Below are positions 1 to 64,000 of a stretch of 64,000 nucleotides of DNA, piece by piece. Origin of the DNA: an uncultured bacterium (GTDB lineage Bacteria; Patescibacteriota; Patescibacteriia; UBA9570; XYC2-FULL-38-9); the NCBI GenBank assembly GCA_937996685.1, contig CALKUP010000002.1:23003-87002 (forward strand), given 5' to 3'. How positions within the stretch are numbered: the stretch's first letter is position 1; each line of letters starts with the position of its first letter. The position numbers and the translations under genes are program-made. A model generated the notes under the pieces. It had not been told where the DNA came from and did not search any database. It saw only the letters and a list, made by a program, of their open reading frames with translations.

Positions 1-155
1 TCTAACAGATGATCCGGGACTTGTTGAGTGCAAGCAGGGGAAAAAGACAGTAGTACTGAAAACAGAATTTTTAAAAAAACGATAATCTATATGGCCAAAG
101 GAGAACATCGCGACCAAAAGAATAAAAACGTCAAAAAGAAAAAACAAGAGAAAAA

Positions 156-183
156 AAAGACAGCGAAGTAGCTGTCTTTTTTA
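156..183 (+). terminator. Rho-independent terminator-like hairpin (AGACAGC..GCTGTCT plus T-run)
   Basis: Inverted repeat agacagc/gctgtct (158-164/171-177) followed by TTTTTT; lies downstream of a Lys-rich reading frame that ends at 168. Confidence 0.45.
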
Positions 184-188
184 CTATA

Positions 189-740
189 TTGACATTCGGT
201 TTTTTATCGGTTATGAATAGTAGTATGAAAAATAATTACGCGTTTATTGATGGACAAAATTTATACATGGGAACTGCTCGACGCCAGATAGATCCATGGA
301 AAATTGATTTGTCACGATTCCGTATTTATTTAGATCAAAAATATCAAGTAAAAAAGGCATTTTATTTTTTAGGGTTTTTAGAAGAATCTCAAGAATCCTT
401 ATATGAGGCGATTCAAGCCGCAGGGTTTATTTTGGTATTTCGCGAGCACACTTCCTTAATGCTAGGTAAGAAAAAAGGGAATGTTGATTCGGATTTGATT
501 TTGCACATCATGAAAAAACTGTACTATAAAGAGTCTTTTGATAAAGTCATTTTGGTTTCTGGTGATGGTGACTATAAACAGCTGGTGGACTTTTTGATTT
601 CTGAAGAAAAACTTGAAAAAGTATTGTTTCCTGACGGACAAAGAGCCTCTTCTTTATATAAAAAATTGGGAGCCCCAGCATTTGCTGCCTTGGATGTGCC
701 AGATGTGAGAAAAAAGATAGAAATGAAAAAGGCTCCTTAG
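189..740 (+). CDS. NYN/LabA-like (PIN-fold) domain protein
   Basis: N-terminal AFIDGQNLY and VSGDGDY motifs are typical of NYN/LabA-like PIN-fold proteins. The true start may be one of the internal Met codons (213/225). Confidence 0.55.
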   Translation: MTFGFLSVMNSSMKNNYAFIDGQNLYMGTARRQIDPWKIDLSRFRIYLDQKYQVKKAFYFLGFLEESQESLYEAIQAAGFILVFREHTSLMLGKKKGNVDSDLILHIMKKLYYKESFDKVILVSGDGDYKQLVDFLISEEKLEKVLFPDGQRASSLYKKLGAPAFAALDVPDVRKKIEMKKAP

Positions 741-833
741 GCAGTTAGCCGTTCGGAACCTTCTTCGTCGTAATGGGGATACTATAGCACAATCATGAAA
801 AAAATCAAGAGCTATTGATATCCAGGCTCTTTT

Positions 834-2294
834 TTACAACAACGTACTTAAATCAAGGGTTTGAGTAATTTTCAGTTGATCAACAAATTCCTGATCATGA
901 CAGACAACAACAATCGCGCCTTCATAGTTGTTTAAGGCTTCAGCGATTACTGGGAGATGACGGAAGTTGATGTGATTGGTTGGCTCGTCCAAAATAAGTA
1001 GGCCTGGTTCTTGCAAAACAAATCGTGCGTAACTGAGCAAGGCTTTTTGACCTTCTGACAGCGCGCCAATTGGTGTGTGCAGCGCATCGCCCTTTAACAA
1101 AAATTGTGCAGCAGTTTGGAATAATTCTTGTTCACCGCCACGGACTTGAATGGCTTGCAGTTCAGCAAATGCAGTGCTGTCAAAATCAAGGCCAGAAAAA
1201 TCTTGTCGATAATAGCCTTCGCGAATCCCTTCGACAATTTCCATGCCAGCCTCTGTCGCGTTCGCAAGCGCTTCCAATAAAGTTGTTTTTCCGATGCCGT
1301 TTGGTCCAGTGATGTGGAGCATGTCGCCACGACGTAATGTGATGTCGACTTTTTTCTCACGACGTTCATGGTTGACAATGATACCAACGGAGTTCAAATG
1401 GAGAATTGGATTGACCGCGTCTTCTTGGACTGGAATCGTAAATGATCGAATCGTTTTATCTTCTTGGCGAACGCTGACCATGGCCTCTTCACTTTCCTCA
1501 ATTTCATCACGCAACTTACTCGCGAGTTTACGCATTTTACCCCCTTTATTTGAAAAGAAGTTGACTTTGTCTTTGCGATCTTGAATAGTCTTTTTTAATT
1601 GCGCATTTTTTCGCTCTTCACGTTCAATTTGCGCACTAATTTCTTCGACAACGTCAAAGTAATCACCGACGTATTGTTGGGTTTTGTGAGAATAGGAATC
1701 TAGGTGAATGACGGCGTCCGTAAAAGTGTTCAAAAAAGACGCATCATGGGAAATGACAATCACCGTTTTTTCGTAGCCAAGCAAGAAAGCGATTAAGTGA
1801 TTAATGCCATCTTCATCTAAATTATTTGTTGGCTCGTCTAATAGCAGGATGTCTGGGTTTTGCACTAATGCATAGGCAAGCAAGAGACGGGCTTGTTGAC
1901 CGCCGGACAGTTTTCCGACAAGCCAGTCGAGTGGGAGATTGAGGTTGACTGCTTCAAAAACTTTTGCGATCCGTCGATCAAGATCATAAATCGTTTCACC
2001 TTCAAATGCGCGGGCGAAAAAATCAGAAATTGAAAGCTCGAGGCAGTCTCGCGGTACAACTTGCAGGGCAATGCCGATGCTTGCACCGTCATCAATATGC
2101 ATCACTCCGGATTCTGGCTTGAGCTCGCCAGTCATTAATTTGAAAATGGTACTCTTTCCAGCTCCATTTTGCCCCATGATCGTGACTTTGCTGTTTTTGC
2201 GAACACTAAAGCTGGCTTCATCGAGGATGACCTTTTTTTCACCGTATTTATAGGTGACGTTGTTGAATCGGATGGCGATGGCGTTGTTAGACAT
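834..2294 (-). CDS. ABC-F family ATPase (two tandem ABC domains, no membrane domain)
   Basis: Two Walker A motifs (GQNGAGKST; GPNGIGKTT), ABC signature LSGGQQARLLLA, Walker B LLLDEPTN present twice, and no TM segments. Confidence 0.8.
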   Translation of the reverse strand: MSNNAIAIRFNNVTYKYGEKKVILDEASFSVRKNSKVTIMGQNGAGKSTIFKLMTGELKPESGVMHIDDGASIGIALQVVPRDCLELSISDFFARAFEGETIYDLDRRIAKVFEAVNLNLPLDWLVGKLSGGQQARLLLAYALVQNPDILLLDEPTNNLDEDGINHLIAFLLGYEKTVIVISHDASFLNTFTDAVIHLDSYSHKTQQYVGDYFDVVEEISAQIEREERKNAQLKKTIQDRKDKVNFFSNKGGKMRKLASKLRDEIEESEEAMVSVRQEDKTIRSFTIPVQEDAVNPILHLNSVGIIVNHERREKKVDITLRRGDMLHITGPNGIGKTTLLEALANATEAGMEIVEGIREGYYRQDFSGLDFDSTAFAELQAIQVRGGEQELFQTAAQFLLKGDALHTPIGALSEGQKALLSYARFVLQEPGLLILDEPTNHINFRHLPVIAEALNNYEGAIVVVCHDQEFVDQLKITQTLDLSTLL

Positions 2295-2484
2295 GAAAAA
2301 AAATTAATGCGGAATAAAAACTGCCCATGCATACAAGCGAAATACAGGCAGAGAACTGACGTATCATACTGATTTTTTAGGAAAGAGTCAATGTTCTGTG
2401 TGCTTCATAAAACAAACATACAAAAATAGTGTATACTCTATGGTAGGTACGTTAAATAAAAAAATAAGTAACATATGAGGAGTT

Positions 2485-3267
2485 ATGTCAAAAAAAATAC
2501 CAGAGTCTAAAAAGTTTACAAATTTACGTCCTTGGAATATTACGATGTTTTTCTTGCATGCGATTCAAGCGGGTCTCATGTTCGTGCTCAGTAGTGATTT
2601 TTCATTACCGCTGACAACATTGTTTGTGGAATTCGATCCAAAGACAATGATGTTGGGGCAAAACCTCGCAGAACTTGGCATGGTCCGCGTCGGGCCGCTG
2701 GTTGCAGGTTTTCTGGCGTTGTCTGCGCTGGCGCATTTATTGGTTTCATTGCCAGGAATTTTTCAGTGGTATGTTCGCAATCTCAAAAAAGGAGCGAACT
2801 ATGCGCGTTGGATTGAGTACTCTCTCAGTTCTTCATTGATGATCGTTGTTATTGCGATGCTGACTGGAATGTATGACGCAATTAGTTTGGCGCTCATGTT
2901 CTCACTCAACGCGATGATGATTTTGTTTGGTTGGATGATGGAACTCCATAATCAATCAACAAAGAAAACAGATTGGACATCCTACATTTTTGGATGTATT
3001 GCTGGAATTGTCCCATGGATTGCGATTGCGTGTTATCTCGCATTTGCAGGCGAAGGGGATTTCAAAGCGCCAACATTCGTGTATTGGTTATTCTTCTCAA
3101 TGTTCGTGTTCTTTAACACTTTTGCAGTCAACATGATCTTGCAATACAAAAAGGTTGGTAAATGGAGTGATTACACATATGGTGAAAAAATGTACATTAT
3201 CTTAAGTCTGCTTGCGAAAACAGCACTTGCGTGGCAAGTCTGGGCCGGAACACTGCGCCCTGTATAA
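2485..3267 (+). CDS. Heliorhodopsin (7-TM retinal protein, inverted topology family)
   Basis: Strong block similarity to heliorhodopsin 48C12 as I recall it: RWIEYSLSSSLMIVVIA, ILFGWMMEL, FGCIAGIVPWIAI, KWSDYTYGEKMYIILSLLAKTALAWQVWAGTL. The TM7 lysine in the SLLAK context (the retinal Schiff-base site) is present. AGGAG Shine-Dalgarno 5 nt upstream of the ATG. Confidence 0.85.
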   Translation: MSKKIPESKKFTNLRPWNITMFFLHAIQAGLMFVLSSDFSLPLTTLFVEFDPKTMMLGQNLAELGMVRVGPLVAGFLALSALAHLLVSLPGIFQWYVRNLKKGANYARWIEYSLSSSLMIVVIAMLTGMYDAISLALMFSLNAMMILFGWMMELHNQSTKKTDWTSYIFGCIAGIVPWIAIACYLAFAGEGDFKAPTFVYWLFFSMFVFFNTFAVNMILQYKKVGKWSDYTYGEKMYIILSLLAKTALAWQVWAGTLRPV

Positions 3268-3293
3268 AAAAAGTCACATACAACCACGGAATG

Positions 3294-3322
3294 AAAAAGG
3301 CGCGTTTTGCGCTTTTTTCTAT
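3294..3322 (+). terminator. Rho-independent terminator after the heliorhodopsin gene
   Basis: AAAAAGGCGCG tttt GCGCTTTTTT stem-loop followed by a T-run. Confidence 0.5.
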
Positions 3323-3351
3323 ACGAAACAGCAGAAGTGTAGTACAGTGAT

Positions 3352-5172
3352 TTGACGATATTACGTATGAAAAAGAATACATCTACTCCAACAAAAACCG
3401 CAGACACAGCCCTTGCAAAGGATGAGGCTGAATCAAAAGATGCGCCAAATACACCGCCAGAAAAAAAGCAATCAAGCGTGTTTGTTTTATTGGCACCATA
3501 TAAAAAACAGCTGTCATTGCTTGTCGTAGTCGCCTTGGCGATTAATGCATTAGCACTTGTGTTGCCAAAAATTGTATCACACGCGATTGATGATTTTGGG
3601 CGTGGGCAGTTTGATTCACAGCAAGCAAGTATTTTGTTTTTATCGGTTGTGACGACGATTTTCGCGTTAACCTATATTCAAAGTATTTTGCAAACACTTG
3701 CGTCCGAGCGCGTTGGCCGTGATTTGCGTGACCAGCTCTCAGCAAAAATTTCAGAGCAAACCTATGCAACCATTCAAGAGTTAACACCAGCTAAGCTCCT
3801 GACAAACTTAACCTCTGATATTGATTCAATCAAAACATTTGTTGCGCAAGCGCTGGTATCGATGGTCGCATCTGTTGTGACGATTATTGGAGCGAGTGTA
3901 TTATTATTGTCTATTAACTGGCGACTCGCGCTGGCGGTTCTGGCAATTTTGCCAATTATTGCTGGAGTGTTTTTCTTTGTGCTTTCAAAAGTCCGAAAGT
4001 TGTTTGTCCAAACGCGTGAAGTGATTGATTGGCTCAATCGAGTGATTAATGAAAGTATTCTTGGCTCAGCATTGATTCGTGTCTTGAATTCGCAAACACT
4101 CGAGCAAACAAAATTTTTAACAGCCAATGAAAAGGCGAAAAGTTTAGGTCTTGATATTTTGCGGATGTTTGCCGCGATGATCCCGATTATCACCTTTGTT
4201 GCAAATAGCGCGACAGTCATTATTTTGGCGCTTGGTGGTCATTTTGTGATTACTGGCACAATGACACTTGGTGATTTTGCAGCCTTTAATAGTTACTTGA
4301 GTACACTCATCTTCCCAATTTTTGTGATCGGATTTATGAGTAATGTGATCGCGCAGGCGACTGCATCATACGGCCGCATTATGCTGGTATTAGAAGCGCC
4401 GCAAGCGGTTGAGACAGGCGAGCGGCAAGAAACCTTGCGCGGTGATGTTGCGTTTTCTGATGTGTCGGTGGTGTATGGTGAAAAATCGGTTGTGAAAAAT
4501 GTGTCATTTCAGGTTGCTGCTGGAACTAAGACCGCGATTATCGGCCCGACAGCTGGCGGGAAAACGCAGTTGCTCTATTTATTAACCGGATTAATTGAAC
4601 CGCAGTCAGGGGTTGTGTCTTATGATGGGCATCCGATTGCGGAGTACAACACAGCAGCGTTGCGTCGACAAGTTGGGGTTGTGTTTCAAGACAGTATCGT
4701 CTTTCAATTGCCGATCGCAGAAAATATTGCATTTGCAGACACAGTGACAGATGAGGACATGCAAAAAGCGATTGAAACAGCTGAGTTGTCTGATTTTATT
4801 GCAACGCTTCCAGATGGATTGCAAACAGAAGTCTCAGAGCGGGGAACGTCGCTCTCTGGCGGACAAAAACAACGCATGATGCTCGCTCGTGCACTGGCAC
4901 TCAATCCACGTGTATTGTTGCTTGATGACTTTACTGCCAGAGTTGATGCGCGGACAGAAAAAAAGATTCTTGAAAATATTGAAAAAAATTATCCGGACGT
5001 GACATTGATTTCCGTCACGCAAAAAATCGGCTCGATTGAAAAATATGATCAAATTGTGGTGTTGATGGAAGGCGAAGTGCTCGGCACAGGCACGCATCAA
5101 GAACTCTTGCAAACATCACCAGAATACGTGCAAATTTACGATTCCCAACAAAGTACACACGCATATGAATAA
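3352..5172 (+). CDS. ABC exporter, fused permease-ATPase (half of a heterodimeric pair)
   Basis: N-terminal 6-TM exporter domain, then Walker A GPTAGGKT, signature LSGGQKQR and Walker B LLLDD. Overlaps the next gene by 8 nt. Confidence 0.8.
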   Translation: MTILRMKKNTSTPTKTADTALAKDEAESKDAPNTPPEKKQSSVFVLLAPYKKQLSLLVVVALAINALALVLPKIVSHAIDDFGRGQFDSQQASILFLSVVTTIFALTYIQSILQTLASERVGRDLRDQLSAKISEQTYATIQELTPAKLLTNLTSDIDSIKTFVAQALVSMVASVVTIIGASVLLLSINWRLALAVLAILPIIAGVFFFVLSKVRKLFVQTREVIDWLNRVINESILGSALIRVLNSQTLEQTKFLTANEKAKSLGLDILRMFAAMIPIITFVANSATVIILALGGHFVITGTMTLGDFAAFNSYLSTLIFPIFVIGFMSNVIAQATASYGRIMLVLEAPQAVETGERQETLRGDVAFSDVSVVYGEKSVVKNVSFQVAAGTKTAIIGPTAGGKTQLLYLLTGLIEPQSGVVSYDGHPIAEYNTAALRRQVGVVFQDSIVFQLPIAENIAFADTVTDEDMQKAIETAELSDFIATLPDGLQTEVSERGTSLSGGQKQRMMLARALALNPRVLLLDDFTARVDARTEKKILENIEKNYPDVTLISVTQKIGSIEKYDQIVVLMEGEVLGTGTHQELLQTSPEYVQIYDSQQSTHAYE

Positions 5173-6940
5173 TTATCGATTAATAACAAATACAGACGAT
5201 GTTGCTGCGGGCAGTGCTTCGGCGGCGATGAAAAAAATGCGACCGTTAATGACCGGAGAAGGTCGCCAGCTCATTATTGCCGCAATTGCGATCGTGACAA
5301 ATTCAGGCCTGATGCTCGCAGGTCCTATTATTGTTGGTCGTGTTATCGACACCTATATCGTGACAAAAAACTTCACCGGTGTGTGGCAGTATTCATTGTT
5401 GTTGATCGGCATGTATCTTGTAGGACTTGTCGCAAGTTACGTTCAGACACGTGTCATGGGCGGCGTCTCTCAACGCGTGTTATTTCGATTGCGTAATAGT
5501 ATTTTTGATAAGTTGCAAGATTTACCTGTTGCATTTTTTCAACAAAATAAAGCCGGCGATTTGATTTCTCGTATTAACAATGACACAGACAAGCTTGGGC
5601 AATTTTTCTCTCAATCAATCATGCAGTTTATCGGTAATATTTTTATGATTATTGGGTCCGGAATTGCGGTGTTGTCCATTAATTGGCGTTTAGGTCTCGC
5701 GGCATTAGTGCCAGCGGCTGGGTTATTTATCATGACAAAGTTGCTTGGTCCATGGATCAAAAAACGTAACGCAATCAGTATGAAAAGTACTGGCGGGATG
5801 AGTGCCGAAATTCAAGAAAGTCTTGATCACTTTAAGGTGGTTGTTGCATTTAATCGTCGGGATTATTTTCGAAAATCATTTGCCGCTGCCAATGAAGAAA
5901 ACTATCATGCAGCAATTCGATCAGGGATTGCGAACAACACATTTACGCCAGTCTATGGATTTGCGTCTAACCTCGCGTTGTTGATTGTCTTGCTATACGG
6001 CTTTCATTTGATTACGGCTGGGATGTTTACATTCGGTTTATTGATTAGTTTTTTGACATACATCAATCGTTTTTATGACCCACTGCGACAAATGGCAGCT
6101 CTTTGGACGACGTTTCAAGTAGCGCTGGCAGGATGGGATCGCATCCATGCAATTTTAGAAATGGAAACAGATTTGGTTGTATTGCCAAGCGAAGAAGGTG
6201 TGCATGCAGAAGGTGTGCGGACTAGTCTAGTCGAGTTTCGCAACGTTCATTTTGGATACACTGATGAATCAGTGGTGTTGCAACAAGCCAATTTTGTGCT
6301 AGAAACTGGCAAGACATACGCGCTCGTCGGCCCGACAGGTGGGGGAAAAACCACAACAGCCTCATTGATGGCTCGTTTGTTTGATCCAACAGAAGGCACT
6401 ATTTTGTTGAATGGACGTGATTTACGAACCTATACAATTGAAGAGCGTTCACAGGCAATTGGATTCATTTTGCAAGAACCATTTTTGTTCAGCGGGACTG
6501 TTGGAGATAACGTTCGGTACGGCAATGAAGCCTATAGCAACATGACAAATGAAGAGCTTGTGCTTGAATTGAAAAAACAAAACTTAGACGCAGTGATTGA
6601 AAAATTTGACGAGGGTCTTGATACCGTGATTGAAAACGGGGGAGATTCAATGAGTCTTGGGCAAAAGCAGCTCATTGCATTTGTTCGAGCGTTGCTTCGT
6701 CAGCCGCAGCTGTTGATTCTTGATGAAGCAACAGCAAATATTGATACAGTGACAGAACAACTCTTAGAAGACATTTTGCGTAAGCTCCCGAAAACAACCA
6801 CTCGAGTGGTCATTGCGCATCGTTTGAACACGATCGCCGATGCAGATACTATTTTCTTCGTGAATGGCGGCACAATTACAGAAGCTGGTTCAATGGAAAA
6901 AGCCGTTGACATGCTCATGAACGGGAAACGGCAGAGTTAG
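5165..6940 (+). CDS. ABC exporter, fused permease-ATPase (partner subunit)
   Basis: TM domain plus Walker A GPTGGGKTT, signature SLGQKQL and Walker B LILDEAT. Translationally coupled to the upstream paralog. Confidence 0.8.
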   Translation: MNNYRLITNTDDVAAGSASAAMKKMRPLMTGEGRQLIIAAIAIVTNSGLMLAGPIIVGRVIDTYIVTKNFTGVWQYSLLLIGMYLVGLVASYVQTRVMGGVSQRVLFRLRNSIFDKLQDLPVAFFQQNKAGDLISRINNDTDKLGQFFSQSIMQFIGNIFMIIGSGIAVLSINWRLGLAALVPAAGLFIMTKLLGPWIKKRNAISMKSTGGMSAEIQESLDHFKVVVAFNRRDYFRKSFAAANEENYHAAIRSGIANNTFTPVYGFASNLALLIVLLYGFHLITAGMFTFGLLISFLTYINRFYDPLRQMAALWTTFQVALAGWDRIHAILEMETDLVVLPSEEGVHAEGVRTSLVEFRNVHFGYTDESVVLQQANFVLETGKTYALVGPTGGGKTTTASLMARLFDPTEGTILLNGRDLRTYTIEERSQAIGFILQEPFLFSGTVGDNVRYGNEAYSNMTNEELVLELKKQNLDAVIEKFDEGLDTVIENGGDSMSLGQKQLIAFVRALLRQPQLLILDEATANIDTVTEQLLEDILRKLPKTTTRVVIAHRLNTIADADTIFFVNGGTITEAGSMEKAVDMLMNGKRQS

Positions 6941-6972
6941 GGATTGTAAGCTGGTGATCATCCATATGGCGT

Positions 6973-8346
6973 TTGTTTTGTTTGTGTGAGTTGGGGTTTT
7001 TGGATATACTGATTGTCATGCGACAACCACAAAAAATCTTGAATATCATGCATATCGCTGATGCGCTCGTATTTGTGCTTGTTGGGTTTGCGATATTGCT
7101 ATGGGCGCTGGGAGTTGCAGATAATGATGTTTTTGCAACAACTCAAACAACCTTAACCGCTATCGGGCAAATACTCGGACTTTCTGGCATTGTCTTGTTC
7201 GCATTGAATTTGATTATTAGTGCGCGGTTTTTGTGGCTCGAGGCACTGTTCGGTGGCTTGAATCGGCTTTATATTCAACACAGTCGGTATGGGCAGTGGG
7301 CTTTTATTGCATTGCTGTTTCATCCGTTGACGTTGGTGTTTCAATATAGTGCCGGCTCATTTGTTCTCGCGATCAAGTTTTTATTGCCGAGCGATAATGT
7401 AGCGCTAACATTCGGCATTATCGGTTTGTATTCAATGATTGCCTTGATTGTGCTCACGCTTTACATTCGGCCGCAATATCATCTATGGAAGTTGTTGCAT
7501 AAATTATTTGGGGTTGCATTCTTTTTTGGCGGGCTGCATGTTTTATTGATTCCAAGTACACTCAGTCAATACGCCCCATTAAAAATCTACATTCTCACAA
7601 TTGTTGTACTTGGGTTATCTGCGTATGTGTACCGGAGTGTACTCGCGCAGTTTTTGGTGAAGCAATACCGCTACACGGTATTAAGTGTCACACCGTTGAA
7701 TGAGATGATTACGCGTGTGCTGTTGAAGCCGGTCGCTGCGCCGATGCAGTACCGGGCAGGACAGTTTTTGTTTATCCGTTTTATTGACCATGACATTTCT
7801 ACTGAAGCGCATCCATTTAGTATTGTGTCAGAGCCTGGTGCAGAATTTTTAGAAATCGCTGTAAAAAACAGTGGCGATTATACAGCGAGAATGAGTCAGT
7901 TGTCTTCAGGCTCCGAGGCGCTGCTTGAAGGTCCGTTTGGATATTTTTTCGTTTTAGATGGCGCTGTGCAAAAACAGGTTTGGATCGCCGGCGGTATTGG
8001 TATTACACCGTTTATTGGCCGAGTGCGATTGATGATGCACGCAGGACTTGCTGAAGGTGAGTCTGTTGATTTGTATTATTGCGTGCGCAATGAAGCAGAG
8101 GCAGTCTACCTCAACGAACTACGCGCTCTTGAACAGATGTATCCAGAACAATTTCGCGTAATTATATTCGCTTCCGAAACAGAAGGTCGTATTTCTGCAG
8201 AAACAATCGCACAGCGTTCCGGTGATCTATCTGAGGCTGATATTTTTGTGTGCGCACCGCCTGTTATGATTCAGTCATTGAAAAAACAATTTCGAGCAAT
8301 AGGTGTTTCAAAAAGCGCAATTCACTCCGAAGAATTTTCTTTATAA
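6973..8346 (+). CDS. Ferric reductase / NADPH-oxidase-like transmembrane flavocytochrome (NOX/FRE family)
   Basis: N-terminal multi-TM domain with spaced His pairs (HSRYGQWAFIALLFH ... GGLHVLL), then the FAD-binding HPFSI motif and the NAD-binding GGIGITPF motif. Architecture resembles bacterial SpNOX-type enzymes. The start may be an internal Met (7018/7051). Confidence 0.7.
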   Translation: MFCLCELGFLDILIVMRQPQKILNIMHIADALVFVLVGFAILLWALGVADNDVFATTQTTLTAIGQILGLSGIVLFALNLIISARFLWLEALFGGLNRLYIQHSRYGQWAFIALLFHPLTLVFQYSAGSFVLAIKFLLPSDNVALTFGIIGLYSMIALIVLTLYIRPQYHLWKLLHKLFGVAFFFGGLHVLLIPSTLSQYAPLKIYILTIVVLGLSAYVYRSVLAQFLVKQYRYTVLSVTPLNEMITRVLLKPVAAPMQYRAGQFLFIRFIDHDISTEAHPFSIVSEPGAEFLEIAVKNSGDYTARMSQLSSGSEALLEGPFGYFFVLDGAVQKQVWIAGGIGITPFIGRVRLMMHAGLAEGESVDLYYCVRNEAEAVYLNELRALEQMYPEQFRVIIFASETEGRISAETIAQRSGDLSEADIFVCAPPVMIQSLKKQFRAIGVSKSAIHSEEFSL

Positions 8347-8349
8347 GAT

Positions 8350-8709
8350 ATGAAGTACATTACTCTCACAGCGATTATTCTGTTCGTCCTCACAGTTGGC
8401 ACCGTTGGATTGCTGAGCCTCTTGTTTCCAAATGCAACGTATGCGCCAGGGTCTTCAATAAATGGTAATCAAGCAGCACAATCAGTTTTTTCAGCTGCTG
8501 AGGTTGCGCAACATTCAACAACAACGGATTGTTATTTGATTGTGAAAGGTACCGTCTATGACGTCACGTCGTATATCGGGGGTCATCCAGGAGGCGCAGG
8601 AGAAATCACGAGTCGTTGCGGCGGAGAAGTGACGAGTATCTTTACGTCTATTCATTCAAACGCTGCCTGGAACCTCCTTGGGAAATACGCTATCGGAACA
8701 GTGCAGTAA
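8350..8709 (+). CDS. Secreted/membrane-anchored cytochrome b5-like heme-binding domain protein
   Basis: N-terminal hydrophobic signal/anchor. The b5 signature HPGG has a second axial His 24 residues later in an HS context (SIHSNA). The start is 4 nt after the NOX-like gene stop, so they likely form an operon. Confidence 0.65.
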   Translation: MKYITLTAIILFVLTVGTVGLLSLLFPNATYAPGSSINGNQAAQSVFSAAEVAQHSTTTDCYLIVKGTVYDVTSYIGGHPGGAGEITSRCGGEVTSIFTSIHSNAAWNLLGKYAIGTVQ

Positions 8710-8749
8710 TCGAGATATTCACAGAAGGTGAATAGAAAAAATATTCGAA

Positions 8750-8781
8750 AAACCTCCTATATCGTGGAGGTTTATTTTTTT
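8750..8781 (+). terminator. Rho-independent terminator
   Basis: AAACCTCC tatatcgt GGAGGTTT followed by TTTTTTT. Confidence 0.6.
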
Positions 8782-8783
8782 GA

Positions 8784-8799
8784 CCACTAGATGTAGTGG
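8784..8799. promoter_or_regulatory. NrdR-box-like palindrome, copy 1 (ccaCTAgATgTAGtgg)
   Basis: Matches the NrdR box consensus acaCwAtATaTwGtgt at most positions. An identical 16-mer ACTAGATGTAGTGGTT recurs 118 bp downstream. Lies upstream of the ribonucleotide reductase gene. Confidence 0.5.
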
Positions 8800-8901
8800 T
8801 TGTCCGCACCTCATCCACCTATTATCCACATTTTCGGTACATTGAATCTATGCTAGAATAAGGGTCAATCTAAGTCCCGCAGAATCGTGCACAGATTCTT
8901 C

Positions 8902-8917
8902 CAACTAGATGTAGTGG
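8902..8917. promoter_or_regulatory. NrdR-box-like palindrome, copy 2
   Basis: The same 16-mer core as copy 1, about 40 bp upstream of the RNR start codon, likely overlapping the promoter. Confidence 0.5.
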
Positions 8918-8958
8918 TTATAAACTAAAATGAATACAATAGAGCTTCTTTAACGCCT

Positions 8959-11250
8959 ATGGCAAAAAAAACCCCAACAAAAAAACTGACAGCTGGTGAG
9001 CTAAAAGAAATCACACAAATTCGTAAACGTGATTACACGTTGCAAAAATTCGACTTAGCACGAATTGAAAAAGCGATCACAAAAGCATTGCAAAGTACAA
9101 AAGAAGGTGGTGCTGCAGAAGCAAAACAAATTGCAACCGATGTGTTTCGTAAATTGCTCCAATCAAAAAAAGAATTCGCTGGTTTTTTGCCAACTGTCGA
9201 AGGTGTGCAAGATTTAGTAGAGCGTCAATTGATCTTGGGAGATTTTAATGAAACAGCAAAATCATATATTGCGTTTCGTGATGCGCGTGCGCTTGAGCGT
9301 GCAAAAGAAAATGCTGTGCCAAAGCATGTTGCAAAACTTGCGAAAGACAGTAAAAAATATTTCCGTAATTCATTGGGTGAGTTCGTGTACTATCGAACAT
9401 ATTCACGTTGGATTGAAGCAGAAAAACGTCGTGAAACATGGATTGAAACAGTTGAACGATATATTTCTTTCATGCAAGAAAATGTTGGAGACGCGCTCAC
9501 TGCTCGTGAATACAACGAAATTCGTCAAATGATTTTGACACACAGTGCAATGCCATCAATGCGTTTGATGCAATTCGCTGGAGAGCCAGCTCGCAAAACA
9601 AACGTCTGTGCCTATAATTGTTCATTTATCGCTCCAGAACGACTCGAAGATTTTGCAGAAATCATGTACATCTCAATGTGTGGAACCGGTGTTGGTTTTT
9701 CAGTAGAAGATAAGTTTGTGCAAAAATTGCCACAAATTGAATTTCAAAAAGGCAACAAAGCGAAAGTGCACGTTGTTGGTGACAGTAAAGAAGGTTGGGC
9801 TGATGCGCTGACAATCGGTTTGAAAGCGTGGTTCTCTGGAGAAGATGTGACATTTGATTACAGTCGAATTCGTCCAGCTGGTGCTCGTTTGAAAACAATG
9901 GGTGGAAAAAGTTCAGGACCTGAGCCACTCAAACAATTGATGCAATTTGCACGTGAAAAAATCATGGCACGCCAAGGTCGTCGTCTGACTGACATCGATG
10001 TACATGACATTGTCTGTAAGATCGGTGAAATCGTGGTTGCTGGCGGTGTGCGTCGCAGTGCGCTGATTTCATTGTCTGACCTTGATTCAGAAACATTGCG
10101 TGATGCAAAGACAGGTCAATTCTGGAACACAGAACCACAACGCAGTATGGCGAACAACTCTGCGGTATACGAACATAAACCGTCTGTAACAGAGTTCATG
10201 GAAGAATGGATGGCGCTTGTGAAATCAGGCTCTGGTGAGCGTGGTATTTTCAACCGAGCTGGTTTATTGAAAACATTGCCAGAACGTCGTTTGGAATTGT
10301 TGAACAATGACGTGTCTCGAATGGGAACAAACCCATGTGGTGAAATTCTGTTGCAATCAAAACAATTCTGTAATTTAACAGAAGTGATCGCGCGTGCGGA
10401 AGACACAGAAAAAACATTGATTCAAAAAGCGCGTATCGCGGCAATTCTTGGAACATTCCAATCATCACTCACAAATTTCCCATATCTCTCAAAAGAGTGG
10501 AAAGAAAATTGTGAAACAGAACGCTTACTTGGTGTGTCTGTCACTGGTCAATGGGATTGCAAAATTTCTCGAGATCCAAAAGTATTAGAAAAAATCAAGA
10601 AAGAGGCAATTCGTGTGAACCGTATCTATGCAAAAAAATTCGGTATCCCAGCATCTTCTTGTATCACAACTGTGAAACCATCTGGTACCGTGTCACAAAC
10701 TGTTGATTGTGCGTCTGGTATGCATCCACGTTTCGCTCCATATTACATCCGTCGTGTGCGTATCGCGTCATCTGATTCACTCTTCAAAATGTTGCGTGAC
10801 CAAGGTGTCCCATACAAACCAGAAGTTGGTCAATCAATGGAATCTGCAAGTACCTATGTATTTGAGTTCCCAGTAAAATCACCAAAAGGATCTATTTGCA
10901 ACGATGATTTATCAGCGTTAGAGCAATTAGAGCATTGGAAAGTGGTGAAAACAAGTTACACAGAACATAATCCATCTGTAACAATTTATATCGGTGATGA
11001 TGAATGGCTCACTGTAGCAAATTGGCTCTATGAAAATTGGGATATTGTCGGCGGCCTATCATTCTTGCCACGACAAAACCATGTCTACCAGCTTGCTCCA
11101 TATGAAGCGATTGATGAGAAGACATACAAAGAACTTCATGATTATATGAAGAACATCGATTTCTCAAAGATCGTTGAATATGAAAAAACAGATGAAGTTG
11201 ATGTGAAAAAAGAACTTGCATGTGCAGGTGGCGTGTGTGAAATCATCTAA
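8959..11250 (+). CDS. nrdJ: Ribonucleotide reductase, class II (adenosylcobalamin-dependent, NrdJ-like) with N-terminal ATP-cone
   Basis: ATP-cone at the N-terminus. Active-site NPCGEI motif, which is class II-type (class I has NLCxEI). C-terminal redox Cys pair CAGGVCEII. No nrdB/nrdF partner gene adjacent. Confidence 0.7.
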   Translation: MAKKTPTKKLTAGELKEITQIRKRDYTLQKFDLARIEKAITKALQSTKEGGAAEAKQIATDVFRKLLQSKKEFAGFLPTVEGVQDLVERQLILGDFNETAKSYIAFRDARALERAKENAVPKHVAKLAKDSKKYFRNSLGEFVYYRTYSRWIEAEKRRETWIETVERYISFMQENVGDALTAREYNEIRQMILTHSAMPSMRLMQFAGEPARKTNVCAYNCSFIAPERLEDFAEIMYISMCGTGVGFSVEDKFVQKLPQIEFQKGNKAKVHVVGDSKEGWADALTIGLKAWFSGEDVTFDYSRIRPAGARLKTMGGKSSGPEPLKQLMQFAREKIMARQGRRLTDIDVHDIVCKIGEIVVAGGVRRSALISLSDLDSETLRDAKTGQFWNTEPQRSMANNSAVYEHKPSVTEFMEEWMALVKSGSGERGIFNRAGLLKTLPERRLELLNNDVSRMGTNPCGEILLQSKQFCNLTEVIARAEDTEKTLIQKARIAAILGTFQSSLTNFPYLSKEWKENCETERLLGVSVTGQWDCKISRDPKVLEKIKKEAIRVNRIYAKKFGIPASSCITTVKPSGTVSQTVDCASGMHPRFAPYYIRRVRIASSDSLFKMLRDQGVPYKPEVGQSMESASTYVFEFPVKSPKGSICNDDLSALEQLEHWKVVKTSYTEHNPSVTIYIGDDEWLTVANWLYENWDIVGGLSFLPRQNHVYQLAPYEAIDEKTYKELHDYMKNIDFSKIVEYEKTDEVDVKKELACAGGVCEII

Positions 11251-11277
11251 TTCATCAATAGACTCGATGCCTAGAAC

Positions 11278-11303
11278 GGCCCGCTTCGTGCGGGCTTTTC
11301 TAA
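11278..11303 (+). terminator. Rho-independent terminator after the RNR gene
   Basis: GGCCCGC ttcgt GCGGGC followed by TTTTCT. Confidence 0.55.
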
Positions 11304-11346
11304 TCTTGCGCTCTGATATTTTATATAAATGTGATACAGTACAATA

Positions 11347-12594
11347 ATGAAAAAACAACTATCCATTTTCCCACAATTTTTTACAGTCTTTCTTGATCTA
11401 CTTGGCATTGGAATTATCATTCCAATTCTCGCTCCATTACTCCTGAATCCAAATGAAACGCTGCTTGATGCAGCAACGAGTATGGATACTCGGGCGATTA
11501 TTTTAGGATTTTTAATTGCGTCATATCCACTCGCGCAATTTTTTGGCGCCCCTGTGCTCGGCGCGCTTGCTGACCAGCGTGGACGTAAGAGAGTGTTACT
11601 CATTGCTCTAACCGGAACACTCCTTGGATATCTCTTGTTTGCGTACGGTATTGTGACGCATCAATTATGGATTTTATTTGCCAGTCGGATTCTCGATGGC
11701 TTTACTGGTGGAAATATTGCGATTGTCCAATCATCCATTGCTGATGTGTCGACAGAAAAAACCCGATCACGCAATTTTGGTCTTGTCGGGATGGCATTCG
11801 GTCTCGGGTTTATTCTCGGGCCCTATATCGGAGGGAAGCTCGCGGATCCGACAATTGTTTCGTGGTTTAATTCCGCAACGCCGTTTTTCTTTGCAGCATT
11901 GATGACCGCATTGAATATGGTATTGGTGGTGTTCCGTTTCCCGGAAACACATACTGTTGCCGGTGCTGCTCGTGTCAGCATCTTGACGGGTGTGAAGAAT
12001 TTGAAAAAAGCTTTCACAACACCAAATCTGCGTGTGTTATTTATTGTCGTATTTTTGATCACAATTGGATTTTCCTTCTTCACTCAGTTTTTCTCCGTGT
12101 ATTTGATTAACAAATTTCAGTTCACCCAATCAGATATCGGTGATTACTTTGCGTGGATTGGATTGTGCGTTGCTATTGTGCAAGGTGCGCTCATTCGACC
12201 GGTGTCTGCAAAGTTTAACCCAGAAACGATTTTGTCAGTGTCGCTTATTGGATTGTCTGCAGCGCTTGCATTACAACTCTTGCCAACAGAAGCAATCTGG
12301 CTCTATGCGATTACTCCGCTTATCGCGCTCACAAACGGTTTTTCAATGCCAAGTTATACCAGTTTAATTTCAACAAGCGTGAGTCCAAAAGAGCAAGGTG
12401 AAATTTTAGGGATTAACCAATCGATCCAATCATTGGGTCAAGCAATTCCGCCAATTCTCGCAGGCTTTTTAATCACTGTGAATCAGTATTTGCCGATTAT
12501 CACAGCATCTGTCGTGATGTTTATTGCGTGGTTTGTCTTTATGGCGTTTTATAAAGGTCGGCATCCACGAGTCCAGCAACACGAAGTAGCCTAG
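11347..12594 (+). CDS. MFS transporter (drug/H+ antiporter-like)
   Basis: About 12 TM segments and the MFS motif A GALADQRGRKRVLL. Confidence 0.7.
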   Translation: MKKQLSIFPQFFTVFLDLLGIGIIIPILAPLLLNPNETLLDAATSMDTRAIILGFLIASYPLAQFFGAPVLGALADQRGRKRVLLIALTGTLLGYLLFAYGIVTHQLWILFASRILDGFTGGNIAIVQSSIADVSTEKTRSRNFGLVGMAFGLGFILGPYIGGKLADPTIVSWFNSATPFFFAALMTALNMVLVVFRFPETHTVAGAARVSILTGVKNLKKAFTTPNLRVLFIVVFLITIGFSFFTQFFSVYLINKFQFTQSDIGDYFAWIGLCVAIVQGALIRPVSAKFNPETILSVSLIGLSAALALQLLPTEAIWLYAITPLIALTNGFSMPSYTSLISTSVSPKEQGEILGINQSIQSLGQAIPPILAGFLITVNQYLPIITASVVMFIAWFVFMAFYKGRHPRVQQHEVA

Positions 12595-12600
12595 GCCTGT

Positions 12601-13284
12601 ATGAATCCCTGGGAGTTAGAATATCAAGATCCAAAGTTGCTGACTGGGCAATTCGCGCCGCAGTCATTTGTCTTGCGTGCGTTAAAGGTGTTGAAAAAGC
12701 AGTATGGATTTCGCCCAAGCGATAAAGAAATGGTTGATCTCGGTTGTGGTATTGGTCGGAATACAATCTATCTTGCAGAAAAGGGCGCGACTATTTCAGG
12801 GTTTGATATTTCTCGCACAGCTATTCGTGCAGCAAAATCTGTTGCGCGAGAGCGTGGATTTGGTGATATGACGCTGCAAGTCCAAGATTTTAATGAGCGA
12901 GCGCGGATTCGAGCCGAAGACGCAGCTGTTGATTTAACACTGTGCATCATGATGTTTCATTTGCTAAATGCAGCAGCGCGACCGGCCCTGGCTTCTGAGA
13001 TTGCTCGGGCGACAAAGCCGGGTGGTTTTCTTGTATTGCGAACACTTGCAAAAGAAGGTGATAAAAACGCCAAACAACTATTGCAAGATTTTCCAACGAA
13101 TGAAGAAGGAACGTATAAAATGCCAGGAACAGGGTTTCATGAACACGTGTTCACAAAAGAAGAGTTGCTGAATCTGTTTCCAGGTTTTTCTGTTGTGCTA
13201 TGCAAAAAACAAACAGGTTATCAAACAGTCGGTGAGAGGCGCTATGCTCGCCAGTACTGGGAGTGTATCTTGCAACGCGCTTAG
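12601..13284 (+). CDS. Class I SAM-dependent methyltransferase
   Basis: Motif I VDLGCGIGRN; acidic residue after beta2 (GFDIS). Confidence 0.6.
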   Translation: MNPWELEYQDPKLLTGQFAPQSFVLRALKVLKKQYGFRPSDKEMVDLGCGIGRNTIYLAEKGATISGFDISRTAIRAAKSVARERGFGDMTLQVQDFNERARIRAEDAAVDLTLCIMMFHLLNAAARPALASEIARATKPGGFLVLRTLAKEGDKNAKQLLQDFPTNEEGTYKMPGTGFHEHVFTKEELLNLFPGFSVVLCKKQTGYQTVGERRYARQYWECILQRA

Positions 13285-13952
13285 CGTGTATAGAGTGAGT
13301 ACAAGGCGATAGCGGCAGCGTGTGTGACGTTGAGAGACTCAAGAGACTCGTTGTGTTCAATCACAAGAGACGTGCCAGGCATGTCCATTGTAATGCCGCG
13401 ACCTTCAGAGCCGAGAATGATTAATGGTCGAGATTCAATAGTGACTTGTTGTAACGCCTGGCTTTCTGGGCGTTTTTCAATCCGATAGATTGGTCTTTCA
13501 AGTTGTGTGATGTATTCTACCGCTTTATTGCGAGTCAGGCTGATCCACGGGACGTGAAACAGAGCCCCGGCGCTTGCTCGAACTACTTTTGAGCTGGTGA
13601 TGTCCGCTGATTCAACAGCGATGATGCTCGCGTCAAAGCCTTGAGCAAGGCGAATGATTGCACCAACATTGCCTGGGTCTTGAACACCGTCAAGAACAAT
13701 CACGGTTGATTGATTTTGAATATCATCGAGTGTCCATTCTGGAATACGCGCAACTGCGGCAATGGGTTGCGGTGTTTCTGTTGTGACAAGGACTTCAAAT
13801 TGAAAGCTGTCGTTTCCAGTAAATGTGTATTCAATATATTTTTCAGCTTCCGCAACGGGAATTTCACCTTCGACAAGCAGGAGTCCGTTTTCGCGCCGTC
13901 CTTTTTTTGTATGGAGTGATCGAATGAGTTTTTCTTGAGCCTTTGATAACAT
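13281..13952 (-). CDS. TrmH/SpoU-family RNA 2'-O-methyltransferase
   Basis: SpoU motifs LLVEGE..., VLDGVQDPGNVGAIIR and IILGSEGRGI. Confidence 0.7.
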   Translation of the reverse strand: MLSKAQEKLIRSLHTKKGRRENGLLLVEGEIPVAEAEKYIEYTFTGNDSFQFEVLVTTETPQPIAAVARIPEWTLDDIQNQSTVIVLDGVQDPGNVGAIIRLAQGFDASIIAVESADITSSKVVRASAGALFHVPWISLTRNKAVEYITQLERPIYRIEKRPESQALQQVTIESRPLIILGSEGRGITMDMPGTSLVIEHNESLESLNVTHAAAIALYSLYTR

Positions 13953-14006
13953 AGAGGGAATACTTTATAATAGAAATCTTGATTTTATCTATCTTATACT
14001 ATTTTT

Positions 14007-14519
14007 ATGAAATACACACTTTCTGTTCTGTTTGTTGGCATCCTTGTCTTCACGGGCGCGAGTTGCTCAAAAGGCGACACTGCTGCTGATGCGACAATAC
14101 CGTCACTTTCAACCACGAATACAGAGTCAGTGAATACTGCGGATAACACAAATACGCAAGAAGCAACGACGAATACAAATACAACAACGCCGGTGAATAC
14201 TGCTGTAAATACAGGAAAAACTAGTGGTGTAACAACAAACACCAGTACTGCCGGACTTGAAGAGCCTGCTTCAACTGCAACGACATACTCCGCAGCAGAC
14301 ATTGCAAAACATGCAACAGCGTCAGATTGTTGGAGCGCAATTGATGGAAAAGTCTATAATATTAGCAGTTATATCAACCAACATCCGGGTGGTCGCGTTG
14401 TGACACAAGCCTGCGGTAAAGACGGTTCACAGCTCTTTAAGACACAAGGTGGAAGAGGGCAGCATAGTAGTACAGCTCGCGCACAACTCGCAAGCTTTGA
14501 AATTGGTACGCTGAAGTAA
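14007..14519 (+). CDS. Lipoprotein with C-terminal cytochrome b5-like heme-binding domain
   Basis: Signal peptide with lipobox FTGASC. Thr/Asn-rich low-complexity linker. b5 domain with HPGG and a second His in GQHSS. Paralog of the 8350-8709 product. Confidence 0.65.
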   Translation: MKYTLSVLFVGILVFTGASCSKGDTAADATIPSLSTTNTESVNTADNTNTQEATTNTNTTTPVNTAVNTGKTSGVTTNTSTAGLEEPASTATTYSAADIAKHATASDCWSAIDGKVYNISSYINQHPGGRVVTQACGKDGSQLFKTQGGRGQHSSTARAQLASFEIGTLK

Positions 14520-14583
14520 GTCAGTTTGTCAAATCGTACTGTTGATATCTTTTTGCTGTATTTCTTGAGGTTTTTGGCATATT

Positions 14584-14592
14584 TGCTATAAT
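14584..14592 (+). promoter_or_regulatory. Extended -10 element (TGcTATAAT) upstream of the HU gene
   Basis: TGCTATAAT lies about 33-45 nt upstream of the candidate start codons, and TTGACA-like sequences occur upstream. Confidence 0.3.
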
Positions 14593-14624
14593 AGTCAGAG
14601 CTAATCAACCTAAATGTATGTCAT

Positions 14625-14909
14625 ATGCGAAAACCAATGACAAAGAGTCAATTCGTTGCTCATCTTTCTGAGCAATCAGGAATGAGTAAAAAAGAAGTTA
14701 CAGCAATGTGGGAATTGCTTGTTGACACAATCTACAAAGAAACCAAAGAAGCTGGCATGTGCACATTGCCAGGAATTGGTAAAATGGTATTGCAAAACCG
14801 TGCTGCGCGCCAAGGCCGCAACCCAGCAACTGGTGAAACAATCCAAATCCCTGCAAAAACGGTATTGAAATTCCGTGTTGCAAAACAAGCGAAAGACACA
14901 ATCTTGTAA
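14625..14909 (+). CDS. hup: HU/IHF-family nucleoid DNA-binding protein
   Basis: GRNPATGETIQIPA arm motif and overall HU length. The true start is probably the Met at 14637 (MTKSQFV...). Confidence 0.8.
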   Translation: MRKPMTKSQFVAHLSEQSGMSKKEVTAMWELLVDTIYKETKEAGMCTLPGIGKMVLQNRAARQGRNPATGETIQIPAKTVLKFRVAKQAKDTIL

Positions 14910-14926
14910 TCCCTGCAAGATCGTAT

Positions 14927-14958
14927 ATAAAAAGCTCGGTATCATCCGAGCTTTTTTA
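14927..14958. terminator. Bidirectional Rho-independent terminator between convergent genes
   Basis: AAAAAGCTCGG tatcat CCGAGCTTTTTT, with A-run and T-run on either side. Confidence 0.7.
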
Positions 14959-15025
14959 TTTGTTGTAACGGCGAAGCTGTAGGATAAAAAAATCGGATAG
15001 TGATATCCGATTTTTTCTGTAAGAA

Positions 15026-15271
15026 CTATTTCTTACGTTTTACAGCTTTACGCTTTGCTGGTTTTTTCGCTACTTTCTTTTTCGCTACTTTTTTAACCAC
15101 CTTTTTCTTCGCAGCTGGTTTTTTCGCTACTTTTTTCTTAGCGACTTTCTTCACTGCTTTTTTCACGACTTTTTTCTTCGCTACTTTTTTTACTGCTTTT
15201 TTCGCTACGACTTTCTTAGCGACTTTTTTCTTTGCAGCTGGTTTCTTTGTTGCTTTTTTCTTTGTTGCCAT
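15026..15271 (-). CDS. Lys/Ala-rich histone H1-like nucleoid protein (KKAAKK repeats)
   Basis: The start MATKKKATKK is preceded by a strong SD (AAAGGGGGTG), and the product is made of KKVAKK/KPAAKK repeats. The ORF-track start at 15376 is probably an upstream extension. The mirror + strand ORF 15000-15338 (F/A/T repeats) is an artefact. Confidence 0.6.
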   Translation of the reverse strand: MATKKKATKKPAAKKKVAKKVVAKKAVKKVAKKKVVKKAVKKVAKKKVAKKPAAKKKVVKKVAKKKVAKKPAKRKAVKRKK

Positions 15272-15433
15272 TTTTAACACCCCCTTTCTTATATTTGATA
15301 GATATAGTATACCGTGTTGCGGTACAACTAAACAATAAAAAAAATACAAAAACTGTGGAAAACTTTTTATTGACACTGCTGATACCTCATGTTAAAAGGT
15401 ATATACATCATAACATAAGGTATAAAAAGAATT

Positions 15434-15781
15434 ATGAAATTTCAACCAGAATTGATGAAAGGGGCAACAAAAAACGTTATTCTTGCAGTTCTTGCAAGAG
15501 AGGATCAACATGGGTATCAAATTATTCGAGAAATTCGTACACGCAGTGGCGAGTTACTTGAGTACGGAGAGGGAAGTGTGTATCCAGCGTTACATGCACT
15601 TGAAGCATCAAAGTTTGTAAAAAGTTATTGGGCTGTTGCAGAAAACGGACGTGAACGAAAGTATTATGCGATCACTGTCAAAGGCAAGCGACAATTAAAA
15701 AACGCTATTAAAGAATGGAAGTTGTATAGCGAGGCAGTGAATTCTGTCATGAAAGGTTTGCGTTTAAGTGCTGGTGAATAA
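15434..15781 (+). CDS. PadR-family transcriptional regulator
   Basis: PadR winged-helix motifs HGYQIIREI...GSVYPALHALE. Confidence 0.75.
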   Translation: MKFQPELMKGATKNVILAVLAREDQHGYQIIREIRTRSGELLEYGEGSVYPALHALEASKFVKSYWAVAENGRERKYYAITVKGKRQLKNAIKEWKLYSEAVNSVMKGLRLSAGE

Positions 15782-16511
15782 CACTATGTTGCCATACGAA
15801 CCAACACCAGCTGTTTTGGATGCAATTGAAGAGGTTGTGCACGGCGCGCGATTAGCAAAAAATGTTCGACAGGATGTTCGACGTGAGTTGATTGCATACG
15901 CAGAAGATCATGGCCGTGAATTGCATTTTGACGGAAAAACAGATGAAGAAATTGAACTGATTATTATGGAAAAAATTGGAGATACAAAAAAACTAGGCGG
16001 GCAGATGTATGTCGCACATCGACGATTGTATTTTGTGCCATGGATCGGCCCGTTGTTTTATGATGAGATTGTGCGTGGTGGTATTGTGACGTTCTTCATG
16101 CATGCTGCCGCTGCTATGTGCTCTGTTGTTGCTATGATGGGTATAAGTGAAGTGCTATATCGCTGGCCTTGGTTTGCAAATATACAATATGCAAATGGAA
16201 TTGCGGTACATTATTGGGAAGGTTTTTTTCGATACGCAATTGAGGCTGGGCCGTTCTTTGTTGCGGCTTTGATTCTTGGGGTTATTGTGCGGTTTCGTTT
16301 TAAATCACTTATAAAAAGCATTGATGTGATGAACGCGTCATTTATGCCGTTGTTTTTCTTCTTTCTCTATATGGTTTTACAGCAAGTCTTTTCAGAGTAT
16401 CCCGACCTCAATACAAGTATTCGCACTCTCGCTTCTTCTGTGTTCATTGCGTATATTATGCCTGCGTATCTCGGCCTTCTTATTCCAATTCGTAAATTTC
16501 GAAATATATGA
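15768..16511 (+). CDS. PadR-associated membrane protein (DUF1700-like N-terminal domain plus TM segments)
   Basis: Overlaps the padR stop. Soluble N-terminal domain followed by multiple hydrophobic helices, the usual partner of PadR-like regulators. Confidence 0.4.
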   Translation: MLVNNTMLPYEPTPAVLDAIEEVVHGARLAKNVRQDVRRELIAYAEDHGRELHFDGKTDEEIELIIMEKIGDTKKLGGQMYVAHRRLYFVPWIGPLFYDEIVRGGIVTFFMHAAAAMCSVVAMMGISEVLYRWPWFANIQYANGIAVHYWEGFFRYAIEAGPFFVAALILGVIVRFRFKSLIKSIDVMNASFMPLFFFFLYMVLQQVFSEYPDLNTSIRTLASSVFIAYIMPAYLGLLIPIRKFRNI

Positions 16512-17788
16512 CCAATCGTTTTCGTTTTTATTCTTTTTGCGCATTCGTTTTTTTGCTCTCGCTCTTGTTTGCGAGCGGACGTGCAATGTTTAATCAGTAT
16601 TTTCATCACAGTAAGGGTGCTGTAGCTCTTGCAGAATTGCCAAGTAGTGATTCAAATGCGTTGATTATTATCAATAATCACGGAGGGGGTCAAGGTCCTC
16701 AGGCTGATCCGATGAAACGCCCATCGCAAGTGATTAGAACTGACGGTACTGTTGTGTTAGATTCAGAATCACTGGGAGTAATACGTTCTCACGGGACTAT
16801 GTTGTACCCTAATTTTCAAGCAATGGAAACATGGGATAAAAAGCAATATATTCTTGCAAGTGTTCCAAAAGAAAATTATGGTAGCGAATTTCGTTGGTAT
16901 CAAGTACAAACAGATGGTTCATTGAAAGAAATCAAGCCCTCGGCACCATGTAGAGGGAATGTTCCAGTAGAGCAATCTGAAGGATTGTGGCAAAACTGCC
17001 AAAGTTTTACAAATCTTTCAGTGTCATCTGATGGTAAATTTATGAGCATGCAAGGATGGCAATATCCGCAGCCGCAGTCAAATGCTGTAACTGAAGAAGA
17101 ACAGCAATTAAGTGCTCAAAATCGTTTTATTGTGTTCTGGAATCCAGAAACAGAAGAATGGAAGCAGTTAGACATGGATGCTGTTATGAAGCGCAATAAT
17201 ATTACTGGAGAAGATGGAATAGAGTGGGACGTGAGATGGGATGGTGATGCAGCAGAGACAGCGTTTATCATTTTCTATAAAACAGTTGATGGTGAGCAAA
17301 AAAATATTGCGAAACTACGTTATAATTTGTTAGATGACTCATATCAGTCAGTAGATGTAAATCAAGAAGTGAAGTCATTATTAGATCCACATTATTACCC
17401 GAGACCACTCGCAGAGGTGGTAACAGATTATCCGGGCGCAATGACAGAGTTTGATTTGTTGTCTCCGCGTGTAAATCCACGTATGGTATTAAAAAATCCA
17501 AAGTCTAGCTATCTCTCTTTGAGTCATTCCGCGAAGCTTGTATATACACCAACGGGTGCGCAATCATCTTTAATCAAAAGAAAAGGACTCTTTAAAAGTG
17601 ACTGGACCAAGGTGTATGTTCTTGATCGCTCTGAGCATCCGAGCCGCTACCTTGTGACTATTGATGACTATATGTATATCTACGATGTTGCCTCAGAAAA
17701 ATATGCACTGCTGACTCGTTTGCCATTTGATGTGAATTTTGGGATTAATTCTGTTGATGTGTTGTTGCCAGCAAATAACGCTCAATAG
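16508..17788 (+). CDS. Secreted hypothetical protein (signal peptide)
   Basis: N-terminal hydrophobic signal sequence. Overlaps the upstream stop, so same operon. No recognisable domain. Confidence 0.45.
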   Translation: MTNRFRFYSFCAFVFLLSLLFASGRAMFNQYFHHSKGAVALAELPSSDSNALIIINNHGGGQGPQADPMKRPSQVIRTDGTVVLDSESLGVIRSHGTMLYPNFQAMETWDKKQYILASVPKENYGSEFRWYQVQTDGSLKEIKPSAPCRGNVPVEQSEGLWQNCQSFTNLSVSSDGKFMSMQGWQYPQPQSNAVTEEEQQLSAQNRFIVFWNPETEEWKQLDMDAVMKRNNITGEDGIEWDVRWDGDAAETAFIIFYKTVDGEQKNIAKLRYNLLDDSYQSVDVNQEVKSLLDPHYYPRPLAEVVTDYPGAMTEFDLLSPRVNPRMVLKNPKSSYLSLSHSAKLVYTPTGAQSSLIKRKGLFKSDWTKVYVLDRSEHPSRYLVTIDDYMYIYDVASEKYALLTRLPFDVNFGINSVDVLLPANNAQ

Positions 17789-17853
17789 TACAGTTCTTAT
17801 TGTACCTGGATAGAAGTTGACGAAACGCTGTAATCCAGGCACAATCGACAGAT

Positions 17854-18183
17854 ATGACAGATCTTCAAACGATTATGGTGTGCCAAGCGCCGGTATGCCA
17901 ACAAAAGGGAAGTAAAACGATTTTATTGCGATTGCATGAACAATATGCAGCGCATTTTCAAGATGTGTACCCAGGATTACAAATTACAGGCGGTGATTGC
18001 GGCGGCGAATGTGAAAATGGTCCAGTTGTGCGAGTGAATGATGTGGTGATCCTGAAAGAAGTTGATAAAGATCGCGCCAAAATGCTACTGGAAAGCCCTG
18101 ATGTCTTGCTTGGTGAAATCCAGCACGTACAAGAAAAAGACCAAGCAACGTTTGAGCGAATTGTGAGCGGCGAATTGTATTAA
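17854..18183 (+). CDS. Thioredoxin-like [2Fe-2S] ferredoxin (NuoE-like fold)
   Basis: Four Cys arranged C-x4-C ... C-x3-C (VCQAPVC ... GDCGGEC), typical of the Trx-like 2Fe-2S ferredoxin family. Confidence 0.5.
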   Translation: MTDLQTIMVCQAPVCQQKGSKTILLRLHEQYAAHFQDVYPGLQITGGDCGGECENGPVVRVNDVVILKEVDKDRAKMLLESPDVLLGEIQHVQEKDQATFERIVSGELY

Positions 18184-18699
18184 TTACGCGGCAAGAAAAA
18201 ATCCAACGTACCAGACAATAAAAATAATTTGAAGGGCGTATCCTTGAATTAAACGAATTGGGGTTCGAATAAGATCGTGACAAAAACCATGCACTTTTTG
18301 AAATGGCTCGATCGTTTTAATAATGCCCTCTACAATGCGACGTTTTGTTCCGTGAGAGCCAGGAAGCGTTGCGTATTTGAGTTGAGCTTGAAACGACATA
18401 AAGAGGTCGGGAAGTGCTCCACCAATCGCACCCCAGACAATCAGTTCGTTATTTGGCTGCGGCTTAAAGAGTAAGGTGAGAATCAGAATCAAGATCGTGC
18501 CGCTTGTGTCGCCGATTGCAATCCGTCGTCCGAAGGCATCTTGTGGGTTGTGTGCCAGGCGCCAAAAAATAAATTCATCGCCATGCGGGATCATGTCGAG
18601 GATAAAGTGGGAAATGACTGCAGCAAAAAAACCAAGCAAAGGGTCTTGGGTCCAATAGGCAACCACGATACCGGCTGCTGCGTGTGTTGTCAGTGTCAT
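18184..18699 (-). CDS. Membrane-bound metal-dependent hydrolase-like protein (DUF457/YdjM-like)
   Basis: Small polytopic protein with HxxxD and His-rich motifs near the N-terminus (HFILDMIPHGDE). Tentative. Confidence 0.35.
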   Translation of the reverse strand: MTLTTHAAAGIVVAYWTQDPLLGFFAAVISHFILDMIPHGDEFIFWRLAHNPQDAFGRRIAIGDTSGTILILILTLLFKPQPNNELIVWGAIGGALPDLFMSFQAQLKYATLPGSHGTKRRIVEGIIKTIEPFQKVHGFCHDLIRTPIRLIQGYALQIIFIVWYVGFFLAA

Positions 18700-18716
18700 A
18701 GTGTGTGTTTCTTTGT

Positions 18717-18789
18717 TGCGGGGGTTGGATTTGAACCAACGACCTCCTGGTTATGAGCCAGGCGAGCTGCCAGACTGCTCTACCCCGCG
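18717..18789 (-). tRNA. tRNA-Met (anticodon CAU), initiator-like
   Basis: Reverse complement gives CGCGGGGTAGAGCAGTCTGGCAGCTCGCCTGGCTCATAACCAGGAGGTCGTTGGTTCAAATCCAACCCCCGCA. CAT anticodon loop. 5'-C opposite 3'-A (a 1:72 mismatch) as in bacterial initiator tRNA. No encoded CCA. Confidence 0.8.
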
Positions 18790-18882
18790 CATCAGTTCTC
18801 AATATATTGAGCGTTGATGTGCTTTGTATAGCAGTGATGTGAAATAGACTATATCAACAAATTGGTGATTTTGCAAATCTAT

Positions 18883-18967
18883 TGGTACCGGAGGAGAGAA
18901 TCGAACTCTCATGGGTTTCCCCGCACGATCTTGAGTCGTGTGCGTCTGCCAATTCCGCCACTCCGGC
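18883..18967 (-). tRNA. tRNA-Leu (anticodon CAA), class II with long variable arm, CCA encoded
   Basis: Reverse complement GCCGGAGTGGCGGAATTGGCAGACGCACACGACTCAAGATCGTGCG...GAGAGTTCGATTCTCTCCTCCGGTACCA; anticodon loop CTCAAGA. Confidence 0.8.
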
Positions 18968-19067
18968 ATATGTTTCTGTAGCTTTAGGAATATACGAAAA
19001 AAACGACAATCTGTCAACAGACTGTGCGGTTAGGAGTATTTCTCTTTTTTTGCTATACTGTGATTCT

Positions 19068-19964
19068 ATGGCTCGAGTTATTTCTGTTGTAAACCAAAAA
19101 GGTGGTGTCGGAAAAACCACAACCTCTGTGAATGTGGCAGCGGCTTTGTCATTGCTTGATCAAACTGTTTTGTTGGTTGATATTGATTCACAAGGCAATG
19201 CAACATCCGGTCTGGGGTTTGATCCAATGACTGTTCATCCGTCTGTGTATGATGTCCTGACTGAAAACGCGAGCATCGATCAGGCGATTATCAATACGGG
19301 CATTGAACGATTAGATATTTTGCCAGCAAACGTTGATTTAGCCGGAGCGTCTGTTGAGTTGGTTTCTGCTGATCAACGCGAATATCGATTGCGTCATGCA
19401 TTAGGCTTGGTCGAGGATCGCTATGATTTCATTATTATTGATTGCCCGCCGTCATTGGGCGTATTAACAATCAACGGAATTGTGGCAGGGAATGAAATTT
19501 TAATTCCTGTCCAAGCGGAATATTATGCATTAGAAGGTCTTGGTCAATTATTGCGGACCATTGAGCTGACAAAAGAATACTTGCATCCAGATTTGAATAT
19601 TTTAGGCGCGGTGCTGACGATGTATGATCGTCGAAATAAATTATCTCAAGCAGTGTTTGAAGATATGTATAAGCATTTCCCAAATACAGTATTTCGCACA
19701 ATTATTCCTCGAACAGTTCGGCTTGCAGAAGCGCCATCATATGGAAAGCCAATCGCGTTATATGACCCGACAGGCAATGGCGCTAAAGCGTACATGAAAC
19801 TTGCGCGTGAAATGTTGATCCGAGAAGCGCACATCAATCCGCGCGAGGTGCTGCAACAAGTCGCAGAAGAAACCAATACAGAAATCCCAAAGCCAGACTT
19901 GAATTACGATGATCCAGAAGAAGTGCGCGATGCAATTTTAGAATCTGTTCAATCAACTGAGTAA
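19068..19964 (+). CDS. parA: ParA/Soj chromosome partitioning ATPase
   Basis: Deviant Walker A KGGVGKTTT at the true N-terminus MARVISVVNQKGGVGKTT. The ORF-track start at 18882 runs into the tRNA and is spurious. An extended -10 TGCTATACT lies at 19051-19059. Confidence 0.85.
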   Translation: MARVISVVNQKGGVGKTTTSVNVAAALSLLDQTVLLVDIDSQGNATSGLGFDPMTVHPSVYDVLTENASIDQAIINTGIERLDILPANVDLAGASVELVSADQREYRLRHALGLVEDRYDFIIIDCPPSLGVLTINGIVAGNEILIPVQAEYYALEGLGQLLRTIELTKEYLHPDLNILGAVLTMYDRRNKLSQAVFEDMYKHFPNTVFRTIIPRTVRLAEAPSYGKPIALYDPTGNGAKAYMKLAREMLIREAHINPREVLQQVAEETNTEIPKPDLNYDDPEEVRDAILESVQSTE

Positions 19965-19969
19965 AACGT

Positions 19970-20869
19970 ATGACACAATCCAAAGGCGGGCTGGGTCGGG
20001 GCCTGAGTTCTTTAATCCCACCAAAACAATCACCGCAAAATTTAGATGCGGTACGTCGTGCAAGTAATCCTGATTTAGAGCGAGTGGCGAATTCGTCTAT
20101 TTTAGAAGTGCCAGTTGCGTTGCTTGATACCAATGAATATCAACCGCGTACACATTTTGATGAAGGGGCGTTGCGTGAACTCGCGGATTCTATTGAGCAA
20201 CATGGTTTACTTGAGCCAGTGGTTGTGACGCGTGAAGGGGATCGTTATTCATTAATTGCGGGTGAGAGGCGTTTGCGGGCACATAAATTGTTGAATAAAA
20301 AAACGATTCCAGCGATTATTCGAACAGCATCGGAGCTTGAGCGATTACAACTTGCGTTGATTGAAAATATTCAACGTGAAGATTTGAATCCGATTGAATG
20401 TGCGATGAGTTACAAGCAATTGATGGATGAGTTTAGTATTACACAACAAGAAGCCGCGCGGCGTTTAGGTGTTGCGCGATCAACAGTTGCAAATGTTGTG
20501 CGCTATTTAGAATTACCAACTGAAGTGCAACGTGCGCTTGCGGAAAAACGGATTTCAGAAGGTCATGCAAAATTATTATTAGGACTTTCTTCAGCTGAAG
20601 AGCAAATGCAATTGTTTAAGCAATTGACGTCTGGACAAGCAATGAGTGTACGCGAATTAGAAGAAGTGGTTGGGATTAAAAAAGGTGTCAAAAAAGGCAA
20701 AGCGGTCAAAAATCACGAATTGGTTGAATTGGAAAATGAATTACAACACGCGCTTGGAACAAAAGTGCTCGTGACTTCTCGTTCAAAAGGTCGTTTTCAA
20801 ATTACTGTTGACGTCTATTCTGCTGAAGATTTGAAACGTTTACGAAAACAACTGACAACAAAGAATTAA
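19970..20869 (+). CDS. parB: ParB/Spo0J partitioning protein
   Basis: ParB box GERRLRA and the HTH region LIENIQREDLNPIE. Confidence 0.85.
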   Translation: MTQSKGGLGRGLSSLIPPKQSPQNLDAVRRASNPDLERVANSSILEVPVALLDTNEYQPRTHFDEGALRELADSIEQHGLLEPVVVTREGDRYSLIAGERRLRAHKLLNKKTIPAIIRTASELERLQLALIENIQREDLNPIECAMSYKQLMDEFSITQQEAARRLGVARSTVANVVRYLELPTEVQRALAEKRISEGHAKLLLGLSSAEEQMQLFKQLTSGQAMSVRELEEVVGIKKGVKKGKAVKNHELVELENELQHALGTKVLVTSRSKGRFQITVDVYSAEDLKRLRKQLTTKN

Positions 20870-22452
20870 TCTTCTTTGTTTCGTGAGAGCCCAATGCGGC
20901 TGAAAAAGCTGCTGTTTTTCTTGTTAATATATTGCCTGATCGATTGTCGCGCATTGGTGGTTTTGACAAACGATAACCAGCCAGCACTCGGACCTTTGCG
21001 TTGTGGGTTGGTGAGAATTTCGACAACATCACCGCTGTGAAGGGGGTCGCTCAAGCTACTCATTTGTCCGTTGATTTTCACGCCAGCACATTTGTCGCCA
21101 AGGTCTGTGTGTATTTTGTATGCAAAATCAACAGGGGATGCGTCTTCTGGTAATTCAATGACCGCGCCTTTTGGTGTGAAAACAAAAATCGTATTTTGAA
21201 ACATGTCGATTTTGAGTGTCTCAAGCAACTGATGTGTGTCTGTTGCGTCTTTTTGTAGTTCAACAACTTCCCGCATCCAGTTCATGCGTGGGTCAGTCTT
21301 TTTTGATCCTTGTTCTTTTTCTTTGTATTGCCAATGAGCAGCAATACCGAATTCTGCTTCTTGATGCATTTCTGGGGTGCGGATTTGAATCTCAGCAATT
21401 TCCGCGTACATTTCGTTGGTTGCAAATCGCGCTGGAGAAAACACCGTTGTGTGCAATGATTGATATCCGTTTGGTTTTGGTTGACTAATGTAGTCTTTAA
21501 TACGGCCTTTTAACGGTTTGCAGATTTCATGAATGATGCCAAGTGTTTCGTAACACTTGGCGATATTTGGAACAATAATGCGCACAGCAACCATGTCATA
21601 GATTTTACTGGTGTCACGATTATTTTTGATCAGCTTTTTGTAGAGGGAATACAAATGCTTACGTCTGCCGTGCATGCTGACATATTCAATTTTCCGGTCT
21701 TTGAATTCTGCTTCTAAAAATGAAACAAAGTCGCGAATAAATTCTTCTTTTTGTTTTAATTGCAGATCCATTTGCTTGGTCAGCCATTCGTATTCTTCGG
21801 GGTAAATAAATGGGAATGATAAATCTTCAATCACCCCTTTCATTTCACCCATACCAAGACGGTTGGCAATTGGTGCGTAAATTTCCAAGCTTTCTAATGC
21901 AATGCGGCGTTGTTTTTCTGGCGGAAGAGCGCTGAGGGTTTGCAGATTGTGAATACGGTCTGCGAATTTCACGACAATCACGCGAGCATCTTGTGCCATC
22001 GCCATAAACATGCGACGCAGATTTTCAACATAGCGTTCTTCACCGCGATATTTTAATTGACCAAGTTTTGTGACGCCGTTCACAAGAAAGGCGACTTCTT
22101 CACCAAATTCTGTTTCAATGCCTTCGAGTGTCACGGCTGTATCTTCTGGGACATCATGCAAAAGACCTGCGATAATGGTTGTTTCGTCCATTTTGAGTTG
22201 CGCCAGATAAAACGCTGTCGCAATTGGATGATGAATATAGGATTCGCCGGATTTTCGTTTCTGGTCGCCATGGGCTGCGGTTGCAAAATCAAATGCATGG
22301 CGAATACGAGTGTCGTCTATTTCCGGATGATGTTTTTTTCCTGCGGCAATAATATCGTCAACCCCAATGTTTGGGTTGTAGGTAAAGACAATTTCATCAT
22401 CGACGAATGGAGTCATGCTGTGTACTCTATACCTGCTGATATGATTTTGCAA
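20866..22452 (-). CDS. rel: (p)ppGpp synthetase/hydrolase, RelA/SpoT family (short form, HD-SYNTH-TGS)
   Basis: HD motif HDVPEDT, synthetase domain, and a TGS region near the C-terminus. Only 528 aa, so it appears to lack the C-terminal ACT/RRM regulatory domain. Confidence 0.8.
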   Translation of the reverse strand: MQNHISRYRVHSMTPFVDDEIVFTYNPNIGVDDIIAAGKKHHPEIDDTRIRHAFDFATAAHGDQKRKSGESYIHHPIATAFYLAQLKMDETTIIAGLLHDVPEDTAVTLEGIETEFGEEVAFLVNGVTKLGQLKYRGEERYVENLRRMFMAMAQDARVIVVKFADRIHNLQTLSALPPEKQRRIALESLEIYAPIANRLGMGEMKGVIEDLSFPFIYPEEYEWLTKQMDLQLKQKEEFIRDFVSFLEAEFKDRKIEYVSMHGRRKHLYSLYKKLIKNNRDTSKIYDMVAVRIIVPNIAKCYETLGIIHEICKPLKGRIKDYISQPKPNGYQSLHTTVFSPARFATNEMYAEIAEIQIRTPEMHQEAEFGIAAHWQYKEKEQGSKKTDPRMNWMREVVELQKDATDTHQLLETLKIDMFQNTIFVFTPKGAVIELPEDASPVDFAYKIHTDLGDKCAGVKINGQMSSLSDPLHSGDVVEILTNPQRKGPSAGWLSFVKTTNARQSIRQYINKKNSSFFSRIGLSRNKED

Positions 22453-22490
22453 GATAGAGAAGGTCTAATATTTGCGAATTTGCGGCGCCA

Positions 22491-24785
22491 TTACACCATT
22501 TCTTCTTGTTCCTTGCTGAATTTACAGGTTTTTTCGCTACATCGGATCGTGTTTTTTGCACCGAAGACCAAGAGGGCGCCACAGTCTGGACAGCTTTCAC
22601 CAGTCGGTTTGCTCCAATAGGCGTTCTCGCATTTTGGATATTGATTACATGCGTAAAAGGTTTTACCGCGCTTACTGCGTTTCTCAATAATTTCACCTTC
22701 TTCACATTTTGGGCATTTGACGCCAGTCTTTTTTTCAATGGAAACAATGCTTTTGCATTCCGGGTAGCCGCTACACGCGAGAAATTCTCCAAAGCGACCA
22801 CGTTTTTTGACCATCGGTTTGCCGCAAAGCTCACAGGTCACATCAATTTTTTCTTCTGGTGCTGCTTTGCCGTTTTCGCCAAGTGGTTTTGTTGTTTTAC
22901 AATCCGGATAGCCAGTACATGCTAAGAATTTTCCAAAGCGTCCCATTTTCACTTCCATTGGTTTTCCGCATTTATCACACACTTCGTCAGTTTTTTCTTG
23001 AACGATATCTTCTTTTGTGATTTCTGAATCTTTTTCCACAAGTAATTTTTTAAATGGTTGGTAAAAGTCACGAATGAGTGGTTCCCATTCTTGTGTGCCA
23101 TCGGCAACGTTATCAAGTCCTTGTTCCATGTTCGCTGTAAAGTCGTAGTCGACAATATTTGGAAAATGTTCAACTAGTAAATCGTTGACTAAAAATCCAA
23201 TTTCTTCAGGGATCAGTTTGCGTTCTTCTTTGCGAACGTAGCCACGCGCTTGCACTGTCGCGAGTGTCGGAGCGTATGTGGATGGTCGGCCAATGCCTTT
23301 TTCTTCCAATGCTTTGACAATCGCAGCTTCAGTGTATCGCGCTGGTGGTTCAGTGAAATGTTGAACGGGTGTAATAGAGTTCGCGGTAATAACGTCGCCT
23401 TCTTTCATTTCTGGCAACAAGCGTTCGTTGCTTTTATCGGGATATAATTTGAGCCACCCATCAAAAACGAGTTGTGAGCCAGTGGATCGAAATGTGTATT
23501 CACCCGTTGTGATATCCGCTGTTGTCGCAAGCATTTGCGCCGGCGCCATTTGTGAGCCAACAGCACGAGACCAAATCAGCGTATACATTTTCAATTGTTG
23601 TGGACTTAAAAATGGAGCGACGATTTCAGGAGACAGAGCGGCATCAGTTGGACGAATTGCTTCGTGGGCTTCTTGTGCGCCTTTCGCAGTTGTGGTGTAG
23701 GTTGTGCGTTTTGCGTACTCAGTACCAAACGTTGCGGTGATGTATGCGCCGGCTTCATCTAAAAATGTATCAGATAAGTTGAGTGAATCTGTACGCATGT
23801 ATGTGATTAAACCAGTAGAGACTTTATCGATTTCAACACCTTCATAGAGTTGTTGGGCAAGCATCATGGTTTGTTTTGCCGAATACCCTAAACGATTATT
23901 GGCTTCTTGTTGCAATGTTGATGTTTTAAACGGAGCACTCGCTGCACGTTTGCGATCTTTTTGTTCCAGAGAAGAAACGGTGTACGTGCCATTCTCGAGT
24001 GCTTGCATAATCGCGTCAGCGTTTGCGGCGTCTTTGATTTCCAGTTTGTCGAGCTTTTTGCCATTAATGGTGTTGAGCGCACCTTCAAATTCAATGCCGC
24101 CTTTTTCAAACAACGCATCGATGGTCCAATATTCTTCCGCATTAAAAGCTTGAATCTCACGTTCACGTTCAACGATCATGCGCACAACAACAGATTGCAC
24201 GCGGCCAGCAGATAATCCGCGATACATTTTGCGCCAGAGAAACGGGGAGAGTTCGTACCCGACGAGTCGATCAACAATACGACGGGCTTGTTGCGCATCA
24301 ACCGTGTGCATGTTGATGTCACGTGGATTTTCGAGTGCGTGCAAAATTGCCTTTTTCGTAATTTCATGAAAGGCAATACGATGTACTGGAGTGTCTTTTT
24401 TTGGCGCTAAGATTTCTAATAAATGCCACGCGATAGCTTCTCCTTCACGGTCTTCGTCGGATGCGAGATAGATTTCTGATGCTGATTTCGCGAGTTTTTT
24501 TAATTCAGAAACACGTTTTTTCGCTTTCGTTGGAACGATATATTTTGGTTCAAAATTGTGTTCCACATCAATCCCGAGGCGACTTTTTGGTAAATCACGG
24601 ACGTGACCGAATGAGCTTTCGACAATGTAGTCTCGACCTAAAAAGCGAGAAATAGTTTTTGCTTTGGTTGGAGACTCAACGATCACCAGTTTTTTGCCAG
24701 TGCCTTTTGGTTTTTTGGTGACTTTCTTGCGCGCTGGTTTTTTTGCAGGTGATTTTTCAGCTGCAGATGTTGGTATTTTTTCCAT
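22491..24785 (-). CDS. topA: DNA topoisomerase I
   Basis: TOPRIM start LVIVESPTKAKTI, type IA core, and four C-terminal Zn-ribbon CxxC...CxxC repeats. Lys-rich N-terminal tail. Confidence 0.85.
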   Translation of the reverse strand: MEKIPTSAAEKSPAKKPARKKVTKKPKGTGKKLVIVESPTKAKTISRFLGRDYIVESSFGHVRDLPKSRLGIDVEHNFEPKYIVPTKAKKRVSELKKLAKSASEIYLASDEDREGEAIAWHLLEILAPKKDTPVHRIAFHEITKKAILHALENPRDINMHTVDAQQARRIVDRLVGYELSPFLWRKMYRGLSAGRVQSVVVRMIVEREREIQAFNAEEYWTIDALFEKGGIEFEGALNTINGKKLDKLEIKDAANADAIMQALENGTYTVSSLEQKDRKRAASAPFKTSTLQQEANNRLGYSAKQTMMLAQQLYEGVEIDKVSTGLITYMRTDSLNLSDTFLDEAGAYITATFGTEYAKRTTYTTTAKGAQEAHEAIRPTDAALSPEIVAPFLSPQQLKMYTLIWSRAVGSQMAPAQMLATTADITTGEYTFRSTGSQLVFDGWLKLYPDKSNERLLPEMKEGDVITANSITPVQHFTEPPARYTEAAIVKALEEKGIGRPSTYAPTLATVQARGYVRKEERKLIPEEIGFLVNDLLVEHFPNIVDYDFTANMEQGLDNVADGTQEWEPLIRDFYQPFKKLLVEKDSEITKEDIVQEKTDEVCDKCGKPMEVKMGRFGKFLACTGYPDCKTTKPLGENGKAAPEEKIDVTCELCGKPMVKKRGRFGEFLACSGYPECKSIVSIEKKTGVKCPKCEEGEIIEKRSKRGKTFYACNQYPKCENAYWSKPTGESCPDCGALLVFGAKNTIRCSEKTCKFSKEQEEMV

Positions 24786-24821
24786 AATGCGGTTAGTTAT
24801 AACAACGGATTTATTGTATTG

Positions 24822-26192
24822 TCAAGAAATAAGGGGTTTTTTTGCGAAGACTTGAGGAAAAGAAGTTCTGCTCGACAGGATGTCATCTTCCGAAATCCAG
24901 TGTTGTCGCAGAATGCCCGCAAGGTACAGCGAGCCAATAATAATCAGTGTTGCGTTGTCTGCTTTTGCGGCAGCAAGAGCGTGCGTGAGTGCATCATGTG
25001 GATCTGCTTCAACGATAACGTCTGAACAAATGCCATTGGCGATTGTCGTGTCTGAAAGTTCTTGTGGGTCACATGCGCCAAAGCCTTGTAATTGAAAGCT
25101 GGTGAAATAGATGCGGTCCGCGTGTGAAAATGCGGAGAGAATTGCTGCGGCGTCTTTTCCTGCCTTTAAAGCAACGAGATAATACTGCTTTGTGTTTTTT
25201 GTGATTGCTGGCGCGGTTTCAAAAAAGGCGGCAATTTTTTGCGGTGAATGTGCGCCATCGAGTATCACAAGCGGATCATCTTGCATGATTTCAATACGGG
25301 CTGGGAGCCTCGTTTCGTGTACGCCGGTTGAAATTGCAGTGTCGATTTCCGTTGCGCCAAGTGCATTCGCAGCTCCGATGTGTCGCACGACAGCGGCGGC
25401 GAGTGCGGCATTGCGTTGTTGGTGAGCACCGGGCATGGTTGTTGCAAACGGATACAGGGGATCGTTCGTTTCGTCTGTTATATATGTAATGTCGATTCCG
25501 TGATCAGCTGCTTGCGTGTTAAATACGCTCATGACTTCTGGAGTTTGGGCTGCAGAAAATGTTGGCGCAGGCTGTTTCATGATGCCGGCTTTGTGCCACG
25601 CGATCGCTTCGATGGTGTTTCCGAGAATGTCAGTGTGATCAAGGCCAATGGGAGTTAAGACTGTCGCTGCAATATTTTGACACGCGTTACTGTAATCAAA
25701 ACGACCGCCGCAACCGGTTTCTACAACAATGTAATCGAGATCTTGATCCGCAAGGTAGCACATCGCAATGGCAAAAAAGAGTTCGCCATAAGACGGTTTC
25801 AGCTCTGGTGTGTCGTTTGCAATAGCGCGCATGACCGCGAGCACTCGCTCGCTATAGATCACGAAATTATCTGGACTTATCAAGAGTCCGTCTGGTCCAT
25901 GAATATTTTCAATGGATGTTGTGACAAATGGGGACTGAAAGAGTCCAGTGCGAAAACCGGCCGCGCGAAGACTGTTGTGTATCATGGTGCTGACAGAGCC
26001 TTTTCCGGAGGTGCCGGCGATATGAATGACGGGAACACGGTTTTGTGGATCGCCAAGTGCTTGCATGAGGTGGCTCGTGCGATCAAGAAAAAACTGATCA
26101 TCACGTTTGATTTGTGACTTCATATAATCAACCGGGCTGCCAATTGCCTCGGTTTCGAATCTGGTGCGGGCTGTGTGGTAGTTTTCAAACAT
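24822..26192 (-). CDS. folC: Folylpolyglutamate synthase / dihydrofolate synthase (Mur ligase family)
   Basis: P-loop IHIAGTSGKGS typical of FolC, and Mur ligase middle and C-terminal domains. Confidence 0.7.
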   Translation of the reverse strand: MFENYHTARTRFETEAIGSPVDYMKSQIKRDDQFFLDRTSHLMQALGDPQNRVPVIHIAGTSGKGSVSTMIHNSLRAAGFRTGLFQSPFVTTSIENIHGPDGLLISPDNFVIYSERVLAVMRAIANDTPELKPSYGELFFAIAMCYLADQDLDYIVVETGCGGRFDYSNACQNIAATVLTPIGLDHTDILGNTIEAIAWHKAGIMKQPAPTFSAAQTPEVMSVFNTQAADHGIDITYITDETNDPLYPFATTMPGAHQQRNAALAAAVVRHIGAANALGATEIDTAISTGVHETRLPARIEIMQDDPLVILDGAHSPQKIAAFFETAPAITKNTKQYYLVALKAGKDAAAILSAFSHADRIYFTSFQLQGFGACDPQELSDTTIANGICSDVIVEADPHDALTHALAAAKADNATLIIIGSLYLAGILRQHWISEDDILSSRTSFPQVFAKKPLIS

Positions 26193-26235
26193 ACTCTATA
26201 TATAATGTAGCTGTCTTGAAAAGTCCAATAGATTG

Positions 26236-27363
26236 TTATGTTTTTTGAAATCGACCATCTGGGAGCATCCGGATTGCGCCGGCGATCTCTAATTGGCTGA
26301 TTTCAAGAAACAGGGCGTCAGATTCATAGAATGTGCGTTCTGCGATCTCTTCAATAGACAAGGTGTGCGCGTTGTCGATGAATATAGCAAGGATAGGGTG
26401 GTGTGCCATGGGGGTAGCAGAGAGTGCGGGTGTGTGGATATCGGAGTCTCCACCAAAGCGTTCATTGAGGTAGACAATAAATTGTGAGAGTGAAGAAATA
26501 GGCGGTGTGCCAAATTCAATCAGTTGGTTTGTTCCAGCGGATTGTGTTGAGTAAATGCTACCAGGAACAGCAAAGACGTCGCGGTTTTCTTCTGCGCCAA
26601 GCCTTGCGGTAATCAGTGATCCGGATTTTTCCGCAGCTTCAATAATAAGAATGGTTTGGGATAGCCCGGCGATAATCCGATTGCGCAGCGGGAACCATTC
26701 TGGTCGCACACGGCTATTCGGTGGATATTCCGAAATGATCAAGCCGTCGTGTTCAATAATTGATTCGCCGAGCTGTGTGTTGCGCGGTGGAGTAATGTGC
26801 GTGATGGGAGAGCCGAGCACGGCAATGGTTGGTAGCGTTTCTTTCAGCGCAGCACGATGTGCAATCGCATCAATGCCGAGCGCGAGTCCGGATACAATCA
26901 CGCTGTTGAACGGGCGCATGGTTGCAATGAGGTCGTTTGCTGCTGTTTCGCCGTAGGTTGTCGGTTTGCGTGTCCCGACGACTGCAATGCGAACGGTACT
27001 GTGTAAGAGCTCTGTGTTCCCACGACAATACAATAACACCGGCGGTTCATGGATGGTCCGAAGTGTGTCGGGATACGCCGAGTCAGCCGGGCAGAGTGTT
27101 GTGATTCGGCTGGCTGCAAAGTCAGAAAGGATGCGCTTGCTGTCTTCTATTGAAATGCTCGTTTGTTGTTGAAGTAGTCGGTTGATGCGTTTTGTTGTTG
27201 CTTTTGAGACGCGTTGATAGTCCCGACGCTTCATTGTCCAAAGTATTTCTGGGTCTGGATTTTTTTGATAGAGCCGCGATAAAAATGGCAAGTCATCGAT
27301 ATGCATTTGTTGCAAGGCATGCAGCTGCGCATGAGTGGAAATAGTACACATAAAAAAACACAT
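26236..27363 (-). CDS. dprA: DNA processing protein DprA/Smf
   Basis: Rossmann-fold DprA motifs VSGLALGIDAIAHRAAL and the C-terminal domain. The start may be an internal Met. Confidence 0.75.
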   Translation of the reverse strand: MCFFMCTISTHAQLHALQQMHIDDLPFLSRLYQKNPDPEILWTMKRRDYQRVSKATTKRINRLLQQQTSISIEDSKRILSDFAASRITTLCPADSAYPDTLRTIHEPPVLLYCRGNTELLHSTVRIAVVGTRKPTTYGETAANDLIATMRPFNSVIVSGLALGIDAIAHRAALKETLPTIAVLGSPITHITPPRNTQLGESIIEHDGLIISEYPPNSRVRPEWFPLRNRIIAGLSQTILIIEAAEKSGSLITARLGAEENRDVFAVPGSIYSTQSAGTNQLIEFGTPPISSLSQFIVYLNERFGGDSDIHTPALSATPMAHHPILAIFIDNAHTLSIEEIAERTFYESDALFLEISQLEIAGAIRMLPDGRFQKT

Positions 27364-27461
27364 GTGGTTACAAGTGCGTGGTGTGCATTCTATTGTGATG
27401 TGTCACAAAAAATATATCACAGGTTCATATTCTTGCCTAATACGACTGCATTTTATACACT

Positions 27462-28007
27462 GTGCATATGACAGCACAACAAACACCAACAACAATGAAA
27501 GAACTCGCGCAGTATTGTATGCGCTGCGGCAGTGACCGACTATCTATCCCAGCTGATAATCAATTGGAATGTTTGCAATGTGGCTTTGAATGGTATTGGA
27601 ATGCGGTGTGTGCAACGGCAGTGATTGTACGAAACAGCGATGGTGAGATTTTATTAGTGAAACGAGCGAAAGATCCAGCAAAGGGGACATGGGACTTGCC
27701 GGGTGGGTTTGCAAATTTTGGAGAAAGTTTTGAAGATGCAGCCCGTCGCGAAATTCAAGAAGAGCTCGGGATTGCATTGTCTCATTTTGAGTATCTTAGT
27801 TCATTTCCAAATGTGTATGCGTATAAAGATGTCCGTTATCAGACAATTGACGTTGTGTTGATTGCAGACATCGGTGATGTGGTGATTGATTTAGAAAGGG
27901 ATGAGTTGTTAGATTTTCATTGGATGCGCCCCTTGGATATTGATGTTGAGTCGGTTGGTTTGTCGTCTATCCAACACGCAATTCGTTTTTATCAAAAACA
28001 GCTATGA
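27462..28007 (+). CDS. NUDIX hydrolase with N-terminal zinc ribbon (NudC-like)
   Basis: CxxC...CxxC zinc ribbon (CMRCG...CLQCG), then the Nudix box GGFANFGESFEDAARREIQEELG. Confidence 0.7.
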   Translation: MHMTAQQTPTTMKELAQYCMRCGSDRLSIPADNQLECLQCGFEWYWNAVCATAVIVRNSDGEILLVKRAKDPAKGTWDLPGGFANFGESFEDAARREIQEELGIALSHFEYLSSFPNVYAYKDVRYQTIDVVLIADIGDVVIDLERDELLDFHWMRPLDIDVESVGLSSIQHAIRFYQKQL

Positions 28008-28960
28008 GTCTTGAAAGAGAAAAGCGCGGGCGGCGTCCAGAGTCATTTGATGCTGAAGCTCACGCGCCGCAACAAGAGGTTGTTGATATTTCAGCAGCTC
28101 GAGATGCATTGGTGATTATTGATAGAATTGCCAGCGCTATTAATAGATACAATACCTTGGCAAAGGATGAGTATATAGATGCGCTATACGCAAATGCAAT
28201 TTTGAATGATATACATGAAGGAATAGATGACGCGCAGATTCTTGTGAATACGTTTGCGCCTGAGGCAATATTGCGCAATCTAGAGTGCGGGCAAGCAGCG
28301 CGACGACTGTTTCATATTATTGATGTGATGGAGCCAGAATTTTTGGCATATTTTTCAACACAGTGGGAGCAGGCAGATGCGGATGATGACGGTGAGGTGG
28401 TGTTGGATAACTCGGTTTATGCATATTTAAATAGAGATGAAAAGCGACTGCTGCGTGAATTACGTCCATCAGAAGACACGCAAGATCGAGCTCGGGATTT
28501 ATATATTGAATTTGCCAAAGCGCAACAACCTGGTCAGTCAAATGGCGATCTCCCGGTGTTGCCAGTGCATCTTGCGCAATACAGTGCAGAATTAATGGCT
28601 GATATGGAGACTGTCCCTGTTGATCGCGCGTCTATCGGCATTGAATTGCAGAAAATTCTCGAATCAATTATTGACTTTGATGCAGTGCCAGGCCGACTTG
28701 AGGTGTTGCAAAAAGTGCTGCAAGGATTGTGTATGTATGCTGCTCGTATGCAAGCTTATACGGGTGACACAAAGATAACCCGTGGCGTGCAGGAAGATAT
28801 TCAGCGTATTTGTGATGCGTATATCAAAGCGTATACAAAAAATCGACATGAAGGGCTCACATATAAGTACACAGAAATACAACGCTATTTGCCACAAATG
28901 ATTGAGACGATGGCGTTTTACTTACAATCTCATTCTGGGCGATTTCCGATTGAGGAATAA
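28004..28960 (+). CDS. Hypothetical acidic protein
   Basis: Start overlaps the Nudix stop (ATGA). No recognisable motifs. Confidence 0.4.
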   Translation: MSLEREKRGRRPESFDAEAHAPQQEVVDISAARDALVIIDRIASAINRYNTLAKDEYIDALYANAILNDIHEGIDDAQILVNTFAPEAILRNLECGQAARRLFHIIDVMEPEFLAYFSTQWEQADADDDGEVVLDNSVYAYLNRDEKRLLRELRPSEDTQDRARDLYIEFAKAQQPGQSNGDLPVLPVHLAQYSAELMADMETVPVDRASIGIELQKILESIIDFDAVPGRLEVLQKVLQGLCMYAARMQAYTGDTKITRGVQEDIQRICDAYIKAYTKNRHEGLTYKYTEIQRYLPQMIETMAFYLQSHSGRFPIEE

Positions 28961-28998
28961 GTTGCGACACAGTATAAATTCAGGCATACTACACGTAT

Positions 28999-29814
28999 AT
29001 GACACGAGAAGAATTACAACAGTATTATCCGGACACATATCGATTTTTTACTGAGATGCCAGACACGCATCCATTTTGGATGGATATTGCTGCGGTTGAA
29101 TTTGCTCGTGTGAAAGCCGGGCGCACACTGCTTGCAGATCTTGAGCAAGTGTTTGCAGCGCTATCTGAAGTAGACGGACATCACATTTTCGTGGATCGCA
29201 TTGCGAACGTTGATTCACATCAAGAATTAATGGAGCTCCTGACAAAGCTCTATGTTGCATATTTATATCGTGAGCATGGAGCAGAATTGGTTCATGGAAC
29301 AACGCATGGTTTTGATATTGAAGTAACGATCGCGGATCAGTTGCTTGCATTGGGAGTTGTGTCGTTTCATTCATTTGATTCATTGACGGATCAATTTGCG
29401 CGAGTGGTGCATGATGAAATTGTGCATTTACAGGATCGGGCAGAGATTCATGCGCGGGCAGCTGTTGAAAGTGATGAGGAATTGCCAGTTCGTGATGCGG
29501 CAGTTGTTGCGAGCGAGCGCGCACAGACACCAGAAGAATTCATGACTGAATTAGAAGGTTACAGTAAAACATTGAGTGATAACACAAAAGCGCATCATCA
29601 CATTGTTGCATCTGTGACACCGCAGGCATTGCTGCCAAACCAAGCGCAATTGTCTCAATATATTTCTGAATCACACGCTGATTTAGCAAAACGGTTTCCG
29701 ATGATTGCTGGTGTATTGCTCGTTGATCCGCGTCCAGGTGTTGAAAAGGCGACATTTTTACCGTTCCATACTGGTGGTGAATATTTGCAAGAGTTGTTAG
29801 ACAAGACGACGTAA
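28999..29814 (+). CDS. Hypothetical protein
   Basis: Long ORF, same strand as the neighbouring genes, and its stop overlaps the queG start. No recognisable motifs. Confidence 0.4.
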   Translation: MTREELQQYYPDTYRFFTEMPDTHPFWMDIAAVEFARVKAGRTLLADLEQVFAALSEVDGHHIFVDRIANVDSHQELMELLTKLYVAYLYREHGAELVHGTTHGFDIEVTIADQLLALGVVSFHSFDSLTDQFARVVHDEIVHLQDRAEIHARAAVESDEELPVRDAAVVASERAQTPEEFMTELEGYSKTLSDNTKAHHHIVASVTPQALLPNQAQLSQYISESHADLAKRFPMIAGVLLVDPRPGVEKATFLPFHTGGEYLQELLDKTT

Positions 29815-30911
29815 TGATTCAACATCGAACGATTGAGCAAGAGCAGGTTCGTGCATTGCGACAGATTGTGCGTGCGCACGGCTTTCAATTATTTGGTGCG
29901 CTGCCAATTGGGGAGAGTGATACATTTTCACATCTTGTTGAGTGGGTGGACGATGGAATGCACGCGGATATGGATTGGATGGCGCGACCAGATGCATTGG
30001 AAAAGCGCGCGCAGCCGAGTGCCATTTTGCCGGGCGCGCAATCAGTGATGACGCTCGCATTTGCGTATACGCCAGAGCCGATTCCGGATGCATTATTGAA
30101 TGATCCGTCGCGCGGCATTATCGCGCGATATGCCTTGTATGATGATTATCATGATGTTGTAAAAAAGAAGTTGATTCAGATTGGGAGAGAGGTGAGTGCA
30201 TGGTGTCGTGATAATGGATATGGAGAGAGTGATTGGAAGGCGTATGTTGATACAGGTCCGTTTTTAGAACGCGAATGGGCACAGCGCGCAGGGCTTGGGT
30301 TTATCGGGCGGAATGCAAATTTGATTAATGTGACACTTGGTTCGTATTTATTTTTGTCTGAAATATTGTTTACTGCGAAGTTGCCTGTCATGGAGCAAAA
30401 ACAACAAGGATCGTGTGCGCGATGTACGAATTGTGTTGGCAGTTGTCCAACGGGAGCGATCGTGAAAGATAAAACGATTGATGCGCGTAAATGTATTTCG
30501 TATCAGACAATTGAACAAAAGGGGAGTATTCCGGAATGGATTCGACCGTTAATGGGAAACCGCATATACGGGTGTGATATTTGTCAGGAAGTGTGTCCGT
30601 GGAATAAAAGCCCACAAGCAGTCAGGCATGCGGATTTTCAGGTGCGTGAAGATTTGGTCGCGCCAAAATTTGAGACGCTGTTATTTTTTGATGATGAAGG
30701 GTTTCGTGAAAAATTTCGCAAGTCGCCGATCAAGCGCGCAAAGCGGGAAGGGCTGATGCGTAATGTGGCAATTGGGCTTGGGAATTGGGCGGCGAGAAAT
30801 GACCGGGATGATGCAGTAGAAGCTGTGCGATTATTGGAAATCATGAAACGGAATGAATCGTCCGCATTAGTGCAAGAGCATATTGATTGGGGGCTCGCGC
30901 AAGTGAAGTAG
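29814..30911 (+). CDS. queG: Epoxyqueuosine reductase QueG (tRNA queuosine biosynthesis)
   Basis: Two 4Fe-4S motifs CARCTNCVGSCP and CDICQEVCPWN, plus a C-terminal HEAT-like region. Length typical for QueG. Confidence 0.7.
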   Translation: MIQHRTIEQEQVRALRQIVRAHGFQLFGALPIGESDTFSHLVEWVDDGMHADMDWMARPDALEKRAQPSAILPGAQSVMTLAFAYTPEPIPDALLNDPSRGIIARYALYDDYHDVVKKKLIQIGREVSAWCRDNGYGESDWKAYVDTGPFLEREWAQRAGLGFIGRNANLINVTLGSYLFLSEILFTAKLPVMEQKQQGSCARCTNCVGSCPTGAIVKDKTIDARKCISYQTIEQKGSIPEWIRPLMGNRIYGCDICQEVCPWNKSPQAVRHADFQVREDLVAPKFETLLFFDDEGFREKFRKSPIKRAKREGLMRNVAIGLGNWAARNDRDDAVEAVRLLEIMKRNESSALVQEHIDWGLAQVK

Positions 30912-31433
30912 CAGAAAGTGTTTGCAAAAATATATATTTTTCGGTAGGCTCATCAATGTCCGCTGAGAATCTTTCTTGGTGACTTCACCGTGAGGCGACA
31001 AATGGCTCATCAGGATTCTTCTGGAAACAGAGTCTTCCGAAAGGTTTGGCTTCCTCCTTCAAAGCTATGGCTGACAAGGCGGCTTCAGGGACTCCCTTTT
31101 TCAGCGGAAGACGCTCGGATTGTGGAGCAAGTACGCGCCGCTCGCACTGCGGAGATTCTCCGCACTGACCCGCATCAATTGATCACGGATATGTATCGCG
31201 GCGACGTACATGTAAGCAGCGGCACCTATTTTGAGCACAACGACCCTCAACGCGGGCGTCGGTGAAATAGGTAGCGTTGTCTCATGACGGGAGAGTCGCG
31301 CAGATTGGGTTCGGGACGGTTGTGCTTTGCGCATGATCGTTCCACGTTTTTCATAGCACAGACAAGTTTCTTGTGTGTTGTGAAAAGTGAATAGATTGTG
31401 GTAGAATAGGGGTCTAAAAAATAGCCTATTTTT

Positions 31434-32207
31434 ATGGAAAAACAATATATCAAACGATTATTTCTTGCATCAGTGTTGACACTGAGCGCTGTGGTGTTTA
31501 CTCCAGCAACAACCTATGCGTCTGAGGGTGAAACGAACAACGAAGTCGAAACGGAAACAGAAGTCGAGACCGAAGTTGAAATTGATGACGATGGAATTGA
31601 CAATGACCACGACGGAAAAACAGATGAAGTGAATACAGGGGTACATCCAGGACATGAGTCTGACGATGTTGATGATGATCAACAATTTGAAGATAGTGTG
31701 TCGACATTTGAAGGAGCGGCAAAAGGCAAGTTGAAAATCAAATTCAAAGACGGGAGTCGATTTGAGCATCGCATTTTTAACAACGCGACTGCAGAAAAAG
31801 ATACAGTTGTTGCGCAAGTGAAAGGTGCTGGGGCATTGCTCGCGGTTCGTGGCAACGGCCGAACAATTGCAGCAGTGAATCCATATACAGGGAAAAAGTT
31901 AGACACAGAAAAATTAGCACTCGCTCGAACATTCGGCACACACAGTTTGAAGCAATATGATTTTTTGAAAGATGGATCGACTGAAGCTGTGGTTATTTCT
32001 CGCAATAATAAAAATGTGACACATATCACAGTGTTGCGTTTTAGTGAAAAAACGAACACATTAAAAGTTGTGAGTCGAAAAACAGTGTTAGACACTGCGG
32101 CGTCTCCAAAGCGAACAACATTTTCAAAAGACACAATCACATTAAAAAATAGTAAAGGCAAAACACTCAAAACTATTGTTGTGAACAGCGATTCAACGCT
32201 TCGATAA
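31434..32207 (+). CDS. Secreted acidic hypothetical protein
   Basis: Signal peptide, then an acidic ETEVETEVE/DDD-rich stretch. Confidence 0.4.
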   Translation: MEKQYIKRLFLASVLTLSAVVFTPATTYASEGETNNEVETETEVETEVEIDDDGIDNDHDGKTDEVNTGVHPGHESDDVDDDQQFEDSVSTFEGAAKGKLKIKFKDGSRFEHRIFNNATAEKDTVVAQVKGAGALLAVRGNGRTIAAVNPYTGKKLDTEKLALARTFGTHSLKQYDFLKDGSTEAVVISRNNKNVTHITVLRFSEKTNTLKVVSRKTVLDTAASPKRTTFSKDTITLKNSKGKTLKTIVVNSDSTLR

Positions 32208-32221
32208 CAGAAAGGAGAATA

Positions 32222-32255
32222 AAAAACCGTACAAGACCTGTGCGGTTTTTTTAGT
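32222..32255 (+). terminator. Rho-independent terminator
   Basis: AACCGTACA agacc TGTGCGGTT (G-U wobble allowed) followed by TTTTTTT. Confidence 0.6.
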
Positions 32256-32342
32256 TGCGTTTTTTGGTGTTTTTTGGTACAACAGTGCCGCGTCATGCTC
32301 ATTGAAAAACCTTCACAAACCCTTCGGGGTGGGAGCTACATC

Positions 32343-33347
32343 ATGGGATCGTTCCTCAAAAAGAGTGTGTGGATGCTCTTCGCATCCGCGGTGTTCATCC
32401 TTGTCCTGTGCGGACTGATCGCGCTGTCCCTTGTCTTTTCCGGACTGATCGGGCTGACGATCGTGATGAGCGGATCGCCGGAGTCCCTGAACTGGCTTCA
32501 GAAGCCCTGGCACGACTACATCGCGTTCTTTCGCGCCCGTCTTGGGCAGACGAGTGAGATCATCGATGAAGTTACCGGATCTCGTTTGTTCAACAAACAG
32601 CTGTCAACGATCATCGCAGCACTACATGGAACAGTCGAGAACTTCTTCGACATTCCGCACGCGCTATACAGACTCCCTGGGCCATGGGGCTTTGTCTTCA
32701 AGGCTGAATTGGACGTCTGGTATCTCAGTTGGATGATGTGGCCGATGAAAAAAATCGGCGGGGTCCTCTTCTTGAGTCGCGAAAATCGTGAGCTTGCCAA
32801 GAAGGCGCTCGGTAGCGTTCAAGTGCGACTCGGCTCTTTTCTCATCTTCATTGATGGGCATAAAGCGCGCGAGAGTTCGTTCCATGCTGCCTTGCGTGTG
32901 ATCAGCAAGCTTGTACAAAAAGACTTGCTTGATCGACAGACGTTGGTGTACTGGGATTTGCTGCTGCATACACCGCGCGTTGAAGGATTGCTTGCGCTCA
33001 TAAACGCAAATCTGAACAGCAATCACGTGTTCATGTTCGCGACATTCCGCAGTCCCCGCAAAAAATCGAACATGTTCCTGGACTTGTGGCGCATGACCAC
33101 GGAGCCGTTTCACGTTGTGACGTGGATGATTCCGTATGATCCGCGAGACTTGGGTTGGTCCGCAGATCAAAGCTTCGACAAAGAATGCTTTGGTGCGCAG
33201 TTGATCATGTTCGTCTTGCAGACCGCGTTTCCACGGCTGAAACGGGCAGGGGTTGAAACGGCCTACGAAATGGGCTATCGGGCGCCGCCCGACATTGTGA
33301 AGGCGTACCCCGACCTGTTTGACGAAACGGGATTGCCTCGCGCATAG
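32343..33347 (+). CDS. Hypothetical membrane-anchored protein encoded in a GC-rich segment
   Basis: Likely start MGSFLKK at 32343 (the ORF track begins at 32274). N-terminal TM helix. GC content visibly above its surroundings. Confidence 0.4.
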   Translation: MGSFLKKSVWMLFASAVFILVLCGLIALSLVFSGLIGLTIVMSGSPESLNWLQKPWHDYIAFFRARLGQTSEIIDEVTGSRLFNKQLSTIIAALHGTVENFFDIPHALYRLPGPWGFVFKAELDVWYLSWMMWPMKKIGGVLFLSRENRELAKKALGSVQVRLGSFLIFIDGHKARESSFHAALRVISKLVQKDLLDRQTLVYWDLLLHTPRVEGLLALINANLNSNHVFMFATFRSPRKKSNMFLDLWRMTTEPFHVVTWMIPYDPRDLGWSADQSFDKECFGAQLIMFVLQTAFPRLKRAGVETAYEMGYRAPPDIVKAYPDLFDETGLPRA

Positions 33348-33377
33348 AGCGCGTCTTCCTGACAGCGTCAACAGAGT

Positions 33378-33410
33378 GCCACGTCGTCATCTTGTAGAAG
33401 ATGACGTGGC
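33378..33410. terminator. Perfect 16-bp stem-loop between convergent genes (probable bidirectional terminator)
   Basis: GCCACGTCGTCATCTT gtag AAGATGACGTGGC. Confidence 0.45.
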
Positions 33411-33435
33411 TCGTAATTCAAAGAGAATACACTAT

Positions 33436-36400
33436 TTATTCCTTTTGATTTGCGTGTGGAGAGCACAATCGAACAGTTTCTTGCAATGTTTTCATCCAGT
33501 TGTCTCCAAGATATGTTGTGAGCGCACGTGCCTTGAATGCAAGATTGCCTCGTTCGTATATGCGTTCCCATGCATCCGGAAGATCAGGCAAGGCTTCATT
33601 TGAAGAGAGTGTAATACGTGGACTGCTCAAGCGATTAACATCGTTCGGGTAATCAGTTGTAATAGCAATCAGCGTTGACTTGCTGGCGATAATTTTTAAT
33701 AAGACAATTTCCAATAAGCCAGCAACATCTGGGTGAAGACTCGTTCCTTCCCATAAGCGTTCTTGTTTCATGAGCTCTGCTTGAATATCAGACAACTCAT
33801 CTTCGTCTCGGGCATTACTCACTTCTTGATACAAACGAATGCGTTGTTCAATTTCTGGAACACACTCTTCGGGAATGCGTCCTTCTAGTGGAACGTCAAT
33901 TGCAACTTCGCGAATCGTTGCTGTTTCTTTGCCTTGTAATTGCGCAACTGCAGAATGGAGCAGCCGAACATAGAGGTGGAGGCCAATTTTACTGGTGTGG
34001 CCATGCTGCGCTTTCCCGAGCATATTGCCGACACCGCGGATTTCCATATCACGCATCGCGAGCTCAAAGCCGTCACCGAGTCCACTCGCAGATTGCAGCG
34101 CCAGAAATCGAGAGCGCACATCGCCATCAAGTTGTTTTTCTTTGTAGAAAAAATAGGCGTATCCTTGTTCTTTTGAACGTCCAACGCGGCCTTTTAATTG
34201 ATAGAGTTCTGATAATCCAAAACGGCTGGCGTCTTCGACAATCATGGTGTTGGCGCTCGCGATATCCAGACCATTTTCAACAATGCTACTGGCGAGCAAA
34301 ACATCGAGTTGTTTTGTATCAAACGCGTGCATCACATCAGCGAGTTCTTTTGGTTTGAGTTGACCATGCGCAACGCCGATTCGAACAGCGTCTCCGAGGA
34401 GTGCTTGGAGTTCAATGCGTCGGCGTTCAATGCTTTGTACGCGATTATAAACATAATAGACTTCGCCGCCGCGTGCCATTTCTCGTTCAACAGCGCTGAT
34501 AATGGTTGCGTTATCTTGCGGAACAATGCTGAGTTCAACAGCGCGTCGCAGTTTTGGTGGTGTGAGAATTGTGCTGATTTCTCGGATTCCAGAAAGGGAT
34601 AAGTGGAGTGTTCGGGGAATTGGAGTGGCGGTCATCGTGAGCACATGAGCTTGCGCTCGCATTGCGGTTAAGGCTTCTTTTGCGCGCACACCAAAGCGTT
34701 GCTCTTCGTCAATGACAATGAGTCCAAGTTTTTTAAATCCAATGTCCGCACTGAACAATCGATGTGTGCCGATCACGACATCGACTTTGCCTGAATGCAG
34801 TCCTTTGATGACATCGTGTTGTTCGGCTTTGGTTTGAAAACGAGAGAGGCTCGCGACATTCACGCCGAGGCTGCTCAAGCGCTCTGCAAATGTATCCGCA
34901 TGTTGTTGACACAAAATAGTTGTTGGCGCGACAACAGCAACTTGATAGCCATTGAGTACAGCGCGAAAGCTTGCTCGCAATGCAACTTCCGTTTTCCCAA
35001 ACCCGACATCGCCGCACAGCAGACGATCCATTGGCTTGTCTTGTTGCATGTCGTGAAAAATTTGCTCTAACGCATCGTTTTGATCAACGGTGAGGTCATA
35101 CGGACACGCGTCATCTAATCGTTGTTCTTGCGGGTCAGCGACAATGTGATGTCCGGTTGCTGATTCACGTCGTGCATAAATATCAAGCAGTTCTTGCGCG
35201 ATGCGCGCGACATCTTCTGATGCTGTTTTGAGGGCGGTGTTCCATGAAGCGCCGGAGAGCGTGTTCAGTTCTGGTTGTTCTTCGCCGATGTATTTATCAA
35301 GTCGATCAGCCAGCTCAACCGGAACATAGACTTTGTCACGTCCAGCATATTCCAATACAAAATAATCACGCATCATGCCGTTGATTTCTTGATTCGTCAT
35401 GCCGGCAAACCGCGCAACACCATGATGAATATGCACAACGTAATCACCAACGGACAATTGTTGCATGAGCGCGCGTTGCAATTTCTTGCTCGCTTTTTTT
35501 TGTTTTTTTGCCGATAGTCCGATATTGCCGTCAGTGAGACACAAAAGCGGTGAGTCGGCGTCATCGTACATAAAACCGCTATCGATGCCATCAATTTCAA
35601 CAATATTTTTTTCGCTGAATGAGGCTTCGTCGGTTTGAATAAATTGCTGGAGCGCTGCTGTGTCTTGTGTGAACAATATCAGTGATTTGGTGCTGTCGAT
35701 ATCAGCGAGTAATTCATCACGACGGAGATGATATGATTTTGGTAAGCGATACGGCGGATTGACGACGCTGCCATTTTTTTCTTCTGGAACAGCGAGTCTG
35801 CTTGCGCGAATGAGTATGTTTTCAGTCAGGCTATTTTCTGGTAAATCAGTATCGAACAACAACACAGCGACATGCGGCGGGATGTAATCAAAAAATGTAC
35901 TGCGTCCTTTGCTGTTTCGTGGTGCAATTTTGAGTGGCAAAGAAAAAGGCGTTGACTGTCCGTTATGATCAACTGTCGCAATGCTCTCAACAGAGTCGCC
36001 AAAAAAAGACAGGCGATAGAGTTGATCGATGTGAATATCAAGAATGTCGCCGCGAACAGCAAACGTTTCGGCACGTGTTGCGGTTGTGTCACGCTCGAAA
36101 CCGCTGTCGACAATTTTTTCAATCAAGGTTTGCAGTGAGAGTGTGTCATCAATTTGCACATGAATCGTTTGTCGGTTGAGAGTTGCGGGAGCTGGAAGGA
36201 GTGCGTGTTCAATCGTTTTTTGATCTGCAACAACAATGTCATATTGTGAGAGATGTGGCAGGGTTTGAATTTCACCATTCCATTCAAGAATCGTTGGATG
36301 GCTACGTTCTGGGTAAAAATGCGGCAACAGTCGAGCAATGATATGTCGCTCTGATGGGTGCGCGGTAATGACAAATAACCCGTTTTGGAACAGGGTAGGG

Positions 36401-36477
36401 GTGGCTTTGATGTAATGCGCGAGACTCGCGGCATTTGGAATCGTACCGATTGATTGTGGAAAAAGAGGATGTTTCAT
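33436..36477 (-). CDS. mfd: Transcription-repair coupling factor Mfd
   Basis: Superfamily 2 helicase motifs (GDVGFGKTEVA, DEEQRFGV), an RNAP-interacting domain and a TRCF C-terminal domain; 1013 aa. Confidence 0.8.
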   Translation of the reverse strand: MKHPLFPQSIGTIPNAASLAHYIKATPTLFQNGLFVITAHPSERHIIARLLPHFYPERSHPTILEWNGEIQTLPHLSQYDIVVADQKTIEHALLPAPATLNRQTIHVQIDDTLSLQTLIEKIVDSGFERDTTATRAETFAVRGDILDIHIDQLYRLSFFGDSVESIATVDHNGQSTPFSLPLKIAPRNSKGRSTFFDYIPPHVAVLLFDTDLPENSLTENILIRASRLAVPEEKNGSVVNPPYRLPKSYHLRRDELLADIDSTKSLILFTQDTAALQQFIQTDEASFSEKNIVEIDGIDSGFMYDDADSPLLCLTDGNIGLSAKKQKKASKKLQRALMQQLSVGDYVVHIHHGVARFAGMTNQEINGMMRDYFVLEYAGRDKVYVPVELADRLDKYIGEEQPELNTLSGASWNTALKTASEDVARIAQELLDIYARRESATGHHIVADPQEQRLDDACPYDLTVDQNDALEQIFHDMQQDKPMDRLLCGDVGFGKTEVALRASFRAVLNGYQVAVVAPTTILCQQHADTFAERLSSLGVNVASLSRFQTKAEQHDVIKGLHSGKVDVVIGTHRLFSADIGFKKLGLIVIDEEQRFGVRAKEALTAMRAQAHVLTMTATPIPRTLHLSLSGIREISTILTPPKLRRAVELSIVPQDNATIISAVEREMARGGEVYYVYNRVQSIERRRIELQALLGDAVRIGVAHGQLKPKELADVMHAFDTKQLDVLLASSIVENGLDIASANTMIVEDASRFGLSELYQLKGRVGRSKEQGYAYFFYKEKQLDGDVRSRFLALQSASGLGDGFELAMRDMEIRGVGNMLGKAQHGHTSKIGLHLYVRLLHSAVAQLQGKETATIREVAIDVPLEGRIPEECVPEIEQRIRLYQEVSNARDEDELSDIQAELMKQERLWEGTSLHPDVAGLLEIVLLKIIASKSTLIAITTDYPNDVNRLSSPRITLSSNEALPDLPDAWERIYERGNLAFKARALTTYLGDNWMKTLQETVRLCSPHANQKE

Positions 36478-36571
36478 TCAAAGAGTAGCTTCTTTATATA
36501 TGAAGTTCTAGAGAAAGGCAATCTATTCGCACTTTACGCGCCGCTCTATTTTTTATATCGTACACATATCT

Positions 36572-37309
36572 ATGAAGGATGCGACCATTACATTTGCAGG
36601 TCATTGTACAATCGGAGAGCATGTGACTCCTGTGCAACAACAAACGATTCATGATGCGCTTCAACGGGGCACTGATCTTGGTATTGTTGTAAATGATATT
36701 GACTTAAAGCGTCGTCTTCAATTTTATCAAATCGGTGGCAAAGAGATGGTGATTCGGCATTATGGGAATCGAAAAAAATGCGGAACAACAAAAACATTGT
36801 GCGAGCTGCCAGATTTTAAAAAAATTCCAGAATTGATTGATTGGGGTTTTTATGATGATGCTGTAGAAGTGCTCCGTACAGCAACAGATGATATTGATAC
36901 AACACTACGAACGCAGGTTGTCCCGCGGGCAATTGCAAAACAACTCACAGCGTATGCATTATCATTATCTGATGTGCGGGTCTATACAGAGCGGTCGTTG
37001 CGGAATGACGCACGTCGACATTTGCGCTCTTCAGTGAAACCGGAGCGGTCATGGAGGCCACAGCTAGAAGTCGTTGGTGCGCTTGATAATGTTCAAGCGG
37101 CGATGACAGGAACACCAGTGTGTGGAGCAATTCTTCTTTCATTATATGAGCAGCTTGCGCAGGCGGGATATCGTCATTGTGTGCAATTATATGCTGAAGG
37201 CGATCGAGGTCCGTTAGAAAATGCTAGCGGGCTATATAATAAGCTGCGTGTAGCGTTTCCGAGTGATTCGCGGTGGGCATTAGATATTGAGACAGCGTAT
37301 TATGTGTAA
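36572..37309 (+). CDS. Hypothetical protein
   Basis: Long ORF in an otherwise uncovered interval. No recognisable motifs. Confidence 0.35.
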   Translation: MKDATITFAGHCTIGEHVTPVQQQTIHDALQRGTDLGIVVNDIDLKRRLQFYQIGGKEMVIRHYGNRKKCGTTKTLCELPDFKKIPELIDWGFYDDAVEVLRTATDDIDTTLRTQVVPRAIAKQLTAYALSLSDVRVYTERSLRNDARRHLRSSVKPERSWRPQLEVVGALDNVQAAMTGTPVCGAILLSLYEQLAQAGYRHCVQLYAEGDRGPLENASGLYNKLRVAFPSDSRWALDIETAYYV

Positions 37310-37369
37310 GGAATTGCAGGTGATGCGCGAAGGCTTGTGCTGTATTTTTTATATAGAAGTGGTTTTGTA

Positions 37370-37450
37370 ATAAAAAAAGTGCCGCTGGAAACAGATGCAG
37401 AGTGAACGCATGGGAGCATTCGACTCGTTGTCTGTTTCAAACGGCGGCGG
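37370..37450 (-). terminator. Rho-independent terminator downstream of metK (minus strand)
   Basis: Long imperfect inverted repeat GCCGC..GAAACAGA / TCTGTTTC..GCGGC, followed on the minus strand by an 8-nt T-run. Confidence 0.5.
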
Positions 37451-37479
37451 TGAGGCAGGTGGCTCTCACCCGGCTGTGA

Positions 37480-38640
37480 TCAGTCGAGGACCAATTTCAG
37501 GGCTTCGGCCTGGTCGGTCTCTTCCCAGGTGAACCCGGGGCGGCCAAAGTGACCGTGCGACGCCGTCGCGCGGTAGATCGGACGCTTGAGCCGCAGATGA
37601 TCGACCAGCGCGGCGGGCTTGAGCGGGAAGATCTCACGCACAGCGGCGGTCAGCTTCTCGTCCGAGACGTTGCCGGTGCCGAAGGTGTTGACCATGACGC
37701 TGACAGGCTCGGCGACGCCGATGGCGTAGGCGACCTGGACAAGCGCGCGGCTGGCGTACCCAGCGGCCACGATGTTCTTCGCGACGTAGCGCATCATGTA
37801 CGCAGCGGAACGGTCCACCTTGGACGGATCCTTGCCAGAGAAGGCGCCGCCGCCGTGGCTGCCGTGACCGCCGTAGGTGTCGACGATGATCTTGCGGCCA
37901 GTCAGGCCCGCGTCACCCATCGGACCGCCGATGACGAAGCGACCGGTCGGGTTGATGAAGTAGCGGGTGTTGCTGTCGAGCAGGTGCGCCGGGATCGTGG
38001 ATTCAATGACGTACTTGATGATGCTTTCACGCAGGTCATCGCTCGTCACATCGTCGCTGTGCTGCGAGGAGACGACGACGCTGTCGACGCGCGCGACCTT
38101 GCCGTCGCGGTACTCGATGGTGACCTGGGTCTTGCCATCGGGCCGGAGGAAGGGGAGCGTGCCGTCGCGGCGGACAGCGCTGAGCTTCTCGCTGAGGCGG
38201 TGCGAGTAGTAGATGCTCGCGGGCATGAGCGTGTCGGTCTCGTCGATCGCATAGCCGAACATCATGCCCTGATCGCCAGCACCTTGCTCGCTGTAGAGAC
38301 CTTCGCCTTCGTTGACGCCCTGAGCGATGTCCGGCGACTGCTGCTCCACTGCGACCAAGATGGCGCAGGTGTTGCCGTCGAAGCCGGTGCCGGTGTGCGT
38401 GTAGCCGATGTCGCGGACGACCTCGCGGACGATGGTCGGGTAGTCGACCCTGGAAGTTGCGGTGATCTCGCCAGCGACCAGCACGAAGCCGGTCTTGACC
38501 GCGGTTTCGCACGCAACGCGCGCGTTCGGGTCACCAGCAAGGTGAGCGTCGAGGATGGCGTCGGAAATGTTGTCGCAGAGCTTGTCCGGATGTCCTTCGG
38601 TGACGGACTCGGACGTGAACAGGTAGTTCTGGAGTGCCAT
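37480..38640 (-). CDS. metK: S-adenosylmethionine synthetase
   Basis: MetK motifs [13 protein letters not shown] and [19 protein letters not shown]. Probable true start [11 protein letters not shown] at 38640, with SD AGGAATAAAGG upstream. The coding sequence is about 65% GC, unlike its surroundings. Opposite-strand ORFs 37549-38664 and 38036-38512 are high-GC artefacts. Confidence 0.85.
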
Positions 38641-38821
38641 GTGGCCTTTATTCCTCTGATGTAAAGACAAAAAACGCAGTTGGTTTGCGTCCTCCGTCGA
38701 TTGTGAACTTCCGGTCTAAATCGCTGTAGATGACAGATGTCATCGTTTCAGCTGCCAACAACTTGGATCGGATGCCACCAGTGTAGCAAGTTCTTTTCAG
38801 AAGTCAATAATGACTGTATTG

Positions 38822-39142
38822 CTATGATTCCAACGGAAAGCCAGCCGTGCTCCACGCGCTTGTTCCGCCTTTGACATTCACGACATGTTTCATTCCAGTG
38901 CGGACACAAAAGGCCGTCGCAAGCATACTCCGTGAGCCAGATGCGCAGACAATATAGACCGGTGTTTCTGATTCAAATTCTTGTACACGCGCTTGAATTT
39001 CATTTGATGGAATATTTGTTGCGCGTGGAATATGCCCTTCGGCAAATTCTTCAGGCGAGCGCACATCGATAATCCGAATCGCTGGATCTGCTGTGTGAAG
39101 GTCATGTAACTCTTGGATGGTAATGGTGTTGATGCCGAACAT
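38822..39142 (-). CDS. Single-domain rhodanese-like sulfurtransferase
   Basis: Rhodanese fold with the active-site Cys in CASGSRS. Confidence 0.65.
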   Translation of the reverse strand: MFGINTITIQELHDLHTADPAIRIIDVRSPEEFAEGHIPRATNIPSNEIQARVQEFESETPVYIVCASGSRSMLATAFCVRTGMKHVVNVKGGTSAWSTAGFPLES

Positions 39143-39389
39143 AGTTTCTCTAAATAATGCTGTATTTTATGCGCTAGAGTATAGCATAGATGATGTTCTT
39201 TCTGTAACACTCCTTGACAAACCGGCAGTGGCATGTTATTCATAATCGATTCTTTCTTCTGGTTTTATGCGTGGTGGACTGCGCATGTGAGCTATCTATA
39301 GATCCTATCAGGGAGCTCGAGCTATTGAAGAGGGAAACAGGAGTTTTTGAAAGATCGAATGATCTAAAACTCTCTCAATAGTTTAACCA

Positions 39390-40778
39390 GTGAGACAATA
39401 TATAATGACAAACGAAGAAACAACTTTCGCTGATCTTGGTGTGCACCCAGCGATTACGGCAATTTTAGACCGTAAAGAAATTACAAAACCGACACCAATT
39501 CAAGCTCAAAGTATCCCAGCGTTATTGCAACGTCAGGATGTGCTCGGAATTGCACAAACCGGAACCGGAAAAACACTCGCGTTTTTATTGCCAGTGTTGC
39601 AATTGATGTTGACACAAGAGCCAGATAAACGAAAACGCTTTGAACAAGTGTTGATTATGGTGCCAACACGTGAGCTTGCGTATCAAGTCAAAGAAACCAT
39701 GATGTGGTTTGAAAAAGAGTTCCGTATTTTTTCAACTGTGATCGTTGGTGGTGAAAGTATCGGCAAGCAAATTAAAGAAGTGAAGCGTGGTGTGCAAGTC
39801 TTAATTGCAACTCCAGGTCGCATGATCGATCATTTGCAGCAAGGAACGATTAAATTACGTAATACAAATACCGTGATTTTGGATGAAGCAGATCGCATGT
39901 TCGATATGGGTTTTGCCCCACAAATCGCTCGTGTGTTTGAATATTTGCCAAGTGCAGAAGAGCGACACACATTGCTGTTTTCAGCGACAATGCCAGATTC
40001 AGTGGTTCGTTTGATTCGTGAGCAAATGAAAGAGCCTGTGCGAATTGAAGTATCTGTTCAAGGTTCAACCAATGCTGATGTATCACAAGAAATTGTTGTA
40101 TTAGACAATGCGCATCGTCAAGACGCGTTATTGGAATTACTCAACGGAACAGATGATGCAGCGTTAGTGTTTTCACGAACGAAGCATCAAGCGAAGAAAT
40201 TGCGCCAATTTTTGAAAGATAAAGGCTTTAAAGCGGAAGAATTACACGGAAATTTGTCTCAAGCGCAACGAAAACGAGCAATTGAGGCTGTTCAAAAGAA
40301 ACGGTCTCGCATCTTGGTTGCGACAGACGTTGCTGGTCGTGGAATCGATATTCCCCACATCGGACTTGTAATTAATTACGAATTGCCTGATAATCCAGAG
40401 GATTACGTGCATCGTATCGGACGGACTGGCCGGGCAGGAAGAACTGGACGCGCCGTCTCATTCGTTCTCACTGATCAACAAGATCTCTTACAACAAGTTC
40501 AACGTTTGATTAACGATCAAATTGCACAAACACATTTGGAAACTGTTCCAACTGCGCAACTGCAACAAGGTCGTGGTCGTTCAGGCGGCGGCGGATATCG
40601 CGGTAACAATCGTGGTAGTCGTCCGTTCCGATCAGGCGCTAGTCGTGCGCGTTCTGGAAGTCGTCCATCATTTTCAAGTGGTGGTAGTCGCTCCGGAGGT
40701 TCACGTTCAGGCGGCGGTCGACGTTCATTTTCATCAGGCGGCGGAAATCGTTCACGAGCTCCACGTCGCGATGCATAA
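39390..40778 (+). CDS. DEAD-box ATP-dependent RNA helicase with Gly/Arg/Ser-rich C-terminal tail
   Basis: Q-motif/PTPIQ, Walker A GTGKT, DEAD, SAT, HRIGRTGR, and a C-terminal RGG/SGG repeat tail. Confidence 0.85.
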   Translation: MRQYIMTNEETTFADLGVHPAITAILDRKEITKPTPIQAQSIPALLQRQDVLGIAQTGTGKTLAFLLPVLQLMLTQEPDKRKRFEQVLIMVPTRELAYQVKETMMWFEKEFRIFSTVIVGGESIGKQIKEVKRGVQVLIATPGRMIDHLQQGTIKLRNTNTVILDEADRMFDMGFAPQIARVFEYLPSAEERHTLLFSATMPDSVVRLIREQMKEPVRIEVSVQGSTNADVSQEIVVLDNAHRQDALLELLNGTDDAALVFSRTKHQAKKLRQFLKDKGFKAEELHGNLSQAQRKRAIEAVQKKRSRILVATDVAGRGIDIPHIGLVINYELPDNPEDYVHRIGRTGRAGRTGRAVSFVLTDQQDLLQQVQRLINDQIAQTHLETVPTAQLQQGRGRSGGGGYRGNNRGSRPFRSGASRARSGSRPSFSSGGSRSGGSRSGGGRRSFSSGGGNRSRAPRRDA

Positions 40779-40824
40779 TGCATGAAGTAAGAGAAGGTAT
40801 TTATTAAGTTAGTATTCTATTTTT

Positions 40825-41076
40825 ATGGCAAAAAATCTTTTTGTCGGAGGCATCGCCTTCAGTTCAACAGACGAATCGTTGCAAGCAGCGTTCGAACAAG
40901 CAGGAACAGTGGTTTCAGCGAAAATTATTATGGATCGTGATACAGGTCGCTCCCGCGGGTTCGGTTTTGTTGAAATGGGTTCAGAAGAAGAAGCACAAGC
41001 TGCTATCCAAATGTGGGATGGTCAAGAAATTGACGGCCGCGCTGTTGCAGTCAAAGAAGCTCAACCTCGACAATAG
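40825..41076 (+). CDS. RRM-type RNA-binding protein
   Basis: RNP-2 LFVGGI and RNP-1 RGFGFVEM. Confidence 0.75.
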   Translation: MAKNLFVGGIAFSSTDESLQAAFEQAGTVVSAKIIMDRDTGRSRGFGFVEMGSEEEAQAAIQMWDGQEIDGRAVAVKEAQPRQ

Positions 41077-41091
41077 TTTTTCGAAGTCAAA

Positions 41092-41140
41092 AAAACACCG
41101 TATTCTGAGTCTTCCTTCAGATGCGGTGTTTTTGTTTTGC
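41092..41140 (+). terminator. Rho-independent terminator
   Basis: AACACCG ... CGGTGTT followed by TTTTGTTTTG. Confidence 0.5.
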
Positions 41141-41227
41141 GTAAATGTGTGCAACAGTATGTTGTTGACTTTTCTTCTGAAATTCTTTATATAGATTGTC
41201 CAACTTGCTTTTCATCTGGAGGACGAG

Positions 41228-41422
41228 ATGGCTCAAGACAAGTGCCCTGTGTGCAAGAAGGTGCACAAAGGCAAGCTGCCGAAGGGTTGTGCAAGAATAA
41301 TCAATGCGGTTCGTCATAGTCGACACCCGCAAGATGAGGAGGGGACCTGCAAATTTCCGGGCCCTAATTCAGGGAGGGGTTCACGCCCGGCGGGCCACTC
41401 AAAGCCCGGTGAGAAAAAGTAA
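41228..41422 (+). CDS. Small Cys-containing (zinc-ribbon-like) hypothetical protein in a GC-rich patch
   Basis: GGAGGA Shine-Dalgarno 6 nt upstream of the ATG. Product has CPVC...C...C and is basic. Family not recognised. Confidence 0.3.
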   Translation: MAQDKCPVCKKVHKGKLPKGCARIINAVRHSRHPQDEEGTCKFPGPNSGRGSRPAGHSKPGEKK

Positions 41423-41943
41423 TTTTCGCACAAGCGGGGAGCTGCATAAAGCGTGGTGCGGAGCGGAGTGTGAAACCTGTTCTGTGCCGCGTCGTTTTTT
41501 TATAGTATAGACAGCGATTGTGTATATGTCGCGAATACGGCTTGACGACTGTTCAGGCATCTGGTAAATACGTTGTTTTGTCGCAAGGTGCGGCACTAGC
41601 ATATTCGAGTGACTCGCATTGCCCAATCGGGCGAAGGAGGGAGCTTGATCGGTTTCGAGCGCATGGGTCGTTGCTGGAAGACGGGCGTCGCTCAGGCGGA
41701 GGACGCCAAGAAGGCGAAGAAGCCGGAGCCGCGCAAGCCGCGGTACGTCCGGCGCGGAGCTGGTCGCGGGGTGCGGCTGTAGTAGCCCGCCAGTAGCTCT
41801 TTTTATGGGGTGGCAGAATTATTCTTTTGCCACGCCCCTTGTCCTGAGTAGAACATCTATGCTGATGTTCAGTTGAGAGCAAGGAAAAAGCTGTGTTCTG
41901 TAATAGTGTCAGCAATAATCTTGTGGTACACTATGTTCTATCT

Positions 41944-42537
41944 ATGAAACAGTTTGCCGAAAAAGATGCGCTCTATATTCGTTCACTAACGCAGTGGCAT
42001 CAATGGTTGCAGAAACATCACACACAAAAAACCGGTGTGTGGGTGCTGCATGACACAAAAGAAGCGCGCACAATGACATACGAGCAAATGCGAGACGAAG
42101 CGTTGTGTTTTGGGTGGATCGATAGCGCTGTTCGTAAATCAACTGCTCCGAATAAGAGCCTGCTGTACATGAGTCCTCGAAAGCCAAAAAGTAATTGGTC
42201 AAAGGTGAATAAGGCAGTGGTTGCGCAGCTGATCAAAGAAAAGCGGATGCAGCCTTCAGGTCTTGCAATGGTGAAACTCGCCAAGCGCACGGGCACATGG
42301 ACAGCGCTTGATGATGTAGAAAAAGGTGTTGTCCCAAAAGATTTAGCAGCGGCATTCACAAAAGCAGGTCCAAAAGCTGCGGCGTATTTTGCGGCATTCC
42401 CACCGAGCATTAAAAGAGGAATACTTGAATGGATTCAGTCAGCAAAAAAAGCTGAAACACGAGCAGACCGCATTACAAAAACAGCAACGCTCGCGGCAAA
42501 AAACCAACGAGCGAATCAATACGAAAAAAAGTTATAG
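41944..42537 (+). CDS. YdeI/OmdA-family protein (DUF1801-like)
   Basis: C-terminal LEWIQSAKKAETRADRI-type motif. The likely start is MKQFAEK at 41944 rather than 41893. Confidence 0.45.
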   Translation: MKQFAEKDALYIRSLTQWHQWLQKHHTQKTGVWVLHDTKEARTMTYEQMRDEALCFGWIDSAVRKSTAPNKSLLYMSPRKPKSNWSKVNKAVVAQLIKEKRMQPSGLAMVKLAKRTGTWTALDDVEKGVVPKDLAAAFTKAGPKAAAYFAAFPPSIKRGILEWIQSAKKAETRADRITKTATLAAKNQRANQYEKKL

Positions 42538-42978
42538 CTTTTTTGATTCTTTTTGGATTCCAGACATTGCCATATAGAGCAGTAATCCTAGAGGGCCAGA
42601 CATCAGTGTAAAAAATAAGGCGATGCGCAATTTCAATATGCTTTTATTGTGCTTGATAGTATCGAGCCACAAAAATCGACCAACAAACAAATCCCACACA
42701 AGAATATGCAGCCACACCAGCGTGATGCCAAAATCATTACTCAAGAGCGCGATGATGCTGTCTAATTGAGGATTAGAAACCGCCGGGAGAATGTCTCCAA
42801 AGGCTGGAAGAATAAGAACGGTGTAAATCACGGCAAGCGGAATAAATTGCCAATACCCGCGATTGAGCTTGTGTGTTAGATTGCTGTGCGGCGCGATAAT
42901 CATCGTCAGCCAAAAAGGTAAGACAATGATGTTGATGATTTGAAAAATGAGTGTGTAATTCATGGTGTGTTTTATCAT
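42532..42978 (-). CDS. Small polytopic membrane protein (ABA4-like/DUF4281-like)
   Basis: Hydrophobic ~148-aa product starting MIKHTMNYT. The 90-aa N-terminal extension in the ORF track looks non-coding. Confidence 0.4.
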   Translation of the reverse strand: MIKHTMNYTLIFQIINIIVLPFWLTMIIAPHSNLTHKLNRGYWQFIPLAVIYTVLILPAFGDILPAVSNPQLDSIIALLSNDFGITLVWLHILVWDLFVGRFLWLDTIKHNKSILKLRIALFFTLMSGPLGLLLYMAMSGIQKESKKL

Positions 42979-43086
42979 TTCTATTACTGACATTGTCGCA
43001 CAGGAGAGCGTTGTCTCGCAAGCGCTACTTGCATGATTCGTGTCCTTTCGATAGGGTGAGTGTCCAACTGACATGCGGAGGATGTA

Positions 43087-43374
43087 ATGTCTTGGTTGAA
43101 CAACGCAGGGCTTTTGCGGATTGCGGCGACGCACCCGGCAGCGGTTTCGGCAGCTCTCGGATTTATCCGTGGACTGCAAGAGGCGCGGAAGTTGCCTCCA
43201 ATAGCGGTTAAACAGATCGCTGACAATGCTGATGCTCTCGCTGAACTTGGCCTGCACCCGAGCTATAGCGTCTCGGACTTGCTCCGAGTCGTTCGCTGGC
43301 TTGTGTACATTGCAGATAAGCCGGATTCACTCAGAGATTTCCTGCAAACAATGCGGGCGGACCTGGGTGAATGA
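43087..43374 (+). CDS. Hypothetical protein (GC-rich gene)
   Basis: GGAGGA SD 5 nt upstream of the ATG. Its stop overlaps the start of the next gene. Confidence 0.4.
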   Translation: MSWLNNAGLLRIAATHPAAVSAALGFIRGLQEARKLPPIAVKQIADNADALAELGLHPSYSVSDLLRVVRWLVYIADKPDSLRDFLQTMRADLGE

Positions 43375-43718
43375 TTTTCTATTTGAATTGTGATATCTAT
43401 GGTATGCTGTATCACATGATTACAACATATCTTTTTTACATCATCTTTTTCCTCGGCGGCATTGGTGTTGCAATGCTCCAGAGACGTATTATGCGCAACA
43501 TGAAAATTCGCGCGAAGCAACCACTGAGCGCAGGACACAAAAATATCGATCTCAAAGGTCGAATATTGCGTGGTTCAATTGCACTGGCGTGTGTTGTCTA
43601 CGGCATCTGGTTTGATAGCAACATCGCAATGCTTGGTGCTGGATACGCAGCGTACGAAACTGTCGCAACCTGGTGCGGATTTTATGCGCTGATCGGCCGA
43701 AATACCTGCCCGTTGTAG
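43371..43718 (+). CDS. DUF2892-like small inner-membrane protein
   Basis: Two TM helices and a C-terminal G...TC-P-L motif typical of the YgaP-like DUF2892 family. The start may be an internal Met. Confidence 0.4.
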   Translation: MIFYLNCDIYGMLYHMITTYLFYIIFFLGGIGVAMLQRRIMRNMKIRAKQPLSAGHKNIDLKGRILRGSIALACVVYGIWFDSNIAMLGAGYAAYETVATWCGFYALIGRNTCPL

Positions 43719-43836
43719 GATTTCTATTTTGCCTGATGTTGTTGACAATATCAGGTTTTTTATAGTATAGTTTCAAGCGAAATACCGCGCTTTGTAAGCG
43801 GTTTTTATATTGTATTTAATTTCTATCCGTATTTTT

Positions 43837-45618
43837 ATGTCCGCTATTCGTAATGTCGCTATTATCGCCCACGTCGACCATGGAAAAACCACTCTTGTCG
43901 ATGCGTTGCTTACACAATCTCAATCACTCAACCACAAAGAATCAGAACATACAGAATTATTGATGGACAGTAATGATCTTGAACGTGAACGCGGAATTAC
44001 GATTTTCAGTAAAAATGCAGCATTGCAATGGAAAGATACAAAGGTCAATATCATTGATACTCCTGGCCATGCGGACTTTGGTGGAGAAGTAGAACGTGTA
44101 TTGTCGATGGCGGACGGAGCGTTGCTCTTGGTTGATGCGCAAGAAGGGCCGATGCCACAAACCCGTTTTGTATTGAAAAAAGCCCTCGCGATGAAACAGC
44201 GGATTATTGTGATTGTGAACAAAGTTGATAAGCCAGATGCAAATCCACAAGAAGCAGTGAATCGCACATTTGATTTGTTTGTTGAGCTTGGAGCGGATGA
44301 CGCGACATTGGATTTCCCAATTGTGTATGCTTCAGCGATTCAAGGAAAAGCCGGACTCGAAGAAGATATCAATTCAATGACAGACATCACTCCAATTTTG
44401 GATGCGATTTTGGAATATATTCCAGAGCCACAAGGTGATCCAGAAGCGCCGTTGCAAGTGCGTATTACATCGATTACTGCTGATCCATTTAAAGGTCGTA
44501 TTAGTACTGGACGTATCCACAATGGAAAAATCACTGCAGCGCAACCATTGATGCATATCGCGCGTGACGGAAAGCAAACACAAGTCAAAGTAACGTCGTT
44601 GATGGCGGCGCAAGGTCTTGGAAAAGTAGATATTACAGAAGCAGTTGCTGGTGACATTGTGTCGATTGCCGGAATTGCTGATGCAGCAATTGGTGATACA
44701 CTCGCAGATGTTGCAAACCCTGTTGCGCTTCCAGTTGTCGCAATTGATGAGCCGACAGTGCGGATGACATTCATGGTCAACACATCTCCATTCGCAGGAA
44801 CAGAAGGGGAATTTTCAACCAGTCGCCAAATTGAACAACGTTTGATGAAAGAGCTTGAAACAGACATGGCGCTGCGTGTTGTTGCTGACGGTTCTGGTCA
44901 ATGGCTTGTGTCTGGTCGTGGTGAATTGCATCTCGCAATTTTGATTGAACGGTTGCGTCGTGAAGGATTTGAATTTCAAGTGAGTAATCCAACAGTTATT
45001 ACAAAAGAAGTTGATGGCAAAACACATGTGCCGTTTGACCGTGTCACCATCGAAACACCAGATGAATTTTCTGGTGCAATTATTCAAAAGCTCGGTTCAC
45101 GTCGTGGACAAATGCAAGAAATGCGTACCGTGAAAGGTATTACATTTGTAGAATATGTAATCCCAACTCGTGGTTTGTTCGGATATCGCAGTCATTTACT
45201 GACAGATACAAAGGGTCTCGGGATTATGAATTCTTCATTCGAAGGCTATTTCTTGGATCCAGGCGATTGGGTTGAACGTGAAACCGGTTCATTGGTTGCG
45301 CATGAGCAAGGTGATACAACATTATATGGTCTTACTCGCTCACAAGATCGTGGTATCTTGTTTGTTGAGCCTGGAATGAAGGTGTATCGTGGTCAAGTTG
45401 TTGGAACCAACGCTCGTCAAGGCGATTTGGTTGTCCATGTCTGTCGTAAAAAAGAATTAACCAACATGCGATCAAGTGGTGATGGCGTTGCCGAAAACTT
45501 CCGTGTTCCAAAAAAGATGGATCTTGAAGCCGCGCTTGAATACATTACGGATGACGAATTGGTAGAAATTACACCGGAAAATATCCGTATTCGAAAGAAA
45601 AATTTGAACGTGAAATAA
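43837..45618 (+). CDS. typA: Translational GTPase TypA/BipA
   Basis: G1 motif AIIAHVDHGKTTL, DTPGH, NKVD, and EF-G-like domains. The true start is MSAIRNVAII (the ORF track starts 27 nt earlier). Confidence 0.85.
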   Translation: MSAIRNVAIIAHVDHGKTTLVDALLTQSQSLNHKESEHTELLMDSNDLERERGITIFSKNAALQWKDTKVNIIDTPGHADFGGEVERVLSMADGALLLVDAQEGPMPQTRFVLKKALAMKQRIIVIVNKVDKPDANPQEAVNRTFDLFVELGADDATLDFPIVYASAIQGKAGLEEDINSMTDITPILDAILEYIPEPQGDPEAPLQVRITSITADPFKGRISTGRIHNGKITAAQPLMHIARDGKQTQVKVTSLMAAQGLGKVDITEAVAGDIVSIAGIADAAIGDTLADVANPVALPVVAIDEPTVRMTFMVNTSPFAGTEGEFSTSRQIEQRLMKELETDMALRVVADGSGQWLVSGRGELHLAILIERLRREGFEFQVSNPTVITKEVDGKTHVPFDRVTIETPDEFSGAIIQKLGSRRGQMQEMRTVKGITFVEYVIPTRGLFGYRSHLLTDTKGLGIMNSSFEGYFLDPGDWVERETGSLVAHEQGDTTLYGLTRSQDRGILFVEPGMKVYRGQVVGTNARQGDLVVHVCRKKELTNMRSSGDGVAENFRVPKKMDLEAALEYITDDELVEITPENIRIRKKNLNVK

Positions 45619-45797
45619 AGAGTGCTTGCATTCGGCGATGTTTTTTAGTATATATAGATAGTCTAACATCGCCTTGTGTATTCACGAGCTGCTGCATGAA
45701 ATGGTCACGCCCTTAATTGCGTGCATGCAACCAGCGATGACCGAATATATCATTACAACCGGCCAAGACGCTGGTTTATTTTTTTTACAAAAAAATT

Positions 45798-48440
45798 ATG
45801 CATAATGCACACACACAATCGTCAGATGTCATTTTACAAGAATATTCCGTCGATCAACACGTAGGCCTTGATGCTGAGCGCGTTCTCAGTTCCCGAGAAA
45901 CATCTGGGATGAACAAGCTTCCGGAAGGGAAAAAAGTTCGGTGGTATCACCGTTTTGCGAAACAGTTTTTAGATATCTTTGTTGGCATTCTTGTGCTTGC
46001 GGCTGTCGTTGCGTATATTGCAGGCGATTTGAAAGATGCGATTATTATCGCGGTGATTATTTTGTTGAATGCGACGTTTGGTTTTTTGCAAGAACAAAAA
46101 GCAGAGCAAGCAATAGCGGCGTTGCAAGCGTTGTCGCAAGATAATGCGACGGTCTTGCGAGGCGGGGAAGTGCAGCGCGTGCCGGTTGTTGACGTGGTGG
46201 TGGGAGATATTTTATTGCTAGAATCTGGTGATACCATCGCTGCTGACGCTCGCGTAGTACAAGCAACGCAACTTCGTGTTATCGAATCAGCATTGACAGG
46301 TGAGTCACAAGCAGTGAGCAAGCAAGCAGATGCAATTATTGCACTTGATGCGCCGCTCGGAGATCGTTTGAATATGCTCTATAAAGATACGAGTATTGCC
46401 GATGGTCGCGCAACAGCAATTGTTGTGGCAGTTGGGAAGGATACAGAAGTTGGAAAAATTTCAACATTATTGCAACAAACAACAGACAAAAAAACCCCAC
46501 TCGAACAAGAGTTACATCGCATTGGTACATGGCTAACCGGATTTGCAGTTCTGTCTGCCGGTGTGATTTTTGCAAGTCTTGTATTTGGGAGCGGTGGAAG
46601 CATAGAGTCAGCTGCACTTACCGCAATTTCATTGGCAGTGGCGGTTGTGCCAGAAGGTATTCCAGCGGTTGTGACAACTGTTCTCGCGATTTCCGTTGCG
46701 CGTTTGGCAAAGAACAATGCCATTATTCGAAAGATGTCCGCAGTTGAAACATTGGGAGCGGTGTCGGCTATTTTGACTGACAAAACAGGAACGCTGACAA
46801 AAAATGAAATGACGGTTGTTGGGGTAATGACGCCGAAGGATCGTTATCGTTTTGCGGAAGGCGTCGTGACTTCTGCCGCAAATGATTCAGGGAAAGCACG
46901 CGCAGTGACAAGTGAAGTGTTAGATCAATTATTTCTTGGGATGATCTTGTGTAATAATGCGTCGTTGCAAGAAGATGGTCAGCATATTGGCGATCCAACA
47001 GAAACCTGTTTATTAGTTGCGGCGCAACAACATGGCCTTTCATTGGTTGAAAAAAATACACAGTATCCGCGCGTTGCAGAATTGCCATTTAATTCAGATA
47101 CAAAACGCATGATTGTGGCGGTAACAGATCAGGAGACAGGAGACTTATTGTGTTTTGCAAAAGGTGCGCATGAGTCAATTGCGTTGCTCTGTTCGGATGT
47201 GACGAAAGAGCAAGAAGCTTGGATTGAAGAAGAAGCGGCGACTGGTCGTCGAGTGCTTTCGTATGCGATGGCGCGTATTCCAAAAGCAATGCACGCAACA
47301 ACAGAAATTGAAATGCTGCTCACAGATGTGAAATATTCATATCTTGGTGCGACTATTGCTGTTGATCCATTGCGTGACGAAGTTGTCGTCGCAGTTGATG
47401 AGGCGCGTCGTGCAGGGATTCGCAGTGTCATGATTACCGGAGACCATCGTTTGATTGCAACAACAATTGGAAAGCAGTTGGGTATTATTCAAAATGAAAC
47501 GCAAGTACGAGACGGTGCGCAACTGGTTGGCTTGTCTCATGAAGAATTAAAAGATTTACTTGAAACAGTTTCGGTATTTTCGCGTGTGTCGCCAGAGCAA
47601 AAATTACAGATTGTGAAAGCGATGGAAGCTCGTGGAAATATTGTCGCAGTGACTGGCGATGGGGTGAATGATGCGCCGGCGATGAAAACAGCAAACATCG
47701 GTGTTGCAATGGGGATTACTGGGACAGATGTTACAAAGCAAGTTGCTGATATGGTATTGAAAGATGATAATTACGCGACAATTGTTGAGGCAGTGCGACA
47801 AGGGCGTGGCATCTTCCAAAACTTCATCAGTTTCTTGCGTTATCAAATTTCTTGTAATGTGTCCGGTGTGATCACGGTATTCACGATTGTGATTGCGGGT
47901 TTTCCCGCGCCGTTATTGCCAATTCATATTTTGTTGTTGAACCTTGCGTCGGAAACCGGCCCATCGATTGCACTTGGTCTTGAAAAAGCCCCAAATGACA
48001 CAATGAAAAACCCGCCGCGTGTTGCCAATGAGCCGTTGCTATCACGTGCGCGTTTGATTGGGATTGCATGGGAAGCGGTTGTCATGGGTGTTGTTGCCAT
48101 TGCGGTTTATCTGCTCACCGAATCGCGTGGATACGGCATTGCAACAACCGCAACATTGACGACAGCGTTCTTGTCTCGATTGTGGCATGCGTGGAGCAGT
48201 CGTGTGCACGAAGAGTCCGTGTTTTCTCGAAGTCTATTTACTAACAAAACGCTGCTCTGGGTTGTGCTTGTAACGCTTGTTTCGTACGCTGGTATTTTTG
48301 CAATTCCAGCAGTGCGCTCTGTGTTAAAAATGACAGTATTACCAATGGACGTTCTTGCTCTCGCTGTTGGTTTATCATTTGTTTCAATTATCTGTATCGA
48401 AGTCGGGAAGGCAGGACTGCGTGTGGTGTTGAAACGGTAG
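45798..48440 (+). CDS. P-type cation-transporting ATPase (type II, Ca2+/Mg2+-like)
   Basis: Phosphorylation motif DKTGTLT, hinge TGDGVNDAPAMK, and 10 predicted TM segments. Confidence 0.8.
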   Translation: MHNAHTQSSDVILQEYSVDQHVGLDAERVLSSRETSGMNKLPEGKKVRWYHRFAKQFLDIFVGILVLAAVVAYIAGDLKDAIIIAVIILLNATFGFLQEQKAEQAIAALQALSQDNATVLRGGEVQRVPVVDVVVGDILLLESGDTIAADARVVQATQLRVIESALTGESQAVSKQADAIIALDAPLGDRLNMLYKDTSIADGRATAIVVAVGKDTEVGKISTLLQQTTDKKTPLEQELHRIGTWLTGFAVLSAGVIFASLVFGSGGSIESAALTAISLAVAVVPEGIPAVVTTVLAISVARLAKNNAIIRKMSAVETLGAVSAILTDKTGTLTKNEMTVVGVMTPKDRYRFAEGVVTSAANDSGKARAVTSEVLDQLFLGMILCNNASLQEDGQHIGDPTETCLLVAAQQHGLSLVEKNTQYPRVAELPFNSDTKRMIVAVTDQETGDLLCFAKGAHESIALLCSDVTKEQEAWIEEEAATGRRVLSYAMARIPKAMHATTEIEMLLTDVKYSYLGATIAVDPLRDEVVVAVDEARRAGIRSVMITGDHRLIATTIGKQLGIIQNETQVRDGAQLVGLSHEELKDLLETVSVFSRVSPEQKLQIVKAMEARGNIVAVTGDGVNDAPAMKTANIGVAMGITGTDVTKQVADMVLKDDNYATIVEAVRQGRGIFQNFISFLRYQISCNVSGVITVFTIVIAGFPAPLLPIHILLLNLASETGPSIALGLEKAPNDTMKNPPRVANEPLLSRARLIGIAWEAVVMGVVAIAVYLLTESRGYGIATTATLTTAFLSRLWHAWSSRVHEESVFSRSLFTNKTLLWVVLVTLVSYAGIFAIPAVRSVLKMTVLPMDVLALAVGLSFVSIICIEVGKAGLRVVLKR

Positions 48441-48600
48441 AGGTATACTATTTTGCAAAATAGACTCGTTTGTTGTAGTCTTTTGATAAGTGGTTTTTAT
48501 CGCAGTCTCTTCAACCACCCGACGCGTTTACACCCGCGCAATAATCGGGAATGAGTTTGCTCCACGGATGGGAATTGTCTAATCAATTTCACTTATATAT

Positions 48601-48771
48601 ATGTCTCATCACAAAGATGACTACGACTATAATGAAATGATGAAGCATTGGAGAAGTTGGGGTTCCTGGTTTTCCTGGGGATCACCAATTGGTTTGAGTC
48701 TTGGCTTTGCTGTGACTCTACTAGCCATCGGCGGCTTTCTCATGATGTTGAATCAAATCAACTTGATATAG
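48601..48771 (+). CDS. Small Trp-rich membrane peptide (56 aa)
   Basis: ATG ... TAG open frame MSHHKDDYDYNEMMKHWRSWGSWFSWGSPIGLSLGFAVTLLAIGGFLMML... with one TM helix. Immediately followed by a strong terminator. Confidence 0.3.
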   Translation: MSHHKDDYDYNEMMKHWRSWGSWFSWGSPIGLSLGFAVTLLAIGGFLMMLNQINLI

Positions 48772-48777
48772 TCTCAA

Positions 48778-48810
48778 TAAAAATCCCGCTGACATGAGCG
48801 GGTTTTTTAT
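48778..48810. terminator. Bidirectional Rho-independent terminator
   Basis: AAAAATCCCGCT gacatg AGCGGGTTTTTT. Confidence 0.7.
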
Positions 48811-50310
48811 TTATGCGGTTTGTTGCGCGGTGTACGAATTGTTATTCGCGGGTGTGTCGTTGGTTGATTCCACGACCGTTATTTTGTGTTCTATTTTTGA
48901 AACCAGAAGTCCAATACGATAGCGGATTTCAAGCAGTTGCGATCGCAATGCTTCACTGACGTTTAATGACATTAAGATCGTGCATTGTTGATCAATGTTT
49001 TTCAGATTATCGCGTGCAGGATTGAGTGATCTGACAGAGTCTGCTGCAAAATCGTCAGTAACGTATTCACCGGCTGTGCGTAGCATGCGTAAGTCCATAT
49101 AATCAAGGAGCTCGGTAAATGTTGCTTCAAATGCCGCAATGGACGTTGGCGCGATGGTGTTCATGAGGTCCATTTTATAAATAAATTGGGGAGTCAGGCT
49201 TTCAAAATCTGTTGGAAATAATGACGGCAATCCATTGATTCGACGCTCAACCGCATTGTTTCGCAAGTTACGCATTGCTTGCGCGATGTTTCTGGTTTGC
49301 TCTTTCCAGATATCTGTTGTTGCGGCTTCAATTGCGGGAATAATGAAACTTTCTGCGCCTGTTGTCGTGGCTGCTTCGTCTTCATATCCTTCTTCGTCGT
49401 CTGATGCAGAATTTTCTGGATTCCGTTTTTTCCAATCTGCAAATTCATCAGCACGTTCAGTGAGCTGCGCGAGTAAATCAAGCGCGGCAATAACGGTTGC
49501 TAATTGACCTGGAGAAATATCAACACCGCCTTGCGTGAAGCGCTCTCCGGTGTTTAGTAGATTTTCAATGCCAGAGAATAAATCGCTCAAAGACATTGTG
49601 CCGAGTTCTTTAAGGAGTGGTTGTAATACATCGAGTAAGTTCGCAACGTCTTCGTGATTTGTTCCATCTACATCAAGTATAAAGTCGGTAAAGCGTTTTA
49701 AATCCGCTGCTTGATCAAGTGTTGATCGTGTTTCTGGTTCTGCAAATTCGATGTCAGGATTTCGATTGTCTGTTGGAGTTCGTATTTCACTCTCAGTAGA
49801 GGTGGCGTCTTTTGTTTCTGTGTTCGTAGTTTCGATGGGTGCTTGCTGTCGCGTTGTTTGTTTTTCTGCGACGGGCAAGGTTTTTTGCCAGGCTTGAAAT
49901 GGAACTTTATCAATCCGTGCTTGTTCGATTAAATCAAGTCCCGCATGCACAATATTGCGATAGTCAACTCCGATGGTCATCCCTGCATATTCAAATGGTT
50001 TGTCGTTGTCGAGTGATTCTGCGATATTCGCAAGCAGTTCAAAAATACCAGCATTGCCAGCTTCTTGGATCATCGGCGCGCATTCTGTCAAAAGTTTCAG
50101 TAACTCTTGATATTCTCGCATGGAAAACAAATCATCTTCTCCTTCCATTGTTTCTGCTCGATATTCGATATACTGCTTTAACGTTTTTGCGCCTTCTGGG
50201 GCAGGGAGTAGACCCGCTTCTTTTTCGGATTCAACAGTATGGATTGCTTGTGGGTGTTCTGGTGATTGAGACATACATGAGTAATGGTTATGACAAAATT
50301 GCCGTTGCAA
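48811..50310 (-). CDS. Hypothetical acidic protein
   Basis: Long ORF (499 aa), highly acidic, no recognisable motif. Confidence 0.4.
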   Translation of the reverse strand: MQRQFCHNHYSCMSQSPEHPQAIHTVESEKEAGLLPAPEGAKTLKQYIEYRAETMEGEDDLFSMREYQELLKLLTECAPMIQEAGNAGIFELLANIAESLDNDKPFEYAGMTIGVDYRNIVHAGLDLIEQARIDKVPFQAWQKTLPVAEKQTTRQQAPIETTNTETKDATSTESEIRTPTDNRNPDIEFAEPETRSTLDQAADLKRFTDFILDVDGTNHEDVANLLDVLQPLLKELGTMSLSDLFSGIENLLNTGERFTQGGVDISPGQLATVIAALDLLAQLTERADEFADWKKRNPENSASDDEEGYEDEAATTTGAESFIIPAIEAATTDIWKEQTRNIAQAMRNLRNNAVERRINGLPSLFPTDFESLTPQFIYKMDLMNTIAPTSIAAFEATFTELLDYMDLRMLRTAGEYVTDDFAADSVRSLNPARDNLKNIDQQCTILMSLNVSEALRSQLLEIRYRIGLLVSKIEHKITVVESTNDTPANNNSYTAQQTA

Positions 50311-51253
50311 TCAAAAAATAAATGATGATACTAATCACTTCTTGAATAATTGTGGCGACTGGTCCACTGCCGCTGGCTGGGTCTTGCTTGAACCAATGAA
50401 ATACGTACGGAATAAACAAGCCGGTTGAAATGCATGAAATGATTGAAATCAGAAGTGTCAGGCCAATGACCATCGCAATTTGCATGTCACGAAATAATGC
50501 GACTGTGCCGAGGGCGACCAACGCAGAAATAATAACGCCGATCATTGTGACGATTGAGAGTTGGCGGAGCGTGTAGCGCAGGGTTGGTTTTTGAAAGATT
50601 GCCAAATCGCGAATGACATAGGCTTCGACTTGTGTGCCAACAGCATCGGACATATAGACAACGAGTGGGATAAATGCGGCAAGCAAGACATTTTTTTCTA
50701 ATGTTGCTTCAAATTGGTTGATGATCATTGTTGCTCCAAGGCCACCAACTAAACCAAATAATAACCATGGCAGACGATGCTTCAAAGAGCGTCGCAGTGG
50801 AATTGTTAAAATATCATCATATTGCGGATCAGTGGTATGAATTCCGGAACGTTGAAAAATACGATGATTGAGCTCCGCGTATGTATGCGCCAAAATGTCA
50901 CGGCTGCGCAGCACGCCAAGAAACACACCAGCTTCATCAATCAGCGGTAGGTCGTGGAGCCTGTGTTCTAGCGCCATGTGACTGGCTTGTGTCATTGTCG
51001 CGTCTTTATCAACAGCGACAACGTCAGTGATCATGATGGATTCAAGCGTCGTTTGGGCTGGATGTTGAAAGACTGCTTCAAGGCTGACGATGCCCGTCAG
51101 AACATGCGTGTTGTTAATAACAAAAATAGTATCAATTGGATTCCAACCGTGCTCACTGGACAGGGCGGTGATCACAGTATCGCACGTTGCGCCTTCTTCA
51201 AAGACAGGGACTTGGACGTGAAGATATTCAATGGCATTTTTTTTGTTGTTCAT
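50288..51253 (-). CDS. mgtE: MgtE-family Mg2+ transporter (CBS pair plus MgtE TM domain, no MgtE_N)
   Basis: A CBS pair, then an RLPWLL...GG...FE..LEK....LAAFIPL region matching the MgtE membrane domain. Confidence 0.7.
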   Translation of the reverse strand: MNNKKNAIEYLHVQVPVFEEGATCDTVITALSSEHGWNPIDTIFVINNTHVLTGIVSLEAVFQHPAQTTLESIMITDVVAVDKDATMTQASHMALEHRLHDLPLIDEAGVFLGVLRSRDILAHTYAELNHRIFQRSGIHTTDPQYDDILTIPLRRSLKHRLPWLLFGLVGGLGATMIINQFEATLEKNVLLAAFIPLVVYMSDAVGTQVEAYVIRDLAIFQKPTLRYTLRQLSIVTMIGVIISALVALGTVALFRDMQIAMVIGLTLLISIISCISTGLFIPYVFHWFKQDPASGSGPVATIIQEVISIIIYFLIATAILS

Positions 51254-51306
51254 ATCAGTATACTATCAAATCTCTCAAGCTTTCGCCATGTTTTTGCAGA
51301 TGATGG

Positions 51307-51900
51307 ATGTCCTGGTATACTGTTCCCATGATATATTCAGGTTTTTTCATGCCGGCTTGGGGAGTGTTTGCGCTGGCGGTTCTGGCGCTGCTTTTGGGGA
51401 ATCCGGTTGTAGCAATTGTCTGCATCTATCTTGCGGCCTGGACGTTTGCGCTGGTGACGCGTAATACAGCATTGCAATATCAACTGTGCATTGGTTCGGC
51501 TATTTCATTGGCCTGGATGTCTGTGGGGCATAATCAATATGGATACGCAGAGCATTCCGTCGCATTATTTGGCATTACGATTTTTCCAGTGTTTGCGGTT
51601 CCGTCTGCGTTGATGGGTTTTTATCTGATTTATGAAACAGTGCATACAATGATCCCGAAGAGCACACCTGTGATTGATTGGTCACTGGTTATTTTTCTCG
51701 ATCTGTTTTTAGTCGTTGGAATGGAATATATCGGGTATCATTTTTTTCAAATCCACAATCTCGCAACCAGTCAGTATTCTGGCTTTACGTGGTGTAATTG
51801 TTTTCACGCGCCGTGGTGGATGCAGTTGGCGTACTTTAGTTTCCCTGTGATATTTTTTGCTGCTTTTCGGTTTTTGGAAAAACGCTTCTTACGTAAATAA
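51307..51900 (+). CDS. Hypothetical polytopic membrane protein
   Basis: Multiple hydrophobic helices; no motif recognised. Confidence 0.35.
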   Translation: MSWYTVPMIYSGFFMPAWGVFALAVLALLLGNPVVAIVCIYLAAWTFALVTRNTALQYQLCIGSAISLAWMSVGHNQYGYAEHSVALFGITIFPVFAVPSALMGFYLIYETVHTMIPKSTPVIDWSLVIFLDLFLVVGMEYIGYHFFQIHNLATSQYSGFTWCNCFHAPWWMQLAYFSFPVIFFAAFRFLEKRFLRK

Positions 51901-51926
51901 AAATAGCTGCGCGGCGCAGCTATTTT
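51898..51926. terminator. Bidirectional terminator (perfect palindrome)
   Basis: AAAATAGCTGCGC G GCGCAGCTATTTT between convergent genes. Confidence 0.6.
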
Positions 51927-51949
51927 ACGCATATAGCAGGGAAGTGTAA

Positions 51950-52378
51950 TTACATCCACAGTCCAATAACGCCCGCCATTGCAGCGAGTGTCACAACTTG
52001 GCAGGCAGCTTGAATGCCGATTTGCTTCCACAGAATTTCACGGCTCACACCAGACCACATCACCGCGCCGATGAGAGTTGGGAAGACAACGCCGACAAGG
52101 ATCCACGCAACAGCTTCATAGGAGCTTCCACCAGCGCGTTGTGCAATAACCATAAGATGGGCAAGGACATACGCTTCAATGAATGTGATGACGAGTTGAA
52201 TAATATAGAGCGGGCCAGCCTCTTGTGCTGCGGCCTTTTTTTCGGCATCAGAGCGCTTGTTAAATCCAGTGACAATCATCCACTGTTTTTGAAAGAGCAC
52301 GCTGTACCACAACGCGCCGATAATATATGCCACAACTGTTGCGGCGATGACTGAGAGAAGGCTTACTTGGATATCCAT
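51950..52378 (-). CDS. Small membrane protein (DUF1761-like)
   Basis: Four predicted helices. An ALWYS motif near the N-terminus as in DUF1761. Confidence 0.35.
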   Translation of the reverse strand: MDIQVSLLSVIAATVVAYIIGALWYSVLFQKQWMIVTGFNKRSDAEKKAAAQEAGPLYIIQLVITFIEAYVLAHLMVIAQRAGGSSYEAVAWILVGVVFPTLIGAVMWSGVSREILWKQIGIQAACQVVTLAAMAGVIGLWM

Positions 52379-52472
52379 AGATATAATGGTTACGAATAAT
52401 TATAGTGAGTGTAAATCGTGTCGATAGTTTTGTCTACAATATTCAATCAAGACCTATGGCGCGCACGTTCCA

Positions 52473-53723
52473 ATGTATTTTAGCAGACGCATATCAAGGC
52501 GTAGTATTGCAGTTGGGCATTCTCCGGATAACGGTTTTATTTTTTTGCTATTGAATGCTAGTATTAGCTCTATGACAAAACGAGATCGTGGATTTTTTGA
52601 AAACCGGCGCGAGGCACGTTTTCGTGTTGCAATAGAGAGTGAGGCTGAAAAACAGCGTTTTCATGACCCGCATCCGCGTCCAGAATTTTCATCTGATCGA
52701 GAAATTACTAATGAAGTTTTAGGAAGATATATACGATTTGCGCAGCGCTTAGGACAAATGGAAGATTGGTTACGGCGTCAATCCTTAGATCTATTGTCCA
52801 ATGATCGCATCATCGACATGATTCGTGAGTTGGATATTCCAGCAGGTGAAGGCAATGCTCGCGAACAAATTTTAGAATTTTGTCAGTGGTGGAATGAAGC
52901 TGCTAACCGAGCACTGAAGAAAGAGGGTGATGTCATGACACAAGAGGAGCTGATTGGCGACAAGTCTGTTGATGCTGAGGTATTAGCCGCCCGCTTTTTT
53001 CAACGGTACTTTCATGAGCAACCCGTGGGACGAGTTGAATATGAACGGAAAGGTTTTTTTCTTGTGTTGTACGTAAACGACAAGGCAGATTTTCAAAAAA
53101 CTCTTCAGAAGTCGGAAAGTGGTGACACGGTCGGATTTTTTAAAGCACAGACGTGGGTCGCTGAAGTTCATCCGTTGCTCGATATAAACGAGTATCATGT
53201 TATGTATCAAGAAGAGAATGTTCCATTAATCGTCGTGCGTGCGGAGAAAGGAGCTCCAGAGGCAGAATTTACCTTTGAGCATGAATTACAACACGCGCTT
53301 AATTTTAGTGTGTTTAGGATTCCAAAAAATTACCAACGAGCCAGTGATGTCCATTCATCTCAAGAGGTAAGACGCTTGGTTATTACAGATGAGGTGATTT
53401 CTCATATTCGTAGCGGCGATCCTGAACATTTCCTTGAGCTATATACAGAAGCAGTATATAAAAGGGTATTAGAAAGTTGCGTTTCAGAAACAGATGGCAA
53501 TCCAATAAAAGGAAGTCGAGAAGATTGGTTACGTACACTTGATGACATTAGTACTGCAATGAAAGAATTACGTGGAATACTCGAACCGCGCCATCTCTAT
53601 ACTACGAGAGAGTACCGCTTGGTGGCATATATGCTTACTCAATTTCCCATTGAGCGTTTTGCTGAAGTCATTAGAAAATTTGGCAAGCGCATGGCCGACA
53701 CATTTGGCGAGCATCCTCAATAG
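52473..53723 (+). CDS. Hypothetical protein with HExxH motif (possible metalloprotease-like)
   Basis: FEHELQHALN contains an HExxH motif. The start is probably an internal Met (MTKRDRG...). Tentative. Confidence 0.35.
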   Translation: MYFSRRISRRSIAVGHSPDNGFIFLLLNASISSMTKRDRGFFENRREARFRVAIESEAEKQRFHDPHPRPEFSSDREITNEVLGRYIRFAQRLGQMEDWLRRQSLDLLSNDRIIDMIRELDIPAGEGNAREQILEFCQWWNEAANRALKKEGDVMTQEELIGDKSVDAEVLAARFFQRYFHEQPVGRVEYERKGFFLVLYVNDKADFQKTLQKSESGDTVGFFKAQTWVAEVHPLLDINEYHVMYQEENVPLIVVRAEKGAPEAEFTFEHELQHALNFSVFRIPKNYQRASDVHSSQEVRRLVITDEVISHIRSGDPEHFLELYTEAVYKRVLESCVSETDGNPIKGSREDWLRTLDDISTAMKELRGILEPRHLYTTREYRLVAYMLTQFPIERFAEVIRKFGKRMADTFGEHPQ

Positions 53724-53898
53724 GAATAGACCGTATTTTTTGTATTCCTAATATACCAAATAATCTATGGTTGTATTTTTTTGCTAACCCAGCGTTCCAG
53801 CTTCAAACATAAAAATCCCTTGTTGATGAATGCGCGACTTGGCAAATTCTAGGCACTTAATAAAAAAAGCCGTCAACAATGTGACGACCTTTCTTGTA

Positions 53899-53930
53899 TG
53901 CGGGAGCAAGTGGACGAGTTCAGAACTCTT
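53899..53930. repeat. Degenerate copy of the tRNA-Asp 3' end (candidate distal att site of the island)
   Basis: TGCGGGAGC is a 9/9 match to the tRNA-Asp 3' region (63838-63846 on the + strand), then GACGAG...AACTC partial matches after a 5-nt insertion. Imperfect, so tentative. Confidence 0.3.
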
Positions 53931-54003
53931 AATTGGGTCAAGATCCAAAAGGATTATGACCGCTTGTTTATCCAGTTGCCCGCGTTAGCGAAAGTATAGC
54001 GGA

Positions 54004-55497
54004 TTATAGTTTTTTGAGAAACTGGTAAATCTCGACCATCGCCCATGTGTCCATTTTACAATAGGCGAGTAGATCTTGTGCAATTTGCTGCTTTTCCTCC
54101 TCGTCGATCGATTTTGTCATCATTCGCTCCCAACGCTCGCTGGCTTGGTCACCTTTACGGATGTTCAATTCTTTGTAGGTCAGACTTGGAATAAGGACTG
54201 GGAGTATATTTTTAATACTTGATTTGCCTTTGAAATCAGGATCGACGTAAAGGTTGTTTGTGAAAATTGTTTCAAGGTCAAACATGGTTTCGTTCATTTC
54301 CTCAAAGAATCGTACGTGTTCAGGATGTAGTTGCGCCAGCTTTCGGTTTTGCTTTTTTTCATAAGCCGCGTGCCATGAAACGGCAGTACCTTTTTCCGAC
54401 ATATCTGCAACAAGTTGCTCAACTAAGGGTTTTGTTACTTCAGATTGTTTTTCTGTGATAAGGAACTCCGTATGCTCGACTGATCCGTCTTCATGTAAAA
54501 TGTGGAGAGAGTATTGAAACGGAACATGCTCATATGGCCCAAAACCATCAAAAAGGGGAATAGCTGCAATAAAGCCTTCATAGTCCAAGAAGTAGAGGGG
54601 AAATTGAAGTTCATTGAACATTTCTCGAATTGCCAAGCCATCAACAAAAGGCCTCTTCTGAATGTATGAAGAGATTTGGAGCTGTTGTCGGTCATTGAGT
54701 TTTTCTTCAATGACTTCTTCGAGCGTAAATCTTCCTTCATCGACCCAGTTCATCAGTTTCTTTTTGCTGTTTCCAATGCGATAGAGGTCGTGGATTGAGT
54801 ATTCAGGAACGACGGGGTTTGAATAGGCAAAGCTTGAACAATGAGCACTACGACCCTTGTATACACAATCACAACCGCTTTGTTCGTCCATTGCGAGCCA
54901 AATTTTCATTTCTTCCATTTCTCCCAAAACCTCAACTTCTACGTCTCGGATTTCATTGCTTATGTCTTCTGTAATAAACAGTTGATCATAATCAAGCTCG
55001 CCGTGCTTTCGGTATTCAGAGTTGAGATGTATGACTCCTGTTTTGACAACTCTTGCGCCACATTTTTGAATGACTTGCTTCTGAAAAGCCAAGTCTCTTA
55101 CATGATTACCAACGCCTGTTTTCTTTACTTCATTTGTTGCTTTGACTTCATAGAGCTCCCATCCGTTCAATCTGTTATCCCAAACTAAAACATCTGCACG
55201 AATAAAGAAGTTTTCAAATACGAATGTCCCTTGAAAAATTACCCTTGCCTTATCCGCAATAAGAAGGTTTGTATCTTCTATTGCTGTTGAACCGTGCGTG
55301 CTCACGAGAACACCATCAGGAAAGAGTTTGCGAGCAGCTTCGTCGGCGGCGTTTCCTTCTTCGATGATTTTCTTCTCAAAGTCAGATAGCTCAAAATCCT
55401 CAAAGAGTTCAGGTTTGTATTTTTTGAGCCACAGGTTTTTTCGGCAAAAACTGTACTCAAGGTAGTCGGTTTTTGTGATTTGCATAAGCTTAGCCAA
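54004..55497 (-). CDS. DUF2779-like two-domain nuclease (Cas4/RecB-like PD-(D/E)xK domain with Cys cluster plus C-terminal DEDDy-type exonuclease-like domain)
   Basis: N-terminal D...ELYEVKAT (PD-ExK-like) with Cys at SFCRK and a downstream CDCVYKGRSAHC cluster (Cas4-like C-x2-C-x5-C). The C-terminal region has YFLDYE (Exo I-like DxE) and YCKMD (Exo III YxxxD-like). Confidence 0.45.
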   Translation of the reverse strand: MAKLMQITKTDYLEYSFCRKNLWLKKYKPELFEDFELSDFEKKIIEEGNAADEAARKLFPDGVLVSTHGSTAIEDTNLLIADKARVIFQGTFVFENFFIRADVLVWDNRLNGWELYEVKATNEVKKTGVGNHVRDLAFQKQVIQKCGARVVKTGVIHLNSEYRKHGELDYDQLFITEDISNEIRDVEVEVLGEMEEMKIWLAMDEQSGCDCVYKGRSAHCSSFAYSNPVVPEYSIHDLYRIGNSKKKLMNWVDEGRFTLEEVIEEKLNDRQQLQISSYIQKRPFVDGLAIREMFNELQFPLYFLDYEGFIAAIPLFDGFGPYEHVPFQYSLHILHEDGSVEHTEFLITEKQSEVTKPLVEQLVADMSEKGTAVSWHAAYEKKQNRKLAQLHPEHVRFFEEMNETMFDLETIFTNNLYVDPDFKGKSSIKNILPVLIPSLTYKELNIRKGDQASERWERMMTKSIDEEEKQQIAQDLLAYCKMDTWAMVEIYQFLKKL

Positions 55498-55538
55498 GCA
55501 TACTTGAAAATGATTGTAAACTAAAGTAAAGTCTCGGC

Positions 55539-56711
55539 ATGTTTATTAAAGACCCCGAAAAACATTTGTCAGATCAGGCTTTTTTCAGCTATATCAAGTT
55601 TTTTGACTATGTCGTTTTGAAAAAAGATATTGATAATTATGACGATGATGGAGCATTTAGTATGCGTGATGTCAGCTTAGGTGGTGAGGATCAGGCAATG
55701 GTTTTTAACCGTATCTTGGACGGGGCAATAGCTGTACAGGCATCAGTGATTGCCAAGAAAGGTTATCGTTTTGATGATCAGATGAAGGAAACAAAGGAGG
55801 GGCTAAATGAGAAAGGTACAGATAGTGAAAAAAAGCGTATCTCAAAACTGATCGCATCCATAGAACGTGGAAAGGCTATAACAATCCAAGATGCGGCTGC
55901 ATTGTCATGGTTTTGGTTTGAAGTATACGATAGCATTCGTTTTACTCCTGAGTTGTGCAAAGTAAGCCCTGAAGTCAAAGACAATTTACAATCTGCTATT
56001 GAAGGTTACTTAGATGATTTCATCAATGATAAACTTTCAATTTCAAAAAAGAATTATTATCGGTTTGAGCGTCAAAAAGCCATTTTGATTAAACTGATAG
56101 AAGAAGATAATAAAATTGCAAAGTATGGCAATAATTTTATCATTCGCGAAAAAATAGGCCGTGATGGCTCACTTGAGCGAGCGCCTGATTTTTGCATTGT
56201 TCAAACGGTTTACGCTTTGCAGAAATTAGGATATTTGAAAGTCATGAACGTCTGGGAGGAAAGACAATATAAAGACAATGCCTATGACGATTTGGTTCCC
56301 TTTGTGAACGTCAACATTCTGCTTGATGAAATGTTTATTGAGGAAATCAATAATAGCTATAAGAAAGGAAACCCAAAAAACGTATTTGAAAAATTTGATG
56401 AAAAGCGTGGGGTCTTATTTTTTGCAGGGAAGGAAATTACCATTTCAAAGAAAGGGAAAGAAACGGATGCGATTTTATTGATAAAGACACTCCTTAAAAA
56501 AGAACCGCAAACGTGGAAGTACAACGATGAAATTTTAGAAGATTGGGGATATACGGAAGATGACATGGAAAGGCTTCCGAAGAACAAGGTATATTTTGCT
56601 GCTCAAAAAGCAAATCAGGCGATTGCTTTGGTGGCTCAAATTGATGATTTTATTGAATGTAATACGACAAAAGCGCGTATAAACCCGAAATACATAAAAG
56701 TTGATGGATAA
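55539..56711 (+). CDS. Hypothetical protein (island cargo, unknown function)
   Basis: 390-aa ORF, AT-rich codon usage like the rest of the island. No recognisable motifs. Confidence 0.4.
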   Translation: MFIKDPEKHLSDQAFFSYIKFFDYVVLKKDIDNYDDDGAFSMRDVSLGGEDQAMVFNRILDGAIAVQASVIAKKGYRFDDQMKETKEGLNEKGTDSEKKRISKLIASIERGKAITIQDAAALSWFWFEVYDSIRFTPELCKVSPEVKDNLQSAIEGYLDDFINDKLSISKKNYYRFERQKAILIKLIEEDNKIAKYGNNFIIREKIGRDGSLERAPDFCIVQTVYALQKLGYLKVMNVWEERQYKDNAYDDLVPFVNVNILLDEMFIEEINNSYKKGNPKNVFEKFDEKRGVLFFAGKEITISKKGKETDAILLIKTLLKKEPQTWKYNDEILEDWGYTEDDMERLPKNKVYFAAQKANQAIALVAQIDDFIECNTTKARINPKYIKVDG

Positions 56712-56932
56712 TTGATCAATTTTCGGCAACATTTACAAATACCCTTTCATTTAGTCTGAGGCTACAACCTCAGATTTTATGATTAGCAAACAAGAAGCCA
56801 AAATCAATCAGCTGCAAGATGCGGGCCATGAAATGGTCGATCAGGGCACGCTTTTTGAGTTTTTTGCATTGCTTCTCAAAGTCGATCAGAGGGTGAATCC
56901 ACATCTGTATAATCAACTTAAACAAGAAAATA

Positions 56933-58060
56933 ATGATTGATACAATTATCTTAATCATCCCAAGAGACAAGTTTATCTTTCTCGACCTTTCGAATGAAGG
57001 GGTGTCGAATTGGCATCTACAAAGCCACACCGACGCATACATGAAGTACATAAAAAATCCGAAGGTGCTCGCTAAGCGCACAGGCAAGTATTACCCACGC
57101 CTCACTGAGTATGTTCGCAAGTATGGTAACGATCGAAGTGTCAAAATTGAACTCTCGCTCCCAAAATTGATCTTTCTCAATAATCTTGATGAGCTGGAAG
57201 ACAAGGATTTCGATAGAGTTGTAGAAACACTACAGAGTCGTTTGAAGGAAATGGGAGTAGTAGTTGAACGTAAAGACATTGAAGTAGCAAAGGTCGGCAG
57301 CGTTCATTTTTCTAAAAACATTTTACTGCAAGATGGGTACACGTCGAACTATGTGATTTCTGAAATCGGCAAAATCGATTTACGAAAAACCTTTGACTTC
57401 GCCCGTGCGCGGTACATCAATGACGGTCAAAGTCTTTGTGCGCATACCACTTCACATGAGTTTGTTGTTTACGATAAAATCGCTGATCTACATAAAGGTC
57501 AAAAACGAGCGATTGATAAAGATCAAACTTCATTTCAACTCAGTTTATTCAAAGCCGAGAAAAAAGTATCGTACGAAGTCGTGCGTTTTGAAATTCGTTT
57601 GGCAAAGAAGCAAAAAATGAACAGCGTGCTCACAAAAATTGGTTATGAAAAAGACCCGATATTCAAAGATGTATTTAGTAGCGACCTGAGCATGAAAGTT
57701 GTGAGCCTGTATTGGGAGGGTGTTGTACAGACTAGAAATATCGGTCTATTTGCCACAGAAATGAGCAACAAGGAAAAATTGAGAAAAATTTACAAGCATT
57801 TTCCGAACATCAAACCTGCGCGTGCAATTTACCTTGTTGGCTTATTGAATCTTGCGCGAGAGCAGTACGGAATGGGAGAGTTACGTTCGATAGTAAGCGC
57901 AAAAAGTGGAGACAGAACGTGGTATCGAATAATGTCAGATTTTCGGAGTGTATCGGAGTTGATCGCACTACAAGATATTCGAGGCTGGGTGGGGCAAGTT
58001 AATTCTGCATTCACAAAATACAGACCACTTCGCCTGCAATTGCTAAGTAAAGAAAAGTAA
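56933..58060 (+). CDS. Hypothetical protein (island cargo, unknown function)
   Basis: 375-aa ORF. No catalytic motif identified (I looked for HUH/Rep motifs and found none). Confidence 0.4.
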   Translation: MIDTIILIIPRDKFIFLDLSNEGVSNWHLQSHTDAYMKYIKNPKVLAKRTGKYYPRLTEYVRKYGNDRSVKIELSLPKLIFLNNLDELEDKDFDRVVETLQSRLKEMGVVVERKDIEVAKVGSVHFSKNILLQDGYTSNYVISEIGKIDLRKTFDFARARYINDGQSLCAHTTSHEFVVYDKIADLHKGQKRAIDKDQTSFQLSLFKAEKKVSYEVVRFEIRLAKKQKMNSVLTKIGYEKDPIFKDVFSSDLSMKVVSLYWEGVVQTRNIGLFATEMSNKEKLRKIYKHFPNIKPARAIYLVGLLNLAREQYGMGELRSIVSAKSGDRTWYRIMSDFRSVSELIALQDIRGWVGQVNSAFTKYRPLRLQLLSKEK

Positions 58061-58069
58061 AGTATAATT

Positions 58070-58837
58070 TTGACTATGGTAAATACATTCAAAGGCGTGG
58101 CTTACGAGATTTTGAAAGAGGTGGGTAAGCCCCTTCACGCAGATGAGATTACGAAAATCGCTCTCGAGCGAGGGTGGTTAAACACAGCAGGAAAAACACC
58201 AGCGGCAACGATGAACGCTCAGCTTGTCGTTGATGTAAATAAAAATGGTGAAAAGTCTCTTTTTGTGAAGACTGGACCGAGTACATTTGCTCTCAATTCA
58301 GAAGTTCGATTAGCAAAGAAAACTAGCCTTACAGAAGAGCAGGAAGAAAAGGAGTATGCGGTTTCCAGTACCTTAATGTCGGTTCAAAAGGGAAACATCG
58401 TTGAGGCGCGTGTATCAGAATTAGTGTTATTATATGGAGCGAACTTGTCATGTTATCGGCCACTGACTGATGACGAAGGAATTGATCTGATTGTAAAAGA
58501 AAAAGGGAGTCTCAAATCCATTTACATTCAGATTAAAAGCAACTTTAGTGATGATTTTGGAAAACCGTTTGTGGCAACAGTTCGGAACAAGAGTGTAGTC
58601 GATAATTATGCTATGGCGTATGTGTTCTGTTTATTTGATACTGGAAAAGCTGATGTTCACGATTATATTTGGTTTGTGCCCGCCCCTGATTTTATTCGCA
58701 TGGCAGGTAAAGACAAGAATGATTTACTTGGTTTTGTGTCTGGCAAACAGAAGAAGAGTAGCAACAAGTGGGATGCTTTTATGATTGATAAAAGAGATTT
58801 AGCGAATAGAGTTATGGAGCAATTAAAACGCATATGA
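58070..58837 (+). CDS. HARE-HTH domain fused to a PD-(D/E)xK restriction-endonuclease-like domain
   Basis: N-terminal A.EIL..G.PL...EI......G........P.AT....L motif with ...FALN (HARE-HTH). C-terminal D-EGIDLIV-KEK PD-(D/E)xK core (Mrr-like). Confidence 0.5.
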   Translation: MTMVNTFKGVAYEILKEVGKPLHADEITKIALERGWLNTAGKTPAATMNAQLVVDVNKNGEKSLFVKTGPSTFALNSEVRLAKKTSLTEEQEEKEYAVSSTLMSVQKGNIVEARVSELVLLYGANLSCYRPLTDDEGIDLIVKEKGSLKSIYIQIKSNFSDDFGKPFVATVRNKSVVDNYAMAYVFCLFDTGKADVHDYIWFVPAPDFIRMAGKDKNDLLGFVSGKQKKSSNKWDAFMIDKRDLANRVMEQLKRI

Positions 58838-59010
58838 CAACAAAAGATTTTTACACCGCACAAGAACTCGCCGAAAAGTTGGAGGTAAATATCATGACGA
58901 TTTACCGATACATAAAGGCTGGAAGGCTTAGTGCTTACAAGATAGGGAAGGAGTTCCGAATAGCAAAAAAAGACTTTGATACATTTTTGAAAAAAGCAAG
59001 CACAAAGTGA
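58834..59010 (+). CDS. Excisionase/MerR-like HTH DNA-binding protein (58 aa)
   Basis: ATG overlaps the upstream stop (ATGA). TIYRYIKAGRLSAYKIGKEFRI matches the HTH_17/Xis-type helix-turn-helix. Too short to appear in the ORF track. Confidence 0.5.
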   Translation: MTTKDFYTAQELAEKLEVNIMTIYRYIKAGRLSAYKIGKEFRIAKKDFDTFLKKASTK

Positions 59011-59014
59011 ACGT

Positions 59015-60940
59015 ATGACAACAACACAACAAATTCTCAATAAAATTTTCAAAAACCCCGAGCAGGACCTTTTGATGTTTGATGACTTGTCCAAGATAGA
59101 CATCTACGAAAAAGATGAAGGAAAGTTCTACATCAAGGCTATTTCAAAAATGGATGAAGAGAAAAAAGTTTATGATGCTAAAACTGGAAAAGGCGCTCCT
59201 GAAGAAATTGTTCGACAGCTGTATCTTGTAAAACTCACAAAGCATTACAAGTACCCCAAAGACCTTATTGAGCTTGAAAAGCACGTCAACTTTGGACGTG
59301 AAATAAAGCGTGCAGACATTGTTGTGTACCGACCAGATGGCATTACACCTAAAATCATCATTGAAGTAAAAGCTCCTAATCAAGAGAATGATGTACAGCA
59401 ATTGAAGTCATATCTAAATGCTGAAGGCGCGCCTGTGGGTGTTGCGGTAAACGGCAAAACTCGCCTCATTCTTTATCGTCCATACCCGAAAGATTTTGAT
59501 GACACATTGGATGACATTCCAGCTTCAGATGAAGAGGTTGAAGACGTGCTTGCAAAACGAAAGACCCTGAACGACTTGAGAGAAGATGACCTCAAGGAAA
59601 CTATCAAAACTCTTGAAGAGCTTGTGCTTGCAAACTCAGGACACGATAGCTTTGAAGAAATCTTCAAGATCATATACGCCAAGCTTTTTGATGAAAAAGA
59701 AGCATTAAGCCGTCCAAATCAAGAGCTTCACTTCAGAAAAAGTCCGACAGGAAAACCCGAAGAAACAAAACGCATCATTGACGAACTTTTTGAAGAAGCA
59801 AAAGCAGAATGGTCTGATGTGTTTGAGCGTACTGATAGGATAAAGCTCAGTCCTGAGCATCTTTCTGTGTGTGTCGGGGAACTTCAAGATGTTCGATTGT
59901 TCGGGGCAAACCTGCGCATTATTGATGAAGCATTTGAGTATCTCTTGCCAGATGTTGCTAAAGGCAAGAAAGGTCAATACTTTACACCGCGCGTTGTCAT
60001 CGATATGTGTGTTCAGATGATGAACCCGCAAAAAAAAGAATACGTTATTGATACTGCTTGTGGGAGCGCTGGTTTTTTGGTGCATGCCATGCAGTATGTT
60101 TGGAAAAATTTACCCACTCTTGAAGCACGGAAAGAATATGCAAGTAGATATTTGTGGGGTGTAGATTTTGACGAGAAATCAACAAAAATTAGCCGCGCAA
60201 TTATGTTGATTGCGGGAGATGGCAAGAGTCATATTTTCAAGTCATCTTCATTAGATACCCGAGAGTGGCCTGAGCGTTTCAAAAGTGAATTACAAGATTT
60301 GAATCTTGTACAGGAGTTTGATGACTATGAGCAAAATCGAGAGAATCGAGCTACATTACAACACCTCGAATTTGATGTGCTTCTCGCTAATCCGCCATTC
60401 GCAGGCGAAATTAAAGAGAAGCATCTCTTGACTCAGTATGTTCTTGGTAAAAACAATAAAGGCAAGCTTCAAAATAAGGTAGAGCGACACTTGCTCTTCA
60501 TTGAACGCAACCTTGAGTTTGTAAAAGCAGGTGGTCGTTTAGCGGTTGTGTTGCCACAAGGCATCTTTAACAACACAAGCCAAGAGTATGTTCGCAAACA
60601 CATAATGCGGAAAGCGCGCATTCTTGCGGTTGTAGGGCTGCATGGAAACTCTTTTAAGCCTCACACAGGAACAAAGACATCAATCATCTTCTTGCAGAAG
60701 TGGGCAGATGAGGAGCTTGATGCAAGCGGTAGTCCGAAGGTTGCTGACTATCCGATTTTCTTTGCTACTCAAAAGCAATCGTTCAAAAATAACAGTGGCG
60801 ATTACATCTTTGAGAAAGACAAGGGCGGTCAAATTGTTAAAGACGACAACGGTAATCCTAAATATCTAAGTGACCTTGATGAAATCGCTGAAGCGTTTGT
60901 GGCTTGGGGCAAAGAGCAAGGTCTTAGCTTTCTGAAATAA
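59015..60940 (+). CDS. hsdM: Type I restriction-modification N6-adenine DNA methyltransferase subunit with N-terminal HsdR_N-like (PD-(D/E)xK-like) extension
   Basis: Motif IV NPPF (LANPPFAG), motif I region DTACGSAGFL, and the HsdM helical domain. The N-terminal ~170 aa contain D-IVVY...IIIEVK resembling the HsdR N-terminal nuclease-like domain. Confidence 0.7.
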   Translation: MTTTQQILNKIFKNPEQDLLMFDDLSKIDIYEKDEGKFYIKAISKMDEEKKVYDAKTGKGAPEEIVRQLYLVKLTKHYKYPKDLIELEKHVNFGREIKRADIVVYRPDGITPKIIIEVKAPNQENDVQQLKSYLNAEGAPVGVAVNGKTRLILYRPYPKDFDDTLDDIPASDEEVEDVLAKRKTLNDLREDDLKETIKTLEELVLANSGHDSFEEIFKIIYAKLFDEKEALSRPNQELHFRKSPTGKPEETKRIIDELFEEAKAEWSDVFERTDRIKLSPEHLSVCVGELQDVRLFGANLRIIDEAFEYLLPDVAKGKKGQYFTPRVVIDMCVQMMNPQKKEYVIDTACGSAGFLVHAMQYVWKNLPTLEARKEYASRYLWGVDFDEKSTKISRAIMLIAGDGKSHIFKSSSLDTREWPERFKSELQDLNLVQEFDDYEQNRENRATLQHLEFDVLLANPPFAGEIKEKHLLTQYVLGKNNKGKLQNKVERHLLFIERNLEFVKAGGRLAVVLPQGIFNNTSQEYVRKHIMRKARILAVVGLHGNSFKPHTGTKTSIIFLQKWADEELDASGSPKVADYPIFFATQKQSFKNNSGDYIFEKDKGGQIVKDDNGNPKYLSDLDEIAEAFVAWGKEQGLSFLK

Positions 60941-60942
60941 CT

Positions 60943-62358
60943 ATGTCTTGGCAAACCATTGTAAAAGAAAATAAGCTCGCAGTAGCAGAAATACCTTTTG
61001 ATGAGGTATTGAATATCAATCGGCTTGATGCTGAGTATTTTGACCCTTTTTACCTTGAGCAAGACAGTGTACTCAATGGTAAAAATCTTGTTCCAATCAC
61101 GCAGTATATTGATATTTCAGACGGAAATCACTTGTCTATTACGGAACATTTTGTTGAAGAGGGAGGTGTTCCTTATTTTCGAGGACAAGACGTAAACAAC
61201 ATATTCCTCAACTCAGCGAGCCCGATGAGGATATCAGAAGAAATCTACAAAAAGGGTTGGATGAAGAGATCTCATTTTAAGGCTAATGATATTCTGCTTT
61301 CCATTGTAGGTACTATAGGCGGCTTATCCTTTGTCCCTGACGATATGGGTGAAGCATCAGGTAGTTGCAAAATAGCAATACTCAGACCAAAAGACACATC
61401 CTTTTCAAAGATTGTCATGGTCTTTCTGCTTGGAAAGTATGGTCAGTATCAACTAAAGAGAATGACCCGTGGTGCAGTGCAAATGGGTATCATTCTTGAA
61501 GATATACCTAAAATTAAAATCCCTAATTTTTCAGAAACAATTGCTTCAGAAGTAAGTCACTTGATTTCAAATGTATTTGAAAGCGAGACTCTGTCACGAA
61601 AACGTTACGAGGAAGCAGAGCAGATGCTTCTTAAAGAAATTAACCTTGAAGGCTACAAAGGAACTGAAGAAGCTGTATCGGTTCGAAACTTCAGTGAAGC
61701 ATTGTCTCATAATCGTTTTGATGCAGAGTATTGGCAGCCTGACTATGATGTCATTCTTGATACGCTCTCATCATATAAAAAAGGTGTCAGCACTATAGGT
61801 GATGAGTTCAAACAACTCAAAAACAATTTCAAGAAGGACAAGGAAAAAGAATACAGCTATATTGAGATTGGCGATGTTAATGTATCGACGGGTGAAGTGG
61901 ATAGAAACATAATCATCGGTGCTGAGTTGCCTGCAAACGCCAAAATCAAGCTTGGTAAGCGACAACTCATCACTTCAAAGGTCAGGCCAAATAGAGGTGC
62001 AACAGCTATACTTGATGATCACGAGGGTTATATCGGAAGTGGTGCATTTACCGTATTGACCGAGCAAGAAAACATCAATCTTGAAACGCTAATGGTGTTC
62101 CTGAAAATGCGACCTATCCGAGAGTTGCTTCTACGATACAACACGGGAACTTCATATCCCGTTATCACTGATGCTGATGTACTGAAGTTGCCAATACCTT
62201 TGATTGATAAAGTGGTTCAGAAGAAAATCAGCGAACTTGTAAGTGAGTCCGCTAAAGAGCGACAGGAAGCAAAGGCTTTACTCGAAAAGGCAAAGCGAGC
62301 TGTAGAAATCTTTGTTGAAAAGGATGAACAAAGCGCATTAAAATATCTTCAAGCATGA
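60943..62358 (+). CDS. hsdS: Type I restriction-modification specificity subunit (two target-recognition domains)
   Basis: Two TRD halves separated by conserved coiled-coil repeats. Immediately follows hsdM. Confidence 0.7.
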   Translation: MSWQTIVKENKLAVAEIPFDEVLNINRLDAEYFDPFYLEQDSVLNGKNLVPITQYIDISDGNHLSITEHFVEEGGVPYFRGQDVNNIFLNSASPMRISEEIYKKGWMKRSHFKANDILLSIVGTIGGLSFVPDDMGEASGSCKIAILRPKDTSFSKIVMVFLLGKYGQYQLKRMTRGAVQMGIILEDIPKIKIPNFSETIASEVSHLISNVFESETLSRKRYEEAEQMLLKEINLEGYKGTEEAVSVRNFSEALSHNRFDAEYWQPDYDVILDTLSSYKKGVSTIGDEFKQLKNNFKKDKEKEYSYIEIGDVNVSTGEVDRNIIIGAELPANAKIKLGKRQLITSKVRPNRGATAILDDHEGYIGSGAFTVLTEQENINLETLMVFLKMRPIRELLLRYNTGTSYPVITDADVLKLPIPLIDKVVQKKISELVSESAKERQEAKALLEKAKRAVEIFVEKDEQSALKYLQA

Positions 62359-63878
62359 AAGCAGTCATCCTAGCTCGAGTATCAACGGAAGAACAACGAG
62401 AAGCTGGAAACTCTTTGCCTGCACAGATTGCCCGTATCGAAAATTATTGCGATAAGAAAAACTTCATTGTAGTTGAGACTTTTAGTTTTGATGAAAGTGC
62501 ATATAAAACAAAGCGAGACGAGTTTGATCGTATTCTTGAATATCTCAAAAATACCAATGAAAAAATTGCGGTCTGTTTCGATAAAGTAGATCGTCTGTCA
62601 CGCAATCAATTTGATAAACGTGTTTCGTTGCTTTATGAAAAAGCGGTTGCAGGAGACATTGAATTGCATTTTATTTCAGATGGTCAGGTTATCAATGATC
62701 AAATGTCTGCTGTTGAGAAGTTTCAGTTTGGAATGAGTCTCGGTTTAGCAAAGTATTATTCAGACGCTATTTCTGACAATGTAAAACGTGCATATGAGCA
62801 AAAACGTCGAAAAGGTGAATGGATAGGCAAAGCTCCCATTGGCTATAAAAATGCTGTTGATCTAAAAGGAAATAAAACAATTGAAATTGATGTCATAGTC
62901 GCGCACTTACTTGCAAAAGTATTTGAGTTATATAGCACAGGTAATTATTCGTATGAGTCGATTATTGATGAGCTCACAAAGCAAGGATTAAAAACTCAAG
63001 GAGGTAAGCGAATGACCAAGAGTGTAATTGAGAAGATTATAAAGAATCCGTTTTATTGTGGCATCGCTAGTTCACCGACTCACGGACAGTATCCGCACAA
63101 GTATGAACAGTTGATTACAAAGGAGCTGTTTGATCGCTGTCAGGAGATCCGTTTGAAGAAGCGAAAATTTCCAAATAAAGAGAAATCGGAGAAGTATGTA
63201 TTTAAGGGATTGTTGCGCTGTCAAAATTGCGGCTGTGCCATAACGCCAGAAAAGAAAACGAAACCAAGTGGTAAAACCTACACCTATTATTCTTGCACGA
63301 ATGCGAAGAAGATATGCAAACGTGTGTATGTTTCCGAAACCGAGCTTCTAAGGCCCGTAGAAGCGATTTTAGAGCGTTTTGAGCGTATTCCTGTAGCCAC
63401 GCAAGATAAGATTGTTGAATCGCTCCGTAAGTCTTCTGAGGCAGAGGTTGAATTTCATAAGGCTCAAGTGCTACGCATCCGACAAGATCAAGATATGTAC
63501 ACACAGCGGAAAGATGCCTTGCTCGATCTTTTGCTTGATAAGAGTATTACCAAGGAACAGTATGACAAAAAATTGCAGGAATACAGCGACAAGCTGCAAT
63601 TGCTCAACATTGAATACGAAGAACATACAAAAGCGGACTGTGATTACCAAACCACAATAGCCACAGTGTTTTCTTTAGCTCGACGTGCAAAACAAATCTT
63701 TTATAGTTCTGAAATCAATGAGCAACGTGCGTTTATTCGATACTTACTTCAGAACCCGACTGTAAATGAAAAGAAGCTACATTTTACAGTAGCTTCTCCA
63801 TACAATTCTCTCCTCGAACTATCTGATAGTCCTTTTGTGCGGGAGCGACGAGACTCGAACTCGCGACCTCTGCCGTGA
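62355..63878 (+). CDS. Large serine recombinase (resolvase/invertase catalytic domain plus recombinase domain plus zinc ribbon)
   Basis: N-terminal AVILARVSTEEQ with catalytic Ser. A central recombinase domain. A Cys cluster CQNCGC...C. The 3' end runs about 39 nt into tRNA-Asp. Confidence 0.75.
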   Translation: MKAVILARVSTEEQREAGNSLPAQIARIENYCDKKNFIVVETFSFDESAYKTKRDEFDRILEYLKNTNEKIAVCFDKVDRLSRNQFDKRVSLLYEKAVAGDIELHFISDGQVINDQMSAVEKFQFGMSLGLAKYYSDAISDNVKRAYEQKRRKGEWIGKAPIGYKNAVDLKGNKTIEIDVIVAHLLAKVFELYSTGNYSYESIIDELTKQGLKTQGGKRMTKSVIEKIIKNPFYCGIASSPTHGQYPHKYEQLITKELFDRCQEIRLKKRKFPNKEKSEKYVFKGLLRCQNCGCAITPEKKTKPSGKTYTYYSCTNAKKICKRVYVSETELLRPVEAILERFERIPVATQDKIVESLRKSSEAEVEFHKAQVLRIRQDQDMYTQRKDALLDLLLDKSITKEQYDKKLQEYSDKLQLLNIEYEEHTKADCDYQTTIATVFSLARRAKQIFYSSEINEQRAFIRYLLQNPTVNEKKLHFTVASPYNSLLELSDSPFVRERRDSNSRPLP

Positions 63879-63913
63879 CAGGGCAGCGCTCTAACCAGCT
63901 GAGCTACGCCCCC
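63840..63913 (-). tRNA. tRNA-Asp (anticodon GUC)
   Basis: Reverse complement GGGGGCGTAGCTCAGCTGGTTAGAGCGCTGCCCTGTCACGGCAGAGGTCGCGAGTTCGAGTCTCGTCGCTCCCG; anticodon loop CTGTCAC. Confidence 0.8.
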
Positions 63914-64000
63914 GTATTGATTGCAATATACGATGAATTGCTCACGCAGTATATAAGAAAAAGAAAAATCTGTCCAGAGGGGCCTTGTTTCGGCGGTTTT

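Follow-up and report, generated by a model that had tools for sequence, protein, structure and literature searches.

A DUF2779-family protein with predicted Cas4-like and DEDDy-type nuclease domains is encoded by the terminal gene of a tRNA-Asp-linked restriction-modification island in a patescibacterium

In the 64,000-nt stretch of patescibacterial DNA that we analyzed (the window), the terminal gene of a low-GC, tRNA-Asp-linked island of ~10 kb encodes a protein of the DUF2779 family, in which a Cas4-like nuclease is genuinely fused to a proofreading-type 3´-5´ exonuclease domain, both with predicted activities. In CPR bacteria, DUF2779 genes lie directly downstream of restriction-modification (RM) genes unusually often. 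With somewhat better than even confidence, we read the protein, which combines a PD-(D/E)xK nuclease (D98/E113/K115) with a DEDDy nuclease, as an ancillary processor of DNA ends that often accompanies RM or defense modules. The family is large, is known computationally, and includes a quasi-essential member of the minimal cell JCVI-syn3.0. What is new here is the genomic context of the DUF2779 gene; for the window, the gain is mainly that one gene, and the mobile RM island that ends with it, are now solidly annotated.

Results

The open reading frame taken by the initial annotation begins at 55497 with a TTG that lies in frame, four codons before a likely ATG start (Table 1). All homologs begin with M-x-I-T-K-T-D and the database copy of the protein (P0001) is 493 aa long, and therefore the ATG at 55485 is most likely the true start, judging from the sequence. 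Residue numbers refer to this 493-aa protein. The suggestion that it is DUF2779-like was borne out by a match to Pfam PF11074 (123.3 bits against a cut-off of 23.3, E 9.3e-36), while NCBIfam NF045869, the UU173 family, was not reached (65.5 against 225 bits). There are more than 3,651 homologs in a database clustered at 90% identity, and 7,300 cluster representatives at 50% identity (E<=1e-3). Direct Pfam searches with 70 diverse relatives matched DUF2779 in all 70, RNase_H_2 in 28, and Cas_Cas4 in 13 (best 1.5e-8). The genome carries a second DUF2779 copy (P0037), with which a metagenome scan retrieved only relatives of <=56% identity; two copies are also present in other MAGs. The protein had no match in PHROGs, and isolated phage genomes contained no homolog. 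A PDB sequence search, with the protein or with a 70-sequence profile, returned nothing meaningful, the hits to ProX (E 0.025) and complex I NUNM (E 0.55) being chance matches. Scans for promoters and terminators around the gene gave background levels.

Table 1. Features of the DUF2779 gene and the adjoining island, in window positions.
Feature	Position	Strand	Basis
ORF, 497 aa from TTG	54004..55497	-	ORF list
DUF2779-family two-nuclease CDS, 493 aa + stop	54004..55485	-	ORF list, Pfam PF11074, homolog N-termini, codon check
N-terminal Cas4/RecB-like PD-(D/E)xK nuclease core, aa 1-200	54886..55485	-	
N-terminal cysteine C14	55444-55446	-	
Candidate catalytic residue D98	55192-55194	-	
Candidate catalytic residue E113	55147-55149	-	
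Candidate catalytic residue K115	55141-55143	-	
Further candidate catalytic residues D131, Q135			
Cysteine cluster and helical linker between nuclease domains, aa 201-295	54601..54885	-	AlphaFold
Three-cysteine cluster C205-x-C207-x8-C216	54838..54873	-	
C-terminal DEDDy (DnaQ/PolB-exo-like, RNase H fold) 3´-5´ exonuclease domain, aa 296-493, predicted	54007..54600	-	
Key residue D301	54583-54585	-	
Key residue E303	54577-54579	-	
Key residue E376	54358-54360	-	
Key residue D403	54277-54279	-	
Key residue Y475	54061-54063	-	
Key residue D479	54049-54051	-	
Divergent island gene, 390 aa, no assigned function	55539..56711	+	
Conserved 375-aa protein, predicted Rep_trans-like (rolling-circle replication initiator) fold	56933..58060	+	
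HARE-HTH protein, weak PD-(D/E)xK/Mrr-like C-terminal signal	58070..58837	+	Pfam HARE-HTH 9e-21; PDDEXK_5 0.0027 and Mrr_cat 0.0087, both below cut-off
RM enzyme, HSDR_N-type nuclease fused to N6-adenine methyltransferase, BcgI-like/type I-like	59015..60940	+	Pfam N6_Mtase 5e-36, HSDR_N_2 5.8e-22, Eco57I 1.9e-13; PADLOC MTase_I 1e-182
RM specificity (S) subunit	60943..62358	+	Pfam Methylase_S 1.7e-9; PADLOC Specificity_I 8e-24
Large serine recombinase, tRNA-proximal island end	62355..63878	+	Pfam Resolvase 7.8e-22, Recombinase 4.3e-16, Zn_ribbon_recom; NCBIfam XisF/Ccr-like matches below cut-off
tRNA-Asp(GTC)	63839..63913	-	ARAGORN; Rfam tRNA 68.9 bits

Both folds named by the initial annotation, Cas4-like and DEDDy-like, are supported by the Pfam matches of relatives and by Foldseek, whose top three matches are Cas4 structures. 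The PD-(D/E)xK active site (D, ExK) is present, and the proposed ELYEVK core lies at E110-K115. Over 136 relatives of 32-57% identity, which were used for all conservation values unless stated otherwise, D98 is kept in 99%, E113 in 97%, and K115 and Q135 in 98% each. With the exception of C205 (48%), the named motif residues are kept in 87-100% of these relatives.

The cysteines had been described as one N-terminal residue and a C-x2-C-x5-C cluster. The N-terminal cysteine (C14) and a cluster of three were indeed found, but the spacing is C-x-C-x8-C. Together they make up the 1+3 set expected of a Cas4/AddB-type [4Fe-4S] site, and C14, C205, C207, and C216 probably hold such a cluster. All four are invariant among 21 close homologs; in the wider set, C14 is kept in 87%, C207 in 94%, and C216 in 90%. 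The low value for the C205 column arises because cluster spacing varies across the family, with the third cysteine shifting position in diverse relatives (CxCx8C in 53 sequences, Cx5Cx5C in 21). The cysteine-cluster region is modeled at low confidence (pLDDT ~60-70), and aa 201-295 as a whole, mainly short helices, have lower AlphaFold confidence (block means 58-85).

The C-terminal domain has an RNase H-like fold. YFLDYE (Y298-E303) and YCKMD (Y475-D479), which had been noticed as reminiscent of Exo I and Exo III, are where they were said to be: Exo I (D-x-E) consists of D301 and E303 on strand 297-305, and Exo III (Y-x3-D) of Y475 and D479 in the C-terminal helix. D301, E303, E376, Y475, and D479 are conserved in 100% of relatives and D403 in 99%. 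The invariant E376, in W-x3-[FY]-E, starts the helix after strand 4, and D403, also invariant, lies within N-x3-F-D. E376 is probably the acidic residue of Exo II, with D403 as the alternative, which would make the site DE(E/D)Dy. An hhalign comparison of the family profile with the exonuclease region of E. coli Pol II, entered as one sequence, yielded no alignment. Structurally, the domain best matches DNA exonucleases and the proofreading domains of DNA polymerases; the list of matches also includes RNase T, RNase D, ERI1, and Rrp6.

The DUF2779 gene and the RM genes of the island are on opposite strands and are transcribed away from each other. With a GC content of 0.410, the DUF2779 gene falls within the range of the island genes (0.36-0.41) and below that of the left flank (0.42-0.50). 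At the other end, the last 40 nt of the serine recombinase gene run into the tRNA-Asp gene, and in the locus L032 a 57% identical recombinase overlaps tRNA-Asn likewise. The island probably integrated at tRNA-Asp(GTC), which would be its right-hand boundary. No att-type direct repeat of the tRNA-Asp 3´ end was found, as is not unexpected with serine recombinases, and the left boundary is therefore drawn only from GC and the comparison with L032. The 390-aa gene next to DUF2779 matched nothing in Pfam, NCBIfam, PHROGs, or PADLOC; its homologs likewise adjoin DUF2779 in L032 (BLAST 36% over 380 aa) and L066. The 375-aa Rep_trans-like protein occurs in Patescibacteria only and recurs near RM genes and DUF2779. 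In PADLOC-DB v2, the DUF2779 protein had a weak Cas4 match only (7e-5), and the neighboring methyltransferase and S genes matched RM models strongly.

Among relatives in Patescibacteria, RM genes stand upstream of DUF2779 in 18 of 52 loci and downstream in none of 57 (Fisher 2.6e-7), a bias that is partly reproduced by a metagenome set (11/23 upstream, 4/23 downstream). The Pfam families of upstream neighbors include ResIII (13), RhuM (7), N6_N4_Mtase (6), SWI2_SNF2 (6), N6_Mtase (4), and MmeI (3), none of which is among the top 25 downstream families. The closest relatives follow a type III Mod-Res pair at a gap of 3 nt (P0009) and OLD/HsdM/HigBA (P0003), respectively, and on plasmids and IMG/VR contigs the neighbors are helicases, ATPases, WYL, GmrSD, OLD, and BrxL. 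YgjP-like genes, which often go with type I RM, are found beyond DUF2779 in several loci. In Clostridia, SbcD-SbcC lies upstream of DUF2779, and in one CPR genome RecQ lies downstream.

This strong upstream enrichment of RM and defense genes supports the defense or DNA-processing role that the initial annotation had proposed from the position of the gene at the island edge. Part of the family, however, lives in housekeeping contexts, as in Saccharibacteria, where the gene directly follows rpoD, and in the minimal mycoplasma, where it is quasi-essential. In more than half of the CPR loci, RM genes are absent from the vicinity of DUF2779. We rejected the idea of one conserved operon, since the commonest neighbor cluster is present in only 7 of 75 loci. 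We also rejected short intergenic gaps as operon evidence: co-directional neighbors within 60 nt are found in CPR at 41/68 upstream and 30/72 downstream positions, and since these genomes are tightly packed on both flanks, such gaps alone are no proof of operons.

Discussion

In the mechanism that we propose, aa 1-~216 would form a Cas4/RecB-type PD-(D/E)xK nuclease with its metal site at D98/E113/K115, and aa ~296-493 a DEDDy two-metal 3´-5´ exonuclease using D301, E303, E376 and/or D403, Y475, and D479. Given that there is no helicase domain in the DUF2779 protein, we infer an action at DNA ends. Single-stranded 5´ tails would be the substrate of the Cas4-like domain and 3´ tails that of the DEDDy domain, and jointly the two domains could trim or degrade both strands of broken or linear DNA. 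The protein might then be an ancillary end-processing or end-degrading nuclease for systems that make DNA breaks or translocate on them, mainly RM modules in Patescibacteria, and SbcCD, RecQ, or helicase/ATPase operons in other lineages. The contexts found, RM in CPR bacteria, SbcCD in Clostridia, RecQ, and helicases and ATPases on plasmids, all point to DNA-end processing. A defense-only role for the whole family is ruled out by the RM-free CPR loci, the rpoD context, and the quasi-essential mycoplasma homolog on phage-free medium.

A more specific version of this proposal is tentative. DUF2779 proteins might be helicase-less stand-ins of RecBCD/AddAB type that travel in Patescibacteria with RM or defense modules of any type (I, IIB/IIG, III), often on islands that integrate at tRNA genes and include a serine or tyrosine recombinase along with a Rep_trans-like gene. 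They would borrow the translocase of a partner (HsdR, Res, SbcC, RecQ), either to break down invader DNA after restriction or to resect breaks that the system has made in its own host. If true, DUF2779 would be a previously unrecognized ancillary part of restriction-based immunity in reduced genomes, and the same end-processing activity would explain the quasi-essential homolog of the minimal mycoplasma.

The housekeeping contexts raise another reading, which we regard as possible though rather doubtful: in reduced genomes, the protein may be a nuclease of repair, recombination, or nucleotide recycling that takes the place of RecJ or of the nuclease components of RecBCD/AddAB, and adjoins islands merely because elements integrate at nearby tRNAs or hot spots. 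The mycoplasma homolog is quasi-essential without phage and on rich medium, and a DUF2779 transposon mutant was among the M. bovis mutants of a cell-culture screen. Besides the rpoD-DUF2779 arrangement of Saccharibacteria, tmRNA/tRNA, SmpB, and trigger factor genes lie upstream in L008 and L028, and housekeeping genes downstream in L089; SbcCD, RecQ, LexA, and DinB among the neighbors are repair genes. Several loci have same-strand upstream tRNAs, as expected if islands insert between the tRNA and DUF2779. Yet the layout with DUF2779 at the end recurs with different tRNAs (Asp, Asn) and different integrases (serine recombinases in this island and L032, a tyrosine integrase in L087), and the island-like GC of the gene, the second copies in this genome and other MAGs, the defense-like operons on plasmids and IMG/VR contigs, and the YgjP-like genes all weigh against a mere bystander. 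That the protein instead serves maintenance or transfer of the mobile element, processing excised or rolling-circle intermediates with the Rep_trans-like protein and the serine recombinase, or attacking competing DNA, is unlikely. The predicted fold of the 375-aa neighbor, the recombinases at the island end, the presence of DUF2779 on plasmids, and the trio of Rep-like, RM, and DUF2779 genes in L009, L017, L032, L040, and L066 would fit, but a Rep-like gene is found in only about 6 of ~75 loci, most DUF2779 genes have neither a recombinase nor a Rep gene nearby, and isolated phage genomes lack homologs.

Two further readings concern the substrate and the Cas4 likeness. DEDD domains include many RNases, four of which appear in the match list, and the M. 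bovis screen that yielded the DUF2779 mutant also yielded nanoRNase mutants, as might be expected of an RNA exonuclease in RNA turnover or nanoRNA degradation. We consider this very unlikely, since DNA enzymes head the structural matches, the fold of the Cas4/RecB-type partner domain is that of a DNA nuclease, and the neighbors are DNA enzymes. A Cas4 that trims prespacers in CRISPR adaptation was rejected, and we give it next to no chance: the structural likeness to Cas4 of Cas4-Cas1-Cas2 complexes, the weak PADLOC match, and the Cas4 label given to one homolog by JGI are outweighed by the lack of any CRISPR-like repeat array within the window, of cas1/cas2 or any other cas family in the surveyed neighborhoods (none among 348 neighbor proteins), and of a Pfam Cas_Cas4 (PF01930) match of the protein at E<=1.

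The two-nuclease architecture itself is not new. DUF2779 was described as family F.17, an RNase H-like, predicted 3´-5´ exonuclease that co-occurs with DUF83 (Majorek et al., 2014; PMC3985635), and both domains of MMSYN1_0389 of JCVI-syn3.0 have been predicted to be active (PMC13621843, 2026). The present protein shares with PF11074/DUF2779 (F.17, MMSYN1_0389, UU173-related) the domain, the full-length two-domain architecture, and the conserved D/E/K and DEDDy residues, with Tyr, not His. Its clade differs in length (~494 aa, against >600 aa in mollicutes) and in keeping all four cysteines, of which MMSYN1_0389 has two; the setting also differs, an RM island here and a minimal core genome there. 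Cas4 (SSO0001 4IC1; 7MI4 and 8D3L in complex with Cas1-Cas2; Cas_Cas4/DUF83) has in common the D...ExK metal site and 1+3 cysteines, which are spaced Cx2Cx5C in Cas4 rather than CxCx8C. Unlike Cas4, the present protein has no CRISPR-cas context, is fused to a DEDDy exonuclease, and, in contrast to the 13 relatives above, has no direct Cas_Cas4 match.

A precedent for an RM association is found in UvrD-Cas4-like fusions (pfam12705 branch) and DPANN solo-Cas4 with RM; the fusions also join a Cas4-like nuclease to a second DNA-processing module, and most often adjoin type III RM, with WYL regulators (Hudaiberdiev et al., 2017; PMC5704561). Such RM-associated proteins were read as an ancillary defense or recombination factor (PMC5704561). 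Type III Mod/Res and WYL genes are also seen around DUF2779, but the partner domain is a 3´-5´ exonuclease instead of an SF1 helicase, the Cas4-like subfamily is different, and DUF2779 goes with RM of types I, IIB/IIG, and III alike.

DEDDy/DEDDh exonucleases (PolB proofreading domains, E. coli ExoI, epsilon, TREX1, B. subtilis MrfB 8UN9) share Exo I D-x-E, Exo III Y-x3-D, and the invariant acidic residue that starts the helix after strand 4. They have N-x2-3-[FY]-D at Exo II, where DUF2779 probably has a Glu (W-x3-[FY]-E376), next to an extra invariant D403, and the DUF2779 chain includes no polymerase or helicase partner. Functional analogy extends to AddAB/RecBCD/AdnAB and Dna2/Exo5, with a RecB-type nuclease, a probable Fe-S cluster (as in AddB, Dna2, Exo5), and a presumed action on DNA ends. 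Unlike AddAB/RecBCD/AdnAB, DUF2779 has no helicase motor, and its second nuclease is of DEDD type; HsdR, Res, SbcCD, or RecQ might supply the motor. Lastly, TM0106/COG2251 (TIGR03491; F.13, PF13482 + DUF83-like; PMC3985635) is another family that joins a RecB/Cas4-like nuclease to an exonuclease domain of RNase_H_2 type. The present protein matches TIGR03491 weakly and below cut-off (27.4 against 97.45 bits), and the PF13482 model weakly as well; domain order and family differ, and AAA domains are often part of COG2251 proteins (PMC3985635).

A DUF2779 protein with two nuclease folds

The initial annotation read this gene as a Cas4/RecB-like PD-(D/E)xK domain with four cysteines fused to a DEDDy-like exonuclease domain. 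This reading is right and has good support; only the start codon, the spacing of the cysteines and the Exo II residue need minor correction. Both the ORF and the three motifs that it named were recovered (see the table). The 497 aa of the ORF list are counted from a TTG codon; because the identical database protein (P0001) has 493 aa and all homologs open with M-x-I-T-K-T-D, the true start is probably the ATG at 55485. A single N-terminal cysteine (C14) and a three-cysteine cluster are present as described, but the cluster is spaced C205-x-C207-x8-C216, not C-x2-C-x5-C.

Assignment to the DUF2779 family (PF11074) is secure, with a Pfam match at E 9.3e-36, far over the gathering score. Below threshold, Pfam also gave RNase_H_2 (0.002) and a PolA-type 3´-5´ exonuclease model (0.12), NCBIfam gave sub-threshold matches only, to the UU173 and TM0106 RecB-like nuclease families, and PADLOC gave a weak match to Cas4 (7e-5). 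A search of a database clustered at 90% identity gave more than 3,651 matching proteins, the best 120 of which are all about 494 aa long and 55-65% identical to the DUF2779 protein, their named sources being Patescibacteria (Magasanikbacteria, Uhrbacteria and Nomurabacteria). Among representatives of a 50% clustering there were 7,300 matches at E<=1e-3 and 1,920 at <=1e-30, and nearly all of the best 150 of the 7,300 aligned over their full length. When 70 diverse relatives were scanned one by one, DUF2779 matched in all 70, RNase_H_2 in 28 (best 5e-7), Cas_Cas4/DUF83 in 13 (best 1.5e-8) and PDDEXK_1 in two.

A sequence-only search for solved structures detected none for this protein. An AlphaFold2 model built with 21 homologs as input reached a mean pLDDT of 87 and a pTM of 0.81, with lower confidence limited to residues ~201-270, which carry the clustered cysteines and a helical linker. 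Foldseek, used as an independent test, returned Cas4 as the top three structures, which, together with the Cas_Cas4 and RNase_H_2 matches among the relatives, bears out both nuclease folds. Their catalytic residues are intact, the D/E/K and DEDDy positions being kept at 97-100% in 136 relatives of 32-57% identity: D98 (99%), E113 (97%) and K115 (98%) in the PD-(D/E)xK domain, and D301, E303, E376, Y475 and D479 (100% each) and D403 (99%) in the exonuclease. D131 and Q135, downstream of ExK, are conserved at 97-98%. By predicted secondary structure E376 opens the helix after strand 4, within W-x3-[FY]-E, and would thus occupy the canonical Exo II position, with D403 on the next strand; either of the two may be the fourth metal ligand. 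C476 (54058-54060), next to the catalytic tyrosine (Y475-C476-x2-D479), is likewise found in 100% of these relatives.

C14, C207 and C216 are conserved at 87-94% in the same sample, and the other cluster cysteine moves between subfamilies (CxCx8C, n=53; Cx5Cx5C, n=21; two-cysteine variants, n=13). In the close clade all four are invariant, and a putative Fe-S cysteine set is plausible.

These folds have been predicted before. Within the RNase H-like superfamily, Majorek et al. (2014; PMC3985635) assigned DUF2779 to the exonuclease clade as family F.17, predicted that it has 3´-5´ exonuclease activity, and observed that it co-occurs with DUF83, a PD-(D/E)xK domain. A 2026 mSphere paper (PMC13621843) examined MMSYN1_0389, a quasi-essential JCVI-syn3.0 gene, as a fusion of a Cas4-like nuclease with a DEDD nuclease in which Tyr replaces His; both domains were predicted to be active, and the authors concluded that a role beyond immunity is required. 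That protein keeps two of the four cysteines, whereas the close clade described here has the full set. The structural reading is therefore right but already described computationally, and the protein is a further, experimentally untouched member of a known family; the literature we found mentioning DUF2779 reports no biochemistry.

Restriction-modification genes upstream of DUF2779

Neighborhoods were surveyed in 80 loci from species-representative genomes, with ORFs called crudely. A single conserved DUF2779 operon was rejected, as the commonest neighbor cluster occurs in only 7/75 loci. In the Patescibacteria clade (at least 50% identity), the association with restriction-modification (RM) and defense genes is statistically clear, in line with the defense or DNA-processing role initially suggested. 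RM genes, identified through their homology with RM seed proteins, occur upstream in 18/52 loci and downstream in 0/57 (Fisher p 2.6e-7), and within three genes in 11/52 and 0/57, respectively. In a second set, of de-duplicated metagenome contigs, the counts were 11/23 upstream and 4/23 downstream (p 0.057). Scanned with Pfam in an unbiased way, the 136 proteins encoded one to three genes upstream gave ResIII (13), RhuM (7), N6_N4_Mtase (6), SWI2_SNF2 (6), N6_Mtase (4), and MmeI_Mtase, T1R_D3 and Eco57I (3 each). These families are absent from the top 25 Pfam families of 137 downstream proteins, which are ABC transporters, YgjP-like proteins, formyltransferase and HD domains.

The nearest relatives whose context is known share this arrangement. 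A second DUF2779 copy (P0037; 509 aa, 60% identical) is encoded outside the window on the same 241,424-bp contig, and its ortholog P0009 (L087) starts 3 nt behind a type III Mod-Res pair, in an island that also encodes a tyrosine integrase. P0003 is preceded by an OLD-like ATPase, HsdM and HigB/HTH and followed by housekeeping genes, and P0055 is preceded by a complete type I system. Two copies also occur in several other MAGs. Because CPR genomes are compact on both flanks of DUF2779, short gaps alone are no proof of co-transcription. The RM neighbors parallel published cases: UvrD-Cas4-like fusions mostly adjoin type III Mod/Res genes with WYL regulators, DPANN solo-Cas4 genes adjoin RM genes, and both were interpreted as ancillary defense or recombination factors (Hudaiberdiev et al., 2017; PMC5704561).

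A tRNA-associated island

Features of the DUF2779 protein and its surroundings (window positions unless residues are given)
Feature	Position	Strand	Remarks
499-aa ORF	48811-50310	-	no Pfam, NCBIfam or PHROGs match
197-aa ORF	51307-51900	+	no Pfam, NCBIfam or PHROGs match
416-aa ORF	52473-53723	+	no Pfam, NCBIfam or PHROGs match
DUF2779 ORF	54004-55497	-	497 aa from TTG
ELYEVK motif	aa 110-115		DUF2779 protein
YFLDYE motif	aa 298-303		DUF2779 protein
YCKMD motif	aa 475-479		DUF2779 protein
390-aa protein	55539-56711	+	right of DUF2779; no Pfam, NCBIfam or PHROGs match
375-aa protein			right of DUF2779, divergent; predicted Rep_trans-like fold
HARE-HTH protein	58070-58837	+	weak PD-(D/E)xK/Mrr signal; precedes RM module
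RM module	59015-62358	+	641-aa protein (HSDR_N nuclease domain and N6-adenine methyltransferase), separate S subunit
Large serine recombinase and tRNA-Asp	62355-63913		3´ end of recombinase overlaps tRNA-Asp

The genes to the right of DUF2779 are transcribed divergently from it and share its GC content (0.36-0.41), as against 0.42-0.50 for those to the left (416-aa protein, DUF1761, MgtE, P-type ATPase, TypA and DEAD helicase). The RM module resembles BcgI/type IIB or type I systems, and it gave weaker PADLOC matches to MADS mad2/mad5. The layout recurs in an Uhrbacteria locus (L032), with tRNA-Asn, a serine recombinase, RM cargo, homologs of the 375- and 390-aa proteins, and DUF2779; the 390-aa protein also has a homolog beside DUF2779 in L066. 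Since the recombinase gene overlaps the 3´ end of tRNA-Asp by 40 nt in the window, and its 57% identical counterpart in L032 overlaps tRNA-Asn by 42 nt (recombinase and tRNA at 1306-2916), the data suggest that CPR bacteria harbor a family of integrative islands that target tRNA genes. Searches of the window found no att-type repeat of tRNA-Asp and no CRISPR array. A degenerate T-rich tandem repeat (periods 12/15/27/39, unit ~TTTTTTCGCTAC) lies at 15062-15274.

Repair, restriction or both

Other lineages place the gene differently. In Acutalibacteraceae and two IMG/VR contigs (L075, L079, L083, L084; L116, L120), SbcD-SbcC lies immediately upstream in the same orientation, with 8-54 nt between genes in L079 and L083, a repair-type context for a distant branch of the family; RecQ follows immediately downstream in one CPR genome. 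In Saccharibacteria (L062-L064, L067, L074) DUF2779 begins 4-7 nt after rpoD (sigma-70), a housekeeping context that speaks against defense as its sole function. On plasmids, including those of Aliarcobacter (L122) and Planktothrix (L123), the neighbors are a PD-(D/E)xK protein with DnaB-C and WYL proteins at some loci, and a DEAD helicase with an ATPase and a PLD nuclease, or an AAA ATPase, at others. IMG/VR contigs (L090-L121) add WYL/WCX (5), SbcC-like proteins, UvrD, GmrSD, OLD and BrxL, and no homolog was found in the isolated phage genomes searched. Such groups, which lie beside distant DUF2779 homologs on mobile DNA, may be uncatalogued defense operons.

The main rival explanation, that DUF2779 is a core repair nuclease merely flanking an integration hot spot, draws on the housekeeping contexts in part of the family, on the tRNAs upstream of the gene in several loci and on the quasi-essential mycoplasma homolog. 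Against it stand the same terminal position in islands with different tRNAs and different classes of recombinase, a GC content like that of the island, genomes with two copies, and the presence of the gene on plasmids. The two readings are compatible, as a nuclease that processes DNA ends could serve repair and restriction together. The protein would act on DNA ends with both polarities, by Cas4/RecB-type 5´ processing and DEDDy 3´-5´ trimming, and, because it is without a motor, would work beside translocases or break-making machines encoded by its neighbors. That it assists the restriction systems of reduced genomes as a RecBCD-like accessory lacking a helicase is a tentative idea, and we would sooner expect it to fail than to hold. 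The additions made here are modest: the directional RM link in Patescibacteria, the complete set of cysteines, and the recurrence of a tRNA-integrated island that encodes a Rep_trans-like protein.

In three CPR loci LexA is encoded no more than three genes upstream of DUF2779, and in L089 (10205-13636) it is found a few genes downstream together with a DinB-type polymerase, which makes a link to the SOS response possible.

What the first reader, a model, noticed from the sequence alone, without database searches (positions are those of the whole stretch)
58070..62358. Type I M+S pair without an HsdR gene; methylase carries an N-terminal HsdR_N-like nuclease-fold extension; adjacent HARE-HTH/PD-(D/E)xK endonuclease
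hsdM is unusually long (641 aa), and its first ~170 residues contain a D-IVVY...IIIEVK arrangement resembling the N-terminal nuclease-like domain of HsdR. No helicase-type HsdR is present in the window. Instead a small Mrr-like PD-(D/E)xK endonuclease with a HARE-HTH sensor domain lies immediately upstream, separated only by a 58-aa Xis-like HTH gene. This may be an orphan M-S methylation system, a non-canonical restriction arrangement, or a methylation-dependent (type IV-like) restriction partner.
Basis: partly seen in the sequence, partly recalled or inferred. Interest (0 to 1): 0.5.

Follow-up and report, generated by a model that had tools for sequence, protein, structure and literature searches.

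The report
BcgI-type restriction enzyme mislabelled type I
The "type I methylase without HsdR" is most likely a complete two-gene restriction-modification system of the known BcgI/BsaXI (type IIB) design, in which the methylase carries its own nuclease, so it is a new member of a known kind.

Summary

In about 22 distinct loci, methylases carrying this domain are always followed by an S gene and never have a helicase-type R gene nearby. Five loci with ordinary-length methylases all have an HsdR homologue within 3 kb. Relatives of the nuclease-connector module also occur as single-chain nuclease-methylase-S fusions.

The pair is therefore best read as a BcgI-architecture (RM)2S restriction enzyme. 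It is not an orphan type I M+S, and it is not MADS, because the mandatory MAD6-8 genes were not detected.

The 255-aa HARE-HTH protein has a PD-QxK nuclease core. It is a separable module that sits beside type I, IIB-like, IIG-like, III and Dam-class systems. Published work already predicts that such fusions discriminate modified DNA. The whole set lies in a tRNA-Asp-integrated element with a serine integrase.

Limits: nothing was tested biochemically, and the DNA beyond position 64000 could not be checked.

The parts
59015..60940 (+). RM subunit (641 aa): an N-terminal PD-(D/E)xK nuclease, a helical connector, a gamma-class N6-adenine methyltransferase and a C-terminal helix
59198..59521 (+). 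Nuclease domain of the RM subunit (aa 62-169) with catalytic tetrad E88, D101, E117, K119
   Evidence: The tetrad aligns with BsaXI E73/D90/E105/K107, whose alanine mutants lose cleavage (PMC11997821). Residues verified. Invariant in 32 close homologues and in 18 sequences down to 32% domain identity.
59921..60793 (+). N6-adenine methyltransferase domain (aa 303-593) with SAM-binding motif DTACGSAGF and catalytic NPPF (aa 459-462)
   Evidence: Pfam N6_Mtase and Eco57I. Both motifs are conserved in all 18 aligned relatives.
60943..62358 (+). Specificity (S) subunit, 471 aa, with two target-recognition domains
   Evidence: Pfam Methylase_S. PADLOC Specificity_I models match in two stretches, for example aa 67-233 and aa 289-447. 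PDB HsdS hits cover aa 300-458 and aa 78-170. An S gene directly follows the RM gene in most relatives, and where one was detected the gap is -38 to +29 nt.
58834..59010 (+). 58-aa HTH_17/excisionase-family DNA-binding protein; probably a regulator of the downstream R-M genes or an excision factor
   Evidence: Pfam HTH_17 2.8e-13. NCBIfam excisionase domain 9.5e-14 and a weak MAD1 hit. PHROG excisionase/regulator families. Found directly upstream of the R-M genes in L001, L003 and L020, and in front of other R-M types in L015, L018 and L021-L023.
58070..58837 (+). HARE-HTH winged helix (aa 6-76) plus a compact PD-QxK nuclease (invariant E112, D139, Q154, K156). Probable true start is the ATG at 58076. 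It is a separable companion module, not part of the RM-S enzyme.
62355..63878 (+). Large serine recombinase (507 aa), the integrase of the element that carries the R-M genes
   Evidence: Pfam Resolvase, Recombinase and Zn_ribbon_recom. PHROG integrase 1.6e-75. It overlaps the S gene by 4 nt.
63839..63913 (-). tRNA-Asp, the integration target. Its 3' end is overlapped by the last 40 nt of the recombinase ORF.
   Evidence: ARAGORN. The same geometry occurs with tRNA-Asn in L001 and tRNA-Glu in L012.
56933..58060 (+). 375-aa protein of unknown function; a backbone gene of the same element family
   Evidence: Homologues sit directly upstream of the HTH/RM genes in L001/L002, and near HARE255 relatives in L014, L018, L022 and L036. 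No Pfam, NCBIfam, PADLOC or PHROG match.

Best explanation
Genes 59015-60940 and 60943-62358 encode a self-sufficient two-subunit restriction-modification enzyme of the BcgI/BsaXI (type IIB, "multimeric type IIG") design.

Proposed mechanism, inferred by analogy with BcgI and BsaXI: two copies of the 641-aa RM subunit bind one S subunit, giving (RM)2S. The two target-recognition domains of S read a bipartite DNA sequence. Each RM subunit's gamma-class domain methylates one adenine of the site using SAM, which marks host DNA as self. On unmethylated sites, the N-terminal PD-(D/E)xK domain (E88, D101, E117, K119) cuts DNA at a fixed short distance from the site. There is no ATP-driven translocation and no HsdR.

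What is shown here: the domain architecture, the intact and conserved catalytic residues, the closest structural relative, the obligatory adjacent S gene, and the consistent absence of a motor subunit nearby.

What is inferred: the stoichiometry, cutting on both sides of the site, SAM dependence, and the recognition sequence.

The 58-aa HTH gene just upstream probably regulates the operon or element excision. The 255-aa HARE-HTH/PD-QxK nuclease is a separate endonuclease that is co-transcribed but dispensable. It is most likely a modification-discriminating (type IV-like) enzyme, with lower confidence of about 0.4. All of these genes are cargo of a tRNA-Asp-integrated element with a serine integrase.
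For: 1. Architecture: HSDR_N_2 followed by N6_Mtase, plus a C-terminal lone helix at aa 621-634 in the AF2 model. The BsaXI paper describes such a helical tail for most RM+S type IIB enzymes.

3. All four BsaXI residues whose alanine mutants abolish cleavage align with E88, D101, E117 and K119.

4. The tetrad is invariant in 32 homologues at 60-94% identity and in 18 sequences down to 32% domain identity. The nuclease domain is conserved as well as the methylase domain, 45-51% against 48-55%.

5. Comparative test: about 22 distinct loci hold a nuclease-bearing M homologue. None has an HsdR/Res homologue in the locus, which spans up to 10 kb per side where the contig allows. Five distinct loci hold M homologues of 464-508 aa without the domain, and all have an HsdR homologue within 3 kb.

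6. An S gene follows directly in most relatives.

7. The nuclease-connector module defines a family of 963 clusters at 50% identity. All ten members tested have HSDR_N_2 plus N6_Mtase with no helicase domain. Three of about 1130-1210 aa and one of 906 aa also carry Methylase_S in the same chain, which is the single-chain R-M-S architecture known from type IIB enzymes.

8. The L004/L005/L007 locus shows RM-S alone between housekeeping genes, so the pair functions as an independent unit.
Against: - Nothing was tested biochemically.
- Taken alone, the sequence alignment of the nuclease domain to BsaXI is weak (12 bits, domain E 0.59). The assignment rests on the coincidence of the catalytic residues and on the structural alignment.
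- PADLOC's REBASE-derived models label the family "Type I methyltransferase" (PDLC03034, E 1e-182), and public annotation says "type I restriction enzyme M protein".
- PADLOC type IIG models match only the methylase part. The family is therefore not close in sequence to the type IIG/IIB enzymes those models represent.
- Only up to 10 kb around each homologue was examined, and the window's own right flank beyond 64000 could not be checked. An unlinked hsdR cannot be excluded.
- The control group of plain M genes is small (5 distinct loci), and gene calling in the fetched loci was crude.
Confidence: 0.7

Rival explanations
1. It is an orphan or solitary type I M+S methylation system. The N-terminal nuclease-like domain would be inactive or used for something other than restriction, or the system would use an HsdR encoded elsewhere in the genome.
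For: Database labels call it a type I M subunit. The methylase core and the S subunit are type I-like. The rest of the genome and the flank beyond 64000 were not examined.
Against: The catalytic tetrad is invariant and the domain is conserved as well as the methylase domain. About 22 distinct loci have no HsdR nearby, whereas plain M homologues always have one within 3 kb. Relatives include single-chain nuclease-methylase-S fusions without any helicase. BsaXI, a proven nuclease, is the closest structure.
Confidence: 0.12
2. The 255-aa HARE-HTH/PD-QxK nuclease is the real restriction subunit of the M+S pair. It would act in trans on unmethylated DNA, making this a three-component system.
For: It is in the same tightly packed gene string. 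Relatives are adjacent to RM641-like plus S pairs in two gene orders: L006 and L020 upstream; L062, L076 and L093 downstream. Published comparative genomics says HARE-HTH-nuclease fusions serve as restriction enzymes in N6A-modifying R-M systems (PMC4738411). 63 of 77 relatives have a same-strand upstream neighbour within 30 nt.
Against: Of about 19 distinct loci found through the RM protein, only L006 carries it. The otherwise identical element in L001/L002 lacks it. Relatives that are 75-85% identical sit beside type IIG-like, type III and Dam-class systems, and more distant relatives (56-60% identical) beside classical type I systems that already have HsdR. Its specificity therefore cannot be matched to the neighbour's methylation. 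The RM protein has its own intact nuclease.
Confidence: 0.08
3. It is a reduced MADS (methylation-associated defence system), because the HTH, methylase and S proteins hit the MAD1, MAD2 and MAD5 models.
For: NCBIfam MAD2 289.7 bits, MAD5 118 bits and MAD1 34 bits. PADLOC mad1, mad2 and mad5 hits.
Against: All scores are far below the equivalog cut-offs of 720, 400 and 80. The MADS authors define MAD6-8 as mandatory and MAD1/2/5 as accessory precisely because these resemble ordinary R-M parts. No mad3, mad4 or mad6-8 hit was found in any neighbouring gene.
Confidence: 0.02

Closest known systems
BsaXI (type IIB; RM.BsaXI + S.BsaXI; PDB 8w0p)
   Same: It has an N-terminal PD-(D/E)xK nuclease with the same E-D-ExK tetrad, a helical connector, a gamma-class N6A methylase and a separate two-TRD S subunit, with no motor. 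It is the best structural and sequence match among solved structures.
   Different: Identity is only about 21-24%. BsaXI RM is 916 aa and has extra "knob" and "paddle" elements that contribute to cleavage. The 641-aa protein is too short to carry the paddle and ends in a single helix.
BcgI and BcgI-like RM+S enzymes (BaeI, CspCI and others)
   Same: Two genes, with an RM subunit of about 71.5 kDa against 641 aa here. They form a 2RM:1S assembly on a type I-like S subunit. The RM+S group is described as having an EcoKI-like methylase fold with a lone C-terminal helix. The AF2 model here has such a helix at aa 621-634.
   Different: No direct sequence comparison was possible because BcgI was not available in the tools. 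PADLOC type IIG models match only the methylase core, so this is a distinct sequence clade. S is 471 aa, the size of a type I S subunit, whereas the review says type IIB S subunits are generally smaller than type I ones.
Single-chain type IIB enzymes (AloI, CjeI, TstI; about 1250 aa)
   Same: Relatives of the nuclease-connector module of about 1130-1210 aa carry HSDR_N_2, N6_Mtase and Methylase_S in one chain. This matches the R~M~TRD~TRD layout in the review.
   Different: In the window, S is a separate gene.
Classical type I R-M (EcoKI, EcoR124I): HsdR2M2S
   Same: The methylase core, the S subunit and the likely M2S-like assembly.
   Different: There is no HsdR motor subunit. The nuclease domain that type I systems carry on HsdR is fused to M here.
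MADS (mad1-mad8, Pseudomonas aeruginosa)
   Same: The HTH-methylase-S trio resembles MAD1, MAD2 and MAD5. The MAD2 model aligns from aa 65, so it includes the nuclease-like region.
   Different: It lacks the mandatory MAD6-8 and also MAD3-4, and all scores are far below the cut-offs.
Mrr and other winged-helix-nuclease type IV enzymes; HARE-HTH-REase fusions described by Aravind and Iyer
   Same: The 255-aa protein has an N-terminal winged helix plus a C-terminal PD-QxK nuclease core, the Mrr-type motif. Its association with amino-methylase R-M systems is as published.
   Different: The Pfam Mrr_cat hit is below threshold (16.6 against 21 bits). The nearest folds are I-Ssp6803I, NhoI and Hjc, not a solved Mrr. 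No member of this family has been characterised, as far as the searched literature shows.

Membership tests
Type IIB / BcgI-like RM+S restriction-modification | One polypeptide carries both a PD-(D/E)xK endonuclease domain and a gamma-class N6-adenine methyltransferase | tested here: met
   HSDR_N_2 at aa 62-169 and N6_Mtase at aa 303-593. The full-length structural match to RM.BsaXI is the top hit.
Type IIB / BcgI-like RM+S restriction-modification | Intact nuclease catalytic residues equivalent to those proven in a characterised member | tested here: met
   E88, D101, E117 and K119 align with BsaXI E73, D90, E105 and K107. They are invariant across relatives.
Type IIB / BcgI-like RM+S restriction-modification | A separate type I-like S subunit with two target-recognition domains, encoded next to the RM gene | tested here: met
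   The 471-aa Methylase_S protein starts 2 nt downstream, and two TRD regions match. The adjacency is conserved.
Type IIB / BcgI-like RM+S restriction-modification | No ATP-dependent translocase (HsdR/Res) subunit | tested here: met
   None in the 64-kb window and none within the fetched flanks of about 22 distinct homologous loci. Whole genomes and the flank beyond 64000 were not examined.
Type IIB / BcgI-like RM+S restriction-modification | [quoted passage not shown] | not testable with these tools
   This needs purified enzyme and mapping of the cut sites.
Type IIB / BcgI-like RM+S restriction-modification | 2RM:1S stoichiometry | not tested
   No multimer prediction tool was available. The C-terminal helix (aa 621-634) is compatible with docking on the S coiled coil as described.
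Classical type I R-M | An HsdR subunit with a helicase/translocase motor, linked to hsdM and hsdS | tested here: not met
   No ResIII or SWI2/SNF2 gene other than Mfd in the window. None lies near nuclease-bearing homologues, whereas plain M homologues have one within 3 kb.
Classical type I R-M | NCBIfam hsdM equivalog score | tested here: not met
   TIGR00497 scores 33.5 bits against a cut-off of 242.75.
MADS | Presence of MAD6, MAD7 and MAD8, which are mandatory in the authors' model | tested here: not met
   No PADLOC mad3, mad4 or mad6-8 hit in the nine genes between 52.4 and 63.9 kb.
MADS | MAD1, MAD2 and MAD5 equivalog scores | tested here: not met
   34.3 against 80, 289.7 against 720 and 118 against 400 bits.
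Mrr-like type IV endonuclease (255-aa protein) | PD-QxK catalytic motif in a PD-(D/E)xK fold | tested here: met
Mrr-like type IV endonuclease (255-aa protein) | Pfam Mrr_cat membership | tested here: not met
   16.6 bits against a gathering score of 21. PDDEXK_5 scores 18.2 against 26.1. Some homologues do carry a precomputed PF11645 hit.
Mrr-like type IV endonuclease (255-aa protein) | Cleavage depends on modified DNA | not testable with these tools
   There are only predictions in the literature for HARE-HTH fusions.

The most novel reading that the evidence does not exclude
The 255-aa HARE-HTH/PD-QxK nuclease, often together with the 58-aa HTH, may be a universal operon-embedded accessory of amino-methyltransferase R-M systems of every type (I, IIB-like, IIG-like, III, Dam-class). 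For example, it could be a sensor-nuclease that reads the N6A/N4C modification state independently of sequence and adds a second layer to whichever R-M cargo occupies a swappable slot in serine-integrase, tRNA-targeting elements of Patescibacteria. In that reading the window shows a two-layer defence cassette and not two unrelated neighbours.
Probability: 0.15. Interest if true: 0.6.

Novelty: new member of a known kind. Interest (0 to 1): 0.3.

Why it matters
A sizeable family is routinely annotated as "type I restriction enzyme M protein" or "N-6 DNA methylase". It comprises 963 clusters at 50% identity for the nuclease-connector module, and the named homologues of the window protein come mostly from uncultivated Patescibacteria (CPR). 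These proteins are most likely complete, motor-less restriction enzymes of the BcgI type. [quoted passage not shown]

This matters in three ways:
- Defence-system censuses that count these genes as orphan methylases or incomplete type I systems would be corrected.
- It suggests that small-genome CPR bacteria favour compact two-gene R-M designs.
- It offers a pool of type IIB-like enzymes with S-subunit-defined, and therefore swappable, specificities. Such enzymes are useful for 2b-RAD-type methods.

It does not reveal a new mechanism.

Tried and rejected
- MADS membership: rejected.
- Classical type I with a nearby HsdR: rejected for the window and for all fetched loci.
- The 255-aa protein as a cognate type II nuclease of the neighbouring methylase: rejected, because near-identical copies accompany R-M systems of different type and specificity.
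- Serine recombinase as an hsdS-shuffling invertase: rejected. There is only one hsdS copy and no meaningful inverted repeats. The protein is a 507-aa integrase-type enzyme abutting a tRNA.
- Search for a duplicated tRNA-Asp 3' segment or att-like direct repeats to fix the left end of the island: nothing found. The left boundary remains approximate, at about 52-54 kb, based on the GC drop.
- Retrieving the native 241-kb contig to inspect DNA beyond 64000: failed. Two look-ups found nothing on record and the third returned only a 1.5-kb contig.
- PDB sequence search with the 255-aa family profile: no hit.
- AFDB fold library: unavailable.
- PHROG scan of the hypothetical island genes: no hits, so there is no evidence of a prophage.
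- Promoter and terminator scan: only consensus-level matches, including a promoter-like site at 58040-58068 just upstream of the 255-aa gene. This was not used as evidence.

Full report

Yes. The + strand carries a tight string of ORFs:
- 56933-58060 (375 aa)
- 58070-58837 (255 aa)
- 58834-59010 (58 aa)
- 59015-60940 (641 aa)
- 60943-62358 (471 aa)
- 62355-63878 (507 aa)

Junctions between them are 4-nt overlaps or gaps of 2-9 nt.

Pfam and NCBIfam results:
- 255-aa protein: HARE-HTH (E 9e-21, aa 6-76), plus sub-threshold PDDEXK_5 and Mrr_cat matches at aa 106-172.
- 58-aa protein: HTH_17 and the excisionase family.
- 641-aa protein: HSDR_N_2 (E 5.8e-22, aa 62-169) and N6_Mtase (E 5e-36, aa 303-593).
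- 471-aa protein: Methylase_S.
- 507-aa protein: a large serine recombinase.

No helicase-type HsdR is in the window. The 1013-aa helicase is Mfd/TRCF and the other large ORFs are housekeeping genes. No stop-to-stop segment of at least 80 aa matches genuine HsdR or Res proteins.

The 255-aa ORF probably starts at the ATG at 58076, giving 253 aa.

**2. What the methylase-S pair is**

The best match among all solved structures is the RM subunit of BsaXI, a type IIB enzyme:
- phmmer E 7.9e-28.
- Foldseek on an AF2 model of pLDDT 86 gives E 6.3e-26 over 683 columns. Type I M subunits score about 1e-17 over about 460 columns.

[quoted passage not shown] It states that these four residues are conserved across type IIB enzymes (PMC11997821). 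In the alignment these residues fall on E88, D101, E117 and K119 of the window protein (verified). Taken alone that domain alignment is weak (12 bits). The exact coincidence of all four residues and the structural alignment support it.

The tetrad is invariant in 32 homologues of 60-94% identity. It is also invariant in 18 sequences that reach down to 32% identity in this domain, together with the NPPF and SAM-binding motifs. The nuclease domain is conserved as well as the methylase domain, 45-51% against 48-55% in the viral-contig relatives. That is the pattern expected of a working nuclease, not a relic.

**3. Comparative genomics**

I collected loci through the RM protein from public assemblies, species-representative genomes and viral contigs. 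I collected further loci through the 255-aa protein.

In every locus where an M homologue carries the N-terminal domain (about 22 distinct loci), no homologue of HsdR or Res is present in the fetched DNA, which spans up to 10 kb per side where the contig allows. M homologues of ordinary length (464-508 aa, no such domain) occur in L013, L037/L038, L049, L053 and L075. All of these have an HsdR homologue within 3 kb.

An S gene follows the RM gene in most relatives, and where one was detected the gap is -38 to +29 nt. In L004/L005/L007 the RM-S pair stands alone between housekeeping genes.

An exhaustive search with only the first 300 residues (nuclease plus connector) finds 963 clusters at 50% identity with E <= 1e-3, and 314 with E <= 1e-10. 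Ten members of different lengths all have HSDR_N_2 plus N6_Mtase and no helicase. Three of about 1130-1210 aa and one of 906 aa also contain Methylase_S in the same chain. These are the single-chain R-M-S layouts that the Loenen review lists for AloI, CjeI, TstI and HaeIV (PMC3874165).

[quoted passage not shown] The BcgI A subunit is 71.5 kDa, close to the 641 aa here. The AF2 model ends in a lone helix at aa 621-634. The BsaXI paper reports such a helical tail for the RM+S group, where it packs against the conserved regions of S.

**4. Mechanism**

I therefore read the pair as an (RM)2S enzyme. S reads a bipartite site, each RM methylates one adenine, and the fused nuclease cuts unmethylated sites at a fixed distance without ATP or a motor subunit.

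Shown here: the architecture, the catalytic residues, the closest relatives and the absence of a motor subunit nearby. Inferred: the stoichiometry, two-sided cutting, SAM dependence and the recognition sequence. Confidence is about 0.7.

**5. Why it looked like type I**

PADLOC's REBASE-derived model PDLC03034 ("Type I methyltransferase") matches the full length at E 1e-182. Public records call the protein "type I restriction enzyme M protein" or "N-6 DNA methylase". The type I hsdM equivalog model scores only 33.5 bits against a cut-off of 242.75. The label is an annotation habit, not evidence.

**6. MADS**

NCBIfam and PADLOC give MAD1, MAD2 and MAD5 hits, all far below the cut-offs. The MADS authors made MAD6-8 mandatory and MAD1/2/5 accessory because these resemble ordinary R-M parts. 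No MAD3, MAD4 or MAD6-8 homologue is present. It is not MADS.

**7. The 255-aa protein**

Invariant E112, D139 and Q154-x-K156 form the Mrr-type PD-QxK motif. That name is used in PMC11037411.

It is not a dedicated partner of this methylase. L001/L002 carry the same element (375-aa gene, HTH, RM, S, recombinase) without it. Of about 19 distinct loci found through the RM protein, only L006 has it.

Among 66 loci of at least 4 kb found through its own relatives, 46-50 have R-M genes within four genes. Three of the remaining loci also turned out to be R-M-like. The partners are:
- N6_N4 methylases (34 loci)
- type III Mod/Res
- classical type I R-M-S with a true HsdR
- AlwI-type enzymes
- type IIG-like genes
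- twin Dam-class methylases
- RM641-like plus S pairs

63 of 77 relatives have a same-strand upstream neighbour within 30 nt, with a median gap of 3 nt. No ORF with C5-methylase motifs occurs in the 84 loci, whereas 48 loci have amino-methylase motif IV ORFs. This is a crude motif scan with no background.

This agrees with published comparative genomics. [quoted passage not shown] A modification-discriminating role has been proposed for such fusions (PMC10853773). Copies that are 75-85% identical accompany methylases of different type and specificity. The protein therefore cannot be a cognate nuclease blocked by its neighbour's methylation. An autonomous, modification-discriminating (type IV-like) nuclease is the best guess, at about 0.4. 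The tight operonic linkage remains unexplained.

**8. Context**

The genes are cargo of an integrated element. GC content drops from 0.44-0.50 to 0.38-0.43 after about 52 kb. The serine recombinase ORF runs 40 nt into the 3' end of tRNA-Asp. The same geometry recurs with tRNA-Asn in L001 and tRNA-Glu in L012.

The backbone is the 375-aa gene, the HARE-HTH nuclease and the HTH, followed by variable R-M cargo. The hypothetical genes have no phage-family matches.

The named close homologues are mostly from Patescibacteria/CPR, including Parcubacteria, Magasanikbacteria and Saccharibacteria. The window comes from a 241-kb MAG contig.

**9. Limits**

- There is no biochemistry.
- Flanks were limited to at most 10 kb.
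- The right flank beyond 64000 was not retrievable.
- Gene calling in the fetched loci was crude.
- The control set of plain M genes is small.
- There was no direct comparison with the BcgI sequence.

**10. Verdict**

Interest is 0.3.

Noticed in passing
window 62355-63913; L001 13350-14918; L012 4183-5654: The 3' end of a large serine recombinase ORF overlaps the 3' end of a tRNA gene on the opposite strand: tRNA-Asp in the window, tRNA-Asn in L001 and tRNA-Glu in L012. This suggests a family of tRNA-targeting integrative elements in Patescibacteria that use serine integrases. From my own knowledge, tRNA-targeting elements more usually use tyrosine integrases.
   Followed up: partly
window 56933-62358; L015, L018, L020-L023: A conserved front end (375-aa gene, HARE-HTH nuclease, 58-aa HTH) is followed by interchangeable R-M cargo: type IIB-like RM+S, type IIG-like plus an Eco57I-like methylase, type III Mod/Res, or two Dam-class methylases. 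This looks like a cargo slot in the element.
   Followed up: partly
window 54004-55497 (- strand); L015, L025, L043, L084: A 497-aa DUF2779 protein with RecB/Cas4-like N-terminal similarity recurs near HARE-HTH nuclease genes in 5 loci. Its function is unknown.
   Followed up: no
L012-L095 (84 loci): No ORF with C5-cytosine methylase motifs (PCQ...ENV) lies near any HARE-HTH nuclease relative, whereas 48 loci carry amino-methylase motif IV ORFs. This is a crude motif scan with no background frequency.
   Followed up: partly
L045-L048, L051, L055, L058, L079, L080, L090 (directly upstream of the HARE-HTH gene): In the relatives at 56-60% identity, a conserved 51-81 aa ORF with no Pfam hit (cluster C2, 12 loci) sits between a ResIII helicase gene and the HARE-HTH nuclease gene.
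   Followed up: no
window 52473-53723, 55539-56711, 56933-58060: Three island proteins of 416, 390 and 375 aa have no match in Pfam, PADLOC or PHROGs, and none of significance in NCBIfam (the 390-aa protein has only one very weak hit). The 375-aa protein is conserved in related elements.
   Followed up: partly
L096-L109 (IMG/VR contigs): Nuclease-bearing RM homologues at 38-47% identity, each followed by an S gene, occur on 14 contigs classified as viral. The module therefore also travels on phage-like or other mobile DNA.
   Followed up: no
window 58040-58068: A sigma-70-like promoter match (TTGCTA, 17-nt spacer, TATAAT; 10 of 12) lies just upstream of the HARE-HTH gene. A terminator-like hairpin at 56753-56776 follows the 390-aa gene. 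These are consensus matches only.
   Followed up: no
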